Assembly (NCBI GenBank): GCA_965219415.1
Contig: OZ244742.1
Coordinates: forward strand, 1,184,001 to 1,248,000
DNA length: 64,000 bases
Direction: 5' to 3'
Origin: Candidatus Marinacidobacterales bacterium
GTDB taxonomy: Bacteria; Acidobacteriota; Vicinamibacteria; Marinacidobacterales; DATDRI01
A program made the translations under genes and the position numbers. Positions 1-64,000 of this stretch are shown piece after piece (the first letter of the stretch is position 1; each line of letters begins with the position of its first letter). Below the pieces are notes generated by a model. It did not search any database and was not told the DNA's origin. It was given only the letters and a program-made list of their open reading frames with translations.

Positions 1-1
1 C

Positions 2-88
2 ATCACCGGGTCTCCCTCGAACGTCGCCGGTTTTCCGGTCGAAGTCTTCTATCAGTTGATGCAAAAGGCAGGGCTCAAGCTGTCCTAA
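2..88 (+). CDS. 3' end of a Maf family nucleoside triphosphate pyrophosphatase (partial, runs off the window)
   Basis: Frame 2 reads ITGSPSNVAGFPVEVFYQLMQKAGLKLS*, matching the Maf C-terminal GSxxNVxGLP motif. Confidence 0.7.
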   Translation: MTGSPSNVAGFPVEVFYQLMQKAGLKLS

Positions 89-858
89 TCTCGAGGCGCC
101 GTCTCTCCCTCGATTCCCGCGAGCCAAGGAGAGATCTGCTCCAGCAAATCGAAGTCGTGGTTGATGAGACAAACGTGCCCATAACCGCGAAGCACCTTGA
201 CGGTCGCTCTCGGCATACGGGCCGCCATGAAGTGAGCTTCTTCCACGGACGGGACCAGATGATCTTGATCGCTGGCGAGAAACAGTGTGGGCACCTGGAA
301 CTCCCCGAGCCGCTCCCGAATGTCGTAGGTCCGAAGGATCTCCAGCCGGCGGATGTAACCTCTCCGACCGACGGCGCGGGTGCGTTCGAAAAATTCCGCC
401 AAATCCTCGGGCGAGGTATGAGCCGAGTGAAGCCGTGAGCGAGTGAACCGTCGGACGAGATTCATCGTTCCCCAAGGTACGACTCGCAAGAGATGGGGGG
501 CCAGGCGCATCCGCCACCGCTTCCGAATGGCTGGAAACGAGTTCAGGATAACGAGCCCGTGCAGCTTCTCCGGATGAGCGAGCCCGAAGCTCAGACTAAG
601 TGCCCCACCGAAGGACTCCCCGAAAAGCAAGACCTTCTCGTTACCGCCTACTCGCCCTGCGAGCTCGTACAAGCGTTGGACTAGGGAATCCATCGTGCGC
701 TTGGAGTCGTCCGGCAAAGGAAATGTGACGACGCGGAACCGTTTCGCCAACAGTGGGATTTGCCGATAGAACAAGAGCGCCGTGCCATCGAGGCCCGGGA
801 TCAAGATCAGAGGCGGCCCCTCGCCCTCCTCGCGATAACCCTCTAGATTCGCTGGCAC
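85..858 (-). CDS. Alpha/beta fold hydrolase
   Basis: LIPGLDG oxyanion region, GESFGG nucleophile elbow, DxxVP and GH motifs. Confidence 0.9.
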   Translation of the reverse strand: MPANLEGYREEGEGPPLILIPGLDGTALLFYRQIPLLAKRFRVVTFPLPDDSKRTMDSLVQRLYELAGRVGGNEKVLLFGESFGGALSLSFGLAHPEKLHGLVILNSFPAIRKRWRMRLAPHLLRVVPWGTMNLVRRFTRSRLHSAHTSPEDLAEFFERTRAVGRRGYIRRLEILRTYDIRERLGEFQVPTLFLASDQDHLVPSVEEAHFMAARMPRATVKVLRGYGHVCLINHDFDLLEQISPWLAGIEGETAPRD

Positions 859-955
859 GTTCCAGTCTTCAACAATGCGTCCACCGCATTGTCACACGTT
901 GCCGACAGGTCGCCCACAGGGTAACCCACACGTTTTGAACAGGTTTTTCCACAGC

Positions 956-1252
956 CTACATTCCCCCCCTTCCAGCCGTCTTGAAGCGACCGACTTTCCT
1001 ATAAACGTCCTTGCGGTGCCGGATTCTGATGACGAGGATGACGACGTTGTCGTTCTCGAGGCAGAAGATAATTCGGTAGCTGCCGACTCGCGCTCGGAAG
1101 GTCTCGTCGTCAATCTTTTCAGTGTCTGGCTGAAGCGGATCCCTAGCCAAGGAGAAGAGCTTCTTGTCGACGCGCTCTCGTATGTCCTGGGGTAGCTTTT
1201 CGAAATCACGCTCAGCATGCCTTGTGAAGTCGATCTCGTGAAAATCTGGCAA
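956..1252 (-). CDS. Type II toxin, RelE/ParE family
   Basis: 98 aa with FRARVGSYRIIF and IRHRKDVYR RelE motifs; directly downstream of antitoxin. Confidence 0.9.
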   Translation of the reverse strand: MPDFHEIDFTRHAERDFEKLPQDIRERVDKKLFSLARDPLQPDTEKIDDETFRARVGSYRIIFCLENDNVVILVIRIRHRKDVYRKVGRFKTAGRGGM

Positions 1253-1253
1253 G

Positions 1254-1508
1254 TCACTTCTTCAGGCCGAACTTCTGACGGATCTGGCTATAAGGAATCC
1301 GCTCATCGGATTCGGCAAGAGCCTCCCGGGCAGCAATGAGATCAGACTCGTTCTCCAAGGCCTCCAGGACACGTAGATCCTCCATGGACACGATAGCGAA
1401 CACCTCCTTCTTATAGCTGGACACAGTGAATCGCTCACCGGCGTATGCGACCCGCTTGCCCACTTCAGAGATGTTATCCCTGACCTCAGAAATCTTTAGT
1501 TTGTTCAC
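1254..1508 (-). CDS. Type II antitoxin, Phd/YefM family
   Basis: ISEVRDNISEV...GERFTV...VFAIVSMED Phd-type N-terminus, acidic C-terminus, GAGGAGG RBS. Confidence 0.85.
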   Translation of the reverse strand: MNKLKISEVRDNISEVGKRVAYAGERFTVSSYKKEVFAIVSMEDLRVLEALENESDLIAAREALAESDERIPYSQIRQKFGLKK

Positions 1509-1526
1509 GATGACCTCCTCTCATGC

Positions 1527-1580
1527 TGTACAATATGTACAATTTATACAATTAACACATTTTGTACAATTAGTATAAGT
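1527..1580. promoter_or_regulatory. AT-rich TA promoter/operator made of 9-bp units with TGTACA palindromes
   Basis: TGTACAATA|TGTACAATT|TATACAATT|AACACATTT|TGTACAATT|AGTATAAGT immediately upstream of the antitoxin. Confidence 0.7.
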
Positions 1581-1633
1581 TAGTAACCATCCGAAGTCAA
1601 GGGCTTGGCGGCTTTGGATTAAATTCTTTAGAA

Positions 1634-2051
1634 TTAAGTGGATGGAAGCCGGCGTTTAATATCATCACCCGGGAGCCAGTTCTGTTCGACGAGCCGGGGC
1701 CCCTGATTCGTGAAACAAAGGACGCTCACCGACGCATTCTCGGCGGAAAGCCTCCGGTAGTCGGCGATGGGCATGGAGAGATAGTGGGTCAGGGAGACGT
1801 GGAGCGGGTCGCCATGGGATACGACCGTCTCCCCTTCGTTCTCCACGCGAAGTCGCAATGGGAGTCGCGGTCTCGAGCGCCCGTTGCTGGGGGCTCGAGA
1901 CCACCCTCGCGATGGGAAGCTGGCCCAGGATCTCGGCAAGGGTGGCAACCTGCTCGCGACCGCGGGCATTCAATCCGACGTCGATGCGGCCGAGTAGTCT
2001 CCCCTCCTCGTTCCAATCGGTGAGGCCGTGGCGCACCAAGAGAAGATTCAA
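1634..2051 (-). pseudogene. Histidine phosphatase (phosphoglycerate mutase-like), internally deleted and frameshifted
   Basis: LVRHG and SSPQQRALET in one frame, VVSHGDP C-terminal motif in another; central part missing near 1845. Confidence 0.8.
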
Positions 2052-2896
2052 CGGGAAGGGCCCTGCGGGGTGGCGGGCTCGTAGTGAATGGTAATCTCGG
2101 CGCGACCGTAACGTTCCACGATCATTTCTTCGAGCCGCTCGGTGAGGTCATGCGCTTCGCGGAGATCGTTCTCGGTGACGAACAGCGTCAGCTCCACGAA
2201 TTTCCGACCCCCGTGTAAGTGGCTTCGGATATCCTCCACACCGACGACACGCGGCAGTCCGATGGCCATTTTGCGAATGGCTTCCGCATCCACCGCGGCC
2301 GCATCGAGCAAGGTGGGAACCGTTTTCTGCAGTATCTGGAAACCACTCCAGGCGATAAAGGCGGAGATGAAGAGGGCCAAGATCGCGTCCCAATGAAGGT
2401 AACCCTTCATGACGAAAGGAAGCCCCGCTAGCACGGCTGTCGTCACCAACACATCGCTTTGAGTATGAACCGCATCGGCATACAAGAACTCGCTCGAATA
2501 GCGACGCGCCGCCCGTTTCTCGTAGATCACTACGAACACGTTGACGATCAGCGTCACGATCATGACCGCGAAGGTCACGCCGGTGATCTCGAACGTGGGA
2601 GGCGCGTCCGCAAACAAGCGACCGAGTGCTTGCTTGCCGACTTCATAGCAGGTAATGAACATGAACCCGGCGATGCTGAACGCGCCGAGGGTCTCGATCT
2701 TCCCGTGGCCGTAGGGATGGCCTTCATCGGGTTCTTTGGCGGCAAGACGTAAGAGAACCAGCCCCACGACATTGTTGATGGCATCGATGGACGAGTGCAG
2801 GCCATCGGAGATGACCGCCAGGGAGTGAGCCATGATCCCGGCGGTGAGGCAGAGGACACGCCGGGTACCGGCTCGCCGAAGGCCATCCTCGATAGG
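2048..2896 (-). pseudogene. Cation diffusion facilitator transporter, start cut off by IS3 insertion
   Basis: DGLHS, HPYGHGKIE and ADAVHTQSD CDF motifs; frame extends up to the IS end at 2897; original ATG TCC CCT lies at 3892-3900. Confidence 0.85.
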
Positions 2897-3339
2897 TGAA
2901 GTGACCCCGCTTTCGTGGACAGGTTAAGAGTTAGGGATCAAGCGTCGCGATAGTACCTCCTTTCGAATTGGATAGGCGAGCAATAGTCGATGGCGGAGTG
3001 TCGTCGTCGCGGGTTGTACCAGCCTTCGATGAAATCGAAGGTCGCCATGCGCGCCTCAGCGTGGTAGCAAAACGACCGGCGCTCGATCAGCTCGCACTCG
3101 AGCGTCGCGAAGAAGCTCTCGCACATCGCATTGTCGTAACAGTCCCCGACCGAACCCATCGACGGTCGCACCCCGGCCTCCCGGCATCGCTGGCCGAACG
3201 CTAGTGACGTGTACTGCGTGCCCTGGTCCGAGTGATGGATGACGTCGCCGGGCTTGCGTTGGAACAGCGCCATGTCGAGGGCGCTCAAGACGAGCGACGT
3301 CCGCAGGTGGGTAGCCATTGCCCATCCGACGATGCGTCG
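2897..3339 (-). mobile_element. IS3-family element, 3' half (end of orfB plus right IR)
   Basis: RRIVGW...HHSDQGTQY...CYDNAMCESFF...YNPRRRHS integrase core; IR TGAAGTGACCCCGCTTTCGTGGACA at 2897. Confidence 0.9.
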
Positions 3340-3340
3340 G

Positions 3341-3901
3341 GGCTCCTTCTGGTACGCGTTCACCGGCTCGGACGCCGAGCCGGCCGATGTGCGCATTCGC
3401 CTCCGCGTTTTCGTCGGGGCGGAAGAAGCGGCTCTGCTCCTCGACGACAAGTACGACACGGTGGACAAAGAAACGAAATTCAACTCCTTCACTTTTTCTC
3501 CCGGTGACACGAAGATCCTATCCACAAGCGACGGTTATACCTGCGGCCTCGAGGAAACGGGGGAGGGAAGCGACAAGGGAGCAGTCTTGGTGCTCGGATT
3601 GCCCGAGAGCACGACCGACCGCCGTGTTTTGGTGCGCCTGCTCTATCAAGTGAACGATGGATCCGGGGAGTTCCCTCGCTGGACGAATGCGGTATCCCGT
3701 TCCTTTCCAGTCCCTCTCGAGCCCGGTAAGGAGAGTTTTCTCGTGCTTCTCCAAGACAACGGCGGGTTAGAGTTTTCGGGGGTCTTCAGGAAGAAAGATG
3801 AAGAACCTGGAAAGCTTCCAACTGCGGGTCCTGAGCTCCGAGGTGCGAAGCGCCTCGTAGTTGATCGGGACGGAGACTCACCTCCCTCCAAATGTCCCCT
3901 A
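3341..3901 (+). pseudogene. C-terminal part of an exported hypothetical protein, separated from its N-terminus (4714-5110, minus) by an inversion
   Basis: Open frame GSFWYAFTG...PPSKCPL joins in frame to ...ALDIRG when 3340-4719 is re-inverted. Confidence 0.7.
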
Positions 3902-3955
3902 TGGACTTGACCCGCTTTCGTGGACACCTAATCCTTTGGGAGACAGGAGTCCACG

Positions 3956-4270
3956 ATGTCAAAGCAGGGAAACAGATACGCGGCCGAATTCCGGCGCCAA
4001 ATGGTAGAGCTGGTGCGAGCTGGCCGCGGCTCCGAAGAGCTGGCGCGAGAGTTTGAGCCCTCGGGCCAGACGATCCGGAACTGGGTGAACCAGGCGGATC
4101 TCGACGAGGGTCGCAGGCAGGACGGTCTGACGAGTGAGGAGCGTGCGGAGCTCCGCCGCCTGCGACGGGAGAACCGTCAACTACGGTTGGAGCGGGAGAT
4201 CCTCTCAAAAGCCGCGGCCTGGTTCGCTCGGGAGACCGAGTCGGTACCACCGAAACCTTCCGATTCGTGA
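3956..4270 (+). CDS. IS3 transposase OrfA (HTH plus leucine zipper)
   Basis: YAAEFRRQMVEL...TIRNWV...ELRRLRRENRQLRLEREILSKAAAWF. Confidence 0.92.
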   Translation: MSKQGNRYAAEFRRQMVELVRAGRGSEELAREFEPSGQTIRNWVNQADLDEGRRQDGLTSEERAELRRLRRENRQLRLEREILSKAAAWFARETESVPPKPSDS

Positions 4271-4716
4271 GGGCGAACCAGGATTCACTACCGGTTGCCA
4301 CGATGTGCCGACTGCTGGACGTCTCCGCCAGCGGCTACTATGCGTGGCTTGAGCGTGCCCCGTCGGCCCGCGCGGTGTCGGATGCGGAGTTGCTTGAGAA
4401 GATCCGGGCGATTCACACCGCGTCGCGGAGCACGTACGGCGCGCCGAGGATTCTCCACGAGCTACGAGAGACACACGAGCTCCACGTCTCACGCAAGCGT
4501 GTAGCGCGGCTAATGCGCGAGGCTGGCATTCAAGGTGTTCACCGGCGCAAGAGGGCGCACACTACGATTCGCTGTGACGACGCCCGTCCCGCCCCCGATC
4601 TCGTCGACAGGAATTTCGAGGTGGACCGGCCCGACCGCCTGTGGGTCGCCGATATCACCTACGTGCCCACGTGGTCGGGCTTCTTGTTCCTCGCCGTCGT
4701 GCTGGACGCCTTCAGC
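4267..4716 (+). pseudogene. IS3 transposase OrfB, N-terminal fragment
   Basis: MCRLLDVSASGYY, YGAPRI, WVADITY; overlaps orfA in the -1 frame (GTGA). Confidence 0.88.
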
Positions 4717-5110
4717 CCCCTCGAATGTCCAGCGCGATCACCGAGCGGCCGGCGGGCCGCGGTGCCCGTTTGACTGGCTTCGGCGCCGGCGGTTTGGCGG
4801 TAGGCGTTGCCTTTTTCTCCGGCGGTTTCTCGGCAGCCGGCTCGGCTCCCTGGTAGTCGATTTGCTTGATGTCGGTCTTCGGAATGACCAAGTTCCCGTA
4901 GCTGGTCTTCAGAGTAATCGCACGCTCGCTCGCCCCGATCACGGACCCGTGAAGGACGTCACCATTGTGGAGGTAGATCACCTCGGCGATCCTCGCCAGG
5001 GGTAGGAGGAGTACGGTCGCAAACGCGAGCATCGCCACGAGCCTACGCCGATGCCCTGAAAAGCCTGACAAGCTTGAAAGGAAAGATACGAACGATTTGT
5101 CTTGCGCCAA
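4714..5110 (-). pseudogene. N-terminal part of exported hypothetical protein split by inversion
   Basis: Signal-like segment, AEVIYLHNGDVLHG beta domain, Pro/Ala/Lys linker, ends at the inversion junction. Confidence 0.7.
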
Positions 5111-5232
5111 GTTCCTTCTCCTGAGCGACTTGTAGTCGCGCCGTCCGCCTATTATATCTCGAACCGCCCGACAAGCTCATCGGGCTGTGCAGCCCTGACG
5201 TGGTAGAATGCCGGCCCGCCGGGTAGCTTAAA

Positions 5233-5919
5233 ATGAAATCTCAAGACGCTACTGCTCTGCTCGTAAGCTTTGCCTACCTTTTGGGCCTGCTCGTGGCCGC
5301 GGTGTTGGCGCACCGATTCCTCAGCGTCAAGAGCCTCTACACCCGGAAGCTCGTGATCGTCGGCACCGGCATGTGGTCGATCCTAGCGGTGAGACTCTTC
5401 TCGTCCTGGGAATGGGCCATCGCGCCGCCCCTAACACTCACTCTTCTTTACTACCTCTCCTACCGCTACGACCTTTTTGAGGCGATCGAGGACCACGAGC
5501 GCGTCAACATGGGATTGGTGCTCTTCCCTGCCGCCATCGCTCTATTACTGGGCTTGTTTTGGCGACCGGGCACGCCGCAGGACGCCGGCTTCCTCGCGGT
5601 GGCAGCGTTGATGGCGGGGACTTGGGGTGACACCGTAGCCGCTTTGATCGGGCGCCGATACGGAACCCGCCGTTATCGTATGTTGGGCCATCGTCGAACG
5701 ATGGAAGGAACGCTGGCGTTGTTCTTAGTATCCGGCGTCGCCATGGCCCCGGTTCTGGCGATCATGGGGGCAATGGACTGGCACCAATCGGTGGCGTTCG
5801 CCCTGATAGCGTCGACCGTCGTGGCTTTGGTCGAGATCGTCTCCTTTTATGGGAGCGACAACCTCACGATTCCCCTCGCCGCGGCCGTCACTCTATCTCT
5901 ACTGACCCGGCTCAGTTGA
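5233..5919 (+). CDS. Polyprenol/phytol/dolichol kinase-like (cytidylyltransferase family) membrane protein
   Basis: TRK, WGDTVAALIG, RTMEGT and DNLTIP motifs; multiple TM segments. Confidence 0.8.
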   Translation: MKSQDATALLVSFAYLLGLLVAAVLAHRFLSVKSLYTRKLVIVGTGMWSILAVRLFSSWEWAIAPPLTLTLLYYLSYRYDLFEAIEDHERVNMGLVLFPAAIALLLGLFWRPGTPQDAGFLAVAALMAGTWGDTVAALIGRRYGTRRYRMLGHRRTMEGTLALFLVSGVAMAPVLAIMGAMDWHQSVAFALIASTVVALVEIVSFYGSDNLTIPLAAAVTLSLLTRLS

Positions 5920-5936
5920 GTCCAGGGCAACCGAAT

Positions 5937-6152
5937 TCAGTAGCGTTCGACGGGGACGCTCTCCGATGCTTCGGCCGCTTCGGCGGCCAGGATGACGGTG
6001 CTGCTGATAGGAAGGTAGGCTTGGTACATCTTGTCCTTCACTTCCAGGGTAACGTCGTAGTATCCCTGCTCCTTGACGTTTAAAAGCCTTCCCTTAGCGC
6101 CCTTCACACCCAAGGCGTCGTTGTAGACCCGGATTGCATCGCCAGCATCCAT
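5937..6152 (-). CDS. Small hypothetical protein
   Basis: 71 aa, AAGGAG RBS, own sigma70-like promoter. Confidence 0.75.
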   Translation of the reverse strand: MDAGDAIRVYNDALGVKGAKGRLLNVKEQGYYDVTLEVKDKMYQAYLPISSTVILAAEAAEASESVPVERY

Positions 6153-6185
6153 CGAACACTCCTTTGATTAGAGGTGAGTTACTTC

Positions 6186-6215
6186 ATTGTAAGGTAGGGC
6201 ACCGGAACCCGTCAA
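6186..6215 (-). promoter_or_regulatory. sigma70-type promoter
   Basis: TTGACG-N18-TACAAT upstream of the 5937-6152 gene. Confidence 0.6.
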
Positions 6216-7010
6216 CCGCTTGAGGAAGAAGAGATTAGGCAGGAGTAGACAGGCCCCGGCTCGCGTGCGAGGCTGCTTGAGCGTCGGTATCGTTCCATTA
6301 CTTCTTTCCCGTAGTCGCACTCGGCGAGATACCTGTTGTGCGCGGGACACATCATCTGGATGTTCTCCGGGCTGTGGTCACCGCCACGAGCAAAGGAGTT
6401 CGGCCGTCATTGAGGGTGGTTGCCAATCTAAAGCTAGCCAGACGGCGATGGAATTGGAGTGCCTGCCGCTCGTTACAGCGTCTACCTTGTGCGTCCACGA
6501 AGGTGCAACGGTCCCCATCGCGCTCGCTGACCGCACGCCTCACTGCGGCCGGGATATAACGTGACGACGGCGGTGTGTCGGACTCCTCGACGCTCTTTCT
6601 GGGGCTTTGGTCTTGCCAAAGCGCTTCGCCTCGAGTCGCTCGAGCTTCTCGGTCACGGCCTCTTCTATGATTGCCGCCAGGTCGCCATCGGGAACCGAGC
6701 CTCGCATGAGCCCGCGCAGACGTTCGATCTTGTCCTTCAGCTCTGAGCTCGCCGTGAACTGGACTTTGTAGCGGGCAGGCGCCAGAGGCATCATCGGCCT
6801 CGGCTCAGCGGGCCTCGGCGACACAACTGCGTCTGAACACAGTTAGGCTGCCGGTACCTTTGGGCTCGCGGGAAGCTTGCGTATTGCGGGCGCAACATCG
6901 GGCTTCGGCGCGATCTCCGCCACCAGCTCTTCGATCCTTGCCTTGGACTTATGCTCAGCACGCGGCAGAACAGTATCCCGGTTCGCCTCGGTAAGGTATG
7001 GCGAAACCTT

Positions 7011-8445
7011 GAAAGTGTGCCAATCTTAGTTGGGAATTGAAACGGCTCCAAACCCCGTGGTTTGATGGCGTTGGACAAAACAAAATCAAGCCGCGAAGAA
7101 AGGAGCCGAGATGGGAAGTCTGCTACGTTCGGTCAAGAAACGCAAGAAGTCGCGTCGTTTGGGTGAGGTCGAGATGGTGAGGCACGAGGATTACGGGGAA
7201 CTCGCGCTGGACGCCAAGGTAGAGATGATCCGTTGGTTGGTCCCCCTTGGTCTAATGCACGTTCACGAGTTGCTCGACGACGAAGTGAAGGCGTTGGCGG
7301 GAGAGCGATACTCTCGCAAGGACGAGCTGGAGCGCGGTCGCCGTCCCGGAAGCAACCCGGGCACGGTAGGGCTTGGCGGCCAGCGGGTACCGATCCGTGT
7401 GCCACGGGTTCGGAGCATCGAGGGAGGAGAGATTCCGCTTCGCTGCTACGAGGCGGTGAGCCACGGCGGTGAGGTGAATGATCTTCTGCTGAAACGAGTT
7501 CTCTACGGAATCTCTTGTCGCAACTACGAGGCGGCAGCGGAAGCGATTCCGGGCGCCATCGGGCTGTCGAGCTCAACGGTGTCCCGAGGGTTCGTGCAAG
7601 CGAGCGCTGCGAAGCTGCGGGAGATGCAGGAACGGGATCTGACCGGCGAGGATGTGGTGGCGCTGTTTCTGGATGGGAAGACATTCGCCGAGGCAACGAT
7701 GGTCGTGGCTCTGGGCATCACGCTTTGCGGGGAAAAACGCTTCTTGGGCTTCGTGGAGACGGACACGGAGAACGCGCAGGTGTTGACGCCGTTCCTGCGT
7801 TCACTGCTCGAGCGGGGACTCGATATCTCCCAGGGTCTGCTGGTGATCATCGACGGCGGCAAGGGTCTCCAAGCGGCAGTCAAGAAGGCATTCCGTAAGC
7901 GGGCCCTGATACAACGCTGCCAGTGGCACAAACGTGAAAACGTAGTGAGCTACCTGTCCAAGGGCGAGCAGGCGTCATGGCGCAAGCGGCTCCAGTGGGC
8001 CTACAACAGGCCGGAGTACGAAGAGGCCCTCACTGCGCTCGAGCAACTCCACGGTGAGTTAGAAGAGCGGAACCAATCCGCAGCTGGCAGCCTGGAGGAA
8101 GGCCTCGAGGAGACGCTGACGTTGCATCGACTCGGCGTGCACGCGGTGCTGGGCCGTTCGTTCAAGACGACGAACTGCCTTGAGTCCGTCAATGCTCTCG
8201 TCGAGGAACGCTGCGCGAAGGTCGACCACTGGAAGAACTCGAGCCAACGCCAGCGCTGGTTGGCAACGGCGCTCGTAGACATCGAACCGCGCTTGAGGAA
8301 GGTGGTGGGCTACCGCCATCTTCCCAAGCTTCGCGAAGCTCTCAAGCGGGAACTGAAGATCGAGGCGAAGACATCAACCGTATCGAAGAAGAAGGTCGCT
8401 TAAACGTGAGCCGTGGAGAGTTTCAACTAAGAATGGGCTTGACTC
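7011..8445 (+). mobile_element. IS256-family insertion sequence
   Basis: 8-bp target duplication GAAACCTT at 7003-7010 and 8446-8453; imperfect terminal IRs sharing TCTTAGTTG at the same offset. Confidence 0.92.
7111..8403 (+). CDS. IS256/Mutator family transposase
   Basis: FLDGK, IIDGGKGL, QRCQWHK and TTNCLESVN DDE motifs; intact 430 aa. Confidence 0.93.
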   Translation: MGSLLRSVKKRKKSRRLGEVEMVRHEDYGELALDAKVEMIRWLVPLGLMHVHELLDDEVKALAGERYSRKDELERGRRPGSNPGTVGLGGQRVPIRVPRVRSIEGGEIPLRCYEAVSHGGEVNDLLLKRVLYGISCRNYEAAAEAIPGAIGLSSSTVSRGFVQASAAKLREMQERDLTGEDVVALFLDGKTFAEATMVVALGITLCGEKRFLGFVETDTENAQVLTPFLRSLLERGLDISQGLLVIIDGGKGLQAAVKKAFRKRALIQRCQWHKRENVVSYLSKGEQASWRKRLQWAYNRPEYEEALTALEQLHGELEERNQSAAGSLEEGLEETLTLHRLGVHAVLGRSFKTTNCLESVNALVEERCAKVDHWKNSSQRQRWLATALVDIEPRLRKVVGYRHLPKLREALKRELKIEAKTSTVSKKKVA

Positions 8446-8967
8446 GAAACCTTGGCGGCGCCGGTCAGATGAATTCGACCATCCTCCAGCATCCTCAGGG
8501 GCCCCGGGTGTTTTCGCGATGCCCGGGCGACTCGGATTCGGAGATAAGCCTCGGCCTCCGACATATGTAACGCCTCGGTGCAATACGTAAACATCGAGGG
8601 GCAAGCTTCACGCGCGTAGAGGCGCCGCTCGTCCACTTCGGCAATGTGTGCGACGAGCTCTGACTCGACGCGTCGTGATTGCTGCACTAGCCCAGACAAG
8701 CGGTGGAGTAGCTCATCGTCCGAAATCGATTTCAATAAGTTCTTAAACATGTGTCGTCCCCCTCGACACTAATATAACAACGCACTTTTTTTGACCTTGA
8801 GACGACGTGAGTCGGGAGGAACGTGCTTCGACGAAATTTTTGTCTTGAAGTTACTAGGCGTTGACTAGAGCGTCAACGCACGCCTTAGAGATGGCACTGC
8901 GGAGACAACAAGGAGATCGAAAAAGCTTGTTGCGGAATCTTGTCAAGAGAAAGATTCAATTTTTTTT

Positions 8968-9318
8968 CAGCATGATGTTGCCCGGCTTCAAGTCTCGATG
9001 CACGACGCCTTGGCGATGGGGCCTTGTCTAAAGCGTCAGCGATTTCAATCCCGTGCCGTAAAGCTTGATGCCGTTCTCGCTGCCGATGTCGTAAAGCGTG
9101 CAGATGTGTGGATGGTTCAGGCTGGATACGGCGCGGGCTTCACGCTCGAACCTCTGGCGGACTTCGGTATGGCTGGCTACGTTGGACGGAAGGACTTTGA
9201 TGGCAACGGTACGATCGAGCCGGGTGTCTTTGGCCTTGTAAACCTCACCCATGCCGCCTGCACCGAGAGGTGCCAGGATTTCATAGGGACCCAGCTTGGC
9301 GCCGGGATTGAGTGACAT
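8968..9318 (-). pseudogene. Ser/Thr protein kinase remnant
   Basis: [10 protein letters not shown]...VAIKVL N-lobe, then out-of-frame [27 protein letters not shown], then abrupt end. Confidence 0.85.
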
Positions 9319-9323
9319 CGGAA

Positions 9324-9359
9324 CCCCTCACCCTACCCTCTCCCCAAACGGGGAGAGGG
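9324..9359. repeat. REP-like palindromic element
   Basis: CCCCTCACCCTA followed by 10-bp stem CCCTCTCCCC-AAAC-GGGGAGAGGG. Confidence 0.6.
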
Positions 9360-9485
9360 AATAAAGGACGGAAGCCATCATCGTTACCCTGAAAATAGCC
9401 CTGCACAGGCTGAAAAGTCAACGAGTAGATGTGTAACACAACTGCGTCTGGACGCAGTTGGGCGGGAACGGAGTCAGGAAAATGC

Positions 9486-10829
9486 TCAGTTCTCTCGCTT
9501 CGAGAGACACTTCCGGATGATATCCAGCCCGGCATCAATCTCCTCTCGGCTGACCGTGAGCGAGGGCCGAAATCGCAGCGACCGCACCCCGCAACCGAGA
9601 ATCAGCAACCGGTTCTCATAGGCATCATCCCGAAGCCGATCGCGGGTGGCCCGATCCGGGAGGTCGAAGGCGCACATCAAACCCCGGCCTCGCACGTTGG
9701 TGACCAGTTCTGGGAACTCCGCGCGGAGCTCCTCGAGTGCCGCCAGTAGGTAAGAACCGGCCGTCGCCGCATTCTCGACCAGCCGCTCCTCGTCGATGAT
9801 CTCGAGGTACCGTTGGAACCGAACCATGTCGGTTAAGTTCCCACCAAAAGTAGAATTGATTCGAGCCGACTCCGCGAAGACGTTCTTCTCGACCTCGTCG
9901 AGACGACGGCTGGCGAGTAAACCACAGACCTGAGCTTTCTTCCCGAAACACAGCACGTCGGGTTGAACTCCGAAATGTTGGTAGGCCCACATCTTTCCTG
10001 TGAGGCCCACGCCGGTCTGGACCTCGTCGAGGATAAAGAGGAACTCGTTCTCATCGGCCAGGTCGCGAATCTGCTGGAAGAACTCCTTGCGAAAGTGGTT
10101 GTCGCCCCCCTCTCCCTGGATGGGTTCGAGGATGAGCCCGGCGATGTCGTCCTTGTTGTCGTGAAGCGCTTGCTTGATCTGCTCAACCGCTCGACGCTCC
10201 AGCTCCACCACCGACCTCTCGGACTCCTCGTCCAACGGAAAGTGGATCTTGGGGTTGACGATTCGAGGCCAGGGAAACTTGGGGAAGTATTGAATCTTTC
10301 TCGGATCGGCGGTGTTGGTCATGGAAATCGAATAACCGGTTCGCCCGTGGAAAGCCTCCTCGAAGTGAATCATTTGCTGCCCACGTTCGCCTGAGACACC
10401 GCGCTCGATGTTCTTCCGAACTTTCCAGTCGAAGGCCGCCTTCAGCCCGTTTTCTACCGCTACAGTTCCCCCCGCGACCAAAAACAGGTGCGGCAGGTCT
10501 TCGGGGATGGCGATCCGCGAAAAGGTCTCGACGAACTCGGCCATCTCGACGGTATACACGTCGGAGTTGGTTGGATTATGGATAGCCACTCCGGCCATTT
10601 TGGTGCGAAACGAATCCTCTCGAACGCGAGGATGATTGAGCCCGACCGGGTTGCTGGCAAAGAACGAAAAGAAATCCAAGAACTTCGTTCCAGACCGACT
10701 GTCGAAAAGATACGCTCCTTGACTGCGCTCGAGGTCGAGCACCAAGTCGTATCCATCCGCCAGTAAATGCTCGCCCAGTCCCGCATGCACCTCACTGGGG
10801 CTTATCTTTTTCGACTTCGTTTTGACCAT
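9486..10829 (-). CDS. lat: L-lysine 6-aminotransferase (class III PLP enzyme)
   Basis: AVENGLKAAFDWK, FHGRTGY, EPIQGEGGD, DEVQTG, FGKK, RINSTFGGN. Confidence 0.88.
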   Translation of the reverse strand: MVKTKSKKISPSEVHAGLGEHLLADGYDLVLDLERSQGAYLFDSRSGTKFLDFFSFFASNPVGLNHPRVREDSFRTKMAGVAIHNPTNSDVYTVEMAEFVETFSRIAIPEDLPHLFLVAGGTVAVENGLKAAFDWKVRKNIERGVSGERGQQMIHFEEAFHGRTGYSISMTNTADPRKIQYFPKFPWPRIVNPKIHFPLDEESERSVVELERRAVEQIKQALHDNKDDIAGLILEPIQGEGGDNHFRKEFFQQIRDLADENEFLFILDEVQTGVGLTGKMWAYQHFGVQPDVLCFGKKAQVCGLLASRRLDEVEKNVFAESARINSTFGGNLTDMVRFQRYLEIIDEERLVENAATAGSYLLAALEELRAEFPELVTNVRGRGLMCAFDLPDRATRDRLRDDAYENRLLILGCGVRSLRFRPSLTVSREEIDAGLDIIRKCLSKREN

Positions 10830-11127
10830 GACTCGCTCCTACTCAGGACGTCCTCGAGATTGGCACAACCCTAGACTCGAATTTGGGAGTATCGGATGAC
10901 TCGGCTGATTTCCGTTCGAGCGGCGATACCGGGCGGCTTAGGTAGCCCCGAACAGGTAGATCTGAAACAGAACGTGGTCTAGCTGCCTGCTAGCAATGTT
11001 CATCTGACTTGCCCCATTTTACCACCGCCTCCAGGCCACGGCCAGGCTCGCTTCCATGCCGCGACGAGAGCTATAATTCCCCCGGCTCTGTCGATGCGCG
11101 AAAACCCAATAGACTAGCGAGGAATCC

Positions 11128-12156
11128 GTGAGCGACGACTCATTCGATGAGGTGGACGACATCGGCTTCCTTCGCGACGCCCAGCTCTTCCGCGACATGC
11201 CCGATGAAGTCCTCCGCGCCATCTCGGCGCAAGCCAGAACCGTGACCTTCAACGCGGACGAGACGGTGGTCAAAAAGGGCGGCCCGGGTGACCGTATGTT
11301 CGTCGTGAAGAGCGGAGCGGTCGAGGTGCTAACCCCCACAGAATCGGAAGATGAGGATGAGGCTCGCCCGCTCGTCTACCTCGGCAAGGGGGAATGCTTC
11401 GGTGAGCTCGCCATCCTGACCGAGTCCGTTCGACAGGCGGATGTTCGAGTGCCCGAGGAAGCCCAGTTGCTGATCATCGAGCACGAGCTTTTCGATGAAC
11501 TGATGAAGGCTCACGCGGGCTTCGCCGGCCAGCTATGCGTCATCTTGGCGCACCGTCTGGTCAAGCTGCTTCAAGGCCTTCCCATGGACGAGAAGAAGGA
11601 GCTCCAGGGAAATCTGCAGAACTTCGACTTGGCTACCATCGTCCAGACGTTGATCTCTTCCGGCCAAACGGGCGTCATGACTCTGACGTTGGCCCGGAAG
11701 CCGGTAGCAAAACTCGCCTTCCATAGCGGCAACATCTTCCGCGCCAGCTATGCGAACCGGAGCGGCGATGAGGCGGTCCATCATCTCTTTCAAGTACCAC
11801 CGCAGGCGGAATTCCGCTTCTCTAGCACCGAGGATGAAGATAAAGGGAAGGGACCCGATCCGGGGATCACCGTGCCCGCCATGGCGTTGATGATGGATTC
11901 GGTCCGCCTGCAAGACGAGCTGTCCGTCTTGCGAGAGCAGCTACCATCCGAACGTACGAGCCTTAGGCGGGGGGACTCGGAGGATTTCACGCCTCCGGCC
12001 GATGGTGAAATCGGGAAAACCGCTCAGGCCATTTGGACACGCCTCGAGAAGCCGGCGACGGTCGGTGAGCTCATGGACGAGGCGGACTGGTGCCATTATC
12101 ATGCCGCCATCGCGTTGATCGGGTTATTGGAATCGAAACAGGCTCAGCCAGCTTAG
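11128..12156 (+). CDS. Cyclic nucleotide-binding domain plus DUF4388 protein
   Basis: GECFGELAIL...RQADV cNMP motif; LQGNLQNFDLATIVQTL...TGVM DUF4388 start. Confidence 0.85.
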   Translation: MSDDSFDEVDDIGFLRDAQLFRDMPDEVLRAISAQARTVTFNADETVVKKGGPGDRMFVVKSGAVEVLTPTESEDEDEARPLVYLGKGECFGELAILTESVRQADVRVPEEAQLLIIEHELFDELMKAHAGFAGQLCVILAHRLVKLLQGLPMDEKKELQGNLQNFDLATIVQTLISSGQTGVMTLTLARKPVAKLAFHSGNIFRASYANRSGDEAVHHLFQVPPQAEFRFSSTEDEDKGKGPDPGITVPAMALMMDSVRLQDELSVLREQLPSERTSLRRGDSEDFTPPADGEIGKTAQAIWTRLEKPATVGELMDEADWCHYHAAIALIGLLESKQAQPA

Positions 12157-12173
12157 CATTCGAGAGGAAACTC

Positions 12174-13094
12174 ATGAGGATTCCCCTTCTTCTGTTGCTC
12201 ATCACGTTGCTGGCCGGTCTCGCGCCCGCTTGGTCCCAAAACGCCCAAGAAATCGAGGCCACCGAAGCCCCCGCCGACCTCTCTTTCCCAATTCCCGAAA
12301 ACTTGGTGCTCGATTTCCGTGTGTTCGAGTCGCGAACGCAATACCCCGACTACGACGCGATGGGAGCCCTCAACTTCTTCATCAACACCGACGGGCGAAC
12401 CGTCACCGCAACGCAATGGCCCGGCACCATCGCCAAGAAGGTGCCGGAGACTTTTCTCGCCGCGTTGATCTACGACACGGTGGCGGTGGTGGACGGCGTC
12501 AGCCGCTTCGAGTGGAGCAAGGGGTCTCGAAGCATCAAGTCCGAGATTCGAATCGAGAAGTTCCATCCGGCGGGAACTTTCAAAGCCCAGCTCGAGTCTC
12601 AGTTCGTGCGGGGTAGCCGTACGATGAAGGAGCTGTCACGCGAGCTCGAGCTACAGATAAAACGGACGGCGGTTTGGAGCACTACTGAGCTCGAGATGGC
12701 CGCCACCGATTACATCTCACACTTCCGCGAGTACAAGGATCGCGACAATCGGGGTCAACTCTACGAGATGCTGCGCCCTTACACCTTTTTCCTGATCCTC
12801 GCGGTGACCCCCCGCGTCCTGACCGCAGAAGAGGCCGTTCCGCCTCGAGCGCTATCGCTTCCCGCCGATGCCGAGCTGCCGCTCTTGGAAAACCCGACCG
12901 GCTTCCCTCTACAGGGAACCATCGTTCTGGGCTTCGGCGTCGATGAGTCCGGGGCGCCGGTGAACCCGCAGGTCCTCCGCTCTACTCTGCCCGAAGCCAA
13001 CATTCAGGTCCTCGAGCAATCGGCCCTGTGGCGGTTCCCGGCTTCGGTAGATCCCGGCCGCGGCGAGATCGAGATCGAGCTCGAAGTTCCCTGA
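12174..13094 (+). CDS. Exported protein with C-terminal TonB-C-like domain
   Basis: Signal peptide MRIPLLLL...AWS; QGTIVLGFGVDESG...WRFP. Confidence 0.65.
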   Translation: MRIPLLLLLITLLAGLAPAWSQNAQEIEATEAPADLSFPIPENLVLDFRVFESRTQYPDYDAMGALNFFINTDGRTVTATQWPGTIAKKVPETFLAALIYDTVAVVDGVSRFEWSKGSRSIKSEIRIEKFHPAGTFKAQLESQFVRGSRTMKELSRELELQIKRTAVWSTTELEMAATDYISHFREYKDRDNRGQLYEMLRPYTFFLILAVTPRVLTAEEAVPPRALSLPADAELPLLENPTGFPLQGTIVLGFGVDESGAPVNPQVLRSTLPEANIQVLEQSALWRFPASVDPGRGEIEIELEVP

Positions 13095-13220
13095 GGGCCG
13101 CCTGGCGAGGCTGCTAGCGGCAAGCGCCCGTTTTGGCGCCAGGCACTCTTAAGCTGTTCCTGCCGAAGGTCTTAGCTTTTTGACTCACCCCAAATCTCAT
13201 GCTAACTTGCTGACCAGGGC

Positions 13221-14534
13221 ATGGAAACAACTCTTTCTCAAGACCAATTAGTTCTGGTCACGCTCCTCGTCAAACTCGGCGTGATGGCGTCCATCGCCAG
13301 CCTCCTGGGCCGCTTCGAAGCGTTCAAAAGGCTGCTTCAACGTGAGGAGCTCACGCTCACCGAGAAGTGGATCTTCGCTTTGTTCGCCGGCATGCTGCTA
13401 TCGAGCGGAGTCGGCATTCGAATTCTCCTGAATTACAACGCCGCCGACCTGTCCTTGTCGGGAACTCTTCTGATCGGGCTACTGGCGGGACCCATCGCCG
13501 GAGCGGCAGTGGGATTGATGGTGGGGGCCCCGGCAGTGGGCCACGGCGAGTTCATGGCCTTGCCGCTCGGCGCCCTCTACGGCGTCGCCGGAGGCATCGT
13601 TCGCGAGCTCTGCCGCAAGGAAGACATCTGGAGCTTTTCCCCGCTGATTTTTCTCAACCTCTACCGAATCGGAAAGACCGCCATCCGCGACCGCATCTTC
13701 GATTGGCAGGTCGTGATCTTCGGCGTGACTGTGGCACTCGAGTCGCTCAGGATCTTCGTGGGCTCGGAGCTGCTGCCGGGCACGGTCTTCTACTTAGGCT
13801 CCAACAACGCGTGGGTGATGTTGGCCATCTACATCTCGACCCTTTCGTGTCTCGGCATTCCGCTCAAGATCTGGCACAACATCCGGCTGGAGCAAAAACT
13901 GCGAGACCGAGAGGTTCTGGTGGTACGGGCGCGGCTCAAGGCCCTCTCCAGCCAGATCAATCCTCATTTCTTGTTCAACACCTTGAACTCCGTGGCTTCG
14001 GCCATTCGTACCGACCCCGAGGTGGCGAGGGGCTTGATCCGCAAGCTCTCCAGCATCCTACGAAAGCTCACCCAGGAGCAGGAGAACTTCATTCCCCTGC
14101 GGGAGGAACTGGAGTTCATCGACTCCTACTTGGACATCGAATCGGTCCGTTTCGGAAGCGGAAAGCTCGTCGTTGAAAAGGAAGTCGAACGGGCCGCGTT
14201 GGAGACCTTCGTTCCTTCCATGATCGTCCAGCCGCTAGTGGAAAACGCCATCAAGCACGGAATCTCGAAGCGGTTAGAAGGAGGGCGCATCATCATCCGC
14301 GCCCATAGCGAAGACGGGCGGGCGATCATCGAGATTGAGGATAATGGGACGGGCCAGCCTCAGGAATCTCAGGACGAGCCGGGGTTGGGAATTGGTCTAA
14401 CCAACGTCAACGAGCGACTTCAAGTGATTTACGGTGAGAAATGCCAGCTGGGACTCACTAGAATCTCGGGGCGGGGAACGGTGGCTCGGCTCGAGATCCC
14501 CCAGGTCGACTTGTCCTACCTAAGGGCGAGCTGA
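13221..14534 (+). CDS. LytS-family sensor histidine kinase
   Basis: TM N-terminus, SQINPHFLFNTLN, QPLVENAIKHG, GIGLTNV. Confidence 0.93.
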   Translation: METTLSQDQLVLVTLLVKLGVMASIASLLGRFEAFKRLLQREELTLTEKWIFALFAGMLLSSGVGIRILLNYNAADLSLSGTLLIGLLAGPIAGAAVGLMVGAPAVGHGEFMALPLGALYGVAGGIVRELCRKEDIWSFSPLIFLNLYRIGKTAIRDRIFDWQVVIFGVTVALESLRIFVGSELLPGTVFYLGSNNAWVMLAIYISTLSCLGIPLKIWHNIRLEQKLRDREVLVVRARLKALSSQINPHFLFNTLNSVASAIRTDPEVARGLIRKLSSILRKLTQEQENFIPLREELEFIDSYLDIESVRFGSGKLVVEKEVERAALETFVPSMIVQPLVENAIKHGISKRLEGGRIIIRAHSEDGRAIIEIEDNGTGQPQESQDEPGLGIGLTNVNERLQVIYGEKCQLGLTRISGRGTVARLEIPQVDLSYLRAS

Positions 14535-14535
14535 C

Positions 14536-15303
14536 GTGGCAATACGCGCCCTGGTGGTCGATGACGAGCGGTTGGCCAGGGATGAGCTCTGCTTTCTTCT
14601 CGAATCCTTCCCGGAGGTCGAGGTCGTCGGCCAAGCTAGCAACGGCCTCGAGGCGGTGACTCGGGTCCAGCAACTGCAACCCGAGCTACTCTTCCTAGAC
14701 ATCCAAATGCCCGGCCTGGACGGGTTTCAGGTTCTAAGAGAGCTCGTTGGCAAGGAGAGCGTCCCTCCGTGCGTGGTTTTCGTGACCGCCTACGACCAAT
14801 ACGCCATCCAAGCGTTCGAGATCAACGCGGTCGATTATTTGCTCAAGCCGGTCGAGAAGGTGCGCCTCGGCGAGGCCATCGCCCGTTCCCGGCGACTGAT
14901 TAGCGAAGAAGCGCCGCTGGCGGATCAGCTTGGACGCATTCTCGGCGCCCTCGACAAAGAGACGTCGCTCAAGCGCATGGTCGTCAAGGTCGGCGAGCGC
15001 TTCATGCTCGTGGACTCGAAGGACATCATCTACGCAACCGTGGAAGGCGGCATCGTGACCGTCGCTACCGACGAGTGGACAGGGACTTCCAATCTCCGCA
15101 CTCTGGACGAGCTCATCGCCAACCTCGACCCCGACGTGTTTTGGCGCGTGCACCGTTCTTACGTCGCAAACCTGCGGCGCATCAAGGAAGTGATTCCCTG
15201 GTTCAATCGCACGCTGCAGCTCAAGATGGCCGATGAACGCGAGACCGAGATCCCGGTGTCACGTTCCCAAACGCGCCGGCTAAAGGAGCATTTCAAACTT
15301 TAG
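14536..15303 (+). CDS. LytTR-family response regulator
   Basis: VDDE, FLDIQMP, TAY, LLKP receiver motifs; FWRVHRSY and IPVSR LytTR motifs. Confidence 0.95.
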   Translation: MAIRALVVDDERLARDELCFLLESFPEVEVVGQASNGLEAVTRVQQLQPELLFLDIQMPGLDGFQVLRELVGKESVPPCVVFVTAYDQYAIQAFEINAVDYLLKPVEKVRLGEAIARSRRLISEEAPLADQLGRILGALDKETSLKRMVVKVGERFMLVDSKDIIYATVEGGIVTVATDEWTGTSNLRTLDELIANLDPDVFWRVHRSYVANLRRIKEVIPWFNRTLQLKMADERETEIPVSRSQTRRLKEHFKL

Positions 15304-15398
15304 ATCGGCGGAACGGCTCACCGTTTCGGATCACGTGATCCAGAAGAGGCGTGCCCCTCCTCGGGCCCCATAACTCTGGATTGATGACCAGCGCCCCT

Positions 15399-15626
15399 CT
15401 AACTGAGCTCTCGGAGACGCTTCCAACAACTTTCCTTCAAGGCCGCCCGTAACCCACCTTGCCCATAGCTGGCATCGCGCAAGCGGAAACGCGGCTTGCT
15501 GCCGTAGTCCTCGAGTGTGCGCCGCAACCCCTCCTCTAGCAAAGCACGGACCGTGATGGGCTCCTTCGCGGCAATCCGTTCGGCCTCGCGCAAAAGGGCA
15601 TCGGCAATCTCGACCGTCGTCTTCAT
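15399..15626 (-). CDS. VapB/DUF2191-like antitoxin, orphan and possibly degenerate
   Basis: MKTTVEIADALLREA...LLEEGLR ribbon-helix-helix pattern; no toxin ORF follows. Confidence 0.7.
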   Translation of the reverse strand: MKTTVEIADALLREAERIAAKEPITVRALLEEGLRRTLEDYGSKPRFRLRDASYGQGGLRAALKESCWKRLRELS

Positions 15627-15663
15627 ATGGGTAACCATTCTATAAAAGCCATATATGTTGCAA

Positions 15664-18600
15664 TCACTCTCCAGTTCTCGGTCTGCCGCGACCCAGACGG
15701 GTGAGGCGTTGCCTTGCATCCTCGACGGCTAGCTGGTGCTCAGAGTCCGCACCATCCCAGAGCTCGATGAACCGACGGTAGTGTTCGATCGCCTTCTCCG
15801 TATCGCCAAACTCCTCGTAGATTTGAGCCCGCCGAAGGTGAAGCATCGCCTTGTAAGGCTCATCCCACCAAACGAAGGATTCATACCAGCCGAGAGCTTC
15901 TTGATAGCGTCCCAACATCCTAAGGATCTCGGCTCGCAGGAAGCGCTCGCGGTTCTGGAGATAGAATCCGCCGGCAACCGAGAACACGAATTGACTCGGA
16001 TGGGCCCGCATTTCCGCCTCTTCGAGTAGCTGGAGTGCTACTTCCGAGCGGCCGGCGTTGAAAGCTATCTGCGCCCGTATGCCGCGGGCCAGGTCTTGCG
16101 GCAGCGACTCGGATAACTCCGGCCCCGAAAGCTGCTCCAGTTCGACCGCAAAGGGCTCGGCAAGACCGCCTTCGCCCAATTCAGTACCCACCAAACCTAA
16201 TAAATAGACACGAAGAATAGGATGGAGTGCCGGTGGAACCGGAAAGTAGAAATCGGGCGAGATGCTCGATCGGGTCGAAGCCGGATCCCAATCCATTAAT
16301 TCTTGACGAATCGTTTCGAGGTCGGAGCGGCTTCGGGTGACAAAAGGAAGGGCCGCGCTGTCCGCCAAGAACTCTATGCTCTGTGCGGGATAGACAGACG
16401 CCGCTTCGGCAAAGTGCTGCTGCGCTTGTTCCCAATTCTCTCCCCTTGTAGCCAAGCGTCCGAGAAACAAGTTTCCCAAACCTCTCAGATCCGGCGGACG
16501 AGACGGTTCCGTCATAAGCTTTACGATCGACGGCACGGGTCGTCCGAAAGCGAAACGACCGATCTTTCCGAGGGCACGGTCGCCTGCGGTTCGCAGCTCG
16601 GCGGTAACGCCCTCGATGGCCCGATCGTCCTTCCGCCGAAACGCATCCAAAATCCGCCCTTCTGGGCTTGCCTGAAAATCCGGCAACAAACGTACGAGAC
16701 GTTCCGCTTCTTCAACCTCCACTACCCGAGCCAGCGCGAAAACGATTTGCCTATTCTGAGGATCGAGCTCGATAGCTCTTTCGAGATACTCTCTCGCCTC
16801 GGTCCGGGGACGCCCGAGCCTCCAGTTGTAGAACATCTTGGTGGCGCCCAGCATGTACAAAGCATCGATGTCCTTGGGCTGTCGCTCGAGGATGGCCTCA
16901 AAGAGTTGCTCGGCCTGCTCGCCGAGGCCACGGTTCATAGCGTCATAGGCGCGAAGGCGAAGCCGGTCACGCTCCGCCAAACGTTCAGCGTGCTCCAAGG
17001 CCCGATCCAAGAACTCGAGCGTCGGATGCATTTCCCAAGCAAAGCCGGCGACGTAGCCGAGCTTGCCCCAGGCGAGGGCAAAAGTAGGATCGAGTTCGAC
17101 CGCTTTCTCGAAGGTGAGGCGCGCTTCCTCGAATTTCAGATCTCTGAGAGCCCTTTCGCCTTGGAGATAAGCCTTCAAGGCCGGTAGGGACTCCGTAGTC
17201 ATGGCGGCGATGGTGCCGAGCTGTCGTTCCGCCCCGCTTCCCTGGCCGGCCAACAGCTGCGCCGAGAGATTATCCACCAGCGAAAAGAGATCATCCTCGC
17301 TGCCCTCCGCACTAGCCCGCGAGGATGCCGCCGCCGTTCCAGTCGCATCGTAGACTGTTGCTTGGATGCGTAGCCGCCCGCCCGCTTCGACGATCGATCC
17401 CAGAACATAATGTGCCGCATTGAAATGTTGGGCGATTGCTTTTCCTGCCGCGGGGTCGATCTCTCGGGTTTGTTGCTCGTTCACATGTGCCAGCAACGTC
17501 TTCGGATCGACGGTCGGTACGGAGTCAGTATCTAAGGTGGTACTGAGAAGATCGACCATGGCTTCGTCGAGATAAGCAAAGTCGCCCCTTCCTCGCACGT
17601 CGAAGGGTAGTACAGCGATCGCCCTCGGCAGGATCTGATCGACCGCAGGAGAGTTTCCGTTCGCGATCCAAATCTGCCAAACGACAACCGCGACGAGTAG
17701 TACTCCAACGAGCGTAGCGGTCGCACCTAGAAGTCCCGGTCCCCTTTTGGCACTGACGGCCGGGCGAACCGTGGTCACGGCCGTCTCGTCGCTCGGGGTC
17801 GAAAGCGCGTCGACGAACTCGCCTATGGAGGAATGCCGGTCCGCGGGCACTTTGGCCAGGGCATGCAGGATCGCATGCTCTACAAATTCCGGAACGTTCG
17901 GGCGTACTGTGCGTATTGGTGGCACGGTATCCGTTAGGTGACGTGCCAGAACCGCCTGAGTCGTGCCTCCACTGAACGGAGGATGCCCGGCGAGAATCTC
18001 GTAGAGAACGCACCCCAGACTGTAAATGTCACTCCGCCGATCTACTTCACGCCCGCTCGCCTGCTCCGGGCTGATGTAAGCCGGCGTTCCCATCGCCATG
18101 CCCGTCTCAGTCAGCTTCTCGTCGCCGGCGTCCGCAGCCGCGGTCGCCAACCCGAAATCCGCGACCATGGCGCGTCCCTCGGAGAACAAGATGTTTCCGG
18201 ACTTGATGTCACGGTGAACGATCCCTTGTTGGTGTGCGTGGTCGAGGGCGTCCGCCACTTCTCGCGTGATTCGAAGCGAGTCATCGAGGGAAAGTTGTTT
18301 TTCGCGCTGTAGCTTGGTCGCGAGCGTCTCGCCATCGACGTAAGGCATGACGTAGTAGAGAAGCCCGCCGGCCTCGCCCGAATCGAAGAGCGTCAGAATG
18401 TGCGGGTGCTGAAGACGCGCTGCAGTGCGAATCTCCCGCAGGAAACGTTCCGTCCCCAGCGCTGCCGCGACCTCGGGACGCAAGACCTTGATGGCTACGA
18501 GCCGATCGTGCTTGAGATCGCGGGCTAGGTAGACGACGGCCATCCCGCCACGGCCCAACAGCCGCTCGATCCGGTAGCTATCGCCTAGTGCGGATTGAAA

Positions 18601-18818
18601 CGTCTCGAAGAGACTCCCGTCATGGGCCTCACGCCGAGCTTCCTCGCCAAGAAGCTTCTCCAGGACGTTCCCACCACCTCCGCGAGCAAAGAGAAGGGAG
18701 TCGACTTCATTCTTGAGATCGGTATCGGAGCCGCAGGCCTCGCTAAGGTAGGACGTGCGCTCGCGCGGTGATCGATCGAGTGCCCCGCCTTGACGCGCTG
18801 CCAGCGGTCCGGTTTCAC
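15664..18818 (-). pseudogene. Membrane Ser/Thr kinase with TolB-N-like and TPR extracellular region; frameshift near the start
   Basis: GRGGMAVVY, HRDIKSGN, DFG, GTPAYISPE; TM; IAVLPF; frame is open upstream of 18558 (ERTSYLSEACGSD..L..EVDSLL) but the start MKPDRWQRVK at 18818 is in another frame. Confidence 0.8.
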
Positions 18819-18876
18819 GGGTCTCTATTATGTTCGATTCTGGCAGGTGCAGGTTAAAGGCTAGCTCGGCGCCTAG

Positions 18877-21517
18877 CTAGTGGAAGTTCGTTACGACGAA
18901 GAGGTCGGCGCCCTCGCTGGAGTCGGACCTCTCGTACAAAAGCCATTTCCCATCCGGTGAAACGGCTAGCCCGCCGTTCCCAACACGCTTGCCGAGAAAA
19001 ACGACCTCCGTGGTAGTTTCCGATTCCAGATCGAACCGCTGGGCGAATGCACCGTCCGGTCGGCCGAAGTCGATATACAAGATGCTTTGCCCCCAGAGGG
19101 TCCAGTTGGTCGACCCGATGTCTCGCTCCAAAACGATCTCTTCCCGGTCTCCGTCAGTGGTTGCTCGGAAGATAGTCGCCGGGCCGAACTTCTTCGTGTA
19201 GTAGATAAATCGCCCGTCGCTGGACAGGAAAAACACGTAAACTGTCTTCTCCATCACTCGCTGAGCCTCGCCGCCGGCCGCGGGGACCCTCCAGATCCCC
19301 TTTTCCAGTTGGCTGACGTAGATCCACCGACCGTCGGGGGACCAGATCCCGCCACCGCCCTCCGCCATCAATCTCGGATCAAATCCGCCGTCCACGTCGA
19401 TGACATGGGCTGTGTGGATTCCCGTCTCCATAGTATCGGTGAAAACGATTTGGTTGCCGTCGGGGGACCACTGAGGCCACAGGGCCCTCGTTCCTAGGTT
19501 GGGAAACCGACAGCACGCGTCTCCTTCGCTCGAACAGACCCAGATCTCATATCGTCCCATTCGTTCCGATACAAAGGCTATTTCTCGCCCATCCGGGGAA
19601 AACCTCGGCTGATGGTCTCTGCGGCGGGAGGAGATAAATCTCTTGGCTTGCACCGGTCGTCCCGCGGCTGGCCCGCCGACCCGCCAAATGTCACTGTTCC
19701 CCACGGATTCGGAGTAGACCAACGTCTCCCCTGATATGGTGACCCCGTCCGCATTCTCCCCAAAGGGAACAAGGGAAGGCTCACCTCCGGTTGCCGGGAT
19801 GCGCCACAATCGACTCCGGTCGCTCTCCTCTCGCCACGAGACAAACACAATCGATTGGCCGTCTTCAGTCCAGTCCAAACCCGAAATATAGACCTCATCA
19901 TGAGTCAGCCTCGTCGCCTCTCCGCCCTCGACAGGCTGGAGGAAAACCTCATCGTTGGAACCCTTTCCACTTTCGCGAAGGAAGGCGAGGGTTCGTCCGT
20001 CGGGTAAGAAAACAGGACCGTGGTCAGCGATCAACAACCCCGGGTCGGCGTCCGGGAAGGGCGATGTGACTCTCCGTTTTTGGCAGGTGTCCATGGAAAT
20101 GAGAAAAATGGCTCGGTGTCCTTTCTCCTCCCAGGTATCTACAGTCGCCAGGTACTTGCCGTCCGGCGACCAGTCCAGCCCTTCTCCTCTCCCGGTCCGT
20201 ATCGTGGTGATCCTCCTCTCGGACCCGCCGAGCTCGGGGACGTTGAAGATCCCGTTTTCGTCTTCTCCCTCCAAGTAACGCAAGAAAGCAACCTCACTGC
20301 CATCGGGCTTCCACGTTGGGTGGGCGATTCCGCCTGAGGCCACGCGTAAAGGCTCGCCTCTTCCGCCTCCGCCCACGGCGTGGACGAAGAGCCCTGGCTC
20401 CTCAGCATCTGTTCCACTCCACGCGAACGCCACTTTGGTTCCATCCGGAGACAGGGCGGGATGGTACTCGCTTCCCGGGAGATCCGTGAGCGGTTTGGGT
20501 GGTTGTGGTGGTGGTCTCGTATCTCGAAAGATCAAATAGGCCACAATGCCAATTGCCAGTGCCACGACGGCCACGATCGCCCATCTCACTCGGAAAGGCC
20601 CACTTTCCTTCCGCAAGTCTTGAAGCGCATCCACCGACACGAACTTCCCGGAGTCCATCTCATCTCGAACGTCTTTGAGCGTCACCAAGAGATCGCCCAT
20701 CGATTGCCAACGACGGTCCGGATCCTTTCGCAGCGCTCGCAGAACGAGCTTTTCCAAATCGAGCGGAATCGACGGGGATAGCTCACCCACTCGCTTCGGC
20801 TCGTCGCGAAGAATGGACGCGAGAATAGAAAGCGTCGTGTCACCGGAGAACGCTTGTCGACCGCTGATCAACTCGTATAAGACCGCGCCGAAAGAAAAGA
20901 TGTCGCTCCGAGCATCGACCGTTCGGCCTTGCGCCTGCTCGGGAGACATGTAGGCCGGCGTTCCCAGGATGAGACCCTCCTGAGTCAAAGGAGCCTCTCG
21001 GTCCTTCGTCGCTCCTTCTTCGCTAGGCTCGGAGGCTTCCGTCAGCTTGGCAAGACCCAAGACCAAAGTCCAGAATCTTCACTCGCGCGTCGCTGGTCAC
21101 CATCACATTGTCCGGCTTCAGATCCCGGTGCACGATGCCTTCTTGATGGGCACGCGCCAGTCCATCGGCGACTTGGATGGCGATATCGAGCTTCTTGGGA
21201 AGGTCGAGCTCTCCCAAGCGGATGACCTCGCGCAGTGTGCGTCCCTCCACGTACTGCATGACGATGAAAGAGACGCCTTCTTCTTCGGCGATATCGTGGA
21301 TGGTAATGATATTGGGATGATCGAGAGCGGAAGCGGCGCGCGCCTCTCGGATGAACCTCGCCCGCCTTTCGGGATCGGAGACCGCGTCCGGGGGCAAGAC
21401 CTTGATGGCGACCGGCCGCTTCAGCCTAGTGTCGAGCCCTTTGAAGACCTCGCCCATGCCCCCGGCACCGAGCCGTTCCTCGATGCGGTAGTGGGCGAGA
21501 GCGTCGCCAGGCTTCAT
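18877..21517 (-). pseudogene. Membrane Ser/Thr kinase with PD40/TolB-like beta-propeller, frameshifted
   Basis: Kinase N-half 21023-21517 and C-half 18877-21066; 7-bp tandem duplication CAAGACC at 21051-21064 in the DFGL codons; repeated (W/F)SPDG motifs. Confidence 0.9.
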
Positions 21518-21629
21518 TTTTCGAAGGTTTCTTTGTGTCCGGGAACTAGGAGAGTCGCCGGCCCGTCATGTCCGTCCCAGACTGTGGCCCAAGTATACCT
21601 CTATGCTTGAGTGGAGATGGGGATCGAAC

Positions 21630-22346
21630 CTAAGTGTAGCTCACGGCGTTAAGGAGATAGCGGATTTCCGCCTCGACCTGATCCTCGCTCGCCACGGTGT
21701 CGGCGACTTCATCTCGCAACACTTGGCCGAAGCGGCGGCGCAAACGATGGACGCCTGTCTTAACAGCACCTTCGCTCGTCCCAAGCTCTTCCGCGGCGAG
21801 CTTGTAGGGTAGCTGAGGTTCCTCGCCCAAGAGGTAGGGTTTGAACTGCTCCAGTTGATCCGTCTTCCCCGCTTTGGTGAGCTCGAGAACTAGGCGGTCA
21901 TAGACGCGCTTGAGAAGACGCTTCGCCCATTGCCGCTCGTAGAGCTTCTCTGGCGTCAACCCATCTGCCGGCTCCACAAGATAACGGCGTTCTGCCTTGT
22001 CTGTATCGAGTGAAAGGTGTAGCTCGCCGCCGCCTCGTTTCTGCGCGTGGGCTTTGTCCCATTCGTTGGCGAGAAAATGTTTCAGCGATGCCAACAAGAA
22101 CGAGCGGAACCGCCCGTCTTCCTGGCGGACTTCTCTCAAATAATCTTTCTCTAGAATACGCAGAAAATAGGCTTGCGTCAGATCGGCGGCCTGGTCAGGT
22201 TCGTAACCCATCCGCCTGACGAAGGCGTACAACGGATACCAATACGCTTGGCAGAGGTTGCCGAGAGCCTCTCGACCCTCGGGGGTGCGTTTGTTTCCCG
22301 CAGCGAGGACCAAACTCCAGTTGGTGGTGTGGAATCTCTGGTTCAT
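21630..22346 (-). CDS. ECF sigma factor of the kinase-associated type
   Basis: FHTTNWSLV, LCQAYWYPLYAFVRR, DLTQAYF, GRFRSFL, EGAVKTGVHRLRRR. Confidence 0.9.
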   Translation of the reverse strand: MNQRFHTTNWSLVLAAGNKRTPEGREALGNLCQAYWYPLYAFVRRMGYEPDQAADLTQAYFLRILEKDYLREVRQEDGRFRSFLLASLKHFLANEWDKAHAQKRGGGELHLSLDTDKAERRYLVEPADGLTPEKLYERQWAKRLLKRVYDRLVLELTKAGKTDQLEQFKPYLLGEEPQLPYKLAAEELGTSEGAVKTGVHRLRRRFGQVLRDEVADTVASEDQVEAEIRYLLNAVSYT

Positions 22347-22569
22347 TCGTGAGCCCTGGGGTGAAAAATGACGTTCAGTTCACGAGTTCACACTTTGAGC
22401 ATACCGACCGTTTCTCGTCAACGCAAAGAAAACATTAGGTTTGTCTCCCTAACCATCCTACCGCTCAAAGCAAGTCACCCGGCGCCCGTAACCTTTGCTC
22501 CGTTTTGCTTCTGTATGTAGTGGAGAGCGGGAAATGAAGGCGAAATCAAGCCATCCCAGGAGCTGACTA

Positions 22570-25442
22570 ATGAAACTCTTTCCTGTTAGGGCACTCTGCC
22601 TTGGTCTCTTCGTTCTGTTCGGCTCGCTGGCATATGCTCAGAACGGCAAAATCACCGGCAAAGTCACGGATGGCCAAGGCGGCGTGCTTCCCGGCGCCAC
22701 CGTCGTATCGAAGAATGTCGATACGGGGATGGGTTACACCTTGGCGACCAACGCCACGGGCACGTACGTGTTTCCCTCCCTTCCGCCAGGTGAGTACAAG
22801 GTGGCAGTCTCCATGTCTGGGTTCAGGACTTACGAGCTCAACGGGCTCCGGCTGAGAACAGGCCGCAGCCTCACAGTCGATGCTGCCCTTTCGTTATCCG
22901 GGGTCGAAGAAACCCTCACCGTCACCGCTGAGACTCCCTTGATCCAGACTCGAGAGTCGAAAGTCGGAGGCGTCGTCGACGACGTCCAAATCGAGAACGT
23001 ACCGATCAACACGCGCGACGTGCAGCAGCTCGCGCTTCTCGTCCCGGGAGCGAGAATCGCGAATACGTTCGACCCCACGAAGACGCGCGTCCCCGCCATC
23101 AGCTTCGGCACCAACGGCTCCGGCCGTGGGATCCTCTATCTACTCGATGGTGGCGATAACACCGATGAAGTTGTGGGTGGCATCGTGCAGCAGGTGTCGA
23201 TGGACTCGGTCCAGGAGTTCGAGGTCGTGATCTCGCGCATCAAGCCTGAGTTTGCCCGCGCCTCGGGGGGAGCCATTTCGATCGTTACCAAATCGGGAAC
23301 CAACGAGTTTCACGGCTCGCTCTTCGAGTTATTTCGCGACCGGAGCCTCAATGCGAGAACCGAGCAGGAGAACCTCGCCGACCTCGAGAAGGGTCCGTTC
23401 AGACGCCACCAGTTCGGGGGCAACTTGGGCAGCCCCATCGTTCGAGACAATGCTTTCTTTTTCGTGACCTACGAAACGATCGTCGAAGACGTCTTTTCGG
23501 TTCTGGGAGTTCCACCGGAAGTTGAAGCCCTCTACGACCCCAAATTCCTCAAGGAGCATGGGGGTCTCGGGAGAGTCGATCAACCCTACCGCCGCAGCTA
23601 CTTGTCGGCGAAATACACACAGCAATTCAACGCGCAAAACCGGCTCGATGTTCGTTTCGCGCTCGAGGACAACCAGCGCGAGGGTGATCACGTCGGCGGC
23701 GGACCAAGGGGTCAACCGGACCCGTGACAACTCGACGATTCAGACCAACGATCTATGGAGCATTCTTGGGCGGGTGCAGACGATCGTGGGTACGCAAGGG
23801 CTCAACGAGCTCGTCTTCCAGGCCAGCGATTGGACCAACATCATCCTGGGTGTACGACAACCCGACTTCCAGACAAGTGTACCCAACTTTGACTTTCCGA
23901 GCCTGGTGGTTGGGCAGAACGGAATCGCTCCGCAAAGGACGTTCCAGCGGAAATACCAGTTCCGGGATACGTTCTCCTACTCACTCGATAACCACGATAT
24001 CAAGTTCGGCGGCGGCGTCCTGCGATGCGATCCCTGCGGGGGGGGAGTTATTCTCCAACGCGCCGTTCTTTGTCTACGCGAACGATGGTGACCCCATCGA
24101 CCAACCCCTGTGGTTCACGCGATTCGAGAAACTTCCCCCGATCGAGTTCCCCAACACGGTCTACGGTGGATTCATCCAAGACGATTGGCGTATCGGCGAG
24201 TCGCTGACTCTCAACCTCGGAATCCGCTACGACTATGAGCATGGCGCGTTATCGAACGTTCCTTACGGCGACACCGGGTTGCATCTCGTCGACGATCCCC
24301 GCAGCCCTTACTTCGGCCAGGGGAACTGCCGAGGAGAGTTCAACGGCGTCCCGAACGCCTTTTGCCTCGAAGACGACGGTGACAACTGGGCTCCGCGCAT
24401 CGGTTTCGCGTATGACATAGGAGCCCGCGGCGAGACGGTGGTCCGCGGAGGTTGGGGGCGCTTCTATGACAGGATCATCAGCAACGCCACGATCTTCACG
24501 TTCACCGATGCGATTGGAGTTCGCGGGATCTCCCTTTTCATGCCAAGCTTTGGACCCGACAATACGCCGCCTTTCGATGAACTCATCGAAAGCGGTGGGT
24601 TCGTGATCAATGGAGATAACATCGTGGCGCCTGGCTTTGAGCTCCCCTATTCGGACCAGTTCTCACTCGGCTTCAGTCACCAGATCACTCCGACTCTAGC
24701 CTTCGACGCCGATTACATTCGATCGAACGGGCGCGACCGCGGAAAGCGATTCGACCAAAACGAAAGGTCCGTCCCCTTTGACCAATCCTCTCGCCTGTTC
24801 TCCCCAGACGTACGCGGTCGTGTCCGCGTCATCGACTCTATTGGCGTAGATGCCTACGACGGACTCCAACTCTCTTTTCGAAAACGTTATGGGAACAACC
24901 TGCAATTCACGCTCAACTACACTCTCGCCGATCTGCGAGGAAACTCCGAGACCGGATTCAGTGGAAGTGAGGAAGCCGAATGTATTCCCTGCATTGGGGA
25001 TGACCGGGATATCGGCCCCTACCGGAACGATACGCGGCACAACTTCATTGGAAGTTTTATTGCCACACTTCCGTCAGACTTTCAGGCCTCCATGCTTGTC
25101 ATGATGGAAAGCGGCCGGGCGCGAACCGCGGAGTCGGTCTTCGACTTGAACGGAAACGGACGCCGCAAGGACTTCACGCCAGGCCCCACCGGCGAACCCG
25201 CAGGAAGAGGCAATTTCCGCGGCGAGCCGGTCTACAATTTCGACCTGCGGGTTGCGAAGTTCTTCCGGTTCGGCGGCCAGAAGGAGCTCCAGGCCATCTT
25301 CGAGGTGTTCAACGTCTTCAATCGCGTGCAAAGGCAACGCCACTTCGAGGAAGTGTTCGAATCACCCAACTTCGGTGAATGGGACGGCAGCGTCGCGCTT
25401 CCGCAGCGCCAAATACAGCTCGGGGTCCGATTTACTTTCTAG
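22570..25442 (+). pseudogene. Oar-type TonB-dependent receptor with two frameshifts
   Basis: Signal peptide, GKVTDGQGGVLPGATV, VTKSGTNEFHGS, FIQDDW..LNLGIRY, RQIQLGVRFTF end; frames shift near 23700 and at the G8 run 24038-24045. Confidence 0.9.
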
Positions 25443-25546
25443 AGCGGCCCGAGCCCTTCTCCTCTCTACGCCTACTTGTAGTATCGTAGGCTTGTCGAGA
25501 GACGTCCCTCTCGCAAACCAATTCTTTGATCCGGAGGAGTAAACGG

Positions 25547-28000
25547 GTGCAATCTAATCGCTTCCTGAGCCTTGCTGCCCTCACTGTTCTAACCCTTTCG
25601 CTCACGGCTTGGCCGCAGGGAGCCAGGGCACAAGCCCAGCAAGACGGGACCGGCTGGCCGCAGTTCCGAGGACACAACGTCGACGGCATCTCGACCGAAC
25701 GGGCCGTCTTCTCGAACCCGCCCGAGTTCAGCCTCGAGATCGCTTGGAAAAAGTCCATCGGTAGTGGCTATTCGGGAATCGCCATCGCCAACGGGCTGGG
25801 TGTGACGATGTTCGAGGCGGGAGAAGCCAGCGTGGTCGTGGCGTTCGATGCGGCGACCGGGGAAGAACAATGGCGCTTCGAGATCGGTCCCCGTCATCAA
25901 GGGCTCAATGGCTCATATGACGGTCCCATCTCAACTCCCCTTATAACCGGAAATATCGTGGTCGCCCTCGATCCGTGGGGGCGGTTGGTCGGTCTCGATG
26001 TGTTGGCCGGTGAGCTGGTGTGGTCGATCGATCTCCCGAAGGAGCTCGAGTCCAAGAGGCCCCTCTACGGCTATTCGACGTCACCGATTCTCTTCGACGG
26101 TACGGTCGTAGTACAGATCGGGTCGCCAGATGCCGCGGTCGCAGGACTGGATCCAGAGACCGGGAAGCGATTATGGACGGCTGGCGCCGACGAGATCGGT
26201 TATCAGAGTCCGGTGGCGCTCACGACAAACGGCCGCCGTCAAGCAATCGCCGCCGGTCAGAAGAAGTTGATGTCCATCGATCCATCGACCGGCAGACTTC
26301 TCTGGGAATACGACCACGGTGGCGGGGGCATCATCGGTGCCGCAAGCCTGGTCCCCGTCGCCGCCGGCCAGGACAGGCTGTTCCTCGCCAACAAAGACCA
26401 GTCGTCCAAACTCGTCGAGCTGACCGAGGACGCGAACGGCGTAGTCGCCCACGAGAAGTGGCAGAATAGGACAATACGCAACAGCTACACCGTGCCGCTC
26501 TACCATGATGGCTATGTCTATGGGTTCAGTAGCCGGTTCCTCACTTGCGTCGACGCTGCCACGGGACAAGCCGCGTGGAGATCGCGGCCGCCCGGCGATG
26601 GCTTCGTGATCCTCGTTGACGGACACTTGGTCATCCTGACGAAGAACGGCAGCGTACATGTCGCAAGAGCGAGTCCCGAGAGCTACCAGGAAGTAGCGAG
26701 CCTCCAGCTATTCGAAGACCTTGCCTGGACACCGCCGGCTTTCGCCGATGGCCACATTTACGTTAGGAGCCTCGGCGAACTGGCGCGGGTGGACATCCGG
26801 CCGATGACGATCCTGGCCGAGGCAGAAGCCGCTCCGAAGGATATGGCTCCTCCCCAGGAACGGTTCCAGCAGTTCTTGGTCGACGTCGCCAAGATGGAAC
26901 GACCGGAGGACAAGCGAGCCGTCGTCGATCGTTTTCTTGATTCCATCGAACAGTTCCCCTTCATCGAAGGGGAGAATCGTGTTCACTTCATCTACCGCGG
27001 GCCCGGAGAGGACCTCGCCATCGGCGGGGACATGGTCGGATCGCGTCAGGAAAGCCCTATGGCCCGAGTGAAAGGGACGGACCTGTTTTACTACTCGACC
27101 GAGCTCGAGCCGGACGCCCGGGTAAACTACCTCTTCATTCGGGACTACGAGGAGATCACCGACACCCGCAACCCGAGATCGACGACCACCGGCATCTACG
27201 GGCCGGATATGGAACTCACCGGAAGTGACGACAACCCCATGGCGATGTCATGGGTGGCCATGCCCCGCTGGCAGGCGCCCTCCCATTTGGCGGAACCTCC
27301 TGCCGATGCATCGCGCGGCCGCATCGTGACCCACGAATTGGAGAGCAAGGTCTACGAGGAATCGCACAAGGTTCACATCTATCTACCGGCGGGTTACGAG
27401 GAGACCAACACTCGCTACCCGGTTGCCTATTACCACAGCGGTCGCGGCGCACTCGAAAGAGGCGAGGTGCCCAAAAGCTTGGACAACCTGCTGGGCAAGA
27501 AGGTTGCGCCCTTCGTCGCGGTCTTCATCGAGCGCGACTCGGAGTTTTTTCCGACCAAATACGTCGACATGTGGTCAGACGAGGTCGTGCCTTTCATCGA
27601 TGGAAACTACCGAACCATCGCTACGCCGGAGGGACGCGCCAATATAGCCGGCGGCTTCGCTGGATTCCATGCGCTCTATCTCACAGTCAAGCGGCCGGGT
27701 ATCGTCGGCAAGGTCGCCGTACAATCCGTCGCGTTCTTGGATTTCCAATTAGTTCCGTTCGAAGGCCTCGTGCGCACCGCCGCCGAGCAGCCCCTCGACA
27801 TCTATATCGAGTGGGGTACCCACGACATGCAGAATCCTCAAGAGGCTTGGGACATCCGCGACGCGGATCGCAAACTCGTAGAGTTCCTAACCAGTCGCGG
27901 CTACTCCGTCGCCGGAGGCGAGGTGCACGATGGTACGGGATGGTCGAGCTGGAAGAACCGCACCGACCGTGTGTTGGAAAGCTTGTTCCCGCTCGATTGA
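25547..28000 (+). CDS. PQQ-like beta-propeller fused to an enterochelin-esterase-like (Fes) domain
   Basis: Signal peptide, WPQFRG, repeated DAxTGxxxW; VHFIYRG, IYLPAGY...YPV; GGAGGAG RBS before GTG at 25547. Confidence 0.85.
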   Translation: MQSNRFLSLAALTVLTLSLTAWPQGARAQAQQDGTGWPQFRGHNVDGISTERAVFSNPPEFSLEIAWKKSIGSGYSGIAIANGLGVTMFEAGEASVVVAFDAATGEEQWRFEIGPRHQGLNGSYDGPISTPLITGNIVVALDPWGRLVGLDVLAGELVWSIDLPKELESKRPLYGYSTSPILFDGTVVVQIGSPDAAVAGLDPETGKRLWTAGADEIGYQSPVALTTNGRRQAIAAGQKKLMSIDPSTGRLLWEYDHGGGGIIGAASLVPVAAGQDRLFLANKDQSSKLVELTEDANGVVAHEKWQNRTIRNSYTVPLYHDGYVYGFSSRFLTCVDAATGQAAWRSRPPGDGFVILVDGHLVILTKNGSVHVARASPESYQEVASLQLFEDLAWTPPAFADGHIYVRSLGELARVDIRPMTILAEAEAAPKDMAPPQERFQQFLVDVAKMERPEDKRAVVDRFLDSIEQFPFIEGENRVHFIYRGPGEDLAIGGDMVGSRQESPMARVKGTDLFYYSTELEPDARVNYLFIRDYEEITDTRNPRSTTTGIYGPDMELTGSDDNPMAMSWVAMPRWQAPSHLAEPPADASRGRIVTHELESKVYEESHKVHIYLPAGYEETNTRYPVAYYHSGRGALERGEVPKSLDNLLGKKVAPFVAVFIERDSEFFPTKYVDMWSDEVVPFIDGNYRTIATPEGRANIAGGFAGFHALYLTVKRPGIVGKVAVQSVAFLDFQLVPFEGLVRTAAEQPLDIYIEWGTHDMQNPQEAWDIRDADRKLVEFLTSRGYSVAGGEVHDGTGWSSWKNRTDRVLESLFPLD

Positions 28001-28023
28001 CGGCGTCTCTGCTCAGGAAATGT

Positions 28024-28722
28024 TCAGGAAGCCGAGGACTCAGCCCTGAGGCGTCGGACCCGAGCCGCGTAGGAGCGTGCGGCGCTCTCTTCATCCAGGC
28101 GGAGGAACTGCGCGTACTGTCGGACAAAATTCTTGAGATAAATCTCCACCGGTAGACGGTCCAGCCTCTCTTCTTCGATATAGCCGAGCATGGTCACACC
28201 AATCTTCGTCTCGTGAGAGATGGAGCGAAGATCCACCCCCGCCGCTTCGCGTGCCTTCTTGAGGAAAGCGCCCGACGCTTCTTCCTTGATACCTAGGGTG
28301 ACCTTGGGACGTTCGGGAGGCTCCTCGGATCGCGCCGGAATCTCCACCAATCGAGGGTAGGCCATCTCGGGAGCCGCGGAGGACCCCGATATCGAAGGCT
28401 TGGGCGAAGTTGTCGCGGCAACCCCTGCCGGAATTTCCGGGATTGTCGGCGCCGGTTCAGGACTCGTTGACCTGGCACGACTCGAGAGGCGCTGATCGTA
28501 GAGGCGTCGGCTGTCCTCGGCAACGAGCGTGTGGTAGGCCTCGGTGACGCGCTCGAGGATCTGTCGCCGCTCTTCCGGAGTCAGGATGGCGGCCGAAACG
28601 ACCGACTCGCTTGCGTAAACGTCGCGAGCTCGCTCATAGGCGGCTTGGATCTCTTCCGTCGTGGCGCGGTCGTTGATCTCGAGGACTTCGTAGTAGTTCT
28701 GGTCCGAGGGACGGTCCAACAT
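28024..28722 (-). CDS. DnaJ-like domain plus RodZ-type HTH protein
   Basis: NYYEVLEI...EIQAAY...EAYHTL...RRLYD without HPD; C-terminal LKKAREAAG...TKIG...YLKNFVRQYA. Confidence 0.8.
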   Translation of the reverse strand: MLDRPSDQNYYEVLEINDRATTEEIQAAYERARDVYASESVVSAAILTPEERRQILERVTEAYHTLVAEDSRRLYDQRLSSRARSTSPEPAPTIPEIPAGVAATTSPKPSISGSSAAPEMAYPRLVEIPARSEEPPERPKVTLGIKEEASGAFLKKAREAAGVDLRSISHETKIGVTMLGYIEEERLDRLPVEIYLKNFVRQYAQFLRLDEESAARSYAARVRRLRAESSAS

Positions 28723-28734
28723 AGTCGAACCGAG

Positions 28735-29757
28735 CTAGCCCGACCCGTTGCCGTTGGCGCCGTTCTTGATGGACGGGCTGGACGACTGGAGAAGATTCAC
28801 CGCCGCCTTCTCGAGACTCTGACCCGCCTCGGAGTCCGGGAACACCAACATGAAGGGTTTCTTTCGGCGGTTGGCTTGCCAGACGACGTCTTCATATTTA
28901 ATCGCGCCCAAACACTCGACCTCGATCCCCAGGTGCTTGCGACACACACTGGCCATCGAAGAACCTAGCCGCTCGTCTTCGGGGTAGCGAATCTGGTTGA
29001 TGATCAGGCGGGGACGAAACGATCTGGCCCTCGCCTTGAGAGCCTGCCCCGCCGCCTCGTCCTTCTTCTCCACCGCCTCGAGGAGATCGAACGGCGTGCG
29101 AATCCCTCGACGATTCTTTTCGTCCATCGCTTCCTCGATGACGGCACGCACTCCGCTGCCCTTTACGGCCGACCACAGATGGCGATAGAAACTCATCTTG
29201 AGAAAGCGATAAGCGTTCTCGATCGAGCTCGGCTCGGGAACGACGACTAGAAGGCCCGCTTCTGCCAGCAGGAAAAAGTCGGCGATATTGAACGAAATTC
29301 CGGCACCGATGTCCAGGAAGATGTAGTCGGCTTTGATACTTCGGATCTTGTTCAACAGACGCGTCTTTTGAAAGTACTTGAGGTTGGATGCGGTCAGATG
29401 GTCGTAGGCACCACTGATGAGCCCGAGGTTCGGGACGCCGGTCTCCATGATGACGTCTTCGATAGTAGAGACACGGCGGCTGATGAAGTCTCCGAGGCCT
29501 ACTTTGGGCGCGCTGAGGCCCAAGGCGGTATGGAGATTGGCTCCCCCAAGATCCGCATCGATGAGGACGACGCGGCGCCCTCTTCGCGCGAGGCAGATGC
29601 CCAGGCTGCTGGTGATGAGGCTCTTGCCGATGCCTCCTTTGCCACCCCCGACCGCCACGATGGACCGGCCCGGTGGTACGGGGTTCTCGTCCCCGGTTCG
29701 CTTCAGGCTTACCGCGGCTGGGACGACCTCGGCCACAGCACCGCCCCCGGCACCCAT
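28735..29757 (-). CDS. MinD/FlhG-like ParA family ATPase (start uncertain)
   Basis: GGGKGGIGKS deviant Walker A, IDADLGGANL, DIGAG, PEPSSIENAY. Confidence 0.88.
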   Translation of the reverse strand: MGAGGGAVAEVVPAAVSLKRTGDENPVPPGRSIVAVGGGKGGIGKSLITSSLGICLARRGRRVVLIDADLGGANLHTALGLSAPKVGLGDFISRRVSTIEDVIMETGVPNLGLISGAYDHLTASNLKYFQKTRLLNKIRSIKADYIFLDIGAGISFNIADFFLLAEAGLLVVVPEPSSIENAYRFLKMSFYRHLWSAVKGSGVRAVIEEAMDEKNRRGIRTPFDLLEAVEKKDEAAGQALKARARSFRPRLIINQIRYPEDERLGSSMASVCRKHLGIEVECLGAIKYEDVVWQANRRKKPFMLVFPDSEAGQSLEKAAVNLLQSSSPSIKNGANGNGSG

Positions 29758-30190
29758 GGCGGCGGCGCTCAAGCGGGATTCTTCATGCCGCGCCCCCGGG
29801 CCGTCTAGCAGGCCTCGGGAGACACCGAACCCACTCGCTGACAGTTGACTCTTTGGGTTGGAGCCCAATCTCCCCCCCACGGAAGGCTTTTCGGGAAAAA
29901 CCGCTCCCGGCGGCTTCATGTTTCGATTCCGGAATCTAGAAGAAGGATGACGGCTACGAACCAAACTGTATCAGAGGTTGGGCTTAGGGTCAATAGGCGT
30001 CTGGCGCCGCCTAAACAGGCAATCACGTCAAATGACGCCTGAACGACGACATTCCCGCCTGGGAGCTCGATGAAGGCACCGCCGTGTTTCGCGACGCTAG
30101 AACTTAGGAGCTTCCCCACACGAATCAGGGAGAAACCGACCAGATCCCCGTCAGGAAAACTTTTTGTTGCAACAACTTAGCGGAATAGGC

Positions 30191-31564
30191 TCATTGCGTG
30201 GACGGTCCCCCTGGCATGGAGAGCACCGCGGGCACTGGGACCCCGTTGACCGCGGCAGGCTCGAAGTCGGCGCGGACGATGGCCATCAACATAAGAGGCA
30301 TCGGACCCTGGCCACTACCGGACAACTGCGCAGCTACCACGTTACCCTCGTGGTCGATGAGGAGCGCCAGGCCACTCTCTTCCGCGTCCCTCCGAGAACG
30401 GATCCAGCTGGGCCGCGCGATTTCCTTCTTGACGGTCGGCGGCTGGTAATTGGCGTCTTTCGCCTCCACCGCCCGAAGGGCCACCACGAAGGGTGCGGCG
30501 TCGTGGAGGAGGTAGTCAATATCGTCGCTGAAGGCGGAGCGGAACTCCTGTTGAGACCTCTGGAGGTCGGAATTGATCGCATAGAGATAGCCCAGTTGTA
30601 GATGCGCCTCGGTGTCCTTCGGATGCAACTCAACGAGAGCCTCGAAAAGCCCCAGTGCGTCCTCCAGGTTTCCGGCCAATGCGTGCGCGCGTGCAAGGAG
30701 GCGCAGGGCGCGCGTCTTGTCCGGCGCCGCCTGAAGCACCTCACCCAACCGATCGATCGCATCGTCGTAATTCCGCTGTGCCAACAAGGCTTCGCCAATG
30801 AGGAGCTGCGATTCGAGCCGCTCGGCGTCCGAAGAAGGCAGGAACGTGGCGAGCCAATTGATCGCCGACTCGTACTTACCTTCTTCGATGTAGACGCGCG
30901 ATTTCTCGATAGGGTCCTCGACTCCGATGAATTCCAAGACCGGCTCCGGCCGGGTGGGCTTGAGCGCGAAGTGGCGGGCGGCCTCGATGCCCCCTCGTGA
31001 GAGGCTAGCCGCGAACTTCGGATAGTTTTCTTCGATTCGCGAAAGGGTTTGCTCGTACTCATCCACGACACGCCAATTGTGCCCCTTGTGCACGATCCCG
31101 GTCTGGTTGACGCCAGCGGTAATGGTTCCGATATAAACCGGCCGATCCGCCGGAACCTCGAAGGTCGGGAACTTTTCGTCGCCCCGGGGTGAGACATAGA
31201 AACGCTGCTTTACAGGCCGGAACTTTTGCGGATCCATGGCCGTGCCGCGGGGAAAGTAGGTGGCCTCGATGCCGGTGATCCGATATCGGCCGGGTGGAAT
31301 GAGCTCTTCGATGTACCCCAGACCGTCCGTAATATCTAGGTATTGAGATTTTTCGGTCCCTACCTCGATCAGTTTGATCCGACGTCCCTTGAACTGGGGT
31401 CCCGAGAACTGTCCCTCGAACCGGCCGAGGACAACAGACCGCTTCTTCGAGGCCACATCGTCCCAGGATCGATCTCGCTTGAGGTCCTGCGCGAGGGCCG
31501 GCCAAGCCGTGGCCATGGCGATCAAGGCTCCGCACGTCATCACGACCTTAGCTAATTTTGGCAT
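30191..31564 (-). CDS. Exported TPR protein with C-terminal TonB-C-like domain
   Basis: Signal peptide, TPR helices, LIDHEGNV...FEPAAVNGVPV. Confidence 0.75.
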   Translation of the reverse strand: MPKLAKVVMTCGALIAMATAWPALAQDLKRDRSWDDVASKKRSVVLGRFEGQFSGPQFKGRRIKLIEVGTEKSQYLDITDGLGYIEELIPPGRYRITGIEATYFPRGTAMDPQKFRPVKQRFYVSPRGDEKFPTFEVPADRPVYIGTITAGVNQTGIVHKGHNWRVVDEYEQTLSRIEENYPKFAASLSRGGIEAARHFALKPTRPEPVLEFIGVEDPIEKSRVYIEEGKYESAINWLATFLPSSDAERLESQLLIGEALLAQRNYDDAIDRLGEVLQAAPDKTRALRLLARAHALAGNLEDALGLFEALVELHPKDTEAHLQLGYLYAINSDLQRSQQEFRSAFSDDIDYLLHDAAPFVVALRAVEAKDANYQPPTVKKEIARPSWIRSRRDAEESGLALLIDHEGNVVAAQLSGSGQGPMPLMLMAIVRADFEPAAVNGVPVPAVLSMPGGPSTQ

Positions 31565-31641
31565 GTACCCTCCTCGCTGACAGGCGTATGGATACCTCGT
31601 ACCACTCGAGCCGGCCGGCCGCAAGTGCGCCCCGTCACCGA

Positions 31642-32556
31642 CTAGCGACGTCGTATCGCCCGCAACCGATTCAGGGTGCTGGACGTCTTCTGCGCATCGG
31701 GATTGCTCTTGTCCGGAAACATCTGGTACGCCTTGGTAAGCGTCTGCTCGGCGAGCGAGTAGTGTTGCTCCTCGAAGTATTCGTGACCGATGCGACTATA
31801 GAGCGAAGCGATCTCTCCTTGCAGCGTCGGGTCCTCGCCCCGCACCATCTGAGCCAGCTCGAGTTGGTCAATGGCTTCTTCGTATCGCCCGTTCTGCAAA
31901 GCCAAGAAGCGACCGTACGCCGTGTAGTACTCAGGAGCTATGTCCGGATTGATCTTTGCAGCATCCACCGCTGCTTTGTAAGCCACTTCGGCGTCTTCCA
32001 CTTGTCCCAAACGCTCCAGGAAGGAAGCGTAGCATCTTTGTAACTCCGGCTGCTTCGGATCGATGGTCACCACCTTCTCGTAGGCCTCGCGAGCCAACCG
32101 CTGCGCCTCGGGCTCTCGACTCTTTCGGCGACGACGCTTGGTCGGCACGCGACGGGCATAGAGATCGCCGATGCCCATCGCGGCGTCGGCGTATCGGGGG
32201 TTCAACGTGAGCGCGGTATTGAAAGCAGCCAGACTCTGCGCTTCCTCGGAACTCAAATCGGAAGTCGGATCGACAGTCGCGGCGCTGGCAGCGGCAAGGC
32301 CGAGGTAGCAGCGCCCCACGTAGTAGAACGCGTCGGCGTTGCCGGGCTCGGTGAGGGTGACGGTTTGGAGTTGATCGGCGGCAGCTTGAAGCTGCCCAGA
32401 TTCGTAGAGATCGATCGCGCCCTGAAACTCAGGCGATCTTTGATTGCCCGCATCTGCCCCGCCGCCCCCGAGGATCTGCTCGCGAAGCGCCTCGATCTGA
32501 TCGCAGGCGGACACCAATCCCAGCACCAAAAGCCATGGAGCGACCATCCGTCGCAT
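31642..32556 (-). CDS. TPR lipoprotein
   Basis: Lipobox VSAC; TPR repeats. Confidence 0.8.
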   Translation of the reverse strand: MRRMVAPWLLVLGLVSACDQIEALREQILGGGGADAGNQRSPEFQGAIDLYESGQLQAAADQLQTVTLTEPGNADAFYYVGRCYLGLAAASAATVDPTSDLSSEEAQSLAAFNTALTLNPRYADAAMGIGDLYARRVPTKRRRRKSREPEAQRLAREAYEKVVTIDPKQPELQRCYASFLERLGQVEDAEVAYKAAVDAAKINPDIAPEYYTAYGRFLALQNGRYEEAIDQLELAQMVRGEDPTLQGEIASLYSRIGHEYFEEQHYSLAEQTLTKAYQMFPDKSNPDAQKTSSTLNRLRAIRRR

Positions 32557-32640
32557 ATGCTTCTACAGTAACCCCGATGCGACATAAAACGAAGCAAGCA
32601 CATCGACTCGCACCGAGGCTAACCGACACTCCGGCAAGGA

Positions 32641-33954
32641 CTATGGCGATGAATGCCCCGTCTCCGACATGCGAATCCGCTCGAGACTTGCGATCGCCCG
32701 ATTCACCCAATCCGCCACCCGCGGGTCGGGATCGGTGAGAAGTGGTCTTAGGTAAGGGATGGCGTCTGGATCGCCGACTTCTTCTAACGCCAACGCCATG
32801 CCTCTTCTGACATCGGCAACGGGATCGGATAAGTAGGGAACGAGCTCCGTCAAGAAGGGGCTTCCGAGCTCCACCAAATAGCCGACCGATTGCTCGCGCA
32901 GAAACTGATCCGCGAGGGACAAAGCGATCCGATCGATGAACTCCGGTCTACCCACTAGTACCAAGGCAAAACAGTAAGCGGACTGGACTGATGGCTCCGG
33001 CTCCCGCAGGAAATCCTTCGTCAGACTGCCGGCTAGATTCTCATTGCGAAGTCTGCCCATGCCCTCCACCGCCCAACGCCTTCGCAACGGATCGGAGCTC
33101 GTCATGTTCTGGAGAAAGACTGCGCGTGCCTCGGGTGCCCCCATCCGGGCCAACGCGGTGAGGGCGCGGTCGCCCATTTCCCGTCCCTGCTCCGCCTCGT
33201 AAATAGAGAGGAGCGGTGGCGCCGCCGGCTTGTACCCGATTTCGCCTAGCGCGTCGATGGCCTCGCCCTGCATCTTTCGCGAGGGCTCCATGAGTACAGT
33301 CACTAGTTGCGAGCCCGCCTCGTGGGTGCCGATGTGGGTCAGGGCCCTCAACGCCTCCAGGCGCACATCCTTCGAGGGATCCGCCAGAGCCATCCCTAAA
33401 TTGTCTACAGCTTCATCGATGCTCAGGAGACCGATTGCCCACGCCGCTTGCCGACGAATCGAAGACTCCTCGTCGCTAAGCCTCGCTTCCAGACCGAGCA
33501 CCACCCTCTCTTCCACGGGGATAACCGGCTCCGCGGGCGGACGCGGTGCCCGCTCACCAAAGGCCCCGAGAAAGCGCTCCATGGGGCGCCGGTCGTCGGG
33601 ATCCACGAAGACCTCGACGACGCCGAGGAGCGACTCCGTACGAACGCTCTTGTCCTCGTCGCGCAGCCCCAGCAAGAGACCGTCGAGCGTCATGGGGTTT
33701 CGATAGACGCGGAGCGACTTCGCCACTTCCCTGCGGACCTTCACTTCGGGGTCGCGCATCGCGTCGTTGAGTGGAGCGATCGCCTCCGGCCGGGCGGAAC
33801 GGCCGAGGGCCTTAGCCCCCTTCGCCCGCGTGCCAGTGTTGGGGCTCCGAAGGTTCGCGAGCTCGTCCTGGAAGCCGCCCTGGAGGGCGAGGGACTCGCT
33901 CGCTCCCACCGCGACGAAAACCATGAGGAGTAAAACCCGAAAAAGACGCGTCAT
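32641..33954 (-). CDS. Exported HEAT-repeat protein
   Basis: Signal peptide; repeated DxxxxVRxxAxxAL units. Confidence 0.85.
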   Translation of the reverse strand: MTRLFRVLLLMVFVAVGASESLALQGGFQDELANLRSPNTGTRAKGAKALGRSARPEAIAPLNDAMRDPEVKVRREVAKSLRVYRNPMTLDGLLLGLRDEDKSVRTESLLGVVEVFVDPDDRRPMERFLGAFGERAPRPPAEPVIPVEERVVLGLEARLSDEESSIRRQAAWAIGLLSIDEAVDNLGMALADPSKDVRLEALRALTHIGTHEAGSQLVTVLMEPSRKMQGEAIDALGEIGYKPAAPPLLSIYEAEQGREMGDRALTALARMGAPEARAVFLQNMTSSDPLRRRWAVEGMGRLRNENLAGSLTKDFLREPEPSVQSAYCFALVLVGRPEFIDRIALSLADQFLREQSVGYLVELGSPFLTELVPYLSDPVADVRRGMALALEEVGDPDAIPYLRPLLTDPDPRVADWVNRAIASLERIRMSETGHSSP

Positions 33955-34116
33955 CGCTCTAGTCTCCCTGGGGAAATTCAGCTTATTTTCAAGGAAATCA
34001 CAACGGGTGGTATGTTATCAGATCGGCCACCCCAGGATCTAGTGGTTTCGAACAAACAGGGACACGATGAAGAATGACGCGACGTGATGGGGATGGTAAG
34101 GAGGTGAGCTACTCGT

Positions 34117-35778
34117 CTATTCGGGGGAGCCGCCCTCGTCCTGAGCCGTTCCTCGAGCGACGTAGCCCTTCGGGTCTCGGAGGAGCTCGGCGGCATCGGG
34201 CAATGCCTCGATGGCTCTGCGGACCTGAGGGTCCTTCTTGACGTAGAGACGCTGGGCCACTTCCAGTCCCCAAATGGAAGAGAAGATCTCGCCTTCGATC
34301 GCGAGCCCTAAACGATCGCTGTGCTCCTCAAGCTCCTCCCTGGAGAACGGAATCTCTTCTTCCTCAAGGAACTTGAAGAAATCCTCGAGCAGCTCATCGT
34401 CCACCTCGAAGCCCTTGTCGATGAGACGGATATCCTCGGGGCGCTTCGTTCGGATTTCTTCAGGCTGCACGCCGGCCCCCTGGAGATCCGGGGTCCGGCC
34501 GTCCTTGGACGCGAAGTACGCCGAATAGGCCGAGATGGCCCGGTGACTCGCGAGAGCCAAGATGGGCTTGGGAGCCTGAGGGTAAGCAGCGTGGATGTCA
34601 GGGGCGATACCGCCGCCACTAAAGACTTCGCGTCCGGCATCGGTGTGCTTTAGCTCGCCCTTAGGTGGAGGCGGCTCTTGCCGACGTGCCGAAGAATAGT
34701 AGTCATCGAAGGAACCGGAGTAGTCGCGTTGAATACTGCGCCCACTGGGAGTGAAGTATTTGGCGGTGGTCAAGGCCAGGCCGTTGCCTTCGCTGATCCG
34801 GTAGATCGACTGTACCAAGCCCTTGCCAAATGTGTTCTCTCCGACGATGAGTCCTCGATCGTGATCTTGAATCGCTCCCGCAACGATCTCGGACGCCGAC
34901 GCGCTTCCCCGCGAGACCAGTACCACAACCGGCAAATCGTCATGGGGGCTCGGTCGGTTGGCAACATAGTCCTGGTCGGAACCGGGGGTGCGACCCCGCG
35001 TGTAGACGATGAGCGAGCCCTTCTTCAAAAACTTGTTGGACACAGAGACGGCTTGGTCGAGCAAACCGCCGGGATTGTCTCTGAGGTCCAAGACCAGCCC
35101 AGTGAGCTCTTGCTGCTTGAGGCGCTGCAGGCTCTCCTCGAGCTCCGAGTCCGTGGTCTCGGTGAAATCAGCGATGCGGAGGTAGCCGACTCCGTCGTCC
35201 AAGTTGAACGAGTAAGGGACGCTCCGAAGTCGGATCTCGTCCCGCACGATGGTGAAATCGAGAGGTCGGTCGTAGCCGGCGCGGGTGATGGAGATCGTCA
35301 CCTTGCTGCCTTTCGGCCCCCGGAGACGCTTGACCGCTTCGTCGAGCGCCATGCCGCGGGTCTCCTCACCCTCGATCTTAGAGATGATATCTTCGGCGCG
35401 GATACCGAGCCGGTACGCGGGAGTGCCTTCGAAAGGCGATACGACGGTTAGACTCCCGTCGATCATCTGAACCGAAATGCCAAGGCCGTGGTAGCTACCC
35501 TTTTGTCGCTCTTGAAGGCTAATGTAGTCACGTCGTTCTAGGAAGTTCGAGTGGGGATCCAGAGTCCGCAGCATGCCGCGGATGGAAGCGTGAACGAGCC
35601 GTGAAGCCTCTACCTCGGTGACGTATTCTTTCTCCACGATACGCAGTACGTCGGTGTACCGTCTCAGGTACTCTTGGTAGCGGTTGAAGCTATCCTGGGC
35701 TTGCTCTCCGAAGAGCCCACCCACGAGGGCGCCCGACACCACCAGGGTGAATATCATCGCCAGAGCGGGCCTTTTCAT
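34117..35778 (-). CDS. ctpA: S41 carboxyl-terminal processing protease
   Basis: LDPHS, GLGI PDZ, DLRDNPGGLL, SASASEI, TFGKGLVQ. Confidence 0.93.
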   Translation of the reverse strand: MKRPALAMIFTLVVSGALVGGLFGEQAQDSFNRYQEYLRRYTDVLRIVEKEYVTEVEASRLVHASIRGMLRTLDPHSNFLERRDYISLQERQKGSYHGLGISVQMIDGSLTVVSPFEGTPAYRLGIRAEDIISKIEGEETRGMALDEAVKRLRGPKGSKVTISITRAGYDRPLDFTIVRDEIRLRSVPYSFNLDDGVGYLRIADFTETTDSELEESLQRLKQQELTGLVLDLRDNPGGLLDQAVSVSNKFLKKGSLIVYTRGRTPGSDQDYVANRPSPHDDLPVVVLVSRGSASASEIVAGAIQDHDRGLIVGENTFGKGLVQSIYRISEGNGLALTTAKYFTPSGRSIQRDYSGSFDDYYSSARRQEPPPPKGELKHTDAGREVFSGGGIAPDIHAAYPQAPKPILALASHRAISAYSAYFASKDGRTPDLQGAGVQPEEIRTKRPEDIRLIDKGFEVDDELLEDFFKFLEEEEIPFSREELEEHSDRLGLAIEGEIFSSIWGLEVAQRLYVKKDPQVRRAIEALPDAAELLRDPKGYVARGTAQDEGGSPE

Positions 35779-36140
35779 TGTGTCACTTCTCTCTTACGAG
35801 GGCGCCACAGATCTCGCAACCGGATCAAGATCCGTGCCGACGGTCTTGTGGGTTCAAACCATCGTAGCAAAGGGACCCAGTCAAGTAAAGGCAAATACAG
35901 ACAGAAAAGGGGTTGTGGGGCTTGGTTTTTCGTCGGCCCACGATTTATAATGGCTCCCTGGCCCAATCAGGGGGCCACCCAAATTAGGCGGTTGCCGCGG
36001 TTGCTAATGACCCGACCTAGTCAGGGGGCGGTATTGGCACTCCCCCATTTTGGGGGGCGTCACTGCCGGTTTGTGGCAACGCCATGTTCAGGGTAGCCCC
36101 CTCTGCGCGGTGCCTCACCGGAGGGCTTTAGGAGAACAGC

Positions 36141-36425
36141 ATGTTCGGTCCGATCGGGATGCCCGAGCTCATCGTCATTTTCGTCATCGCCCTCATCGTG
36201 TTTGGCCCTCGCAAACTACCCGATCTCGGAAAGTCTCTCGGCAAGAGCCTCGCGGAGTTCAAGCGTGCCAGCAACGACCTCCGCAGTACGCTCGAAGAAG
36301 AGATCCGGATCGAGGAAACGACGCCGAAAACCGCCAAGCCAACTGCCGCGACGGCCAAGAAGGACGATTCCCCACGTTCCAACGAGGGGCCTTCGGAAGC
36401 TCCCAAGCCGGAGCAGCCGGATTAG
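36141..36425 (+). CDS. tatA: Twin-arginine translocase TatA/TatB subunit
   Basis: IGMPELIVI...FGPRKLPDLGKSLGK..AEFK. Confidence 0.9.
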   Translation: MFGPIGMPELIVIFVIALIVFGPRKLPDLGKSLGKSLAEFKRASNDLRSTLEEEIRIEETTPKTAKPTAATAKKDDSPRSNEGPSEAPKPEQPD

Positions 36426-36476
36426 ATTCGGCCCAGCTAAGACTCAGTAACAAACCACGATAGGCAATAACTACCA

Positions 36477-37253
36477 ATGTCGGAGCCCCGGTCTTCGCCC
36501 GCCAAAATGACCTTCCTCGAGCACCTCGACGAGCTACGCCGGCGTATCCTTATCTCGCTCCTTGCGGTCGTCGTCGCGTTCGCCCTGTGCTTCACGTTTG
36601 CACAGCAGATATTCGACTTCCTAATGGGCCCCCTGCGCTCGGCCCTTCCCCCGGGCGGAAAGCTCATTGCTACCGCTGTACCCGAGATCTTTCTCCTCTA
36701 CCTGAAAATGTCCTTCTTCGCGGGGATCTTCCTCGCCTCGCCGGTGATTTTGAGCCAGGTGTGGTTATTCGTGGCTCCGGGCCTCTATCGTAACGAGAAG
36801 CGGTACGCGGTGCCTTTCATCTTCCTGGGCACGGGTTTCTTCCTGGGAGGAGCGTCCTTCGGACATTTTGTCGTCTTCCCCTTCGCCACCCAATTCCTCA
36901 CCACGTTCGGCGAAGGCATCGAACCCCTTCTCACGGTCTCGCGGGTGTTCTCCTTCTACAGCAGTTTCATCCTGGGGATGGCGGTGAGCTTCCAGATACC
37001 GACCGTAGTGTTTGTCTTGGCGAGGATGGGCCTGGTGACGCCGGGGTTCCTTTGGGCCAAATTCAAGTACGCCGTACTGCTCATTTTCGTGACCGCCGCC
37101 ATCATTACTCCCACTCCGGACGTGCCGACCCAATGCCTGCTAGCCTTGCCGATGATCGGGCTCTACATACTATCTATAGGTATTGCTTGGCTTTGTGGGC
37201 GAGAGAGAGAAAATCCAGAGGAGTCCGCAACGGATCTAACCCGGCCCGATTGA
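36477..37253 (+). CDS. tatC: Twin-arginine translocase TatC
   Basis: EHLDELRRR, FVAPGLYRNEK, FQIP, IITPTPD. Confidence 0.95.
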   Translation: MSEPRSSPAKMTFLEHLDELRRRILISLLAVVVAFALCFTFAQQIFDFLMGPLRSALPPGGKLIATAVPEIFLLYLKMSFFAGIFLASPVILSQVWLFVAPGLYRNEKRYAVPFIFLGTGFFLGGASFGHFVVFPFATQFLTTFGEGIEPLLTVSRVFSFYSSFILGMAVSFQIPTVVFVLARMGLVTPGFLWAKFKYAVLLIFVTAAIITPTPDVPTQCLLALPMIGLYILSIGIAWLCGRERENPEESATDLTRPD

Positions 37254-37475
37254 CGCCCCGTTTGCGCGCCAATCGGCGTTTCCCTGTACCTCATTGACTC
37301 CCGCGACCGTTTGACTGTATATTTGCTCGGTTATTTGCTATGGCGTGCCCTCGTCAAAAATGGGTTTTCCGAGGGTGCTCCGCTGGCATTCAGTCCACGA
37401 GCGACACGAAACTAGTAGGGGGGCAGCGCCGAGCCACCCGACACCACCGGACGCAGACAAAAGGAGGTACCGCTG

Positions 37476-39089
37476 ATGAACCGCTCAGAGCGCACGCTAG
37501 CCATCGCCGTGGCGTTTCTCATCGGGACAGTGAGCTTGGCACCTGGCCAAGACGCAGATCAAGATGACGACAAGCAACAAGAAGGCGGGTATTATGAAAC
37601 CGTTCCCGCCCAGGCAACCCGTTGGGGTGATACCGGTTTTTTTGACGTCTTTTCCGCCTACACGCTACTCAAAGGCAAGGTTTCGGTAGCCGGCTTTCGC
37701 GACAATATCGATCGCAGCCCTTTTAGCTTGGATGTTTCGAATCTCGCCGGGACCGTCGCCTTTGGTGCCACCGACAAGCTCGAGATCTTCGGGCGCCTCG
37801 AGGTTCAAAAGCGGATACGCGCCGAAACCATCGGCGATGCATTAATCGCTGTCTTCCCACCCCCGCACTACAACGACGAGCCGCGAGTGGACGACAGGTG
37901 GTCCTCGGGCTTCGGGGATGTCTGGTTCGGTGGCAAGTACAACATCATGTCCGAGTACGACGACGCTAGCGTCGGTCTCGGCGTTCGCGGATTCGTCAAG
38001 ATCGCCAGCGCCGACAGCGATGCAGGGCTTGGGACGGGTAAGGCTTCGGGAGGCGCTCACGTCGTACTCTCCAAGAACCTCGGCGAGATGGTCGCGTCGT
38101 CCTATTACGCGGGCTTTCAGTTGAACGGCTCACCGCCGGACGGCGAGATCTTCGACATTGGAAACGCTTTTCAGTGGGGCGTCGGTATCAGCCTCCCCCG
38201 CGACAGCGCGATTCGTGGCACGGTCGAACTGACCGGTCAGTCGTTCACCGGCACCGACTTCGACCAAACCGATCCGGTCGACCTCCTGCTTGGCGTGACG
38301 TTCAAGGCCGCAGAGGGCATGTTCGTGACCGCTGGGTGGCGCACCAACCTCAACCTCGGCATCTCTGGTGAGACCGCTTCCGGATTCAACGTTGCGATCG
38401 GCTATCACCCTGGAACCCGGGGCCAATTCATTGCACCTCCGCCGCCGCCCGACAACAGGCCTCCGACGGTTCAAGTCACGGCCAATCCGCCCGAGGTCGA
38501 AGAAGGAAACGATTCGACCGTCACCGCGGACGGCGACGACCCGGATGGAGATCCGTTGACGTACAGCTGGCGCGCGCCAGATGGTCGCATCACTGGCAGT
38601 GGCCCACGGGTCACCTGGACCGCCCCCACCGGTACCGAGGGCAGCTTCCCGGTCACGGCAACGGTGGATGACGGCCGTGGTGGAACCGCCTCCGACACCG
38701 TGAACATCCGCGTGCATCGTAAGGTCGTGAAAGCGATCGAGTTCGAGGACGTACACTTCCTCTTCGACCAACACGATCTGACCGACGAGGCGAGAAAGAT
38801 TCTCGATCAGGTCGCCGCGCAGCTGAAGGACAACCCGAACCTCAAGATCGAGGTCGAAGGACACTGCTGCAGTATCGCGACCGAGGAGTACAACCTATCG
38901 CTGGGTGCTCGGAGAGCCGATACGGTGAAGACCTACCTAATGCGTGCCGGAATCAGCGAATCGCGACTCAGCACCATCAGTTACGGCGAGTCCCGGCCCG
39001 CCTATGACAACTCGCGCGAGGTGACTCGCCGGCTGAATCGGCGCGCCCACTTGCGAGTGTTGATCACCGCGCCGAACGACGACGAATAG
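37476..39089 (+). CDS. OmpA-family outer membrane protein (barrel, Pro linker, Ig/PKD-like domain, OmpA-C)
   Basis: Signal peptide, PPPPP linker, DPDGDPLTYSW, YNLSLGARRA, SYGE, NRRA. Confidence 0.9.
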   Translation: MNRSERTLAIAVAFLIGTVSLAPGQDADQDDDKQQEGGYYETVPAQATRWGDTGFFDVFSAYTLLKGKVSVAGFRDNIDRSPFSLDVSNLAGTVAFGATDKLEIFGRLEVQKRIRAETIGDALIAVFPPPHYNDEPRVDDRWSSGFGDVWFGGKYNIMSEYDDASVGLGVRGFVKIASADSDAGLGTGKASGGAHVVLSKNLGEMVASSYYAGFQLNGSPPDGEIFDIGNAFQWGVGISLPRDSAIRGTVELTGQSFTGTDFDQTDPVDLLLGVTFKAAEGMFVTAGWRTNLNLGISGETASGFNVAIGYHPGTRGQFIAPPPPPDNRPPTVQVTANPPEVEEGNDSTVTADGDDPDGDPLTYSWRAPDGRITGSGPRVTWTAPTGTEGSFPVTATVDDGRGGTASDTVNIRVHRKVVKAIEFEDVHFLFDQHDLTDEARKILDQVAAQLKDNPNLKIEVEGHCCSIATEEYNLSLGARRADTVKTYLMRAGISESRLSTISYGESRPAYDNSREVTRRLNRRAHLRVLITAPNDDE

Positions 39090-39105
39090 TAAGTCGTAGA
39101 AACCG

Positions 39106-39143
39106 AAAAGCCCGGGTTGGCCGATGGCCGCCCGGGCTTTTTT
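39106..39143 (+). terminator. Rho-independent terminator
   Basis: AAAAGCCCGGG...CCCGGGC followed by TTTTTT after the ompA-like stop. Confidence 0.9.
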
Positions 39144-39152
39144 GTGCCCTCG

Positions 39153-39213
39153 AGTAATCAGTCATCAGTCCCCGTCAAATGTACCGACCACTGCTTACTG
39201 ATGACTGATTACT
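39153..39213. repeat. 17-bp perfect inverted repeat built from heptamer units
   Basis: AGTAATCAGTCATCAGT (39153-39169) and ACTGATGACTGATTACT (39197-39213). Confidence 0.8.
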
Positions 39214-39215
39214 AG

Positions 39216-39698
39216 TCAGGGGATCTCGAACTGCAACGTATCCCCGAGTTGAAGTTTCTCGTCTTTTGAGAAATTCGCAACGAGCTCGACAACGTACTTC
39301 GCCTTACGCATCGGCCCATAGCTCGGGCACGGATCTTCCTTACATGGAGGTACCACTCTCTCGACGTGTACGATCTTCTTTTCGGGGGATAACCAGATGA
39401 TATCGATAGGGAATCGGCAGTTCTTCATCCAGAAGGCATGGAAATCCGACTGCGGAAACACAAAGAGCATCCCCCGATCGGGGTCCAAGCTGTCTCGAAA
39501 CATCAACCCGCGCGCTCGCTGCTCCGCGGTGACGGCTAGCTCCGCCTGAACCTGACGACCGGCGGGAAAGCCGAGCGCGGTCTCCTCGAGCTTTTCTTGA
39601 GCAAGCAATCCGTGAAGACTCAGCAGGCTGGTCACCAATGCGACTGTCCCGAGACTGCCAAGACTGCCAAGACTGCCAAAACTGAACGACACGTTCAT
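39216..39698 (-). CDS. DUF192 family protein
   Basis: RARGLMFR, GMLFVF, FWMKN..FPIDIIW; 9-bp tandem repeat encoding (GSL)3 near the N-terminus. Confidence 0.9.
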   Translation of the reverse strand: MNVSFSFGSLGSLGSLGTVALVTSLLSLHGLLAQEKLEETALGFPAGRQVQAELAVTAEQRARGLMFRDSLDPDRGMLFVFPQSDFHAFWMKNCRFPIDIIWLSPEKKIVHVERVVPPCKEDPCPSYGPMRKAKYVVELVANFSKDEKLQLGDTLQFEIP

Positions 39699-39708
39699 GT
39701 CTACCACT

Positions 39709-40467
39709 CTATGTCGAATCACCGACCAATGGAACGAAACGTACCGAGGCAATCCGCTCGACTCGAACGCCATCGGCCTCCTTGGTATGCACTTCGAGCT
39801 CCTGGCTCGAGATACCGACCGGGATGACGAGCCGCCCCCCTTCGCCGAGCTGTTCGATGAGCTTGGGCGGCACTCGAGGGGGCGCGGCCGTTACGAGAAT
39901 ACCATCATAGGGGGCGTGTTCTACCCAACCGCGATTGCCGTCGCCGACGCGGATACGAACATTGCGGTAACCGAGCTCGGTCACAATCGCCCCCGCCCGG
40001 TCGGCTAGATTGGGCAGGAATTCTATCGAATACACCTCCTCCGCAAGCTCTGCCAGGATCGCAGTCTGATAGCCAGAGCCAGTGCCCACTTCTAAAACGG
40101 TCTCTCCTCCCTCGAGCCGCAATGCCTCGGTCATTAGAGCAACGATGTACGGCTGGGAGATGGTCTGGCCTTGGCCGACCGGAAGAGGGTGATCGCCATA
40201 GGCGGTGGAACGTTGCGATTCGTTGACGAAACGATGGCGCTCGACCTTGCGCACGGCGGCCAAGACGCGAGGGTCTCGAACGCCTCGGCGAACCACCTGG
40301 TGCAGAACCATGCGTTCCCGCTCGGCCTCGAAGCTCGGGTCCTCGGGCGGGCCCCCGTTCCCTTTGAATAGCGCTAGACCCAGACCGAACGCCCCGTAGG
40401 CCCAGCCCGACAGCAGCGCTAATAGGCCTTGGCAAAATAGACGCGACGCGCTCCCTCCTTGTTGCAC
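39709..40467 (-). CDS. pcm: Protein-L-isoaspartate O-methyltransferase (start uncertain)
   Basis: GQTISQPYIV, LEVGTGSGYQ, APYDGI, VRFVPL. Confidence 0.93.
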   Translation of the reverse strand: MQQGGSASRLFCQGLLALLSGWAYGAFGLGLALFKGNGGPPEDPSFEAERERMVLHQVVRRGVRDPRVLAAVRKVERHRFVNESQRSTAYGDHPLPVGQGQTISQPYIVALMTEALRLEGGETVLEVGTGSGYQTAILAELAEEVYSIEFLPNLADRAGAIVTELGYRNVRIRVGDGNRGWVEHAPYDGILVTAAPPRVPPKLIEQLGEGGRLVIPVGISSQELEVHTKEADGVRVERIASVRFVPLVGDST

Positions 40468-41873
40468 ACCGTGCAGTTTGCATCCGGGCTACTGTCGACC
40501 GGAATCGCTCGAATGGTTGCGGTAGTGTCCGCTTTGACCTGGTCCTCACACTCGGTGCTTCCGCACCACGGCGCAATAATGAAACCGCGGCGATCGTTCA
40601 TAACGTTCTTGAACTCCTCATAGTCAGATACTTCCGTCGTGTGATCGACCAAAAACTCTTTGGCCTTATTGAAGAGATCTCTTTGGATCTGTTCGAGAAG
40701 AGTCGGCACCTCTTCAGTGATGGAGCTCCACAAAATGGGGGCCTTGGTTCGATTGTCGCGGCGAGCGGAGAACACCTGAGATTTTTTGATGTCCTTCGGT
40801 CCGATCTCCAACCGGAGCGGTACGCCTCGCATCTCCCACTCCGCGTACTTCCAGCCCGGTGTGTACTCCTCACGATCGTCGAGCTTCACACGGACGCCCG
40901 CGGCGGAAAGCTTATCGGTGATCTCACGTGCTTGAGGCAAAATCGTCTCTTTCCAGTCGCCCACCGGGATCGGAATCACCACCGCCTGAATCGGAGCCAC
41001 CCGCGGCGGCAAAATGAGGCCGGAGTCGTCGCCATGCACCATGATCAACGCGCCAATCAAGCGTGTGGTCACGCCCCACGAGGTCTGGTGTGGATGTTTG
41101 AGCTTTTGATCCTTGTCCTCGAACTGAATGCCGAAGGCACGAGCGAAGTGCTGTCCGAGATTGTGTGAGGTGCCAGCTTGGAGGGCACGGCCGTCGGACA
41201 TCAAGGCCTCCAACGTATAGGTACGGAGCGCCCCTGCGAATTTCTCCTGCTCGGACTTCACACCGGTGATCACCGGAATGGCGAGCTCGTTTTCCACGAG
41301 ATCGGTGTAGATCCCGAGCGCCAAGAGTGTCTCCTCTTCCGCTTCTTCGGCCGTGGCGTGGACGGTGTGCCCTTCTTGCCACAAAAACTCCACGGTGCGC
41401 AGGAAAGGGCGAGTTACCTTTTCCCACCTCACGACGTTAGCCCATTGATTGATGAGAATGGGCAGGTCTCTCCAAGAGTGCACCCACTTGGCGTACATGC
41501 TCCCAATGATGGCCTCCGACGTGGGTCGAACCGCGAGCGGCTCCTCGAGCTCTTCTTCTCCCCCGTGGGTAACCCAGGCCACTTGCGGGGCAAAACCTTC
41601 CACATGCTCGGCTTCCTTCTCCAGCAGGCTCTTTGGGATGAAGAGCGGAAAATACGCGTTCTGGTGGCCGCTCTCCTTGAGGCGCCGATCCAAAGCGTCG
41701 CGGGTGAGCTCCCAAACAGCGTAGCCGTAAGGTGGGATCACGATGCAACCTCTCACCATTGAGTAGTCGGCCATCTCGGCCTTACGGATGACATCCAGGT
41801 ACCAACGAGAAAAGTCCTCCGATTTGGGTGTGATCTCTTTGACGAAAACTTGCTTGTCGGGTTTGTCGGGCAT
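40419..41873 (-). CDS. proS: Proline--tRNA ligase, archaeal/eukaryote-like type
   Basis: RPTSE, FLRTVEFLWQEGH, QAGTSHNLGQ, C-terminal FAKAY. Confidence 0.96.
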   Translation of the reverse strand: MPDKPDKQVFVKEITPKSEDFSRWYLDVIRKAEMADYSMVRGCIVIPPYGYAVWELTRDALDRRLKESGHQNAYFPLFIPKSLLEKEAEHVEGFAPQVAWVTHGGEEELEEPLAVRPTSEAIIGSMYAKWVHSWRDLPILINQWANVVRWEKVTRPFLRTVEFLWQEGHTVHATAEEAEEETLLALGIYTDLVENELAIPVITGVKSEQEKFAGALRTYTLEALMSDGRALQAGTSHNLGQHFARAFGIQFEDKDQKLKHPHQTSWGVTTRLIGALIMVHGDDSGLILPPRVAPIQAVVIPIPVGDWKETILPQAREITDKLSAAGVRVKLDDREEYTPGWKYAEWEMRGVPLRLEIGPKDIKKSQVFSARRDNRTKAPILWSSITEEVPTLLEQIQRDLFNKAKEFLVDHTTEVSDYEEFKNVMNDRRGFIIAPWCGSTECEDQVKADTTATIRAIPVDSSPDANCTVCNKEGARRVYFAKAY

Positions 41874-42088
41874 GCTTCCATCTTTCTCTGACTATCTCCA
41901 GTACTCGGATTCGAATTTGCGCCGCTCGCCGGAAAGTGTAGCACAACTGGAAGATCGGAACGTTAGAACTGAGATCGAGGGAGGTTTTGTTTCACGGATC
42001 TCGTCTAGAGCTGTGAGGGGTGAGTCCGCTGCCCCGGGGCGATCCCGGGACGCTCGGGCTTGCCCGGCTCTCAACGAAGGAGGTTCTA

Positions 42089-42610
42089 ATGAAGATGGTG
42101 TTCCTCATTTTGTTGCTCTGCCTGATACCCGTACTTTTGATGGCCTACGACCTCAATGAGGTCGCGAGAAAGGAAAGGGCGCGGCGACAGGAATTGGCTA
42201 TTTCGCGACGCGATGTGCAGATCCGGACCTTCAAGGATTCCGAACTCGAGGTCTACCATCGACTGCGAGGCGACTCCAAAAAGTCACCCCCGGAGTCAAG
42301 ATGGAAACGATCCAATCGACGCCCGCTAGCGCCGTCCCGGGATCTCGTCAAGGAACGGGCCCATTGGCAAAATGAAAAAACCAAACACGAACGGGAGCGG
42401 GCTCGCCTGAACGCCAGCATACGGCGGCTCGAGTGGCGCTTGGCGGAGCGCAAGGCGAAGAAGCGGCCGGGGGAGCGTCTCCGGAAGGACCCCACCGAGG
42501 AGGTACTCGAGGATTCGCTTCTGTCACTCCGCGAACAGCGAACGCGGTTCATCGACTCGTTTCACGAGAGGGCCCGCAAGGCGGGCGCGCTTCCCGGCTG
42601 GCTGAGATAG
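42089..42610 (+). CDS. Exported basic coiled-coil hypothetical protein ending GALPGWLR
   Basis: GGAGG RBS, signal peptide; resembles 53499-54035. Confidence 0.75.
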   Translation: MKMVFLILLLCLIPVLLMAYDLNEVARKERARRQELAISRRDVQIRTFKDSELEVYHRLRGDSKKSPPESRWKRSNRRPLAPSRDLVKERAHWQNEKTKHERERARLNASIRRLEWRLAERKAKKRPGERLRKDPTEEVLEDSLLSLREQRTRFIDSFHERARKAGALPGWLR

Positions 42611-42691
42611 TCATCGGGTGTCTCCGCCATCACGCTGGCGCCGGTGCGTGCACTGGTCAGGGGGAGTCCGTTCCAGTATGATTTTTCTGCA

Positions 42692-43801
42692 ATGACAAAT
42701 CGAGCCGTGCGAAGACTCCAACGATCGGAAGACCCCTATCCGGTTCTCCTGGGCGACGGGCTACTAAACCAAGTGGGACCGAGGCTCCGGGCACTGTGGG
42801 GTCGGAGGCGGATCGTCGTGATCACCCATCGTAAGATCGATCGGCTCTATGGCGGTCGCCTCCGCTCGACGATGGCGAAGTCCGGGCTAGATAGCCACTT
42901 TCTGTTCATTCCCGAAGGGGAACGCTTCAAGAATCTCGACACCGTGCAGAGGCTCTACGACGGGCTCATCCACCATGGCATCGGGCGCGAAGACGGCCTG
43001 GTGGCGCTGGGCGGCGGAGTCGTCGGGGACACCGCCGGTTTCGTGGCGTCCACGTTTCTTCGCGGCGTTGCGTATGCGCAAGTGCCGACGACGTTGCTCG
43101 CCCAGATCGATAGCGCATTGGGCGCGAAGGTCGGAGTCAATCTTCCGCGGGGCAAAAACTTGGTGGGAGCGTTCTATCGACCAGCCGCGGTCTGGATCGA
43201 CCCGTCGGTCTTGGTCACGCTTCCCCGGCGCGAGTTTCGCTCGGGGTTATTCGAAATGCTCAAGTACGGCTTCATTGGTTCGGCCTCGCTCTTTCGCGAC
43301 ATGGAGAGCTCTCCCTCTACTTTCAAATCCCGAAGTCCAGCACTCGCGCGAGGCATCGCGACATCGGCTCGCATGAAGCTTCGCGTGGTCGGTCAGGACG
43401 AACGGGAGTCGGGCCTGCGGCGAATTCTGAATTTCGGACACACCGTTGGCCATGGACTCGAGGCGGCCGGAGAGTACCGCCGGTTGAGTCACGGCGAAGC
43501 GGTCGGCTGGGGCATGATCGCGGCCTGCCGATTGTCGCGCCGACGCGAGCTGATCGGGCTTTCACTCTGCGAGAGAATGGAAGCGGCGGTACGTGGGCTG
43601 GCTCCGCTCCCGAACGTGGGCACACTCCGGTTGGACCGAGCGCTTCGCGCCATCGATCATGACAAGAAGATCGGTCCCCGGGGAATCCGATTCGTTCTTC
43701 CCACCGCGCTCGGCAAAGTCACGGTCGTCGAGAGTGTTCCGCGAGACGATATCCGCTGGGCCCTTGAAGGCCTGGGAGTGGGCCGCCGAAACCATGCCTG
43801 A
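42692..43801 (+). CDS. aroB: 3-dehydroquinate synthase
   Basis: GGGVVGD, PTTLLAQID, KNLVGAF, LNFGHTVGH, HGEAV. Confidence 0.95.
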   Translation: MTNRAVRRLQRSEDPYPVLLGDGLLNQVGPRLRALWGRRRIVVITHRKIDRLYGGRLRSTMAKSGLDSHFLFIPEGERFKNLDTVQRLYDGLIHHGIGREDGLVALGGGVVGDTAGFVASTFLRGVAYAQVPTTLLAQIDSALGAKVGVNLPRGKNLVGAFYRPAAVWIDPSVLVTLPRREFRSGLFEMLKYGFIGSASLFRDMESSPSTFKSRSPALARGIATSARMKLRVVGQDERESGLRRILNFGHTVGHGLEAAGEYRRLSHGEAVGWGMIAACRLSRRRELIGLSLCERMEAAVRGLAPLPNVGTLRLDRALRAIDHDKKIGPRGIRFVLPTALGKVTVVESVPRDDIRWALEGLGVGRRNHA

Positions 43802-44483
43802 AGCCTCCGCCGTTCGCCGCATGTTCGCGGGGGTCGCGCCGCGCTACGATCTGCTGAATCACGTACTCAGCCTCGGCATCGACCGGCGGTGGCGACGAGA
43901 CGTCGTCGCCGGCCTCAACCTGAAACCATCCGATCGTGTGCTCGACCTATGTTGTGGGACCGGAGACCTTGCGCTAGAACTAGCTCCGCGCGCGCGATGC
44001 TTGGCCTGCGACTTCACCTGGGAGATGTTGACCCGAGCCAAGGCGAAGTCCGCTCGGGCCGGTAACGCCGGACAGGCACTCCGGCTCGCGGCGGCGGACG
44101 CCCTCAGCCTGCCCTTTCCCGCCGATCAGTTTGACGCGGCGACCATCGGTTTCGGCGTAAGGAACCTGGAGGATTTGGCAGCCGGTTTGCGTGAATTCCG
44201 GCGCGTGCTTCGCCCGAATGGCTCGCTCGCTATCCTGGAGTTCTCACAACCGACTCATCCCCTCCTTCGCTTCCCGTACCAGGCCTACCTTCACGGATTG
44301 CTGCCCCTCATCGGTCGGGCGGTGAGCACACGGAAAGAGGCGTATCGTTACCTGGCGGAATCCATCGCCGGTTTTCCGAATCCGGAAACCTTGAGCGATA
44401 TCCTGGCTGCGGAAGGTTTTCGAAGCGTCAAATACCGACGGCTTACGGGAGGCATCGTCGCAGTACACACCGCGACGGCCTGA
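43794..44483 (+). CDS. ubiE: Ubiquinone/menaquinone C-methyltransferase UbiE/MenG
   Basis: YDLLNHVLSLG, LDLCCGTGD, FGVRN, AYRYLAESI. Confidence 0.9.
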   Translation: MPEASAVRRMFAGVAPRYDLLNHVLSLGIDRRWRRDVVAGLNLKPSDRVLDLCCGTGDLALELAPRARCLACDFTWEMLTRAKAKSARAGNAGQALRLAAADALSLPFPADQFDAATIGFGVRNLEDLAAGLREFRRVLRPNGSLAILEFSQPTHPLLRFPYQAYLHGLLPLIGRAVSTRKEAYRYLAESIAGFPNPETLSDILAAEGFRSVKYRRLTGGIVAVHTATA

Positions 44484-44486
44484 GGG

Positions 44487-45407
44487 TTAGCGCTTCATCA
44501 AAAGGTGAAGGATTGCCTTTTGAATGTGAAGGCGGTTCTCGGCCTGATCGAACACGATGCTCTGCGGCCCGTCCAGAACCTCCGCGGAGACCTCTTCCTC
44601 ACGATGGGCGGGCAAACAGTGCATGAACACGGCGTCTGGCTTGGCCCTCGCCATGAGTGAGGCATTTACTTGATAGGGCTGGAAGATGCCCTTTCTTTGC
44701 TCTGCCTCCGCTTCTTGTCCCATCGACGCCCAGACGTCCGTATAGACGACGTCGGCTCCCTCTGCCGCGATCCCCGGATCCTCGGTGAGCGTTACTTGCG
44801 CTCCCACTTTCTGGGCTTCTCGCTGCACGCTCTTCATGATGATCGACTTCGGCTCGTAAGCCTTGGGCGTAGCTACCGCCATGTGCATTCCAACCTTGGT
44901 GGCGCCGCAGAGTAGCGAATGACACATATTGTTTCCATCCCCGACATAGGCGATCTTGCGCCCCTTGAGCGTTTGTTTCTGTTCCAACAACGTGAAGTAG
45001 TCGGCCAACGCCTGGCACGGGTGCAAGAGATCGGAGAGCCCGTTGATCACCGGGACCGTCGCGTCACGGGCTAGCTCGACGATATCCTGATGGGCGTGAG
45101 TACGAGCCATGATGCCGTTCACGTAGCGAGAAAGAACACGTGCCGTGTCACCGACCGTCTCTCCACGTCCAAGCTGCAAATCGCCGCCGCTCAAGGGAAG
45201 GCCGATGCCCCCGAGTTGGTACATCCCCACTTCAAAGGAGACTCGAGTGCGGGTCGAGGGCTTTTGGAAGATCATGGCCAGTGTCTTACCCGCCAGCGCA
45301 TCACGGTACCCATCCGGCGACCGCTTCATGTCCGCCGCCAGTTTGAACAGCCCCGCGATATCCGGGGCGGTCAGGTCTCGAATCGAGGTGAGGTGGCGTA
45401 GACTCAT
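44487..45407 (-). CDS. argF: Ornithine carbamoyltransferase
   Basis: STRTR, HPCQ, DVWASMG, HCLP, QAENR. Confidence 0.95.
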   Translation of the reverse strand: MSLRHLTSIRDLTAPDIAGLFKLAADMKRSPDGYRDALAGKTLAMIFQKPSTRTRVSFEVGMYQLGGIGLPLSGGDLQLGRGETVGDTARVLSRYVNGIMARTHAHQDIVELARDATVPVINGLSDLLHPCQALADYFTLLEQKQTLKGRKIAYVGDGNNMCHSLLCGATKVGMHMAVATPKAYEPKSIIMKSVQREAQKVGAQVTLTEDPGIAAEGADVVYTDVWASMGQEAEAEQRKGIFQPYQVNASLMARAKPDAVFMHCLPAHREEEVSAEVLDGPQSIVFDQAENRLHIQKAILHLLMKR

Positions 45408-45409
45408 CG

Positions 45410-46732
45410 TTAGAGTGAAGATAGCGCGTCTTCGAGGTTGGGCTCGCCGATCTCTCGAAGCTCGTAGCGAACCCTGAGAGCAGGTTTATCCAGCTTCACC
45501 AAGTGCCGCAGATCCACCGGAGTCGCGAAGAGGACAATCTCGGCCTCCGAGGCGTCGATGGTCGCCTCCAGATCCTGGATCTGCTTCGCTCCATAGCCCA
45601 TCGCCGGCAGGGCCTCGCCCAGATGGGGGTATTTCTCGAAGGTATCGCGGAGTGTGCCGACGGCGTGCGGCCGTGGATCCACCAGCTCCGAAGCGCCCAA
45701 GCGACGGGCGGCTAGCGCAGCGGCCCCGAACGCCATCCCGCCATGCGTGATGGTGGGTCCATCTTCAATCGCCAACACTTTCTTTCCTCGAATCGTCTCT
45801 TCCTCGTCGACGGAGAGCGGCGACGACGCCTCGACCACCATCGCCTTCGGGTTGCTTGCGGCGATGTTTTGTCGCAGCGTTCGAATCCCCTCTTGGCTGG
45901 CGGAGTCCATCTTGTTGATAACTATAACCTGAGCTCTCAGTAAATTGGCCTCTCCGGGATGATACCTCAGCTCGTGCCCGGCACGATGTGGGTCGGCCAC
46001 GACGATCTCGACCGTGGGCCGGTAGAAGGGCAGGTCGTTGTTTCCCCCATCCCAGAGTAAGACGTCACACTCGGCCTCGGCTCGCCTCAAGATATCTTCG
46101 TAGTCGACCCCCGCGTATACGACAGCGCCTTCGGCCAAATGAGGCTCGTACTCCTCCCGTTCCTCGATCGTGCAATCGTGGTGGTCCAGATCTTCGAACG
46201 AAGCAAATCTCTGCAAGCGTTGTTTGACCAGGTCGCCGTACGGCATAGGGTGACGCACCACCACCACCCGCCGACCCTTCTCCACGAGAATACGGCGCAC
46301 TCTTCTAGTGGTTTGACTCTTGCCCGCGCCGGTGCGAACCGCGCAGATCGAGACCACCGGCACCTTCGCGTCGAGCATCGTGCTCCGGGCTCCTAAGAGC
46401 TTGAAGTCCGCATCCGCCGCGATGGTCGTTGAGGCTCGGTGCATGACGTGCTCGTGACTCACATCGCTGTAGGAAAATACCACCTGGTCGACGCTCAACT
46501 TGGGAATGAGTTGGGCAAGGTCGTCTTCGGAGTGAATCGAAATTCCTTGCGGGTACAGAGATCCGGCTAGCTCGGGAGGATAGCGACGGCCTTCGATGTT
46601 CGGAATCTGAGTGGCGGTAAATGCGACGACCTCATATCGGGGGTCGCTCCGATAACGAACGTTGAAATTATGGAAATCGCGTCCGGCGGCCCCCATAATG
46701 AGCACCCGGGTCTTTTTCGTTCCGCTCCCCAT
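45410..46732 (-). CDS. COG2403 P-loop protein (cyclic 2,3-diphosphoglycerate synthase-like / arginine synthetase ArcE-like)
   Basis: IMGAAGRDFHNFN, AVRTGAGKSQT, RHPMPYG, EEREEYEPH, WDGGNND; 2 nt upstream of argF. Confidence 0.85.
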   Translation of the reverse strand: MGSGTKKTRVLIMGAAGRDFHNFNVRYRSDPRYEVVAFTATQIPNIEGRRYPPELAGSLYPQGISIHSEDDLAQLIPKLSVDQVVFSYSDVSHEHVMHRASTTIAADADFKLLGARSTMLDAKVPVVSICAVRTGAGKSQTTRRVRRILVEKGRRVVVVRHPMPYGDLVKQRLQRFASFEDLDHHDCTIEEREEYEPHLAEGAVVYAGVDYEDILRRAEAECDVLLWDGGNNDLPFYRPTVEIVVADPHRAGHELRYHPGEANLLRAQVIVINKMDSASQEGIRTLRQNIAASNPKAMVVEASSPLSVDEEETIRGKKVLAIEDGPTITHGGMAFGAAALAARRLGASELVDPRPHAVGTLRDTFEKYPHLGEALPAMGYGAKQIQDLEATIDASEAEIVLFATPVDLRHLVKLDKPALRVRYELREIGEPNLEDALSSL

Positions 46733-46800
46733 CCGCTCACTTCTTCCTTCCCGTCGGCTATGGCGAGTTTCCAAACAGCGATCGCGACCAAGCGATAGCT

Positions 46801-47849
46801 CTAAGCTTTTGATCGATCGTCCCGGCGAGATATAAGACAGCCGCTTCTGCTTGTCAAGGCCAGGGCGGTGGTCAGCGTTCTTCGGTTCCGCGGCGGAGGC
46901 CACCGTCGAAGAAAAGCGCGACGGTCAGATGTCAGGCGGCCCGAGAGAGAATTGGAATCAGCCCATCCGCCAGCGAGAAACTCGAGCTCGCGGAGCGGAA
47001 CCAACGAAGCTAGATGGTGCAGGACCTCCAGCACCTCTTGTGTTTCCTTGGCGAGATAGTAAGGGACGATCGCCCTCGAAAGAAGCTCCGCCGCCAAGAG
47101 CGACGGGCGGCCTTCATGAACACGGTGACGGTCCCCCTTCTTAAGGAGGAATACCCCCGCTAAAGGATAGGAAGAGGACGACACCACGTCACCCCTCCCC
47201 CGGCCAGGGTGTGCCGTAGGCCCGAAAAGACTCACCCTCACGGCGCAGCGCGATACGCTCATCGCTCAGTAGCTCCAATCCCTCGGCCGCCAACAATCGA
47301 GAGAGGGTAGTCTTGCCATCTCCGGAGTGCCCGGCGAATACGAACGCTTTGCCATCGATGACCGCGCCGCTGGCGTGTAGAAGCAGGCCGTTGGTGTGCG
47401 CCAGGGGGGCCAAGAACAGGAGCTGATCCAACGGGATGAGGCAGCTGAAAACCAGAACGCCCGGCCGGCTCGCTGCTCCACAGTTGACCCCAGTGCGTTT
47501 CATCGAAGACGAGCTGGTAATGCTGAAAACCTGGGTCCGCGGTCGCGTGGACCAACTGGCCACGGTAAGGATGGTAGCACTCGTAGATGGTCCGGCCTTC
47601 TTCTTTCCGTACAAGCCAGTTGAGTCCTGACTCGTAAGCCAGGGCAGCGCTGGTCCGGGGAATCGAGGCCTGCGAATCGGCGGCGATCGTGATCACCGGG
47701 GAGTCGGCGCTGGCGAAGGATCCAAACGGGCCGGGAAGCTCGAGCGGGGCCTTCATGCCCGCCCCCACCGTGATCTCGGCCGCGATCCCGGCAATCGAGA
47801 AACGGCGGTGACCGCCGGGTGGAATCGATAGGTTAGACAGCTTGGGCAA
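46801..47849 (-). pseudogene. HprK-like P-loop kinase (ScmC-like), two single-base frameshifts; true 3' end uncertain
   Basis: LLLHASGAV, GHSGDGKTT, LLSDER, YGTPW; extra bases near 47434 and 47192. Confidence 0.8.
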
Positions 47850-47919
47850 TATATTGAGGGTTCTCAGCGTGATACCGTGACGCCGTTACAGCACGACTTC
47901 CGTCGCCCTTTGGAACGGA

Positions 47920-48099
47920 CTAGCTACCAATATCGAAGCAGGAATTGATGTTGCACGCCCTCGGCACCGATGCTCCGACCTTCATGTCACTCATCGTCTT
48001 GCATCCAGCGGCTAGACTCTCCTCGGGCTTGAGTTCGACGCGTCGGAGCTCCGGCTTGGAATAGGCTTTTCTCTGGTTGCCGTCCTGGTTCTGGTTCAT
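47920..48099 (-). CDS. Putative RiPP precursor peptide, 59 aa
   Basis: MNQNQDGNQRKAYSKPELRRVELKPEESLAAGCKTMSDMKVGASVPRACNINSCFDIGS*; TAATG overlap with the radical SAM stop, GGAGG RBS. Confidence 0.85.
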   Translation of the reverse strand: MNQNQDGNQRKAYSKPELRRVELKPEESLAAGCKTMSDMKVGASVPRACNINSCFDIGS

Positions 48100-49259
48100 T
48101 ACCTACACCCTCCAGTCGACTGAAGCACGGGAAGCAAGACCTCACTCCCCGCTGGTTTCAAACTTCGCGTGTACTGATCGACCGGCCCATCCCAGTAGCC
48201 AAGTTTTTCGGCGCGCCGGTGGCCGACCCCGCAGCTATACTCCACGCGGGCTTCCGTATTTCCCTTTTCCATCTCCGACCAGGCAGGGCACTTGCCGCAG
48301 AGCGAGATCAGATTGCACGAATTACATTGATGATCGGCGCCCCGTATCTGCCGGTAGATGGGTGGAAACATCTCGTCCCAGATCTACCGGAAAGACCTCT
48401 CCTTCAAACTGAACTCTTTGTCGTTTCCGCGAAGCAAAATGCACATGGACATCTTCCCGTATGGGTCGATGTGAAACGTCTGACTGCCGGCACCGCAGGA
48501 GAACAAGCGACTGGAACGGAACTCCCTACGCCCCTCGTTGTAATACTGCTGGTACTCTTCCGCTCGCGACGGAATGGAAAACTCGAGGTCCACCGCTTCC
48601 TGCGGGCTGAGGCGAACGTTGCACGGTGTGAGGGAGCTGTCGAGGTTCGGATTGATCTGAGTGTCCCACTTGAAGAAAACGCCCCGACTCTCGGCGAACT
48701 GAAACATGTCCATGAACTCGTGCTGGTTGGTCTTCAACACGATGGTCTTGAGCTGCAACGGCAGGTCGCGTTCGAGGAGTAGATCCACACCGCGATAGCA
48801 TTTCTCTCTGGCACCCGGAATGCCCGTCACTTTGTCGTAGGTTTCCTCGCTGTAACCGTAGAGAGTTATCTCGATGTTGCTGGGAGGCATGTCGGCGAGT
48901 CGGTCGACGATCTTCTCGGTGAGCATGGTTCCGTTGGTGAAGAGAGTCAGCAAGAAACCCTTCCGAATCGCGTGCTCGTAGATTTCGAAGAAATCGGGAC
49001 GCATGAAGATCTCTCCCCCGGTCAGCAGAAGCCAGAGGGTTCCCGCATCGGCAATCTGATCGAGAACGTCTTTCATCTCCTCGGTGTTGAGGATCTCGGA
49101 CGGCCAGTCCCCGTCTCGGTAGCAGTGGAGGCACCTGAGGTTGCAACGTAGATCCAGTTCCAGCGACCCGGTGATGGGGACGCGATTCTGAAGCCACTTG
49201 CCGACAACATCTTTTCCGAACTGCTCCACGGGGAGGTCCGGAATCTGCGTGCATGCCAT
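48099..49259 (-). pseudogene. Radical SAM/SPASM enzyme with an in-frame TAG at 48384-48386
   Basis: CNLRCLHC, TGGE, TNG; SPASM CGAG...PYGKMSMC then, after TAG in the same frame, CNSC...CGKCPA...SC. Confidence 0.88.
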
Positions 49260-49308
49260 GTGACGGTCTCCTTATTGTGTGGGACAGAATTCAGCCCACG
49301 GCCAAAGG

Positions 49309-49324
49309 AGCAATCTCCGTGCCA
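49309..49324 (-). promoter_or_regulatory. sigma54 (-24/-12) promoter
   Basis: TGGCACGGAGATTGCT, a full match to TGGCACG-N4-TTGCW, 50 nt upstream of the radical SAM ATG. Confidence 0.85.
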
Positions 49325-49459
49325 CGGACCTTCCATGACGCGTGTCCCTAACAGACTTTAAATCATCCAATTAGAGCCGCTTGCTTGGGTATGCCGTTCT
49401 CCAGTGTAGAGAAATCCCCCCATGCCGAGGGCACAGAGCTCCAATTTTTGGGCGAGGGG

Positions 49460-50599
49460 TCAGTTGGCCTGTCGTTCGGCAAGTGCTGCCCTGGCGCGCT
49501 CCACCAGCTCGGCGACGCGGGCCGCTGATGGGTCATTCGGAGCGAGCTTCACGAATGCATCGTACTCTCGAAGGGAATCCTCGATGCGATCCAGGTTCTC
49601 GTACGCTATCGCGAGATTGAGCCTGACGTTGGGTTGCTTGGGCTCCAGAGCCGACGACGCCTCGAGTGGAGACACCGCGTCGGCGAAACGCTGCTCGTGC
49701 ACGAATGCGGCGCCGAGCCCCGCGTGCCCGCGTGGGTCGCTCGGGTTGTCCGTCGCGATGCGCTCAAACACTTCCACCGCTTCGTCCGATCGGCTGGCGT
49801 CAATCAGAGCGGTACCCAATTCCAAGTTGGGTTCCTGGCTGGTTGGAGCCAGTTCGGCCGCGCGTTCGAGCTCGACGATCGCCAAGTCCACCTCACCATT
49901 TCGTCGGTGGATGCGGGCCAAGTCTACTCGCGCCTGCGCGTCGAAGGGTTTGTTCTCAACGAACCAATTCTGGAGCTCACCCGCTTCGGTGAGCTCATCG
50001 GTGTCCACCAGGAGACTTATCAAAGCCTTACGCGTTAGCTCGTCATTGGGCTTGACGCCGATGGCATCGCGAAGACTCGCCTTGGCTCCGCCGATGTCGC
50101 CTAACTTTTGCTTGCACAGCCCAACGAAAAGGTGACCGGTGTGATGGGAAGGCGAAGTGTGGAGCAAGTCCTCGAAGTAACCCAGCGCTTCTTCGTAGTT
50201 GCCGGCACGAAACGCTCCCTTGCCCTTGCGGGTCGCTTCCGCTGCCTCGCCAAACGCTTCCGGCTCGGCTCCCGATTCGGCGGACGCGACCAACGCGTTG
50301 TCTACCAAAGCGTCGTCTGCCAAAGCGTCGTCTACCAGAGCGTCATCCACGGAAAGCGCGTCGCTGGTGTTCGGGTCGGCGGAGGTCCCGCTGGCGAGCC
50401 ATCGGAAGCTCACTACGAGGACACCGAGGACCGCTACCATGACGATGGCTAACTTGACGGCGGCGGGGAGCCCCGCAACACCGCTTCCCCCACCGGCCTT
50501 CCTTTTAGCGCCGGTGACCCGGGGTAGTGGTTCACCACAGCGAACGCAGTCTTCGTACTTGGGTCGATTCCTGACTCCGCAGACCCGACAGATTTTCAT
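49460..50599 (-). CDS. Zinc-ribbon, TM, TPR protein
   Basis: CRVC...CVRC N-terminus, TM helix, DALxD repeats, TPRs. Confidence 0.82.
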   Translation of the reverse strand: MKICRVCGVRNRPKYEDCVRCGEPLPRVTGAKRKAGGGSGVAGLPAAVKLAIVMVAVLGVLVVSFRWLASGTSADPNTSDALSVDDALVDDALADDALVDNALVASAESGAEPEAFGEAAEATRKGKGAFRAGNYEEALGYFEDLLHTSPSHHTGHLFVGLCKQKLGDIGGAKASLRDAIGVKPNDELTRKALISLLVDTDELTEAGELQNWFVENKPFDAQARVDLARIHRRNGEVDLAIVELERAAELAPTSQEPNLELGTALIDASRSDEAVEVFERIATDNPSDPRGHAGLGAAFVHEQRFADAVSPLEASSALEPKQPNVRLNLAIAYENLDRIEDSLREYDAFVKLAPNDPSAARVAELVERARAALAERQAN

Positions 50600-51699
50600 T
50601 AATTGTACACAGGTCCGGTTACCGAACCAGCGGTTCGAAAGGCAAGCCCGGATGCGATATTCCGCGGGTTGACGTTCGAGGAGAACGTCTTGCGGATGAA
50701 GTTCCCATCCGCGGCGGTCGCGCCTTCTGTGGACCCTTGGAGGTTCTGAGACAACGAGCGAGCCGAAACGGTGACGCGAACGCCGTTGACCATCTCGGCG
50801 GCGGTGATGTCCACGGTGACGGTAGGTTGTGGGTCGGGAGGATCATCCTGCTCGTTCGCCACGTCCGTCCCGCCGACCAGGTAGACCACCTGAAAGTCCT
50901 CGAGGTACGCCACCGGACTCCCCTGGGCGGCGAAATTCACCTCCCGCATCAAGCGGTTGGGAGGGGGACCGGATTCCACCATGCTGGGATCAGGTTCAGC
51001 GTAGTATCGGACAACCGAAATCGCAGTTACCATCGTAGGCTGGAACCCCACGGGCACCGCCACCACGTCTCGGGACTGGTACTCGGCAAGGACCGGCCCT
51101 CCTTCGTTACCGGCTGGGGGATCGGGCTCTACCGTGATATCCATCTGGCCAAGTCCGTCCGGTTGCGCGTCCCGCACGTAGCCCATGATCCAGTAACCGC
51201 TAAGAGGTAAATTGTCGTAGAGCACAACCAGATCGCCTATCTCGAGGTCGGACCAGTCGCCCGCCGTCTTGAAGGCGCAACTGGTCAAGTCTCCACCGAA
51301 AGAGGTCGGATCTACTTCGGTAGGCTCCTCCGTTTGGAACGATCCGCCGAGTGAGCCCATGATCACGATCTCATCTGGATCCGCGCCACCGTCTCCTACG
51401 TTCACATCCATAGCCGTCGTGCTAAAAGCGGGAAACTCGGGGGGAAGGCCTGCGCCGGCTTGAATTGCGTCCTTCGTCACGATATCCAGGGCGGCCCGTG
51501 CGCTCTGCTGCATATCCGCTATCTCGGGCTCCCTTTGGAAGGTAGATTGGCCACGACTCAATAGGCCGAAGACCGCGCTCATGACGATCAGCGTGATCAT
51601 CATCGAGACCATCACTTCGATGAGCGTGAATCCCGACGCCGGAGATGCGTTCCCGATCGCCCGGGCCAAAATCTTTTTTTGATGTAGCTTGCTAAACAT
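50599..51699 (-). CDS. Type IV minor pilin, PilW-like
   Basis: SG|FTLIEVMV prepilin motif; MQQSARAALD. Confidence 0.85.
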   Translation of the reverse strand: MFSKLHQKKILARAIGNASPASGFTLIEVMVSMMITLIVMSAVFGLLSRGQSTFQREPEIADMQQSARAALDIVTKDAIQAGAGLPPEFPAFSTTAMDVNVGDGGADPDEIVIMGSLGGSFQTEEPTEVDPTSFGGDLTSCAFKTAGDWSDLEIGDLVVLYDNLPLSGYWIMGYVRDAQPDGLGQMDITVEPDPPAGNEGGPVLAEYQSRDVVAVPVGFQPTMVTAISVVRYYAEPDPSMVESGPPPNRLMREVNFAAQGSPVAYLEDFQVVYLVGGTDVANEQDDPPDPQPTVTVDITAAEMVNGVRVTVSARSLSQNLQGSTEGATAADGNFIRKTFSSNVNPRNIASGLAFRTAGSVTGPVYN

Positions 51700-51826
51700 G
51701 ACCATCACCCCTTCAGCAAATCCCGGCGTCCCCCGGAATGACGTCCGATCGCCATTTTGGGAAGGTACACCAAGGCGGCGAGATTCACGAAGACCGTATG
51801 GGGCTCCGGTCTCCCTCGCCAATGAA

Positions 51827-51843
51827 TGCAATTGCAAAGCCAA
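51827..51843 (-). promoter_or_regulatory. sigma54 promoter candidate
   Basis: TTGGCTTTGCAATTGCA (GG-N10-GC) upstream of the PilW-like gene. Confidence 0.6.
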
Positions 51844-52027
51844 CGTTTCCTTCATCCTTCGAGTCGGCGCCCTCTCGGTTCGCCTCTTTGGAGTCAACAA
51901 TTTGTCCCTATTCTGGGCTATTTCACCCGCAGATTTCCGTGAGAAGACCTGTAGCCACGATCCCCTCCGGACGGGGGGATTTCCCCCTCCCCGAACATAA
52001 AAGTCGACATTTTTCGCGGCGGGCCCA

Positions 52028-53479
52028 CTACTGGTCTCCCGTCAGCTCGTACTCGCGCATCTTCGTCAGCAGGGTCCTGCCGCTGACTTGAAGCTTCTCG
52101 GCCGCGTCGGATCGATTGCCGCCCGCGTCTTCGAGGACCCGCCTGATCTTCTCTTTCTCCGCGCAAGCGGCGGCCCGCCGACCGACCTCGCCCAAAGTGC
52201 CGGAAAGATCCAAATCGCTCGGAGGAGGCGGCAGCTTCTCGCTCCGGCCGAAGCCGAGGAGATCCGGCGTGAGCTCTTGGCCGTCGCACAAGATCACCGC
52301 CCGTTCCAGACAATTAGCCAGCTCGCGCACGTTCCCCGGCCAGTCGTGCGAAAGGAGTCGCTCCTTGGTCGCTTCCGGAATGCCCATCGCCGGTTTCCCC
52401 AACTCGCGACAAAATCGCTCCACGTAGTGCTGAGCGAGGAGGGGGATATCGCCACGGCGACTTCGAAGCGGCGGGATGGAGATAGGAAACACTGAGATCC
52501 GAAAGAAGAGATCATCGCGAAAGAGCTTTTCCTCGACCGCCTTTTGCAGATCGCGATTCGTTGCCGAAATGATTCGTACGTCCACCGTGAGCGTGGCCGT
52601 ACCTCCGACGCGTTCGAACGATCGCTCTTGAAGCACGCGAAGTAGCTTCGACTGAAGAGACAGCGGAAGCTCACCGATCTCGTCGAGCAGCACTGTCCCG
52701 TGGTTAGCCATTTCGAGCTTGCCCATCTTGCGACCAGTGGCGCCGGTAAAGGCGCCCTTTTCGTGACCGAACAGCTCGTTCTCCAACAGGTGCTCGGGAA
52801 TGGCGGCACAGTTGATAGCTAGAAAAGGGCCGTCCCGGCGTGGACTCAGATGATGAAGCGCCCGAGCGAAGAGCTCCTTGCCGGTACCGCTTTCTCCCAG
52901 GAGCAAGACGCTCGTATCGGTCGGTGCCGCACGTTGCAGCGCAAGACTAACCTCTTTGAGCGCCGGCCCCTCCCCGACAATTCGCGGAAACCCGTAGCGG
53001 GACGCGTACTCTTCTTTGAGAATAAGATTCTCGATAAGCAGCCGACGCTGGTCGATGGCTCGCTCCATCAAAACCAAGAGATGATCGGTATCTACCGGCT
53101 TCGAGAGGAAATCGAACGCCCCCTCCTTCATCGCGGTGACCGCATCTTCGATCGTGCCGTAGGCGGTCATGACGATCACCGGGAGATTGGTGTCGGCCTC
53201 GCGGGCGGCGCGCAGCACATCCATGCCGCTGCCTCTTGGCAGCCGCAGATCGGTGAGAACGACCGAGACGCGGGAGGAACTGAGGCACCCTCGTGCTTCC
53301 ACGGCGTCACCCGCTTCTTCGACGCTGTAGCCTTTCGACTCGAGTGTGCGCCGCAACATCGTGCGGAGCGAGATTCGGTCCTCGACCACGAGCACGTCGG
53401 CCCCACGCGGCGAAGCATCCGCCGGTGCTCGTTGGGCGCTGCCATCGGGACGTGCCCGCTGGGCCGAAGTGGTGCTCAC
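52028..53479 (-). CDS. sigma54-dependent response regulator (NtrC/PilR-like)
   Basis: Receiver domain, GESGTGKE, GAFTGA, LDEIG, WPGNVREL, Fis-type HTH. Confidence 0.95.
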   Translation of the reverse strand: MSTTSAQRARPDGSAQRAPADASPRGADVLVVEDRISLRTMLRRTLESKGYSVEEAGDAVEARGCLSSSRVSVVLTDLRLPRGSGMDVLRAAREADTNLPVIVMTAYGTIEDAVTAMKEGAFDFLSKPVDTDHLLVLMERAIDQRRLLIENLILKEEYASRYGFPRIVGEGPALKEVSLALQRAAPTDTSVLLLGESGTGKELFARALHHLSPRRDGPFLAINCAAIPEHLLENELFGHEKGAFTGATGRKMGKLEMANHGTVLLDEIGELPLSLQSKLLRVLQERSFERVGGTATLTVDVRIISATNRDLQKAVEEKLFRDDLFFRISVFPISIPPLRSRRGDIPLLAQHYVERFCRELGKPAMGIPEATKERLLSHDWPGNVRELANCLERAVILCDGQELTPDLLGFGRSEKLPPPPSDLDLSGTLGEVGRRAAACAEKEKIRRVLEDAGGNRSDAAEKLQVSGRTLLTKMREYELTGDQ

Positions 53480-53498
53480 CGTCGTTTCCTTGCCAGAG

Positions 53499-54035
53499 CT
53501 AGCGAACCCAGCCTGCTGGCACTCCTGCGCGGCGCGCTTCGTCTTGGATTTGGGCGAGCTCGGAGCGGGCGCCGGCGAGCTGGCTCTCGATCTCCTGTCT
53601 GCCGGAGAGGTTCCGTTGTCCCACCGGATTGACGTCGGTCCGCATGCCCCCGCCCCAATCGTTCTCCGGATTCTGCAGCTTCGACTCGAGGTCTGCTATC
53701 TTCTTCTTCGACTGCGCAACGCGATTCTGCCAGTACTCACGGGTCTTCGTTTCGTCGGCCTCAGACTGGTCTTCGTCACCCGCGCCGCCGGCATCCTCGG
53801 CAACACTGCCCTCGGCGGGCGCAGACTCTGGGAGCGGCGACGACCGTCCCCTGCCCAAGTCCCGCTCCGAGATGACCTTCGAACTTCCCTCAACCCCTGT
53901 CCGGCGTTTCTTCTCCTTGTCGGCTACTTCGACCAAGGATTGCGCATAGGCCGCTCCGGACAACACGCCAACAGACAGGGCCAGAGAAAAGAACCACCGA
54001 AGCCAAGAACTGCCTATCTGTCCTGTTTTATTCAT
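53499..54035 (-). CDS. Exported coiled-coil hypothetical protein ending GVPAGWVR
   Basis: Signal peptide AYA|QSLVEVA; GGAGG RBS. Confidence 0.8.
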   Translation of the reverse strand: MNKTGQIGSSWLRWFFSLALSVGVLSGAAYAQSLVEVADKEKKRRTGVEGSSKVISERDLGRGRSSPLPESAPAEGSVAEDAGGAGDEDQSEADETKTREYWQNRVAQSKKKIADLESKLQNPENDWGGGMRTDVNPVGQRNLSGRQEIESQLAGARSELAQIQDEARRAGVPAGWVR

Positions 54036-54071
54036 GGATTCCTCCCTGTACAATCGTACTCCCCGATAAAT

Positions 54072-55157
54072 TTACGAGCTCCCGCCCGACTTCTTTTGCG
54101 CCTGCCGCTCGGCTAGTGCTGACTTCGCACGCGTGAGCAACTTCTCGATCTTCGGAGCCAACGGGTCGTTGGGCGACAGCCGGACGAAGGCTTCGTACTC
54201 GGATAGGGACTCGGATATCTTGTCCAGGTTCTCGTACGCCTGAGCGAGGGCGAGGCGGAACCCGCCATTCTCCTCATCGAGACGCACCGCCTCCTGGAGA
54301 GGCTCCAGTGACTTGGAAAAGTTTCCAGCGGCGAGCTCGGTAACTCCCAGGGCGTGATGCGCCACCGCGGACTCGGGATTCGTCTCCGCCGCATTACGGA
54401 AGGCCACCGCCGCCTCTTCGACCCGGCCCGCGGTTTTCAAGCTCTCACCCAGCTCCAAGCGCGCAGACAGATTCTCCGGAGACTGCGCGAGTACTTCTTG
54501 CATCCCCAAGATGGCCTCCTCCGTTTTCCCTTCGGCTCGCATCGTCCTCGCCAGCTCGACCCTGGCAGTTTGGTCGGTCGGATTCAACTCGAGATACTGT
54601 TGGAGCACCTGTTCCGCCTGGGCGTCTTGCCCAGACCCCCGCAACATGGCCACCAAATAACGCTGAAAGCTCGGGCTCCCCGGAACGAGCTCGAAAGCAG
54701 CCTGCATGGCCTCGGTAGCTGCCTCGGGATCGCCCAAGTTGTGGTAAGCGAGCCCCAGGTACATGTGACCGAAGGGGTTATCCGGGGCTTCGTCGACGAA
54801 CCGCCCTAGGTGATCGACCGCTGCCGCATAATCTCCATTGCGAAACGCTTGCAGGCCCTCTCGCGTCGAGAGCTTTGCGAGGCCGGCGTCAAATGGGCGG
54901 CCCTCAGGAGGAGCCACGCTTGTTACGGCCGCGCTACCCCCTGCTGCCTCACGAGTCGTCGCGGGAGCCGGTCGGGGACTCATCCTCTGCCAGATGACGA
55001 AAATCGCCGCGCCTGCAAGCACGACGACCAGCAAAGGAACGAGGAATCGGAGCGGTGAGGGTTGGAAGTCATGGGCAAACTCCAACGGCTCGGAACAACG
55101 GACGCAGTACTCGAAATCGTCCTTGTTCTTGGCTCCACAATACGGGCAACGTATCAT
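54072..55157 (-). CDS. Zinc-ribbon, TM, TPR protein (paralog of 49460-50599)
   Basis: CPYC...CVRC, TM, TPRs, shared AYENLD.I..SL.EY.AFV.L.PNDP and ALAERQA. Confidence 0.85.
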   Translation of the reverse strand: MIRCPYCGAKNKDDFEYCVRCSEPLEFAHDFQPSPLRFLVPLLVVVLAGAAIFVIWQRMSPRPAPATTREAAGGSAAVTSVAPPEGRPFDAGLAKLSTREGLQAFRNGDYAAAVDHLGRFVDEAPDNPFGHMYLGLAYHNLGDPEAATEAMQAAFELVPGSPSFQRYLVAMLRGSGQDAQAEQVLQQYLELNPTDQTARVELARTMRAEGKTEEAILGMQEVLAQSPENLSARLELGESLKTAGRVEEAAVAFRNAAETNPESAVAHHALGVTELAAGNFSKSLEPLQEAVRLDEENGGFRLALAQAYENLDKISESLSEYEAFVRLSPNDPLAPKIEKLLTRAKSALAERQAQKKSGGSS

Positions 55158-55288
55158 CAGCCTTCTCCCGGGCCCGAGGGCATCAGGTTGTGTTCAAGTA
55201 CTTTCGGGCGATTTAGATGCCTCCATGCTATCCCATTTAGGGCCGGGTGCTCAACCTCCGTCTCCTGCCGACCGGTCGGGTCTATCTT

Positions 55289-55315
55289 TGACTTCAGTGA
55301 CTTCAGTGACTTCAT
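55289..55315. repeat. 9-bp tandem repeat, 3 copies
   Basis: TGACTTCAG TGACTTCAG TGACTTCAT, intergenic. Confidence 0.7.
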
Positions 55316-55457
55316 TCGTTTCGGTCTTGAGTTTCGAGGAATCGAATCCGAGCCAATGCAAACAAGGCTGCCGGGCTTTCCAACCCGACAGCCTTAAGAA
55401 TTATCAGTGTCAATGGGGTCCCTGGACCCTGAAACCGTACCTACCGGGCTCGCGCCT

Positions 55458-56300
55458 CTATTGAACGTTGGCCGTAGTATTTGAGGCCTGCGCAGCATCA
55501 GAGCCCTGGATCGCATCGGTATCCGAGCCTTTGGTCACGTCCGCATACCGATCTCCCGAAGCCCCGCTGGACGGAATCCGAACTGTCATCTCGAGCCGCC
55601 TCAGGGAACCCGGCTGACCGGCTTGCGCACCCTGCCAGTTGGGGGCCGTCCCTTCGGCCGTGAGAATGACCCGATCGTGGGCGACTCCCTCAGCGATGGC
55701 GCCGTCGTAGCCGTAGTCCTGGTCGCCGGCCAGCGGCCTGCGTACCCACAACGTCACCGTCCCCTCGATGTCGATGTTACCGTCCTCATCGATGTCGCCG
55801 CGGATTCCATTGCCCGGATCCCGAAAGTCGAACTGGATGGGATCCGTCGAAACCGGGTCACGAAGCACCCGACCGATGTAGATCCTCACGTTCACGTCCC
55901 GATCGATGAAGTACTGATAGTCTCGACAGCCCGCGACGGACGCATCTCCGCAGTCGACGCCTGCCTCGATTGGCGGGGCGTTCATCAGTATCGGTCCGCC
56001 CGGTCCGCGCGGAGGAGGCAGCGCGTTGACAAAATCCCCGTCGAGGACCGCGTAGGAGGCGAGGACGTTCTTCCCGTACTCAAGGGCCGCATCCGCATTG
56101 AAAAACGCCATCTCCCCATAGCGATAGTTGACGCTGATGTCGGTCTCGGTCGTGGTCGTCAGCATCAACGCCAATCCGAGGACGGAGAGAACGAACAGGA
56201 CCAGAATGGAGATCACGAAGGCGGAGCCACGTTCTCCAGATCTGACCTGCGTCTTAGCGCTTGCTCCTGAAGCTGCGTTTTTTAGAGTTGGTCTATGCAT
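55458..56300 (-). CDS. PilX-like minor pilin
   Basis: ERG|SAFVISILVLFVL (no Glu5), AFFNADAALE. Confidence 0.82.
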   Translation of the reverse strand: MHRPTLKNAASGASAKTQVRSGERGSAFVISILVLFVLSVLGLALMLTTTTETDISVNYRYGEMAFFNADAALEYGKNVLASYAVLDGDFVNALPPPRGPGGPILMNAPPIEAGVDCGDASVAGCRDYQYFIDRDVNVRIYIGRVLRDPVSTDPIQFDFRDPGNGIRGDIDEDGNIDIEGTVTLWVRRPLAGDQDYGYDGAIAEGVAHDRVILTAEGTAPNWQGAQAGQPGSLRRLEMTVRIPSSGASGDRYADVTKGSDTDAIQGSDAAQASNTTANVQ

Positions 56301-56331
56301 CTTCTTCTCCAAACGCTGGTGCTCTCAAGTC

Positions 56332-56865
56332 TCATCCCACGTTGGCGGTACGGAAAGTCACCAAACGTGCGTCGCCGACTCCCAGATAGATGCCGGACTC
56401 GCTGGAGGGTAGGCAACGAACGGCAATCCGCAGCATGGCGAGAGGCATGTCGGGATCGTTGGGGTCGATGATTCGCGTGATCTGCCAACGCACAACGAAG
56501 AGCGCCTGGTTTGCCGCGCCCACCGGCTGGCCGTCCCCGTTATAGAACTGGAAGAAGCCCGCATCGTTGGTGTCGAGATCGCCACCCGACGCGAGCGCCG
56601 CGTTCATGCTGGCGATGCTCGGGTTGGCCGGGTTGGTGTAGAAAGGCGCCGCCTTGAGCAACTCGAGCTGCTGTTTTGCCAATGCCGCGGAGGCGGTCAT
56701 CCGGCCGGCCAGGGCGTTGGCATTCGTCGCCACGACCATCATCTGCGCGAGGGAGAGAAGGCCAACCGTGAGGATCACGATCGCGATCATGACCTCGATG
56801 AGGGAGACGCCTCCTCGGCTCTTGTCGCTCTTCTGAGTTTTTCTTGTCTCGTTCTTTTTGATCAT
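56332..56865 (-). CDS. PilV-like minor pilin
   Basis: GG|VSLIEVMIAIVIL, ALAKQQLELL. Confidence 0.85.
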   Translation of the reverse strand: MIKKNETRKTQKSDKSRGGVSLIEVMIAIVILTVGLLSLAQMMVVATNANALAGRMTASAALAKQQLELLKAAPFYTNPANPSIASMNAALASGGDLDTNDAGFFQFYNGDGQPVGAANQALFVVRWQITRIIDPNDPDMPLAMLRIAVRCLPSSESGIYLGVGDARLVTFRTANVG

Positions 56866-57494
56866 GGTACCTCTACTCGTACGCGCCCGTTTCGGCTAAC
56901 TCGGATGTCCCGAACGAAGTCGAAACGAGGATACCGGATGGTCATCACCCAATCGAGCCCATCCTGCCTGATGAGTGCGTTACCGGAGGCGCCTGCGGTC
57001 ACCGCTTCGACCGCACCGTTGGAACGAAACAGCAAGGCGTTCCACGTCCCGCCCGTCTCATCGAACACGATATCTTGCGGCAAGTTGACGATGTTGCCGT
57101 GGGGCGGCGATACGTTGTCACCCACTGCAGGCGCGACACCGTAGTTACGGTCGTTGGGATCGAAAACCGCGCTAGCGCCGGGCCCCGGATAGACGCCGCC
57201 GTATGCGCCCATCGTTACGGGATCTTGGTCTAGGGTTGTGAATTGGAACTGCCCTGGTGCCGGGTAATCGAAGTTGAGGATCAGACCGTTGCGCGAGTTC
57301 CGCTTGACGGCTTGTGACCGCGACTGCTGCATCAGCGATGCGACGCCTTGCGCCGCGGCGGTCATCTGGTAGTGGCGGATATAGTTGAGACCGTACGGGA
57401 TCGCCGTGGCAGCGAGAATGGCTCCGACCGCCATGACCACCAGGAGCTCCACGAGTGAGAAACCGCGCGATGCTTCCTTTCTGAATATCAACAC
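56862..57494 (-). CDS. FimT/FimU (GspH-like) minor pilin
   Basis: RG|FSLVELLVV, SRSQAVKRN, FRSNG, VSRNGRV; GGAGGAGG RBS before GTG. Confidence 0.85.
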   Translation of the reverse strand: MLIFRKEASRGFSLVELLVVMAVGAILAATAIPYGLNYIRHYQMTAAAQGVASLMQQSRSQAVKRNSRNGLILNFDYPAPGQFQFTTLDQDPVTMGAYGGVYPGPGASAVFDPNDRNYGVAPAVGDNVSPPHGNIVNLPQDIVFDETGGTWNALLFRSNGAVEAVTAGASGNALIRQDGLDWVMTIRYPRFDFVRDIRVSRNGRVRVEVP

Positions 57495-58150
57495 GTCCTC
57501 CTCCTTACTCCGATTGAAGGGGTTGTGCGGAGAAAACACACCGCCCCGGATCGGCGCAAGACTCGGGCCAGGGTAGGCGGGTCTCAACCAACCCCATAAC
57601 CGCATATCCTGGAACGAGTTGCGCATGGCCTACACCAACTTCGCTCACTGAATGCGTTACCTTTGGTAACAGGGCTGAAATCGTGACACCCGATGCTACC
57701 TTTTGTGTGCCACTATTTGTAACCGCTAGATCCAGCACGGCGAAACGTCCTCAAGGGCGCGATGCACTACGCCCTAGTTCGGTTGGGAAATTGTACGAAG
57801 TACATTCTTCCTTCAGCGCAAAGGCCGATCCAATTGGCGGATCGTTGGAGACATACCTTCAACCAACTAAAAATATTGAGCTTGTCGTCTGGACGGAACC
57901 TCACTCCCTTGAATTTGAAGGATGGGCGTGTCACCGTTCGTAACAAAATCGGGACCGGGGGCCGCATGTCGCGCGTCCGCTCTGAATACGGAGACAAAAC
58001 GGCAGACGGGTCAAGGACCTCCGCGTACGGGAAAAAGGGCTCGATGTGTTGACAGTGTTCAACCTGCATGGGATCATGGCGAACACCAATTCCCAGAGCT
58101 CATAACAAGATCCGTTTTTCGCTCGAGAGCGAAACTCCCCTTTCACAAAT

Positions 58151-60334
58151 ATGAAGGTCGTAACCGAAAACAACGCTGCCAACTCGAGAGCAGATAGCTC
58201 TCCGCCCGCTTCAGCGCGTTGGGCGTGGCAACGATGGGCCTTTTTCGCAGCGTTGCTGCCGCTGGTTCTTGCGTCTTATGGGCTCAGCTCGCTTCTCACT
58301 CTTCCGCTGCTAGCGATCGTCTTCGTGCTAGGGCTTGGCCTCATGGCTCGGGCTCCGGATTGGCCCAGCCGTTTACTGGCTCTCGACCTCTCCATCATAC
58401 TCGCTACCGGCGTCTTGGGCGTTTACTCGATTAGCGTGGGAGAGCCAACCGGCCTGAACTTCGGTTTGGTTCTCGCAATACTTCTCGTCCTCGGCACATT
58501 TGCGTTTACCATTTACCTGGAAAAGGAGAACCCGAAGAGGGCGCCCTCGCAACGGCCGCGCCTTCGCTGGCACCATGCCCTATCCTTCGCGGTCCTGACG
58601 CTAGGAATAACCCTCGCCATTTCCAGCTGGGCATTCGGCCTCTCCGCCAACGTGACACCGTACACATGGCTGGCCTCGAGTTTCAGTTTCTGGCCGGTGC
58701 TCGTTTTTTCCTTGGCCTGTGTCATGACTGGACGACTCGGTTGGATCTTCGCATTGGTGTCCCTGGCAATTTTGGAGATCGCAACTATCTGGTACGTGGC
58801 CTCGACCGAAGTCGTTGTTTACCAGGATCACCCACTGCTTTGGGAAGAGCTCCGAAGCCGGCTCCGCGATCCGGGAAGCTGGGACATCCTCGTGGAGGGC
58901 CTCTTCTCCGTGCCGACGCTCGTGCTTACGCTGGCCATCTTCGGAGGATTCCCGATCCTCACGCACACCCTTGGGAAGCTGAATCGAGGAAGCTCCCTTC
59001 TCACGTTCGTACGGGTGCTCGCGATCGTCTTGGTGAGTGGCTCCCTTTTCGTCCAACAACGAGAAGTAGTCAACCCGAGCCGGGCCGAGCGTTACCTCGT
59101 GAACTCGTCGGCGCCGTGGGCAGCCGTCCACGATCGAACGCGCAAGCCACGCACCATTGACTGGGAGCAGGCCGCCCAATCGAGAACCCGTTTGGAATCA
59201 CCGATCTGGGAGACCGGGCCGGCCGCACCGTTGGACTCTCTTGCCGGCCGCTATCAGGGGCGTTCGATTGTTTTCCTGCTCATGGAGTCACAAGCTTCCA
59301 CACACATTGCCGGGCTCGGCGAGGGTGCATTCGCTCACCAGCCGAGCGCACCCCATTTTTCGCGAATGATGAGCGAGGGGCTTGTCTTTACCAACTACTT
59401 CGCGGCCGGCTTCGATACCCGTTCCGCTCTGTGGACTGTTGTCACGGGGTTGCAGTTGCCGATGGGCCAACCGGCAGGAGTGCAAAGGGCCCCCGAGGCG
59501 GCACGCGTGGGACGTATGCCCGACTTCAAGGCGCTCGGCTACCGATGCGACTGGCTGTACGCGGGCTCCCCACGTTTCGACAACTGGGACCTACTCATGA
59601 CCGGAGCGGGCGTGCGTTGGTGGATCGACGCGTCCGAAACGCACGATGTTTCCCGCGACTATTGGTCCTCCTGGGGAATGCCTGACCACGCACTCTACCG
59701 CATCGCGGGCGACCGATACCTAAGCTCTGTGGAAGAGGACGAGCCGACGTTCATCGGTGTCCTCACCATCAGCAACCATACACCGTATAACTTCCCGGAG
59801 ACCGTCAACGGTCAACGTCTCGCGATGGACCACGTCGGCGGGACCACGTATGCCGATCACGCCATGAACGGGCTGGTCACCACGCTTAGAGCCGATAACC
59901 GTCCGATCGTCTTCGTGACCTCCGACACGAGTTATATCGAGAACCTTCGGCAAGTAGAGCCCTGGGGAATCCTGGCGCTCGAGGGATTACGCATACCCGG
60001 CCTATTGTTGTTGCCCGACGACTTCCTTGCCGGTCAACGTTTCGAAGGGATCTTCTCTCACGAAGACATTCTGGACTTGCTCTACATGATGGTCGCGCCG
60101 GAGAACGAGACGCAAGGTGGGAAATTCCTGAGCCATCGTAGGACGGTCGGCTTCGCGAACTCCTATCAAGGACTCACCCGAAACACCTACGTTGCTTCCC
60201 CGGATCGGTGGTTCGAGATCGTGAGCGATTGGGGCGTGAGTAAGACCGAGCAACCACCCGAGCGGGAGCGAGTAGAAAAAGCGTTCGAACAGTTTCGAAG
60301 AACCAATGCTCTACTGTGGCCGGCGCCACCGTAA
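58151..60334 (+). CDS. LTA synthase / sulfatase-like membrane phosphotransferase
   Basis: Multi-TM N-terminus, LLMES, Thr in FDTRSA, SNHTPY, YADH. Confidence 0.8.
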   Translation: MKVVTENNAANSRADSSPPASARWAWQRWAFFAALLPLVLASYGLSSLLTLPLLAIVFVLGLGLMARAPDWPSRLLALDLSIILATGVLGVYSISVGEPTGLNFGLVLAILLVLGTFAFTIYLEKENPKRAPSQRPRLRWHHALSFAVLTLGITLAISSWAFGLSANVTPYTWLASSFSFWPVLVFSLACVMTGRLGWIFALVSLAILEIATIWYVASTEVVVYQDHPLLWEELRSRLRDPGSWDILVEGLFSVPTLVLTLAIFGGFPILTHTLGKLNRGSSLLTFVRVLAIVLVSGSLFVQQREVVNPSRAERYLVNSSAPWAAVHDRTRKPRTIDWEQAAQSRTRLESPIWETGPAAPLDSLAGRYQGRSIVFLLMESQASTHIAGLGEGAFAHQPSAPHFSRMMSEGLVFTNYFAAGFDTRSALWTVVTGLQLPMGQPAGVQRAPEAARVGRMPDFKALGYRCDWLYAGSPRFDNWDLLMTGAGVRWWIDASETHDVSRDYWSSWGMPDHALYRIAGDRYLSSVEEDEPTFIGVLTISNHTPYNFPETVNGQRLAMDHVGGTTYADHAMNGLVTTLRADNRPIVFVTSDTSYIENLRQVEPWGILALEGLRIPGLLLLPDDFLAGQRFEGIFSHEDILDLLYMMVAPENETQGGKFLSHRRTVGFANSYQGLTRNTYVASPDRWFEIVSDWGVSKTEQPPERERVEKAFEQFRRTNALLWPAPP

Positions 60335-60344
60335 TGAACTGCGT

Positions 60345-62403
60345 CTATTGATTGATGTAGCCCAGGCTCTTCAGAATCTCCCGGTCGTGCGCGTCGACTG
60401 GCTCGTCCGAGCCGCCCCCTTGCTTCCCGCGGATTTCGGCGAGGGCTCGCCTTTCCTCGTTGGGAATGAGCGCCGCCAGCTGCTTGCGTAGGGTCGTGAG
60501 AGTTTCCCTCTGACTCTCATCGGTTACCAAATCGCGCGCCTCCTCCGGATCCGCAATGACATCGTATAGTTCGAAGCGTGGTCCATCCAGTTCCGGAGTG
60601 AGAATCAGTTTGAAACGACCGTCGCGGACCGCTCTCAGCTTTCCGACCACACCGTGGTAGGGGCGCAGGGCGTTGGCTTCCATCATCTTGACGTCCGACT
60701 CTAGAAAGGCCCCGCGGGATCGGTCCTCGCGCCCCCCCCAAAATCCAGCCAAGGTTCGCCCGTCCATCTCGCTAGGGTTCCGAATTCGGGCCAGTCCGAG
60801 AAGCGTAGGCGCCACGTCGATGGAACGAACCTGATGGGATACGGTCAAGCCCTCGGGGAGTTTCTTCGGCCAGCTCAAGATCAGGGGAATCCGCACCGAG
60901 CTCTCGTAGAGGAACGCTCCATGGTGGAAGTAGTAGTTGTGCTCCCCGAGCGAGTGACCGTGATCGGCGGTGAACATGACGATGGTGTCATCCCGGAAAC
61001 CGGCTCGTTCCAGTTCTTCGAGTAGCCGACCTACCTCCCCCATGGTGTCGTCGATCTCACCCCGGTAGAGTCTCCGCGCTCCTTCGTTTTCTTCCTCGGT
61101 GAGGGGGTTGTCGAACGTTAGTTCTCCTTGTGTGATCCCAGAAAGTGCGGGGAAGTTCACTTTGCTGGTTGCACCGGACGGAGAGTCGTAGCGCTTCTCC
61201 AGTTCGGGAGGAGGCAGATAGGGCCAATGCGGTTCGAAGTAGTGCGCGTAAAGGAAGAACGGCTGCTGCCGTATGCTGTGCAAGTAGCGCGAGGCGGAGT
61301 CGGTCACCGCGCGCGCCTGCGCCTGATAGACCTTAGGGGTTTTCGCGGAAGGCGTCTCGATTCGCTTTACCGTCACGCGGTCGGCGAGCACGAACCAGCT
61401 AACGTAGCGAAGGCCGCCGCCGTACTTTTCACCGAGCTCGTAGGTCGAATAGTAGCGCTCGAATCCTTGGCCAAAACCGCGTTCCTTGGACAACCAGGGA
61501 TTGTTCACGAAGGCGGCAGTACGGTATCCGGCCTCTTTGAACAATCTCACCACGCTCGGCTGGTTCTCCTTGAGCTCATCGTGAAGGGTACGCAGTCCGT
61601 GATGGATTGGATAGCGACCGGTGAAGAACGAAGCGACCGACTGTGGGGTCTTCGGTATGACCGTTACCGCATCCTCGAACAGGACTCCCTCGGCGGCGAG
61701 GTTCTCAATCGCGGGCGTCTGGGCGAAGCTACCGAAAGGGCTGACGTGATCGCGACGGGTGGTGTCGATCAAAATCCACAAAACGTTCGGCTTATCGGAG
61801 GAGCCCGTTCCGGTGAAGGCTCCCCAAATCGCGATCGAGACCACGCATCCCAAGGTCCCCACCGCCACCGCGCGTGGCCAGCGAAAGAAGACCAGGGAGA
61901 CCATCAACGCCAGCGCCGCGCTCGTGGCGTAGAGCCAAGCCTGCTCGCCAAGCGGATACGCGAAGTCCGGCACTCTCCCCCACAACGAGAATGTCGATGG
62001 GATAAAGAGGGCGAAGCCAACGAGGACCATGCGAAACGAACCGCTCAACCGTGTCCAAATGGATCGCGGTACCAGCCACATCGCAAGCAAAGTCGCGAGC
62101 AGCAGCTCAAAGGGCCCAGTTTCTCCAAGCAGCATCCAGCGCGCGAGGAGGGCGACCAGGGCCCACACGGTAAAGACGCCTCGGAAAAGCGGGAAGGGCT
62201 CGCGGAAAACGCGAACGAAGATCACTCCGAGCAACATCCAGACCCCGATGTGCAGTCCAGCAACCCAGGCCACGGTGCCCAAAGCTTCGAGGACGTTGGT
62301 CGAGGTCCACTCGCCCATCAGCACATCCCAAACGGGCGATGTGAATGCCCTCGAACAAGCCGACGACGACCGCGGCTTTGAAAAGCGGTAACAAGCTCTT
62401 CAT
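60345..62403 (-). pseudogene. Membrane-anchored sulfatase-like hydrolase/transferase; frameshift near 62325 (long ORF 60345-62324)
   Basis: PNVLWILIDT, KTPQSVASFFTG, HYFEPHWPY, TADHG, LKSLGYI; N-terminal MKSLLPLF segment in another frame. Confidence 0.8.
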
Positions 62404-62483
62404 TAGTCTTTCCGATTGCTTGAAAGGGAGTGGGTTAAGTTGGATCTCATGTTAGCACGATCGGTGAGACTTCGCCCGTGGGG

Positions 62484-62607
62484 GCGTCAATCACCGGCGG
62501 TGCCTATCTGTAACCACGTCAGACGCGTCTGCACAACATACCTCGCGTCAATCGGCGCGGTGCCCAACTGTGACTGCGTCAGACGCCCCTCACAACATGC
62601 CTCGCGT
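62484..62607. repeat. Imperfect tandem repeat, two ~60-bp units
   Basis: GCGTCAATC...GCGGTGCC...CGTCAGACGC...CACAACATRCCTC at 62484 and 62545. Confidence 0.75.
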
Positions 62608-64000
62608 TATGCAGATCCAGGATCTACGGAATCTCGGTTACGTTTTGAAATCCGACTGCGGCGCCAAGAAATCAAAAACGCCGTAATCACACCGAATACC
62701 GCCGCTAGAGAAATAATAGCCCCACGAACGAGAGACTGCGGCCGATACACCAAACGCACGCGGTGATCTCCCGCTGAGACTCTTACCGCCCGGAACAATC
62801 CGTTCCCTCTCACTAGCGGTGCGTTCTGCCCGTCGACTTGCGCCACCCATCCGGGGTCGAACGAGTCCCAAATCACGAGGTAGCCCCCGTCGGCCGGTAA
62901 ATAGGTTTGGATTTCCATGTCGTCCGAGGACTCGCCTAGGATAACGGCGCCGATCGGTTGAGGTGAAGTGGCGGCGCCCGCCGGCGGCGGCGGATCGCGG
63001 AAGAGCAGTACTTCCTTCCCCGGGTCGAACGATTCGGAAAACAATTGTTCGAAGTGTTTATCCACGTCAGGTTCGACACGCGCCCCTCGGGATATCGCGA
63101 CGCGCGGCCGAGAATCGGTTCGTTCGTAGAGCGCGAGGGGCGGGTAGCCGGCAAGACGAACGATGGCGCGCGCCGATTCGTTCGGTGGTTCGTTGGTCAA
63201 GAAATATCGCGTTCCTGTCCGACCAAGGAGCCGGGTCCGTTCCCCACGCGATGCTCCGGCGAAGCGCACAATAAAATGGGTGTAGTCATAGGGCCAAAGC
63301 GCGGTGAGATCCAGGGACACCCCTTCGCGAAATCCCCACGCGGACGGGAACGAAGCGAACATCGTTTGGTACGCGGCCATCAAGGCTTCTTCACTGACGC
63401 CCGCGTGCCTAGCTTCTTGCTGGCGCGGGACATTGTCGAGGTCTCTCATCCCGGTCCACCAGGTGATGCGACCCCCGACGTACACCCGATCCCCCGGATA
63501 CTCCCGTGCCGACGACACCCAGGGTGGTTCGCTCAGAAGCTCTGCGTTCAGCGTCGGGTTGACGACGGTATTCACCATCAACGGATCGACGAAACACACC
63601 GCGACAGTAGAACGGAACGATAGCGCCAGTTGGAAATCCCGATAAGAACCGAGATGACCGTACCAACGACAAAGAGCCGAAGCGCCGCGCGCCCGACCCC
63701 GGCCAGTAGAACCGGGGCCGCCACCTCCGGGTTCGCCACACGTAGCGTCCCGGCAATCTCGCTCGCGAGGCGAAGCGCTACTTCCTCCAAACCGTTAACG
63801 AGAAGGATCACAATGCCGCTGAACAGCACGAAGACGAGCGCCGGGAGCGCACGCCGTGCGGAGACACGGTTCTGCTCTTGAAGGTAGTCCCACCCCAAAC
63901 CGGCCAAAGCGGCAGTCGCCAGAACCGCGGGAAGGAAGTACTTCGCCGGGTAACGCACCGCCTCGAGAGGTGGCAAGAGCGCCTGAAGAGCCGGATACAA
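62607..64000 (-). pseudogene. YfhO-family membrane glycosyltransferase-like protein (partial, frameshift near 63605)
   Basis: VRYPAKY; GYLVIWDSFDPGWVAQVDG...NGLFRAV...GDHRVRLVYRP C-terminal motif. Confidence 0.8.

Follow-up and report, generated by a model that had tools for sequence, protein, structure and literature searches.

The short reading frame studied here probably encodes the precursor of an unnamed family of RRE-dependent RiPPs, on which a PqqD-type protein, a radical SAM (rSAM)/SPASM enzyme and an HPr-kinase-like protein would act, and whose pathway looks disabled or decaying in this genome. The gene lies on the minus strand of the 64,000-nucleotide stretch of DNA that was analysed (the window) and, to judge from its homologs and its pattern of substitution, it is a real and widely conserved precursor gene that evolves as coding sequence. 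The features of the locus are collected in Table 1.

Table 1. Features of the precursor gene and its flanking genes, in window coordinates
Feature	Position	Strand	Details
Terminator-like hairpin	49418..49438	-	Between the upstream TPR gene and the rSAM gene
Radical SAM/SPASM gene	48099..49259	-	386 codons read as one frame; interrupted by TAG
In-frame TAG in the rSAM/SPASM gene	48384-48386	-	...KERSFR*IWDEMF...
Shine-Dalgarno-like GGAGG	48109..48113	-	9 nt 5' of the precursor ATG; read from the sequence
Precursor gene	47920..48099	-	59 aa and TAG stop
Leader of the precursor			Up to about residue 32; Y13-x-K-P16-x-L18 ... E26-E27 ... G32
Putative core of the precursor			C33-K34-T35, variable loop, C49-x4-C54-x3-G58-S59
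HprK-like (Pfam ScmC family) kinase gene	46932..47849	-	Three reading frames; single-base insertions at 47433, 47192 and 46978

The precursor gene translates as MNQNQDGNQRKAYSKPELRRVELKPEESLAAGCKTMSDMKVGASVPRACNINSCFDIGS, followed by TAG. Its ATG (48099-48097) and the stop codon TAA of the preceding ORF have one base in common (TAATG), and overlaps of one or four bases between the corresponding genes are also present in loci L002, from the same genus, and L009. The peptide carries the motif in the form YSKPEL, contains three Cys and ends in GS. The 59-codon ORF, the TAATG overlap, the GGAGG, the YxxPxL leader and the three Cys were thus all found as the first-pass annotation had described them; its label "unannotated" holds for this window and fails elsewhere, where homologs have already been called as "hypothetical protein". 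No model in the local Pfam and NCBIfam collections matched the peptide, its 30 nearest Atlas clusters have no Pfam 38.1 family in common, and a search of the window's genome for a second copy found none. No sigma-70-like promoter was found in 46700-49700, and a fold z-score of -0.37 gave no support for an attenuator hairpin 3' of the peptide gene. The terminator-like hairpin upstream of the rSAM gene, a consensus match only (5 such sites found vs 2.8 expected), may mark where the rSAM-peptide-kinase unit is bounded on its 5' side.

Conservation of the peptide was established at several depths. In a word-indexed protein search, all 32 scored candidates matched (E 3.5e-29 to 7.1e-7), each 54-63 aa long and either unnamed or listed as "hypothetical protein", and the resulting 33-sequence alignment is invariant at Y13, P16, R20, L23, E26, E27, G32, C33, K34, C49, C54, G58 and S59. 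When 1.84 billion cluster representatives were searched with a profile, 903 precursor clusters, defined at 50% identity, scored E<=1e-3, and 17 of these E<=1e-10. At the codon level, 12 of the 17 codon differences between the window gene and its same-genus counterpart in L002 are synonymous. In 26 loci compared, P, L and G at their invariant positions are each encoded by four codons and the terminal Ser by AGC, AGT, TCC and TCG, that is, by both AGY and TCN.

The elements singled out on first inspection, YxKP, GCK and C-x4-C-x3-GS, are largely kept across the family. Among 183 sequences (the 33 first matches plus the best 150 of the 903 representatives), Y..P occurs in 182, CK in all 183 and GCK in 161, and 179 have exactly three Cys counted from CK onward. 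The C-terminal residue is Ser in 176 and Thr in 4 more, with a GS end in 157, and the distance from Y to Cys1 is exactly 20 residues in 176. C2 and C3 are spaced by 4 in 124 of 179 sequences, C3 is followed by five residues in 159 of 179, and the C1-C2 loop is variable, 10-18 residues long, rich in G, S, A, P and T and low in acidic residues (D 2.7%, E 1.0%). The leader consensus reads Y(-20) x K(-18) P(-17) x L(-15) R R [VI](-12) x L(-10) x x [ED] E(-6) x L(-4) A x G(-1). Over its full length, the family can be recognised by Y-x-K-P-x-L ... E-E-x-L-A-x-G-C-K, followed by a loop of variable sequence (G/S/A/P/T) and, at the C-terminus, by C-x4-C-x3-G-S.

The family is present in Acidobacteriota (class Vicinamibacteria) and at least Nitrospirota, a MAG of which supplied one representative. 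All nine loci in one-genome-per-species contigs come from Acidobacteriota MAGs. In a class-wide sample of Vicinamibacteria, 59 of 301 genomes and 30 of 129 genera hold a match at E<=1e-3, and the distribution is patchy by family (for example, 0/28, 0/43, 27/59 and 11/18 genomes). In this count, as in those of unique loci and PqqD orthologs below, G113 is one row that duplicates the record behind locus L004, and none of the conclusions depends on it. An rSAM/SPASM homolog adjoins the peptide in 30/30 unique loci. An HprK-like kinase does so in 29/30 (27 at first and 2 after extension), and none was found in the remaining locus, L064 (9.8 kb).

All-against-all clustering of the ORFs in the 12 longer distant loci revealed a fourth conserved gene of ~100 aa, which is PqqD (PF05402, E 7.7e-13 to 2.5e-20) in 11/11 scanned neighbours. 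The frequent neighbours in these 12 loci are PqqD (12/12), rSAM (11/12) and the kinase (11/12), and a mixed cluster of large secreted proteins recurs in 8/12. Since an HMM built from these PqqDs places a PqqD beside the cassette in 15/15 loci from other orders of the class, we regard PqqD, rSAM/SPASM, precursor and HprK-like protein as the canonical cassette. In the window's order, the cassette is without a protease or exporter and lies, across genera, in conserved synteny between a TPR gene and argF.

Large proteins of secreted type with a Peptidase_C25 (gingipain-like) domain adjoin the cassette in 5 of the 12 distant loci (L041:4693-7200, L042:11693-12328, L043:11327-14404, L047:10200-16235 and L051:486-5606), and L051 also has an ABC-2 permease nearby. 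It is possible that these are processing or export partners, or that their presence is a coincidence of neighbourhood.

The rSAM/SPASM enzyme is best described from its intact relative in L002 (386 aa), which has a Radical_SAM domain (E 7.1e-21), a SPASM domain over the Pfam cut-off (E 3.8e-5), CxxxCxxC at residues 39-46 and the pattern C-x12-G-x4-C ... C-x2-C-x5-C-x2-C ... C; no N-terminal RRE was found in it. The window enzyme, read through its TAG, is 91% identical to it, with Radical_SAM at E 5.3e-22, the SPASM model TIGR04085 at E 0.0011 on a 90-aa tail and CxxxCxxC at residues 39-46. A SPASM domain with auxiliary-cluster Cys, as in sactipeptide and ranthipeptide enzymes, is therefore found in L002, and in the window the TAG cuts this domain: it separates the C-x12-G-x4-C part from the C-x2-C-x5-C-x2-C...C part, and the stopped product of 291 aa would lack five of the seven SPASM Cys. 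At the TAG site, the enzymes of relatives carry Gln (as in L002), Glu or Arg. The best NCBIfam matches of the L002-type enzyme (AhbD, NirJ2, MftC, StsB, PqqE and others) all lie far below cut-off; the best of them are heme and mycofactocin enzymes rather than sactipeptide or ranthipeptide maturases, which counts against the pathway that we propose.

For the kinase, the precomputed family PF27840, which the Atlas names ScmC, is present on 115 of 120 homologs among the matches listed, and members are about 295-320 aa long. A 58-sequence kinase profile matched HprK/P (2qmh, 1jb1) at E 5e-4 over positions 150-210, a span that covers GxSGxGKT ... LxxDxR, i.e., the P-loop and the region after it, as expected of an HprK/P-like protein. 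A single-sequence PDB search with the kinase gave nothing below E 0.48, and a profile-profile comparison of the kinase with the PqqD alignment found no RRE inside it (probability 1.4%). The similarity to HprK is weak in NCBIfam terms, with HprK_rel_A/B at 23-42 bits (cut-off 200) and all kinase matches at 17-42 bits against cut-offs of 125-200, and this also counts against our explanation. In the window, tblastn matches to the L002 kinase run through frames +1, +2, +3 and +1.

The first-pass annotation missed that the rSAM here has no RRE and that no PqqD is nearby. The HMM that finds PqqD beside the cassette in other orders finds a cis PqqD in 0/15 unique loci from the order to which the window belongs, among them seven loci of 9.6-12 kb; this order has lost the cis gene, which has moved away from the cassette. 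The best PqqD homolog of the window's genome, the candidate RRE, is on another contig (C3:1815690-1815953; locus L062:6194-6433) and is 86% identical to the PqqD of a same-genus genome. It ends at a TGA after "...EADV", ~20 residues early, with 79 aa vs about 97-99, and is the sole truncated one among 17 aligned PqqDs. Within the order, the ortholog is present in 13/15 peptide-bearing genomes vs 5/40 others, these being related genomes and not independent samples. The trans PqqD may serve another system, because it sits in a conserved, unannotated neighbourhood of its own, without rSAM or kinase; no Pfam or NCBIfam family was found in its two conserved neighbours of ~170-210 aa. The five genomes that carry this PqqD without the peptide likewise argue against our explanation.

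A further point missed on first inspection is that both enzyme genes flanking the peptide are disrupted in this genome. Contigs from four runs in four studies (X2, X6, X10 and X12) were compared over 46900-49300; X2 matches the window throughout and may be the run from which the window derives, and X12 does not cover the three kinase insertion sites. The TAG is unchanged in 4/4 runs covering 48384-48386, and the peptide ORF is identical in 4/4. The bases at 46978, 47192 and 47433 are present in X2 and missing in X6 and X10, and each of them lengthens a homopolymer of 3-4 nt. Their removal leaves a kinase ORF of 304 aa, 85% identical to the kinase of L002 in an alignment over the full length. 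We take the TAG to be a true stop because no tRNA with a CUA anticodon is found among the genome's 50 tRNAs and the peptide gene itself ends in TAG. Recoding of TAG was considered and rejected, as none of these 50 tRNAs has a CUA anticodon. Decay was judged likelier than an artefact, and the TAG itself is secure. With the TAG, the three insertions and the shortened PqqD, the pathway here looks disabled or decaying around an intact precursor gene, and the peptide is probably no longer matured in this genome. The locus would then be an accessory pathway caught in decay, in which the small precursor gene outlives its enzymes.

We consider it unlikely that the cassette is still active here. This would be so if (i) the kinase insertions were assembly errors, as they could be, and (ii) the TAG gave two assembling polypeptides or allowed low-level readthrough; an ATG at which translation could restart occurs 4 codons past the TAG, and the split rSAM could work as two polypeptides. 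X6 and X10, from the same species, combine an intact kinase and an identical peptide with the TAG, a state hard to square with an early loss of the pathway through the TAG, and the peptide gene is the same in every run. The insertions fall in short homopolymers. Moreover, the L002 orthologs of the window's pilin-like gene (50599-51900) and 497-aa gene (45410-46903), at L002:2237-3506 and L002:7247-8703, run through two or three frames where the window versions are intact, suggesting that assemblies of this kind may carry indel errors. Against this, three indels per 2.4 kb would break nearly all genes, and ~18 neighbouring window genes are intact, with long open frames. A suppressor tRNA is absent, TAG is the stop of the peptide itself, and the 291-aa product is short of most SPASM Cys. 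Between the window strain and X6, X10 and X12, the rSAM gene past the TAG shows three nonsynonymous and zero synonymous changes, one of them E to G in a conserved C-E-V-G-H stretch, vs zero nonsynonymous and two synonymous changes ahead of it. The PqqD ortholog is uniquely truncated, and a second lineage decays alike: in L018 (genome G089), which represents a different genus within the order, the rSAM gene has TAG at L018:1153-1155 where the sister genome L016 has CAG, and a conserved SPASM Cys is replaced by Arg. By these substitutions, L018 is a case of independent decay of the same rSAM gene.

In the pathway that we propose for intact members of the family, four genes form the cassette: a stand-alone PqqD-type RRE, the rSAM/SPASM enzyme, the precursor and a ScmC-family HPr-kinase-like protein. 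PqqD would bind the YxKPxL strand of the leader and present the peptide to both rSAM and kinase, and the fixed 20-residue spacing would put C33-K34 at the rSAM active site. The rSAM/SPASM enzyme would modify the core at the three invariant Cys, its product most likely being thioether-type crosslinks that tie C33-K34 to the C-x4-C-x3-GS end across the loop. The target of the kinase would be the side chain of Ser59 at the C-terminus, in line with what HprK-type kinases phosphorylate on lasso precursors. We infer both the thioether formation and the Ser phosphorylation by analogy with other systems.

The closest precedent comes from phosphorylated lasso peptides. According to PMC6993621, PadeK and PsmK, two kinases of the HprK family, act on lasso precursors by phosphorylating the C-terminal Ser on its side chain. 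PMC10368454 describes an HprK-like kinase, BsfK, that is inactive on the core alone and needs the leader, and an RRE, BsfB1, that greatly enhances phosphorylation by BsfK. Together the two sources supply a direct precedent for a PqqD-type RRE that reads YxxPxL and serves a terminal-Ser HprK-type kinase. The interpretation in the first-pass annotation is partly supported. The three Cys, which it took for crosslink donors, may play that part. It had proposed Ser and Thr, including the terminal Ser, as kinase targets. The terminal Ser is credible, given how nearly universal the Ser and GS ends are; the internal Ser and Thr sit in the variable loop and are not conserved, so only the terminal Ser is supported as a target. 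Its idea that a lasso-type leader is used by a non-lasso pathway fared better, as Y..P is kept in all but one sequence and the conserved neighbours are only rSAM/SPASM, HprK-like ScmC and PqqD.

A stronger version of this pathway is one we put forward tentatively: that one PqqD-type RRE and a lasso-like leader may serve two unrelated enzymes, a crosslinking rSAM/SPASM and a Ser-phosphorylating ScmC/HprK kinase, in an undescribed and widespread RiPP class. If so, HprK-type phosphorylation of peptides would for the first time be seen beyond lasso peptides, and the ScmC family would gain its first assigned function. The peptide would be a substrate for a large enzyme family, as ScmC-type proteins and their partner rSAM/SPASM enzymes are so far database-defined only. 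The 20-residue Y-to-Cys spacing, CK and C-x4-C-x3-GS predict Ser59 phosphorylation and crosslinks at the three Cys, and their confirmation would mean that lasso-type leader recognition is common to a radical-SAM pathway and that phospho-Ser capping extends beyond lasso peptides. A literature search, with most subscription journals outside its reach, found nothing on the combination of rSAM and HprK-like kinase or on SynChlorMet, so that a printed account may exist.

SynChlorMet (ScmC, HprK-like; ScmD, PqqD-like; ScmE and ScmF, rSAM/SPASM) is a database-defined, uncharacterised system with the same three protein types. It differs in having two rSAMs per locus vs one here, and the precursor family here is without an NCBIfam model. 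Scores against its models stay below cut-off: ScmC (TIGR04249) 17-31 bits vs 125, ScmD (TIGR04248) 24-32 vs 100, ScmE 60-94 and ScmF 55-72 vs 400 each. The GeoRSP rSAM and PqqD, HPr-rel-A and lasso PqqD models were likewise all under their cut-offs on the cassette. On domain content, the cassette resembles the database-only SynChlorMet, with a leader, RRE and kinase logic as in phosphorylated lasso peptides. The systems of sactipeptides and ranthipeptides (AlbA, StsB, PapB-type) share an RRE-dependent rSAM/SPASM (a dependence presumed here), a Cys-bearing core and the full seven-Cys SPASM pattern seen in our intact relatives. They differ in that the RRE here is a separate protein and not the N-terminus of the enzyme, and in the added kinase; StsB scored 81-92 bits vs 625, AlbA 51-77 vs 850 and PapB 45-56 vs 340.

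PqqA/D/E and MftA/B/C share with the cassette a small precursor, a stand-alone PqqD-type chaperone, an rSAM/SPASM enzyme and an invariant C-terminal end of the precursor; they differ in their precursor motifs, and the cassette adds a kinase and lacks downstream tailoring genes. This likeness raises the alternative that the product is an intracellular peptide-derived cofactor or signal like PQQ or mycofactocin, with the invariant ends (CK and C-x4-C-x3-GS) being transformed. The PqqD plus rSAM/SPASM architecture resembles that of PqqD/E and MftB/C, one of the best NCBIfam matches is to the mycofactocin rSAM (98-127 bits), the core is less conserved than the leader, and in the window's order the cassette has neither protease nor exporter and keeps its synteny between a housekeeping-type TPR gene and argF. 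We nevertheless rate this alternative as distinctly improbable. Every match is below cut-off (PqqE 72-91 bits, 381 required; MftC 84-127 bits, 265 required), no partner oxidoreductase was seen at the loci examined, and some distant loci have gingipain-like peptidases or an ABC-2 permease nearby. The variable loop, the patchy spread (59/301 genomes) and the repeated gene decay are more like those of an accessory natural product.

Comparison with the paeninodin PadeK, pseudomycoidin PsmK and Bradymonas BsfK/BsfB1 systems brings out what is and is not lasso-like. Common to both are a YxxPxL leader, a PqqD-type RRE, an HprK-family kinase and a Ser at the end of the precursor, where those systems carry the phosphate (PMC6993621, PMC10368454). 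Different here are a radical SAM/SPASM enzyme in place of the lasso cyclase and B2 peptidase, three invariant Cys with the ring-forming Asp/Glu absent, and a kinase that falls in Pfam ScmC and not in a lasso-kinase model. The window leader has Y13-S-K-P16-E-L18, and L, I or V stands at +5 in 170/179. That the peptide is itself a lasso precursor is highly improbable, for all that its leader has the YxxPxL motif and its kinase and C-terminal Ser recall paeninodin-type clusters. Lasso leaders carry the motif at -17 to -12 of the core start (PMC10368454), whereas here it lies at -20 to -15 from Cys1. The Thr (or Ile) of lasso leaders at -2 is not conserved; position -2 from Cys1 is A in 62, V in 36, G in 24 and T in 19 of 179, i.e., A, V or G in 122/179. 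The loop, with its few acidic residues, lacks the Asp/Glu expected at core positions 7-9, and the cyclase and B2 peptidase are absent from the conserved neighbours; a domain scan of the window ORFs between 45410 and 51900 likewise turned up neither a lasso cyclase nor a lasso peptidase. That the peptide is a chance ORF or a non-coding stretch, as its shortness and its lack of Pfam and NCBIfam matches might suggest, has next to no likelihood, being excluded by the 32 homologs, 903 representatives and mostly synonymous substitutions, with no Rfam match in 46500-49800.

Several neighbouring genes and related loci deserve a brief description. The 497-aa ORF between kinase and argF (minus strand) has a P-loop-like stretch, no Pfam family and a weak MobB-like NCBIfam match; it is present in L002 and absent from this position in more distant loci, where argF directly follows the kinase. 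The window ORFs 49460-50599 and 54072-55157, both on the minus strand, are paralogs whose products start with a zinc-ribbon (C-x2-C ... C-x2-C) and also have a membrane segment and TPR repeats, and between the two copies lie pilin-like genes and a sigma-54 activator. Homologs of this pair are also found upstream of the cassette in several loci of the window's order (L002, L003 and L009). L022 (genome G152) has its precursor gene broken across two frames, with the leader plus CKT in one and the C-terminal CFNIGS in the other, and the flanking rSAM and kinase matches are fragmented. Finally, L050:8063-8338 (genome G092, same genus) holds a second, diverged precursor copy (...QECLAAGCKT...CSSLGS) that is absent from the window's genome. 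This copy is separated from the PqqD gene by 4 kb and adjoins a Wzz/tyrosine-kinase-like gene and a large membrane protein; neither an rSAM nor a ScmC kinase occurs within 8 kb of it.
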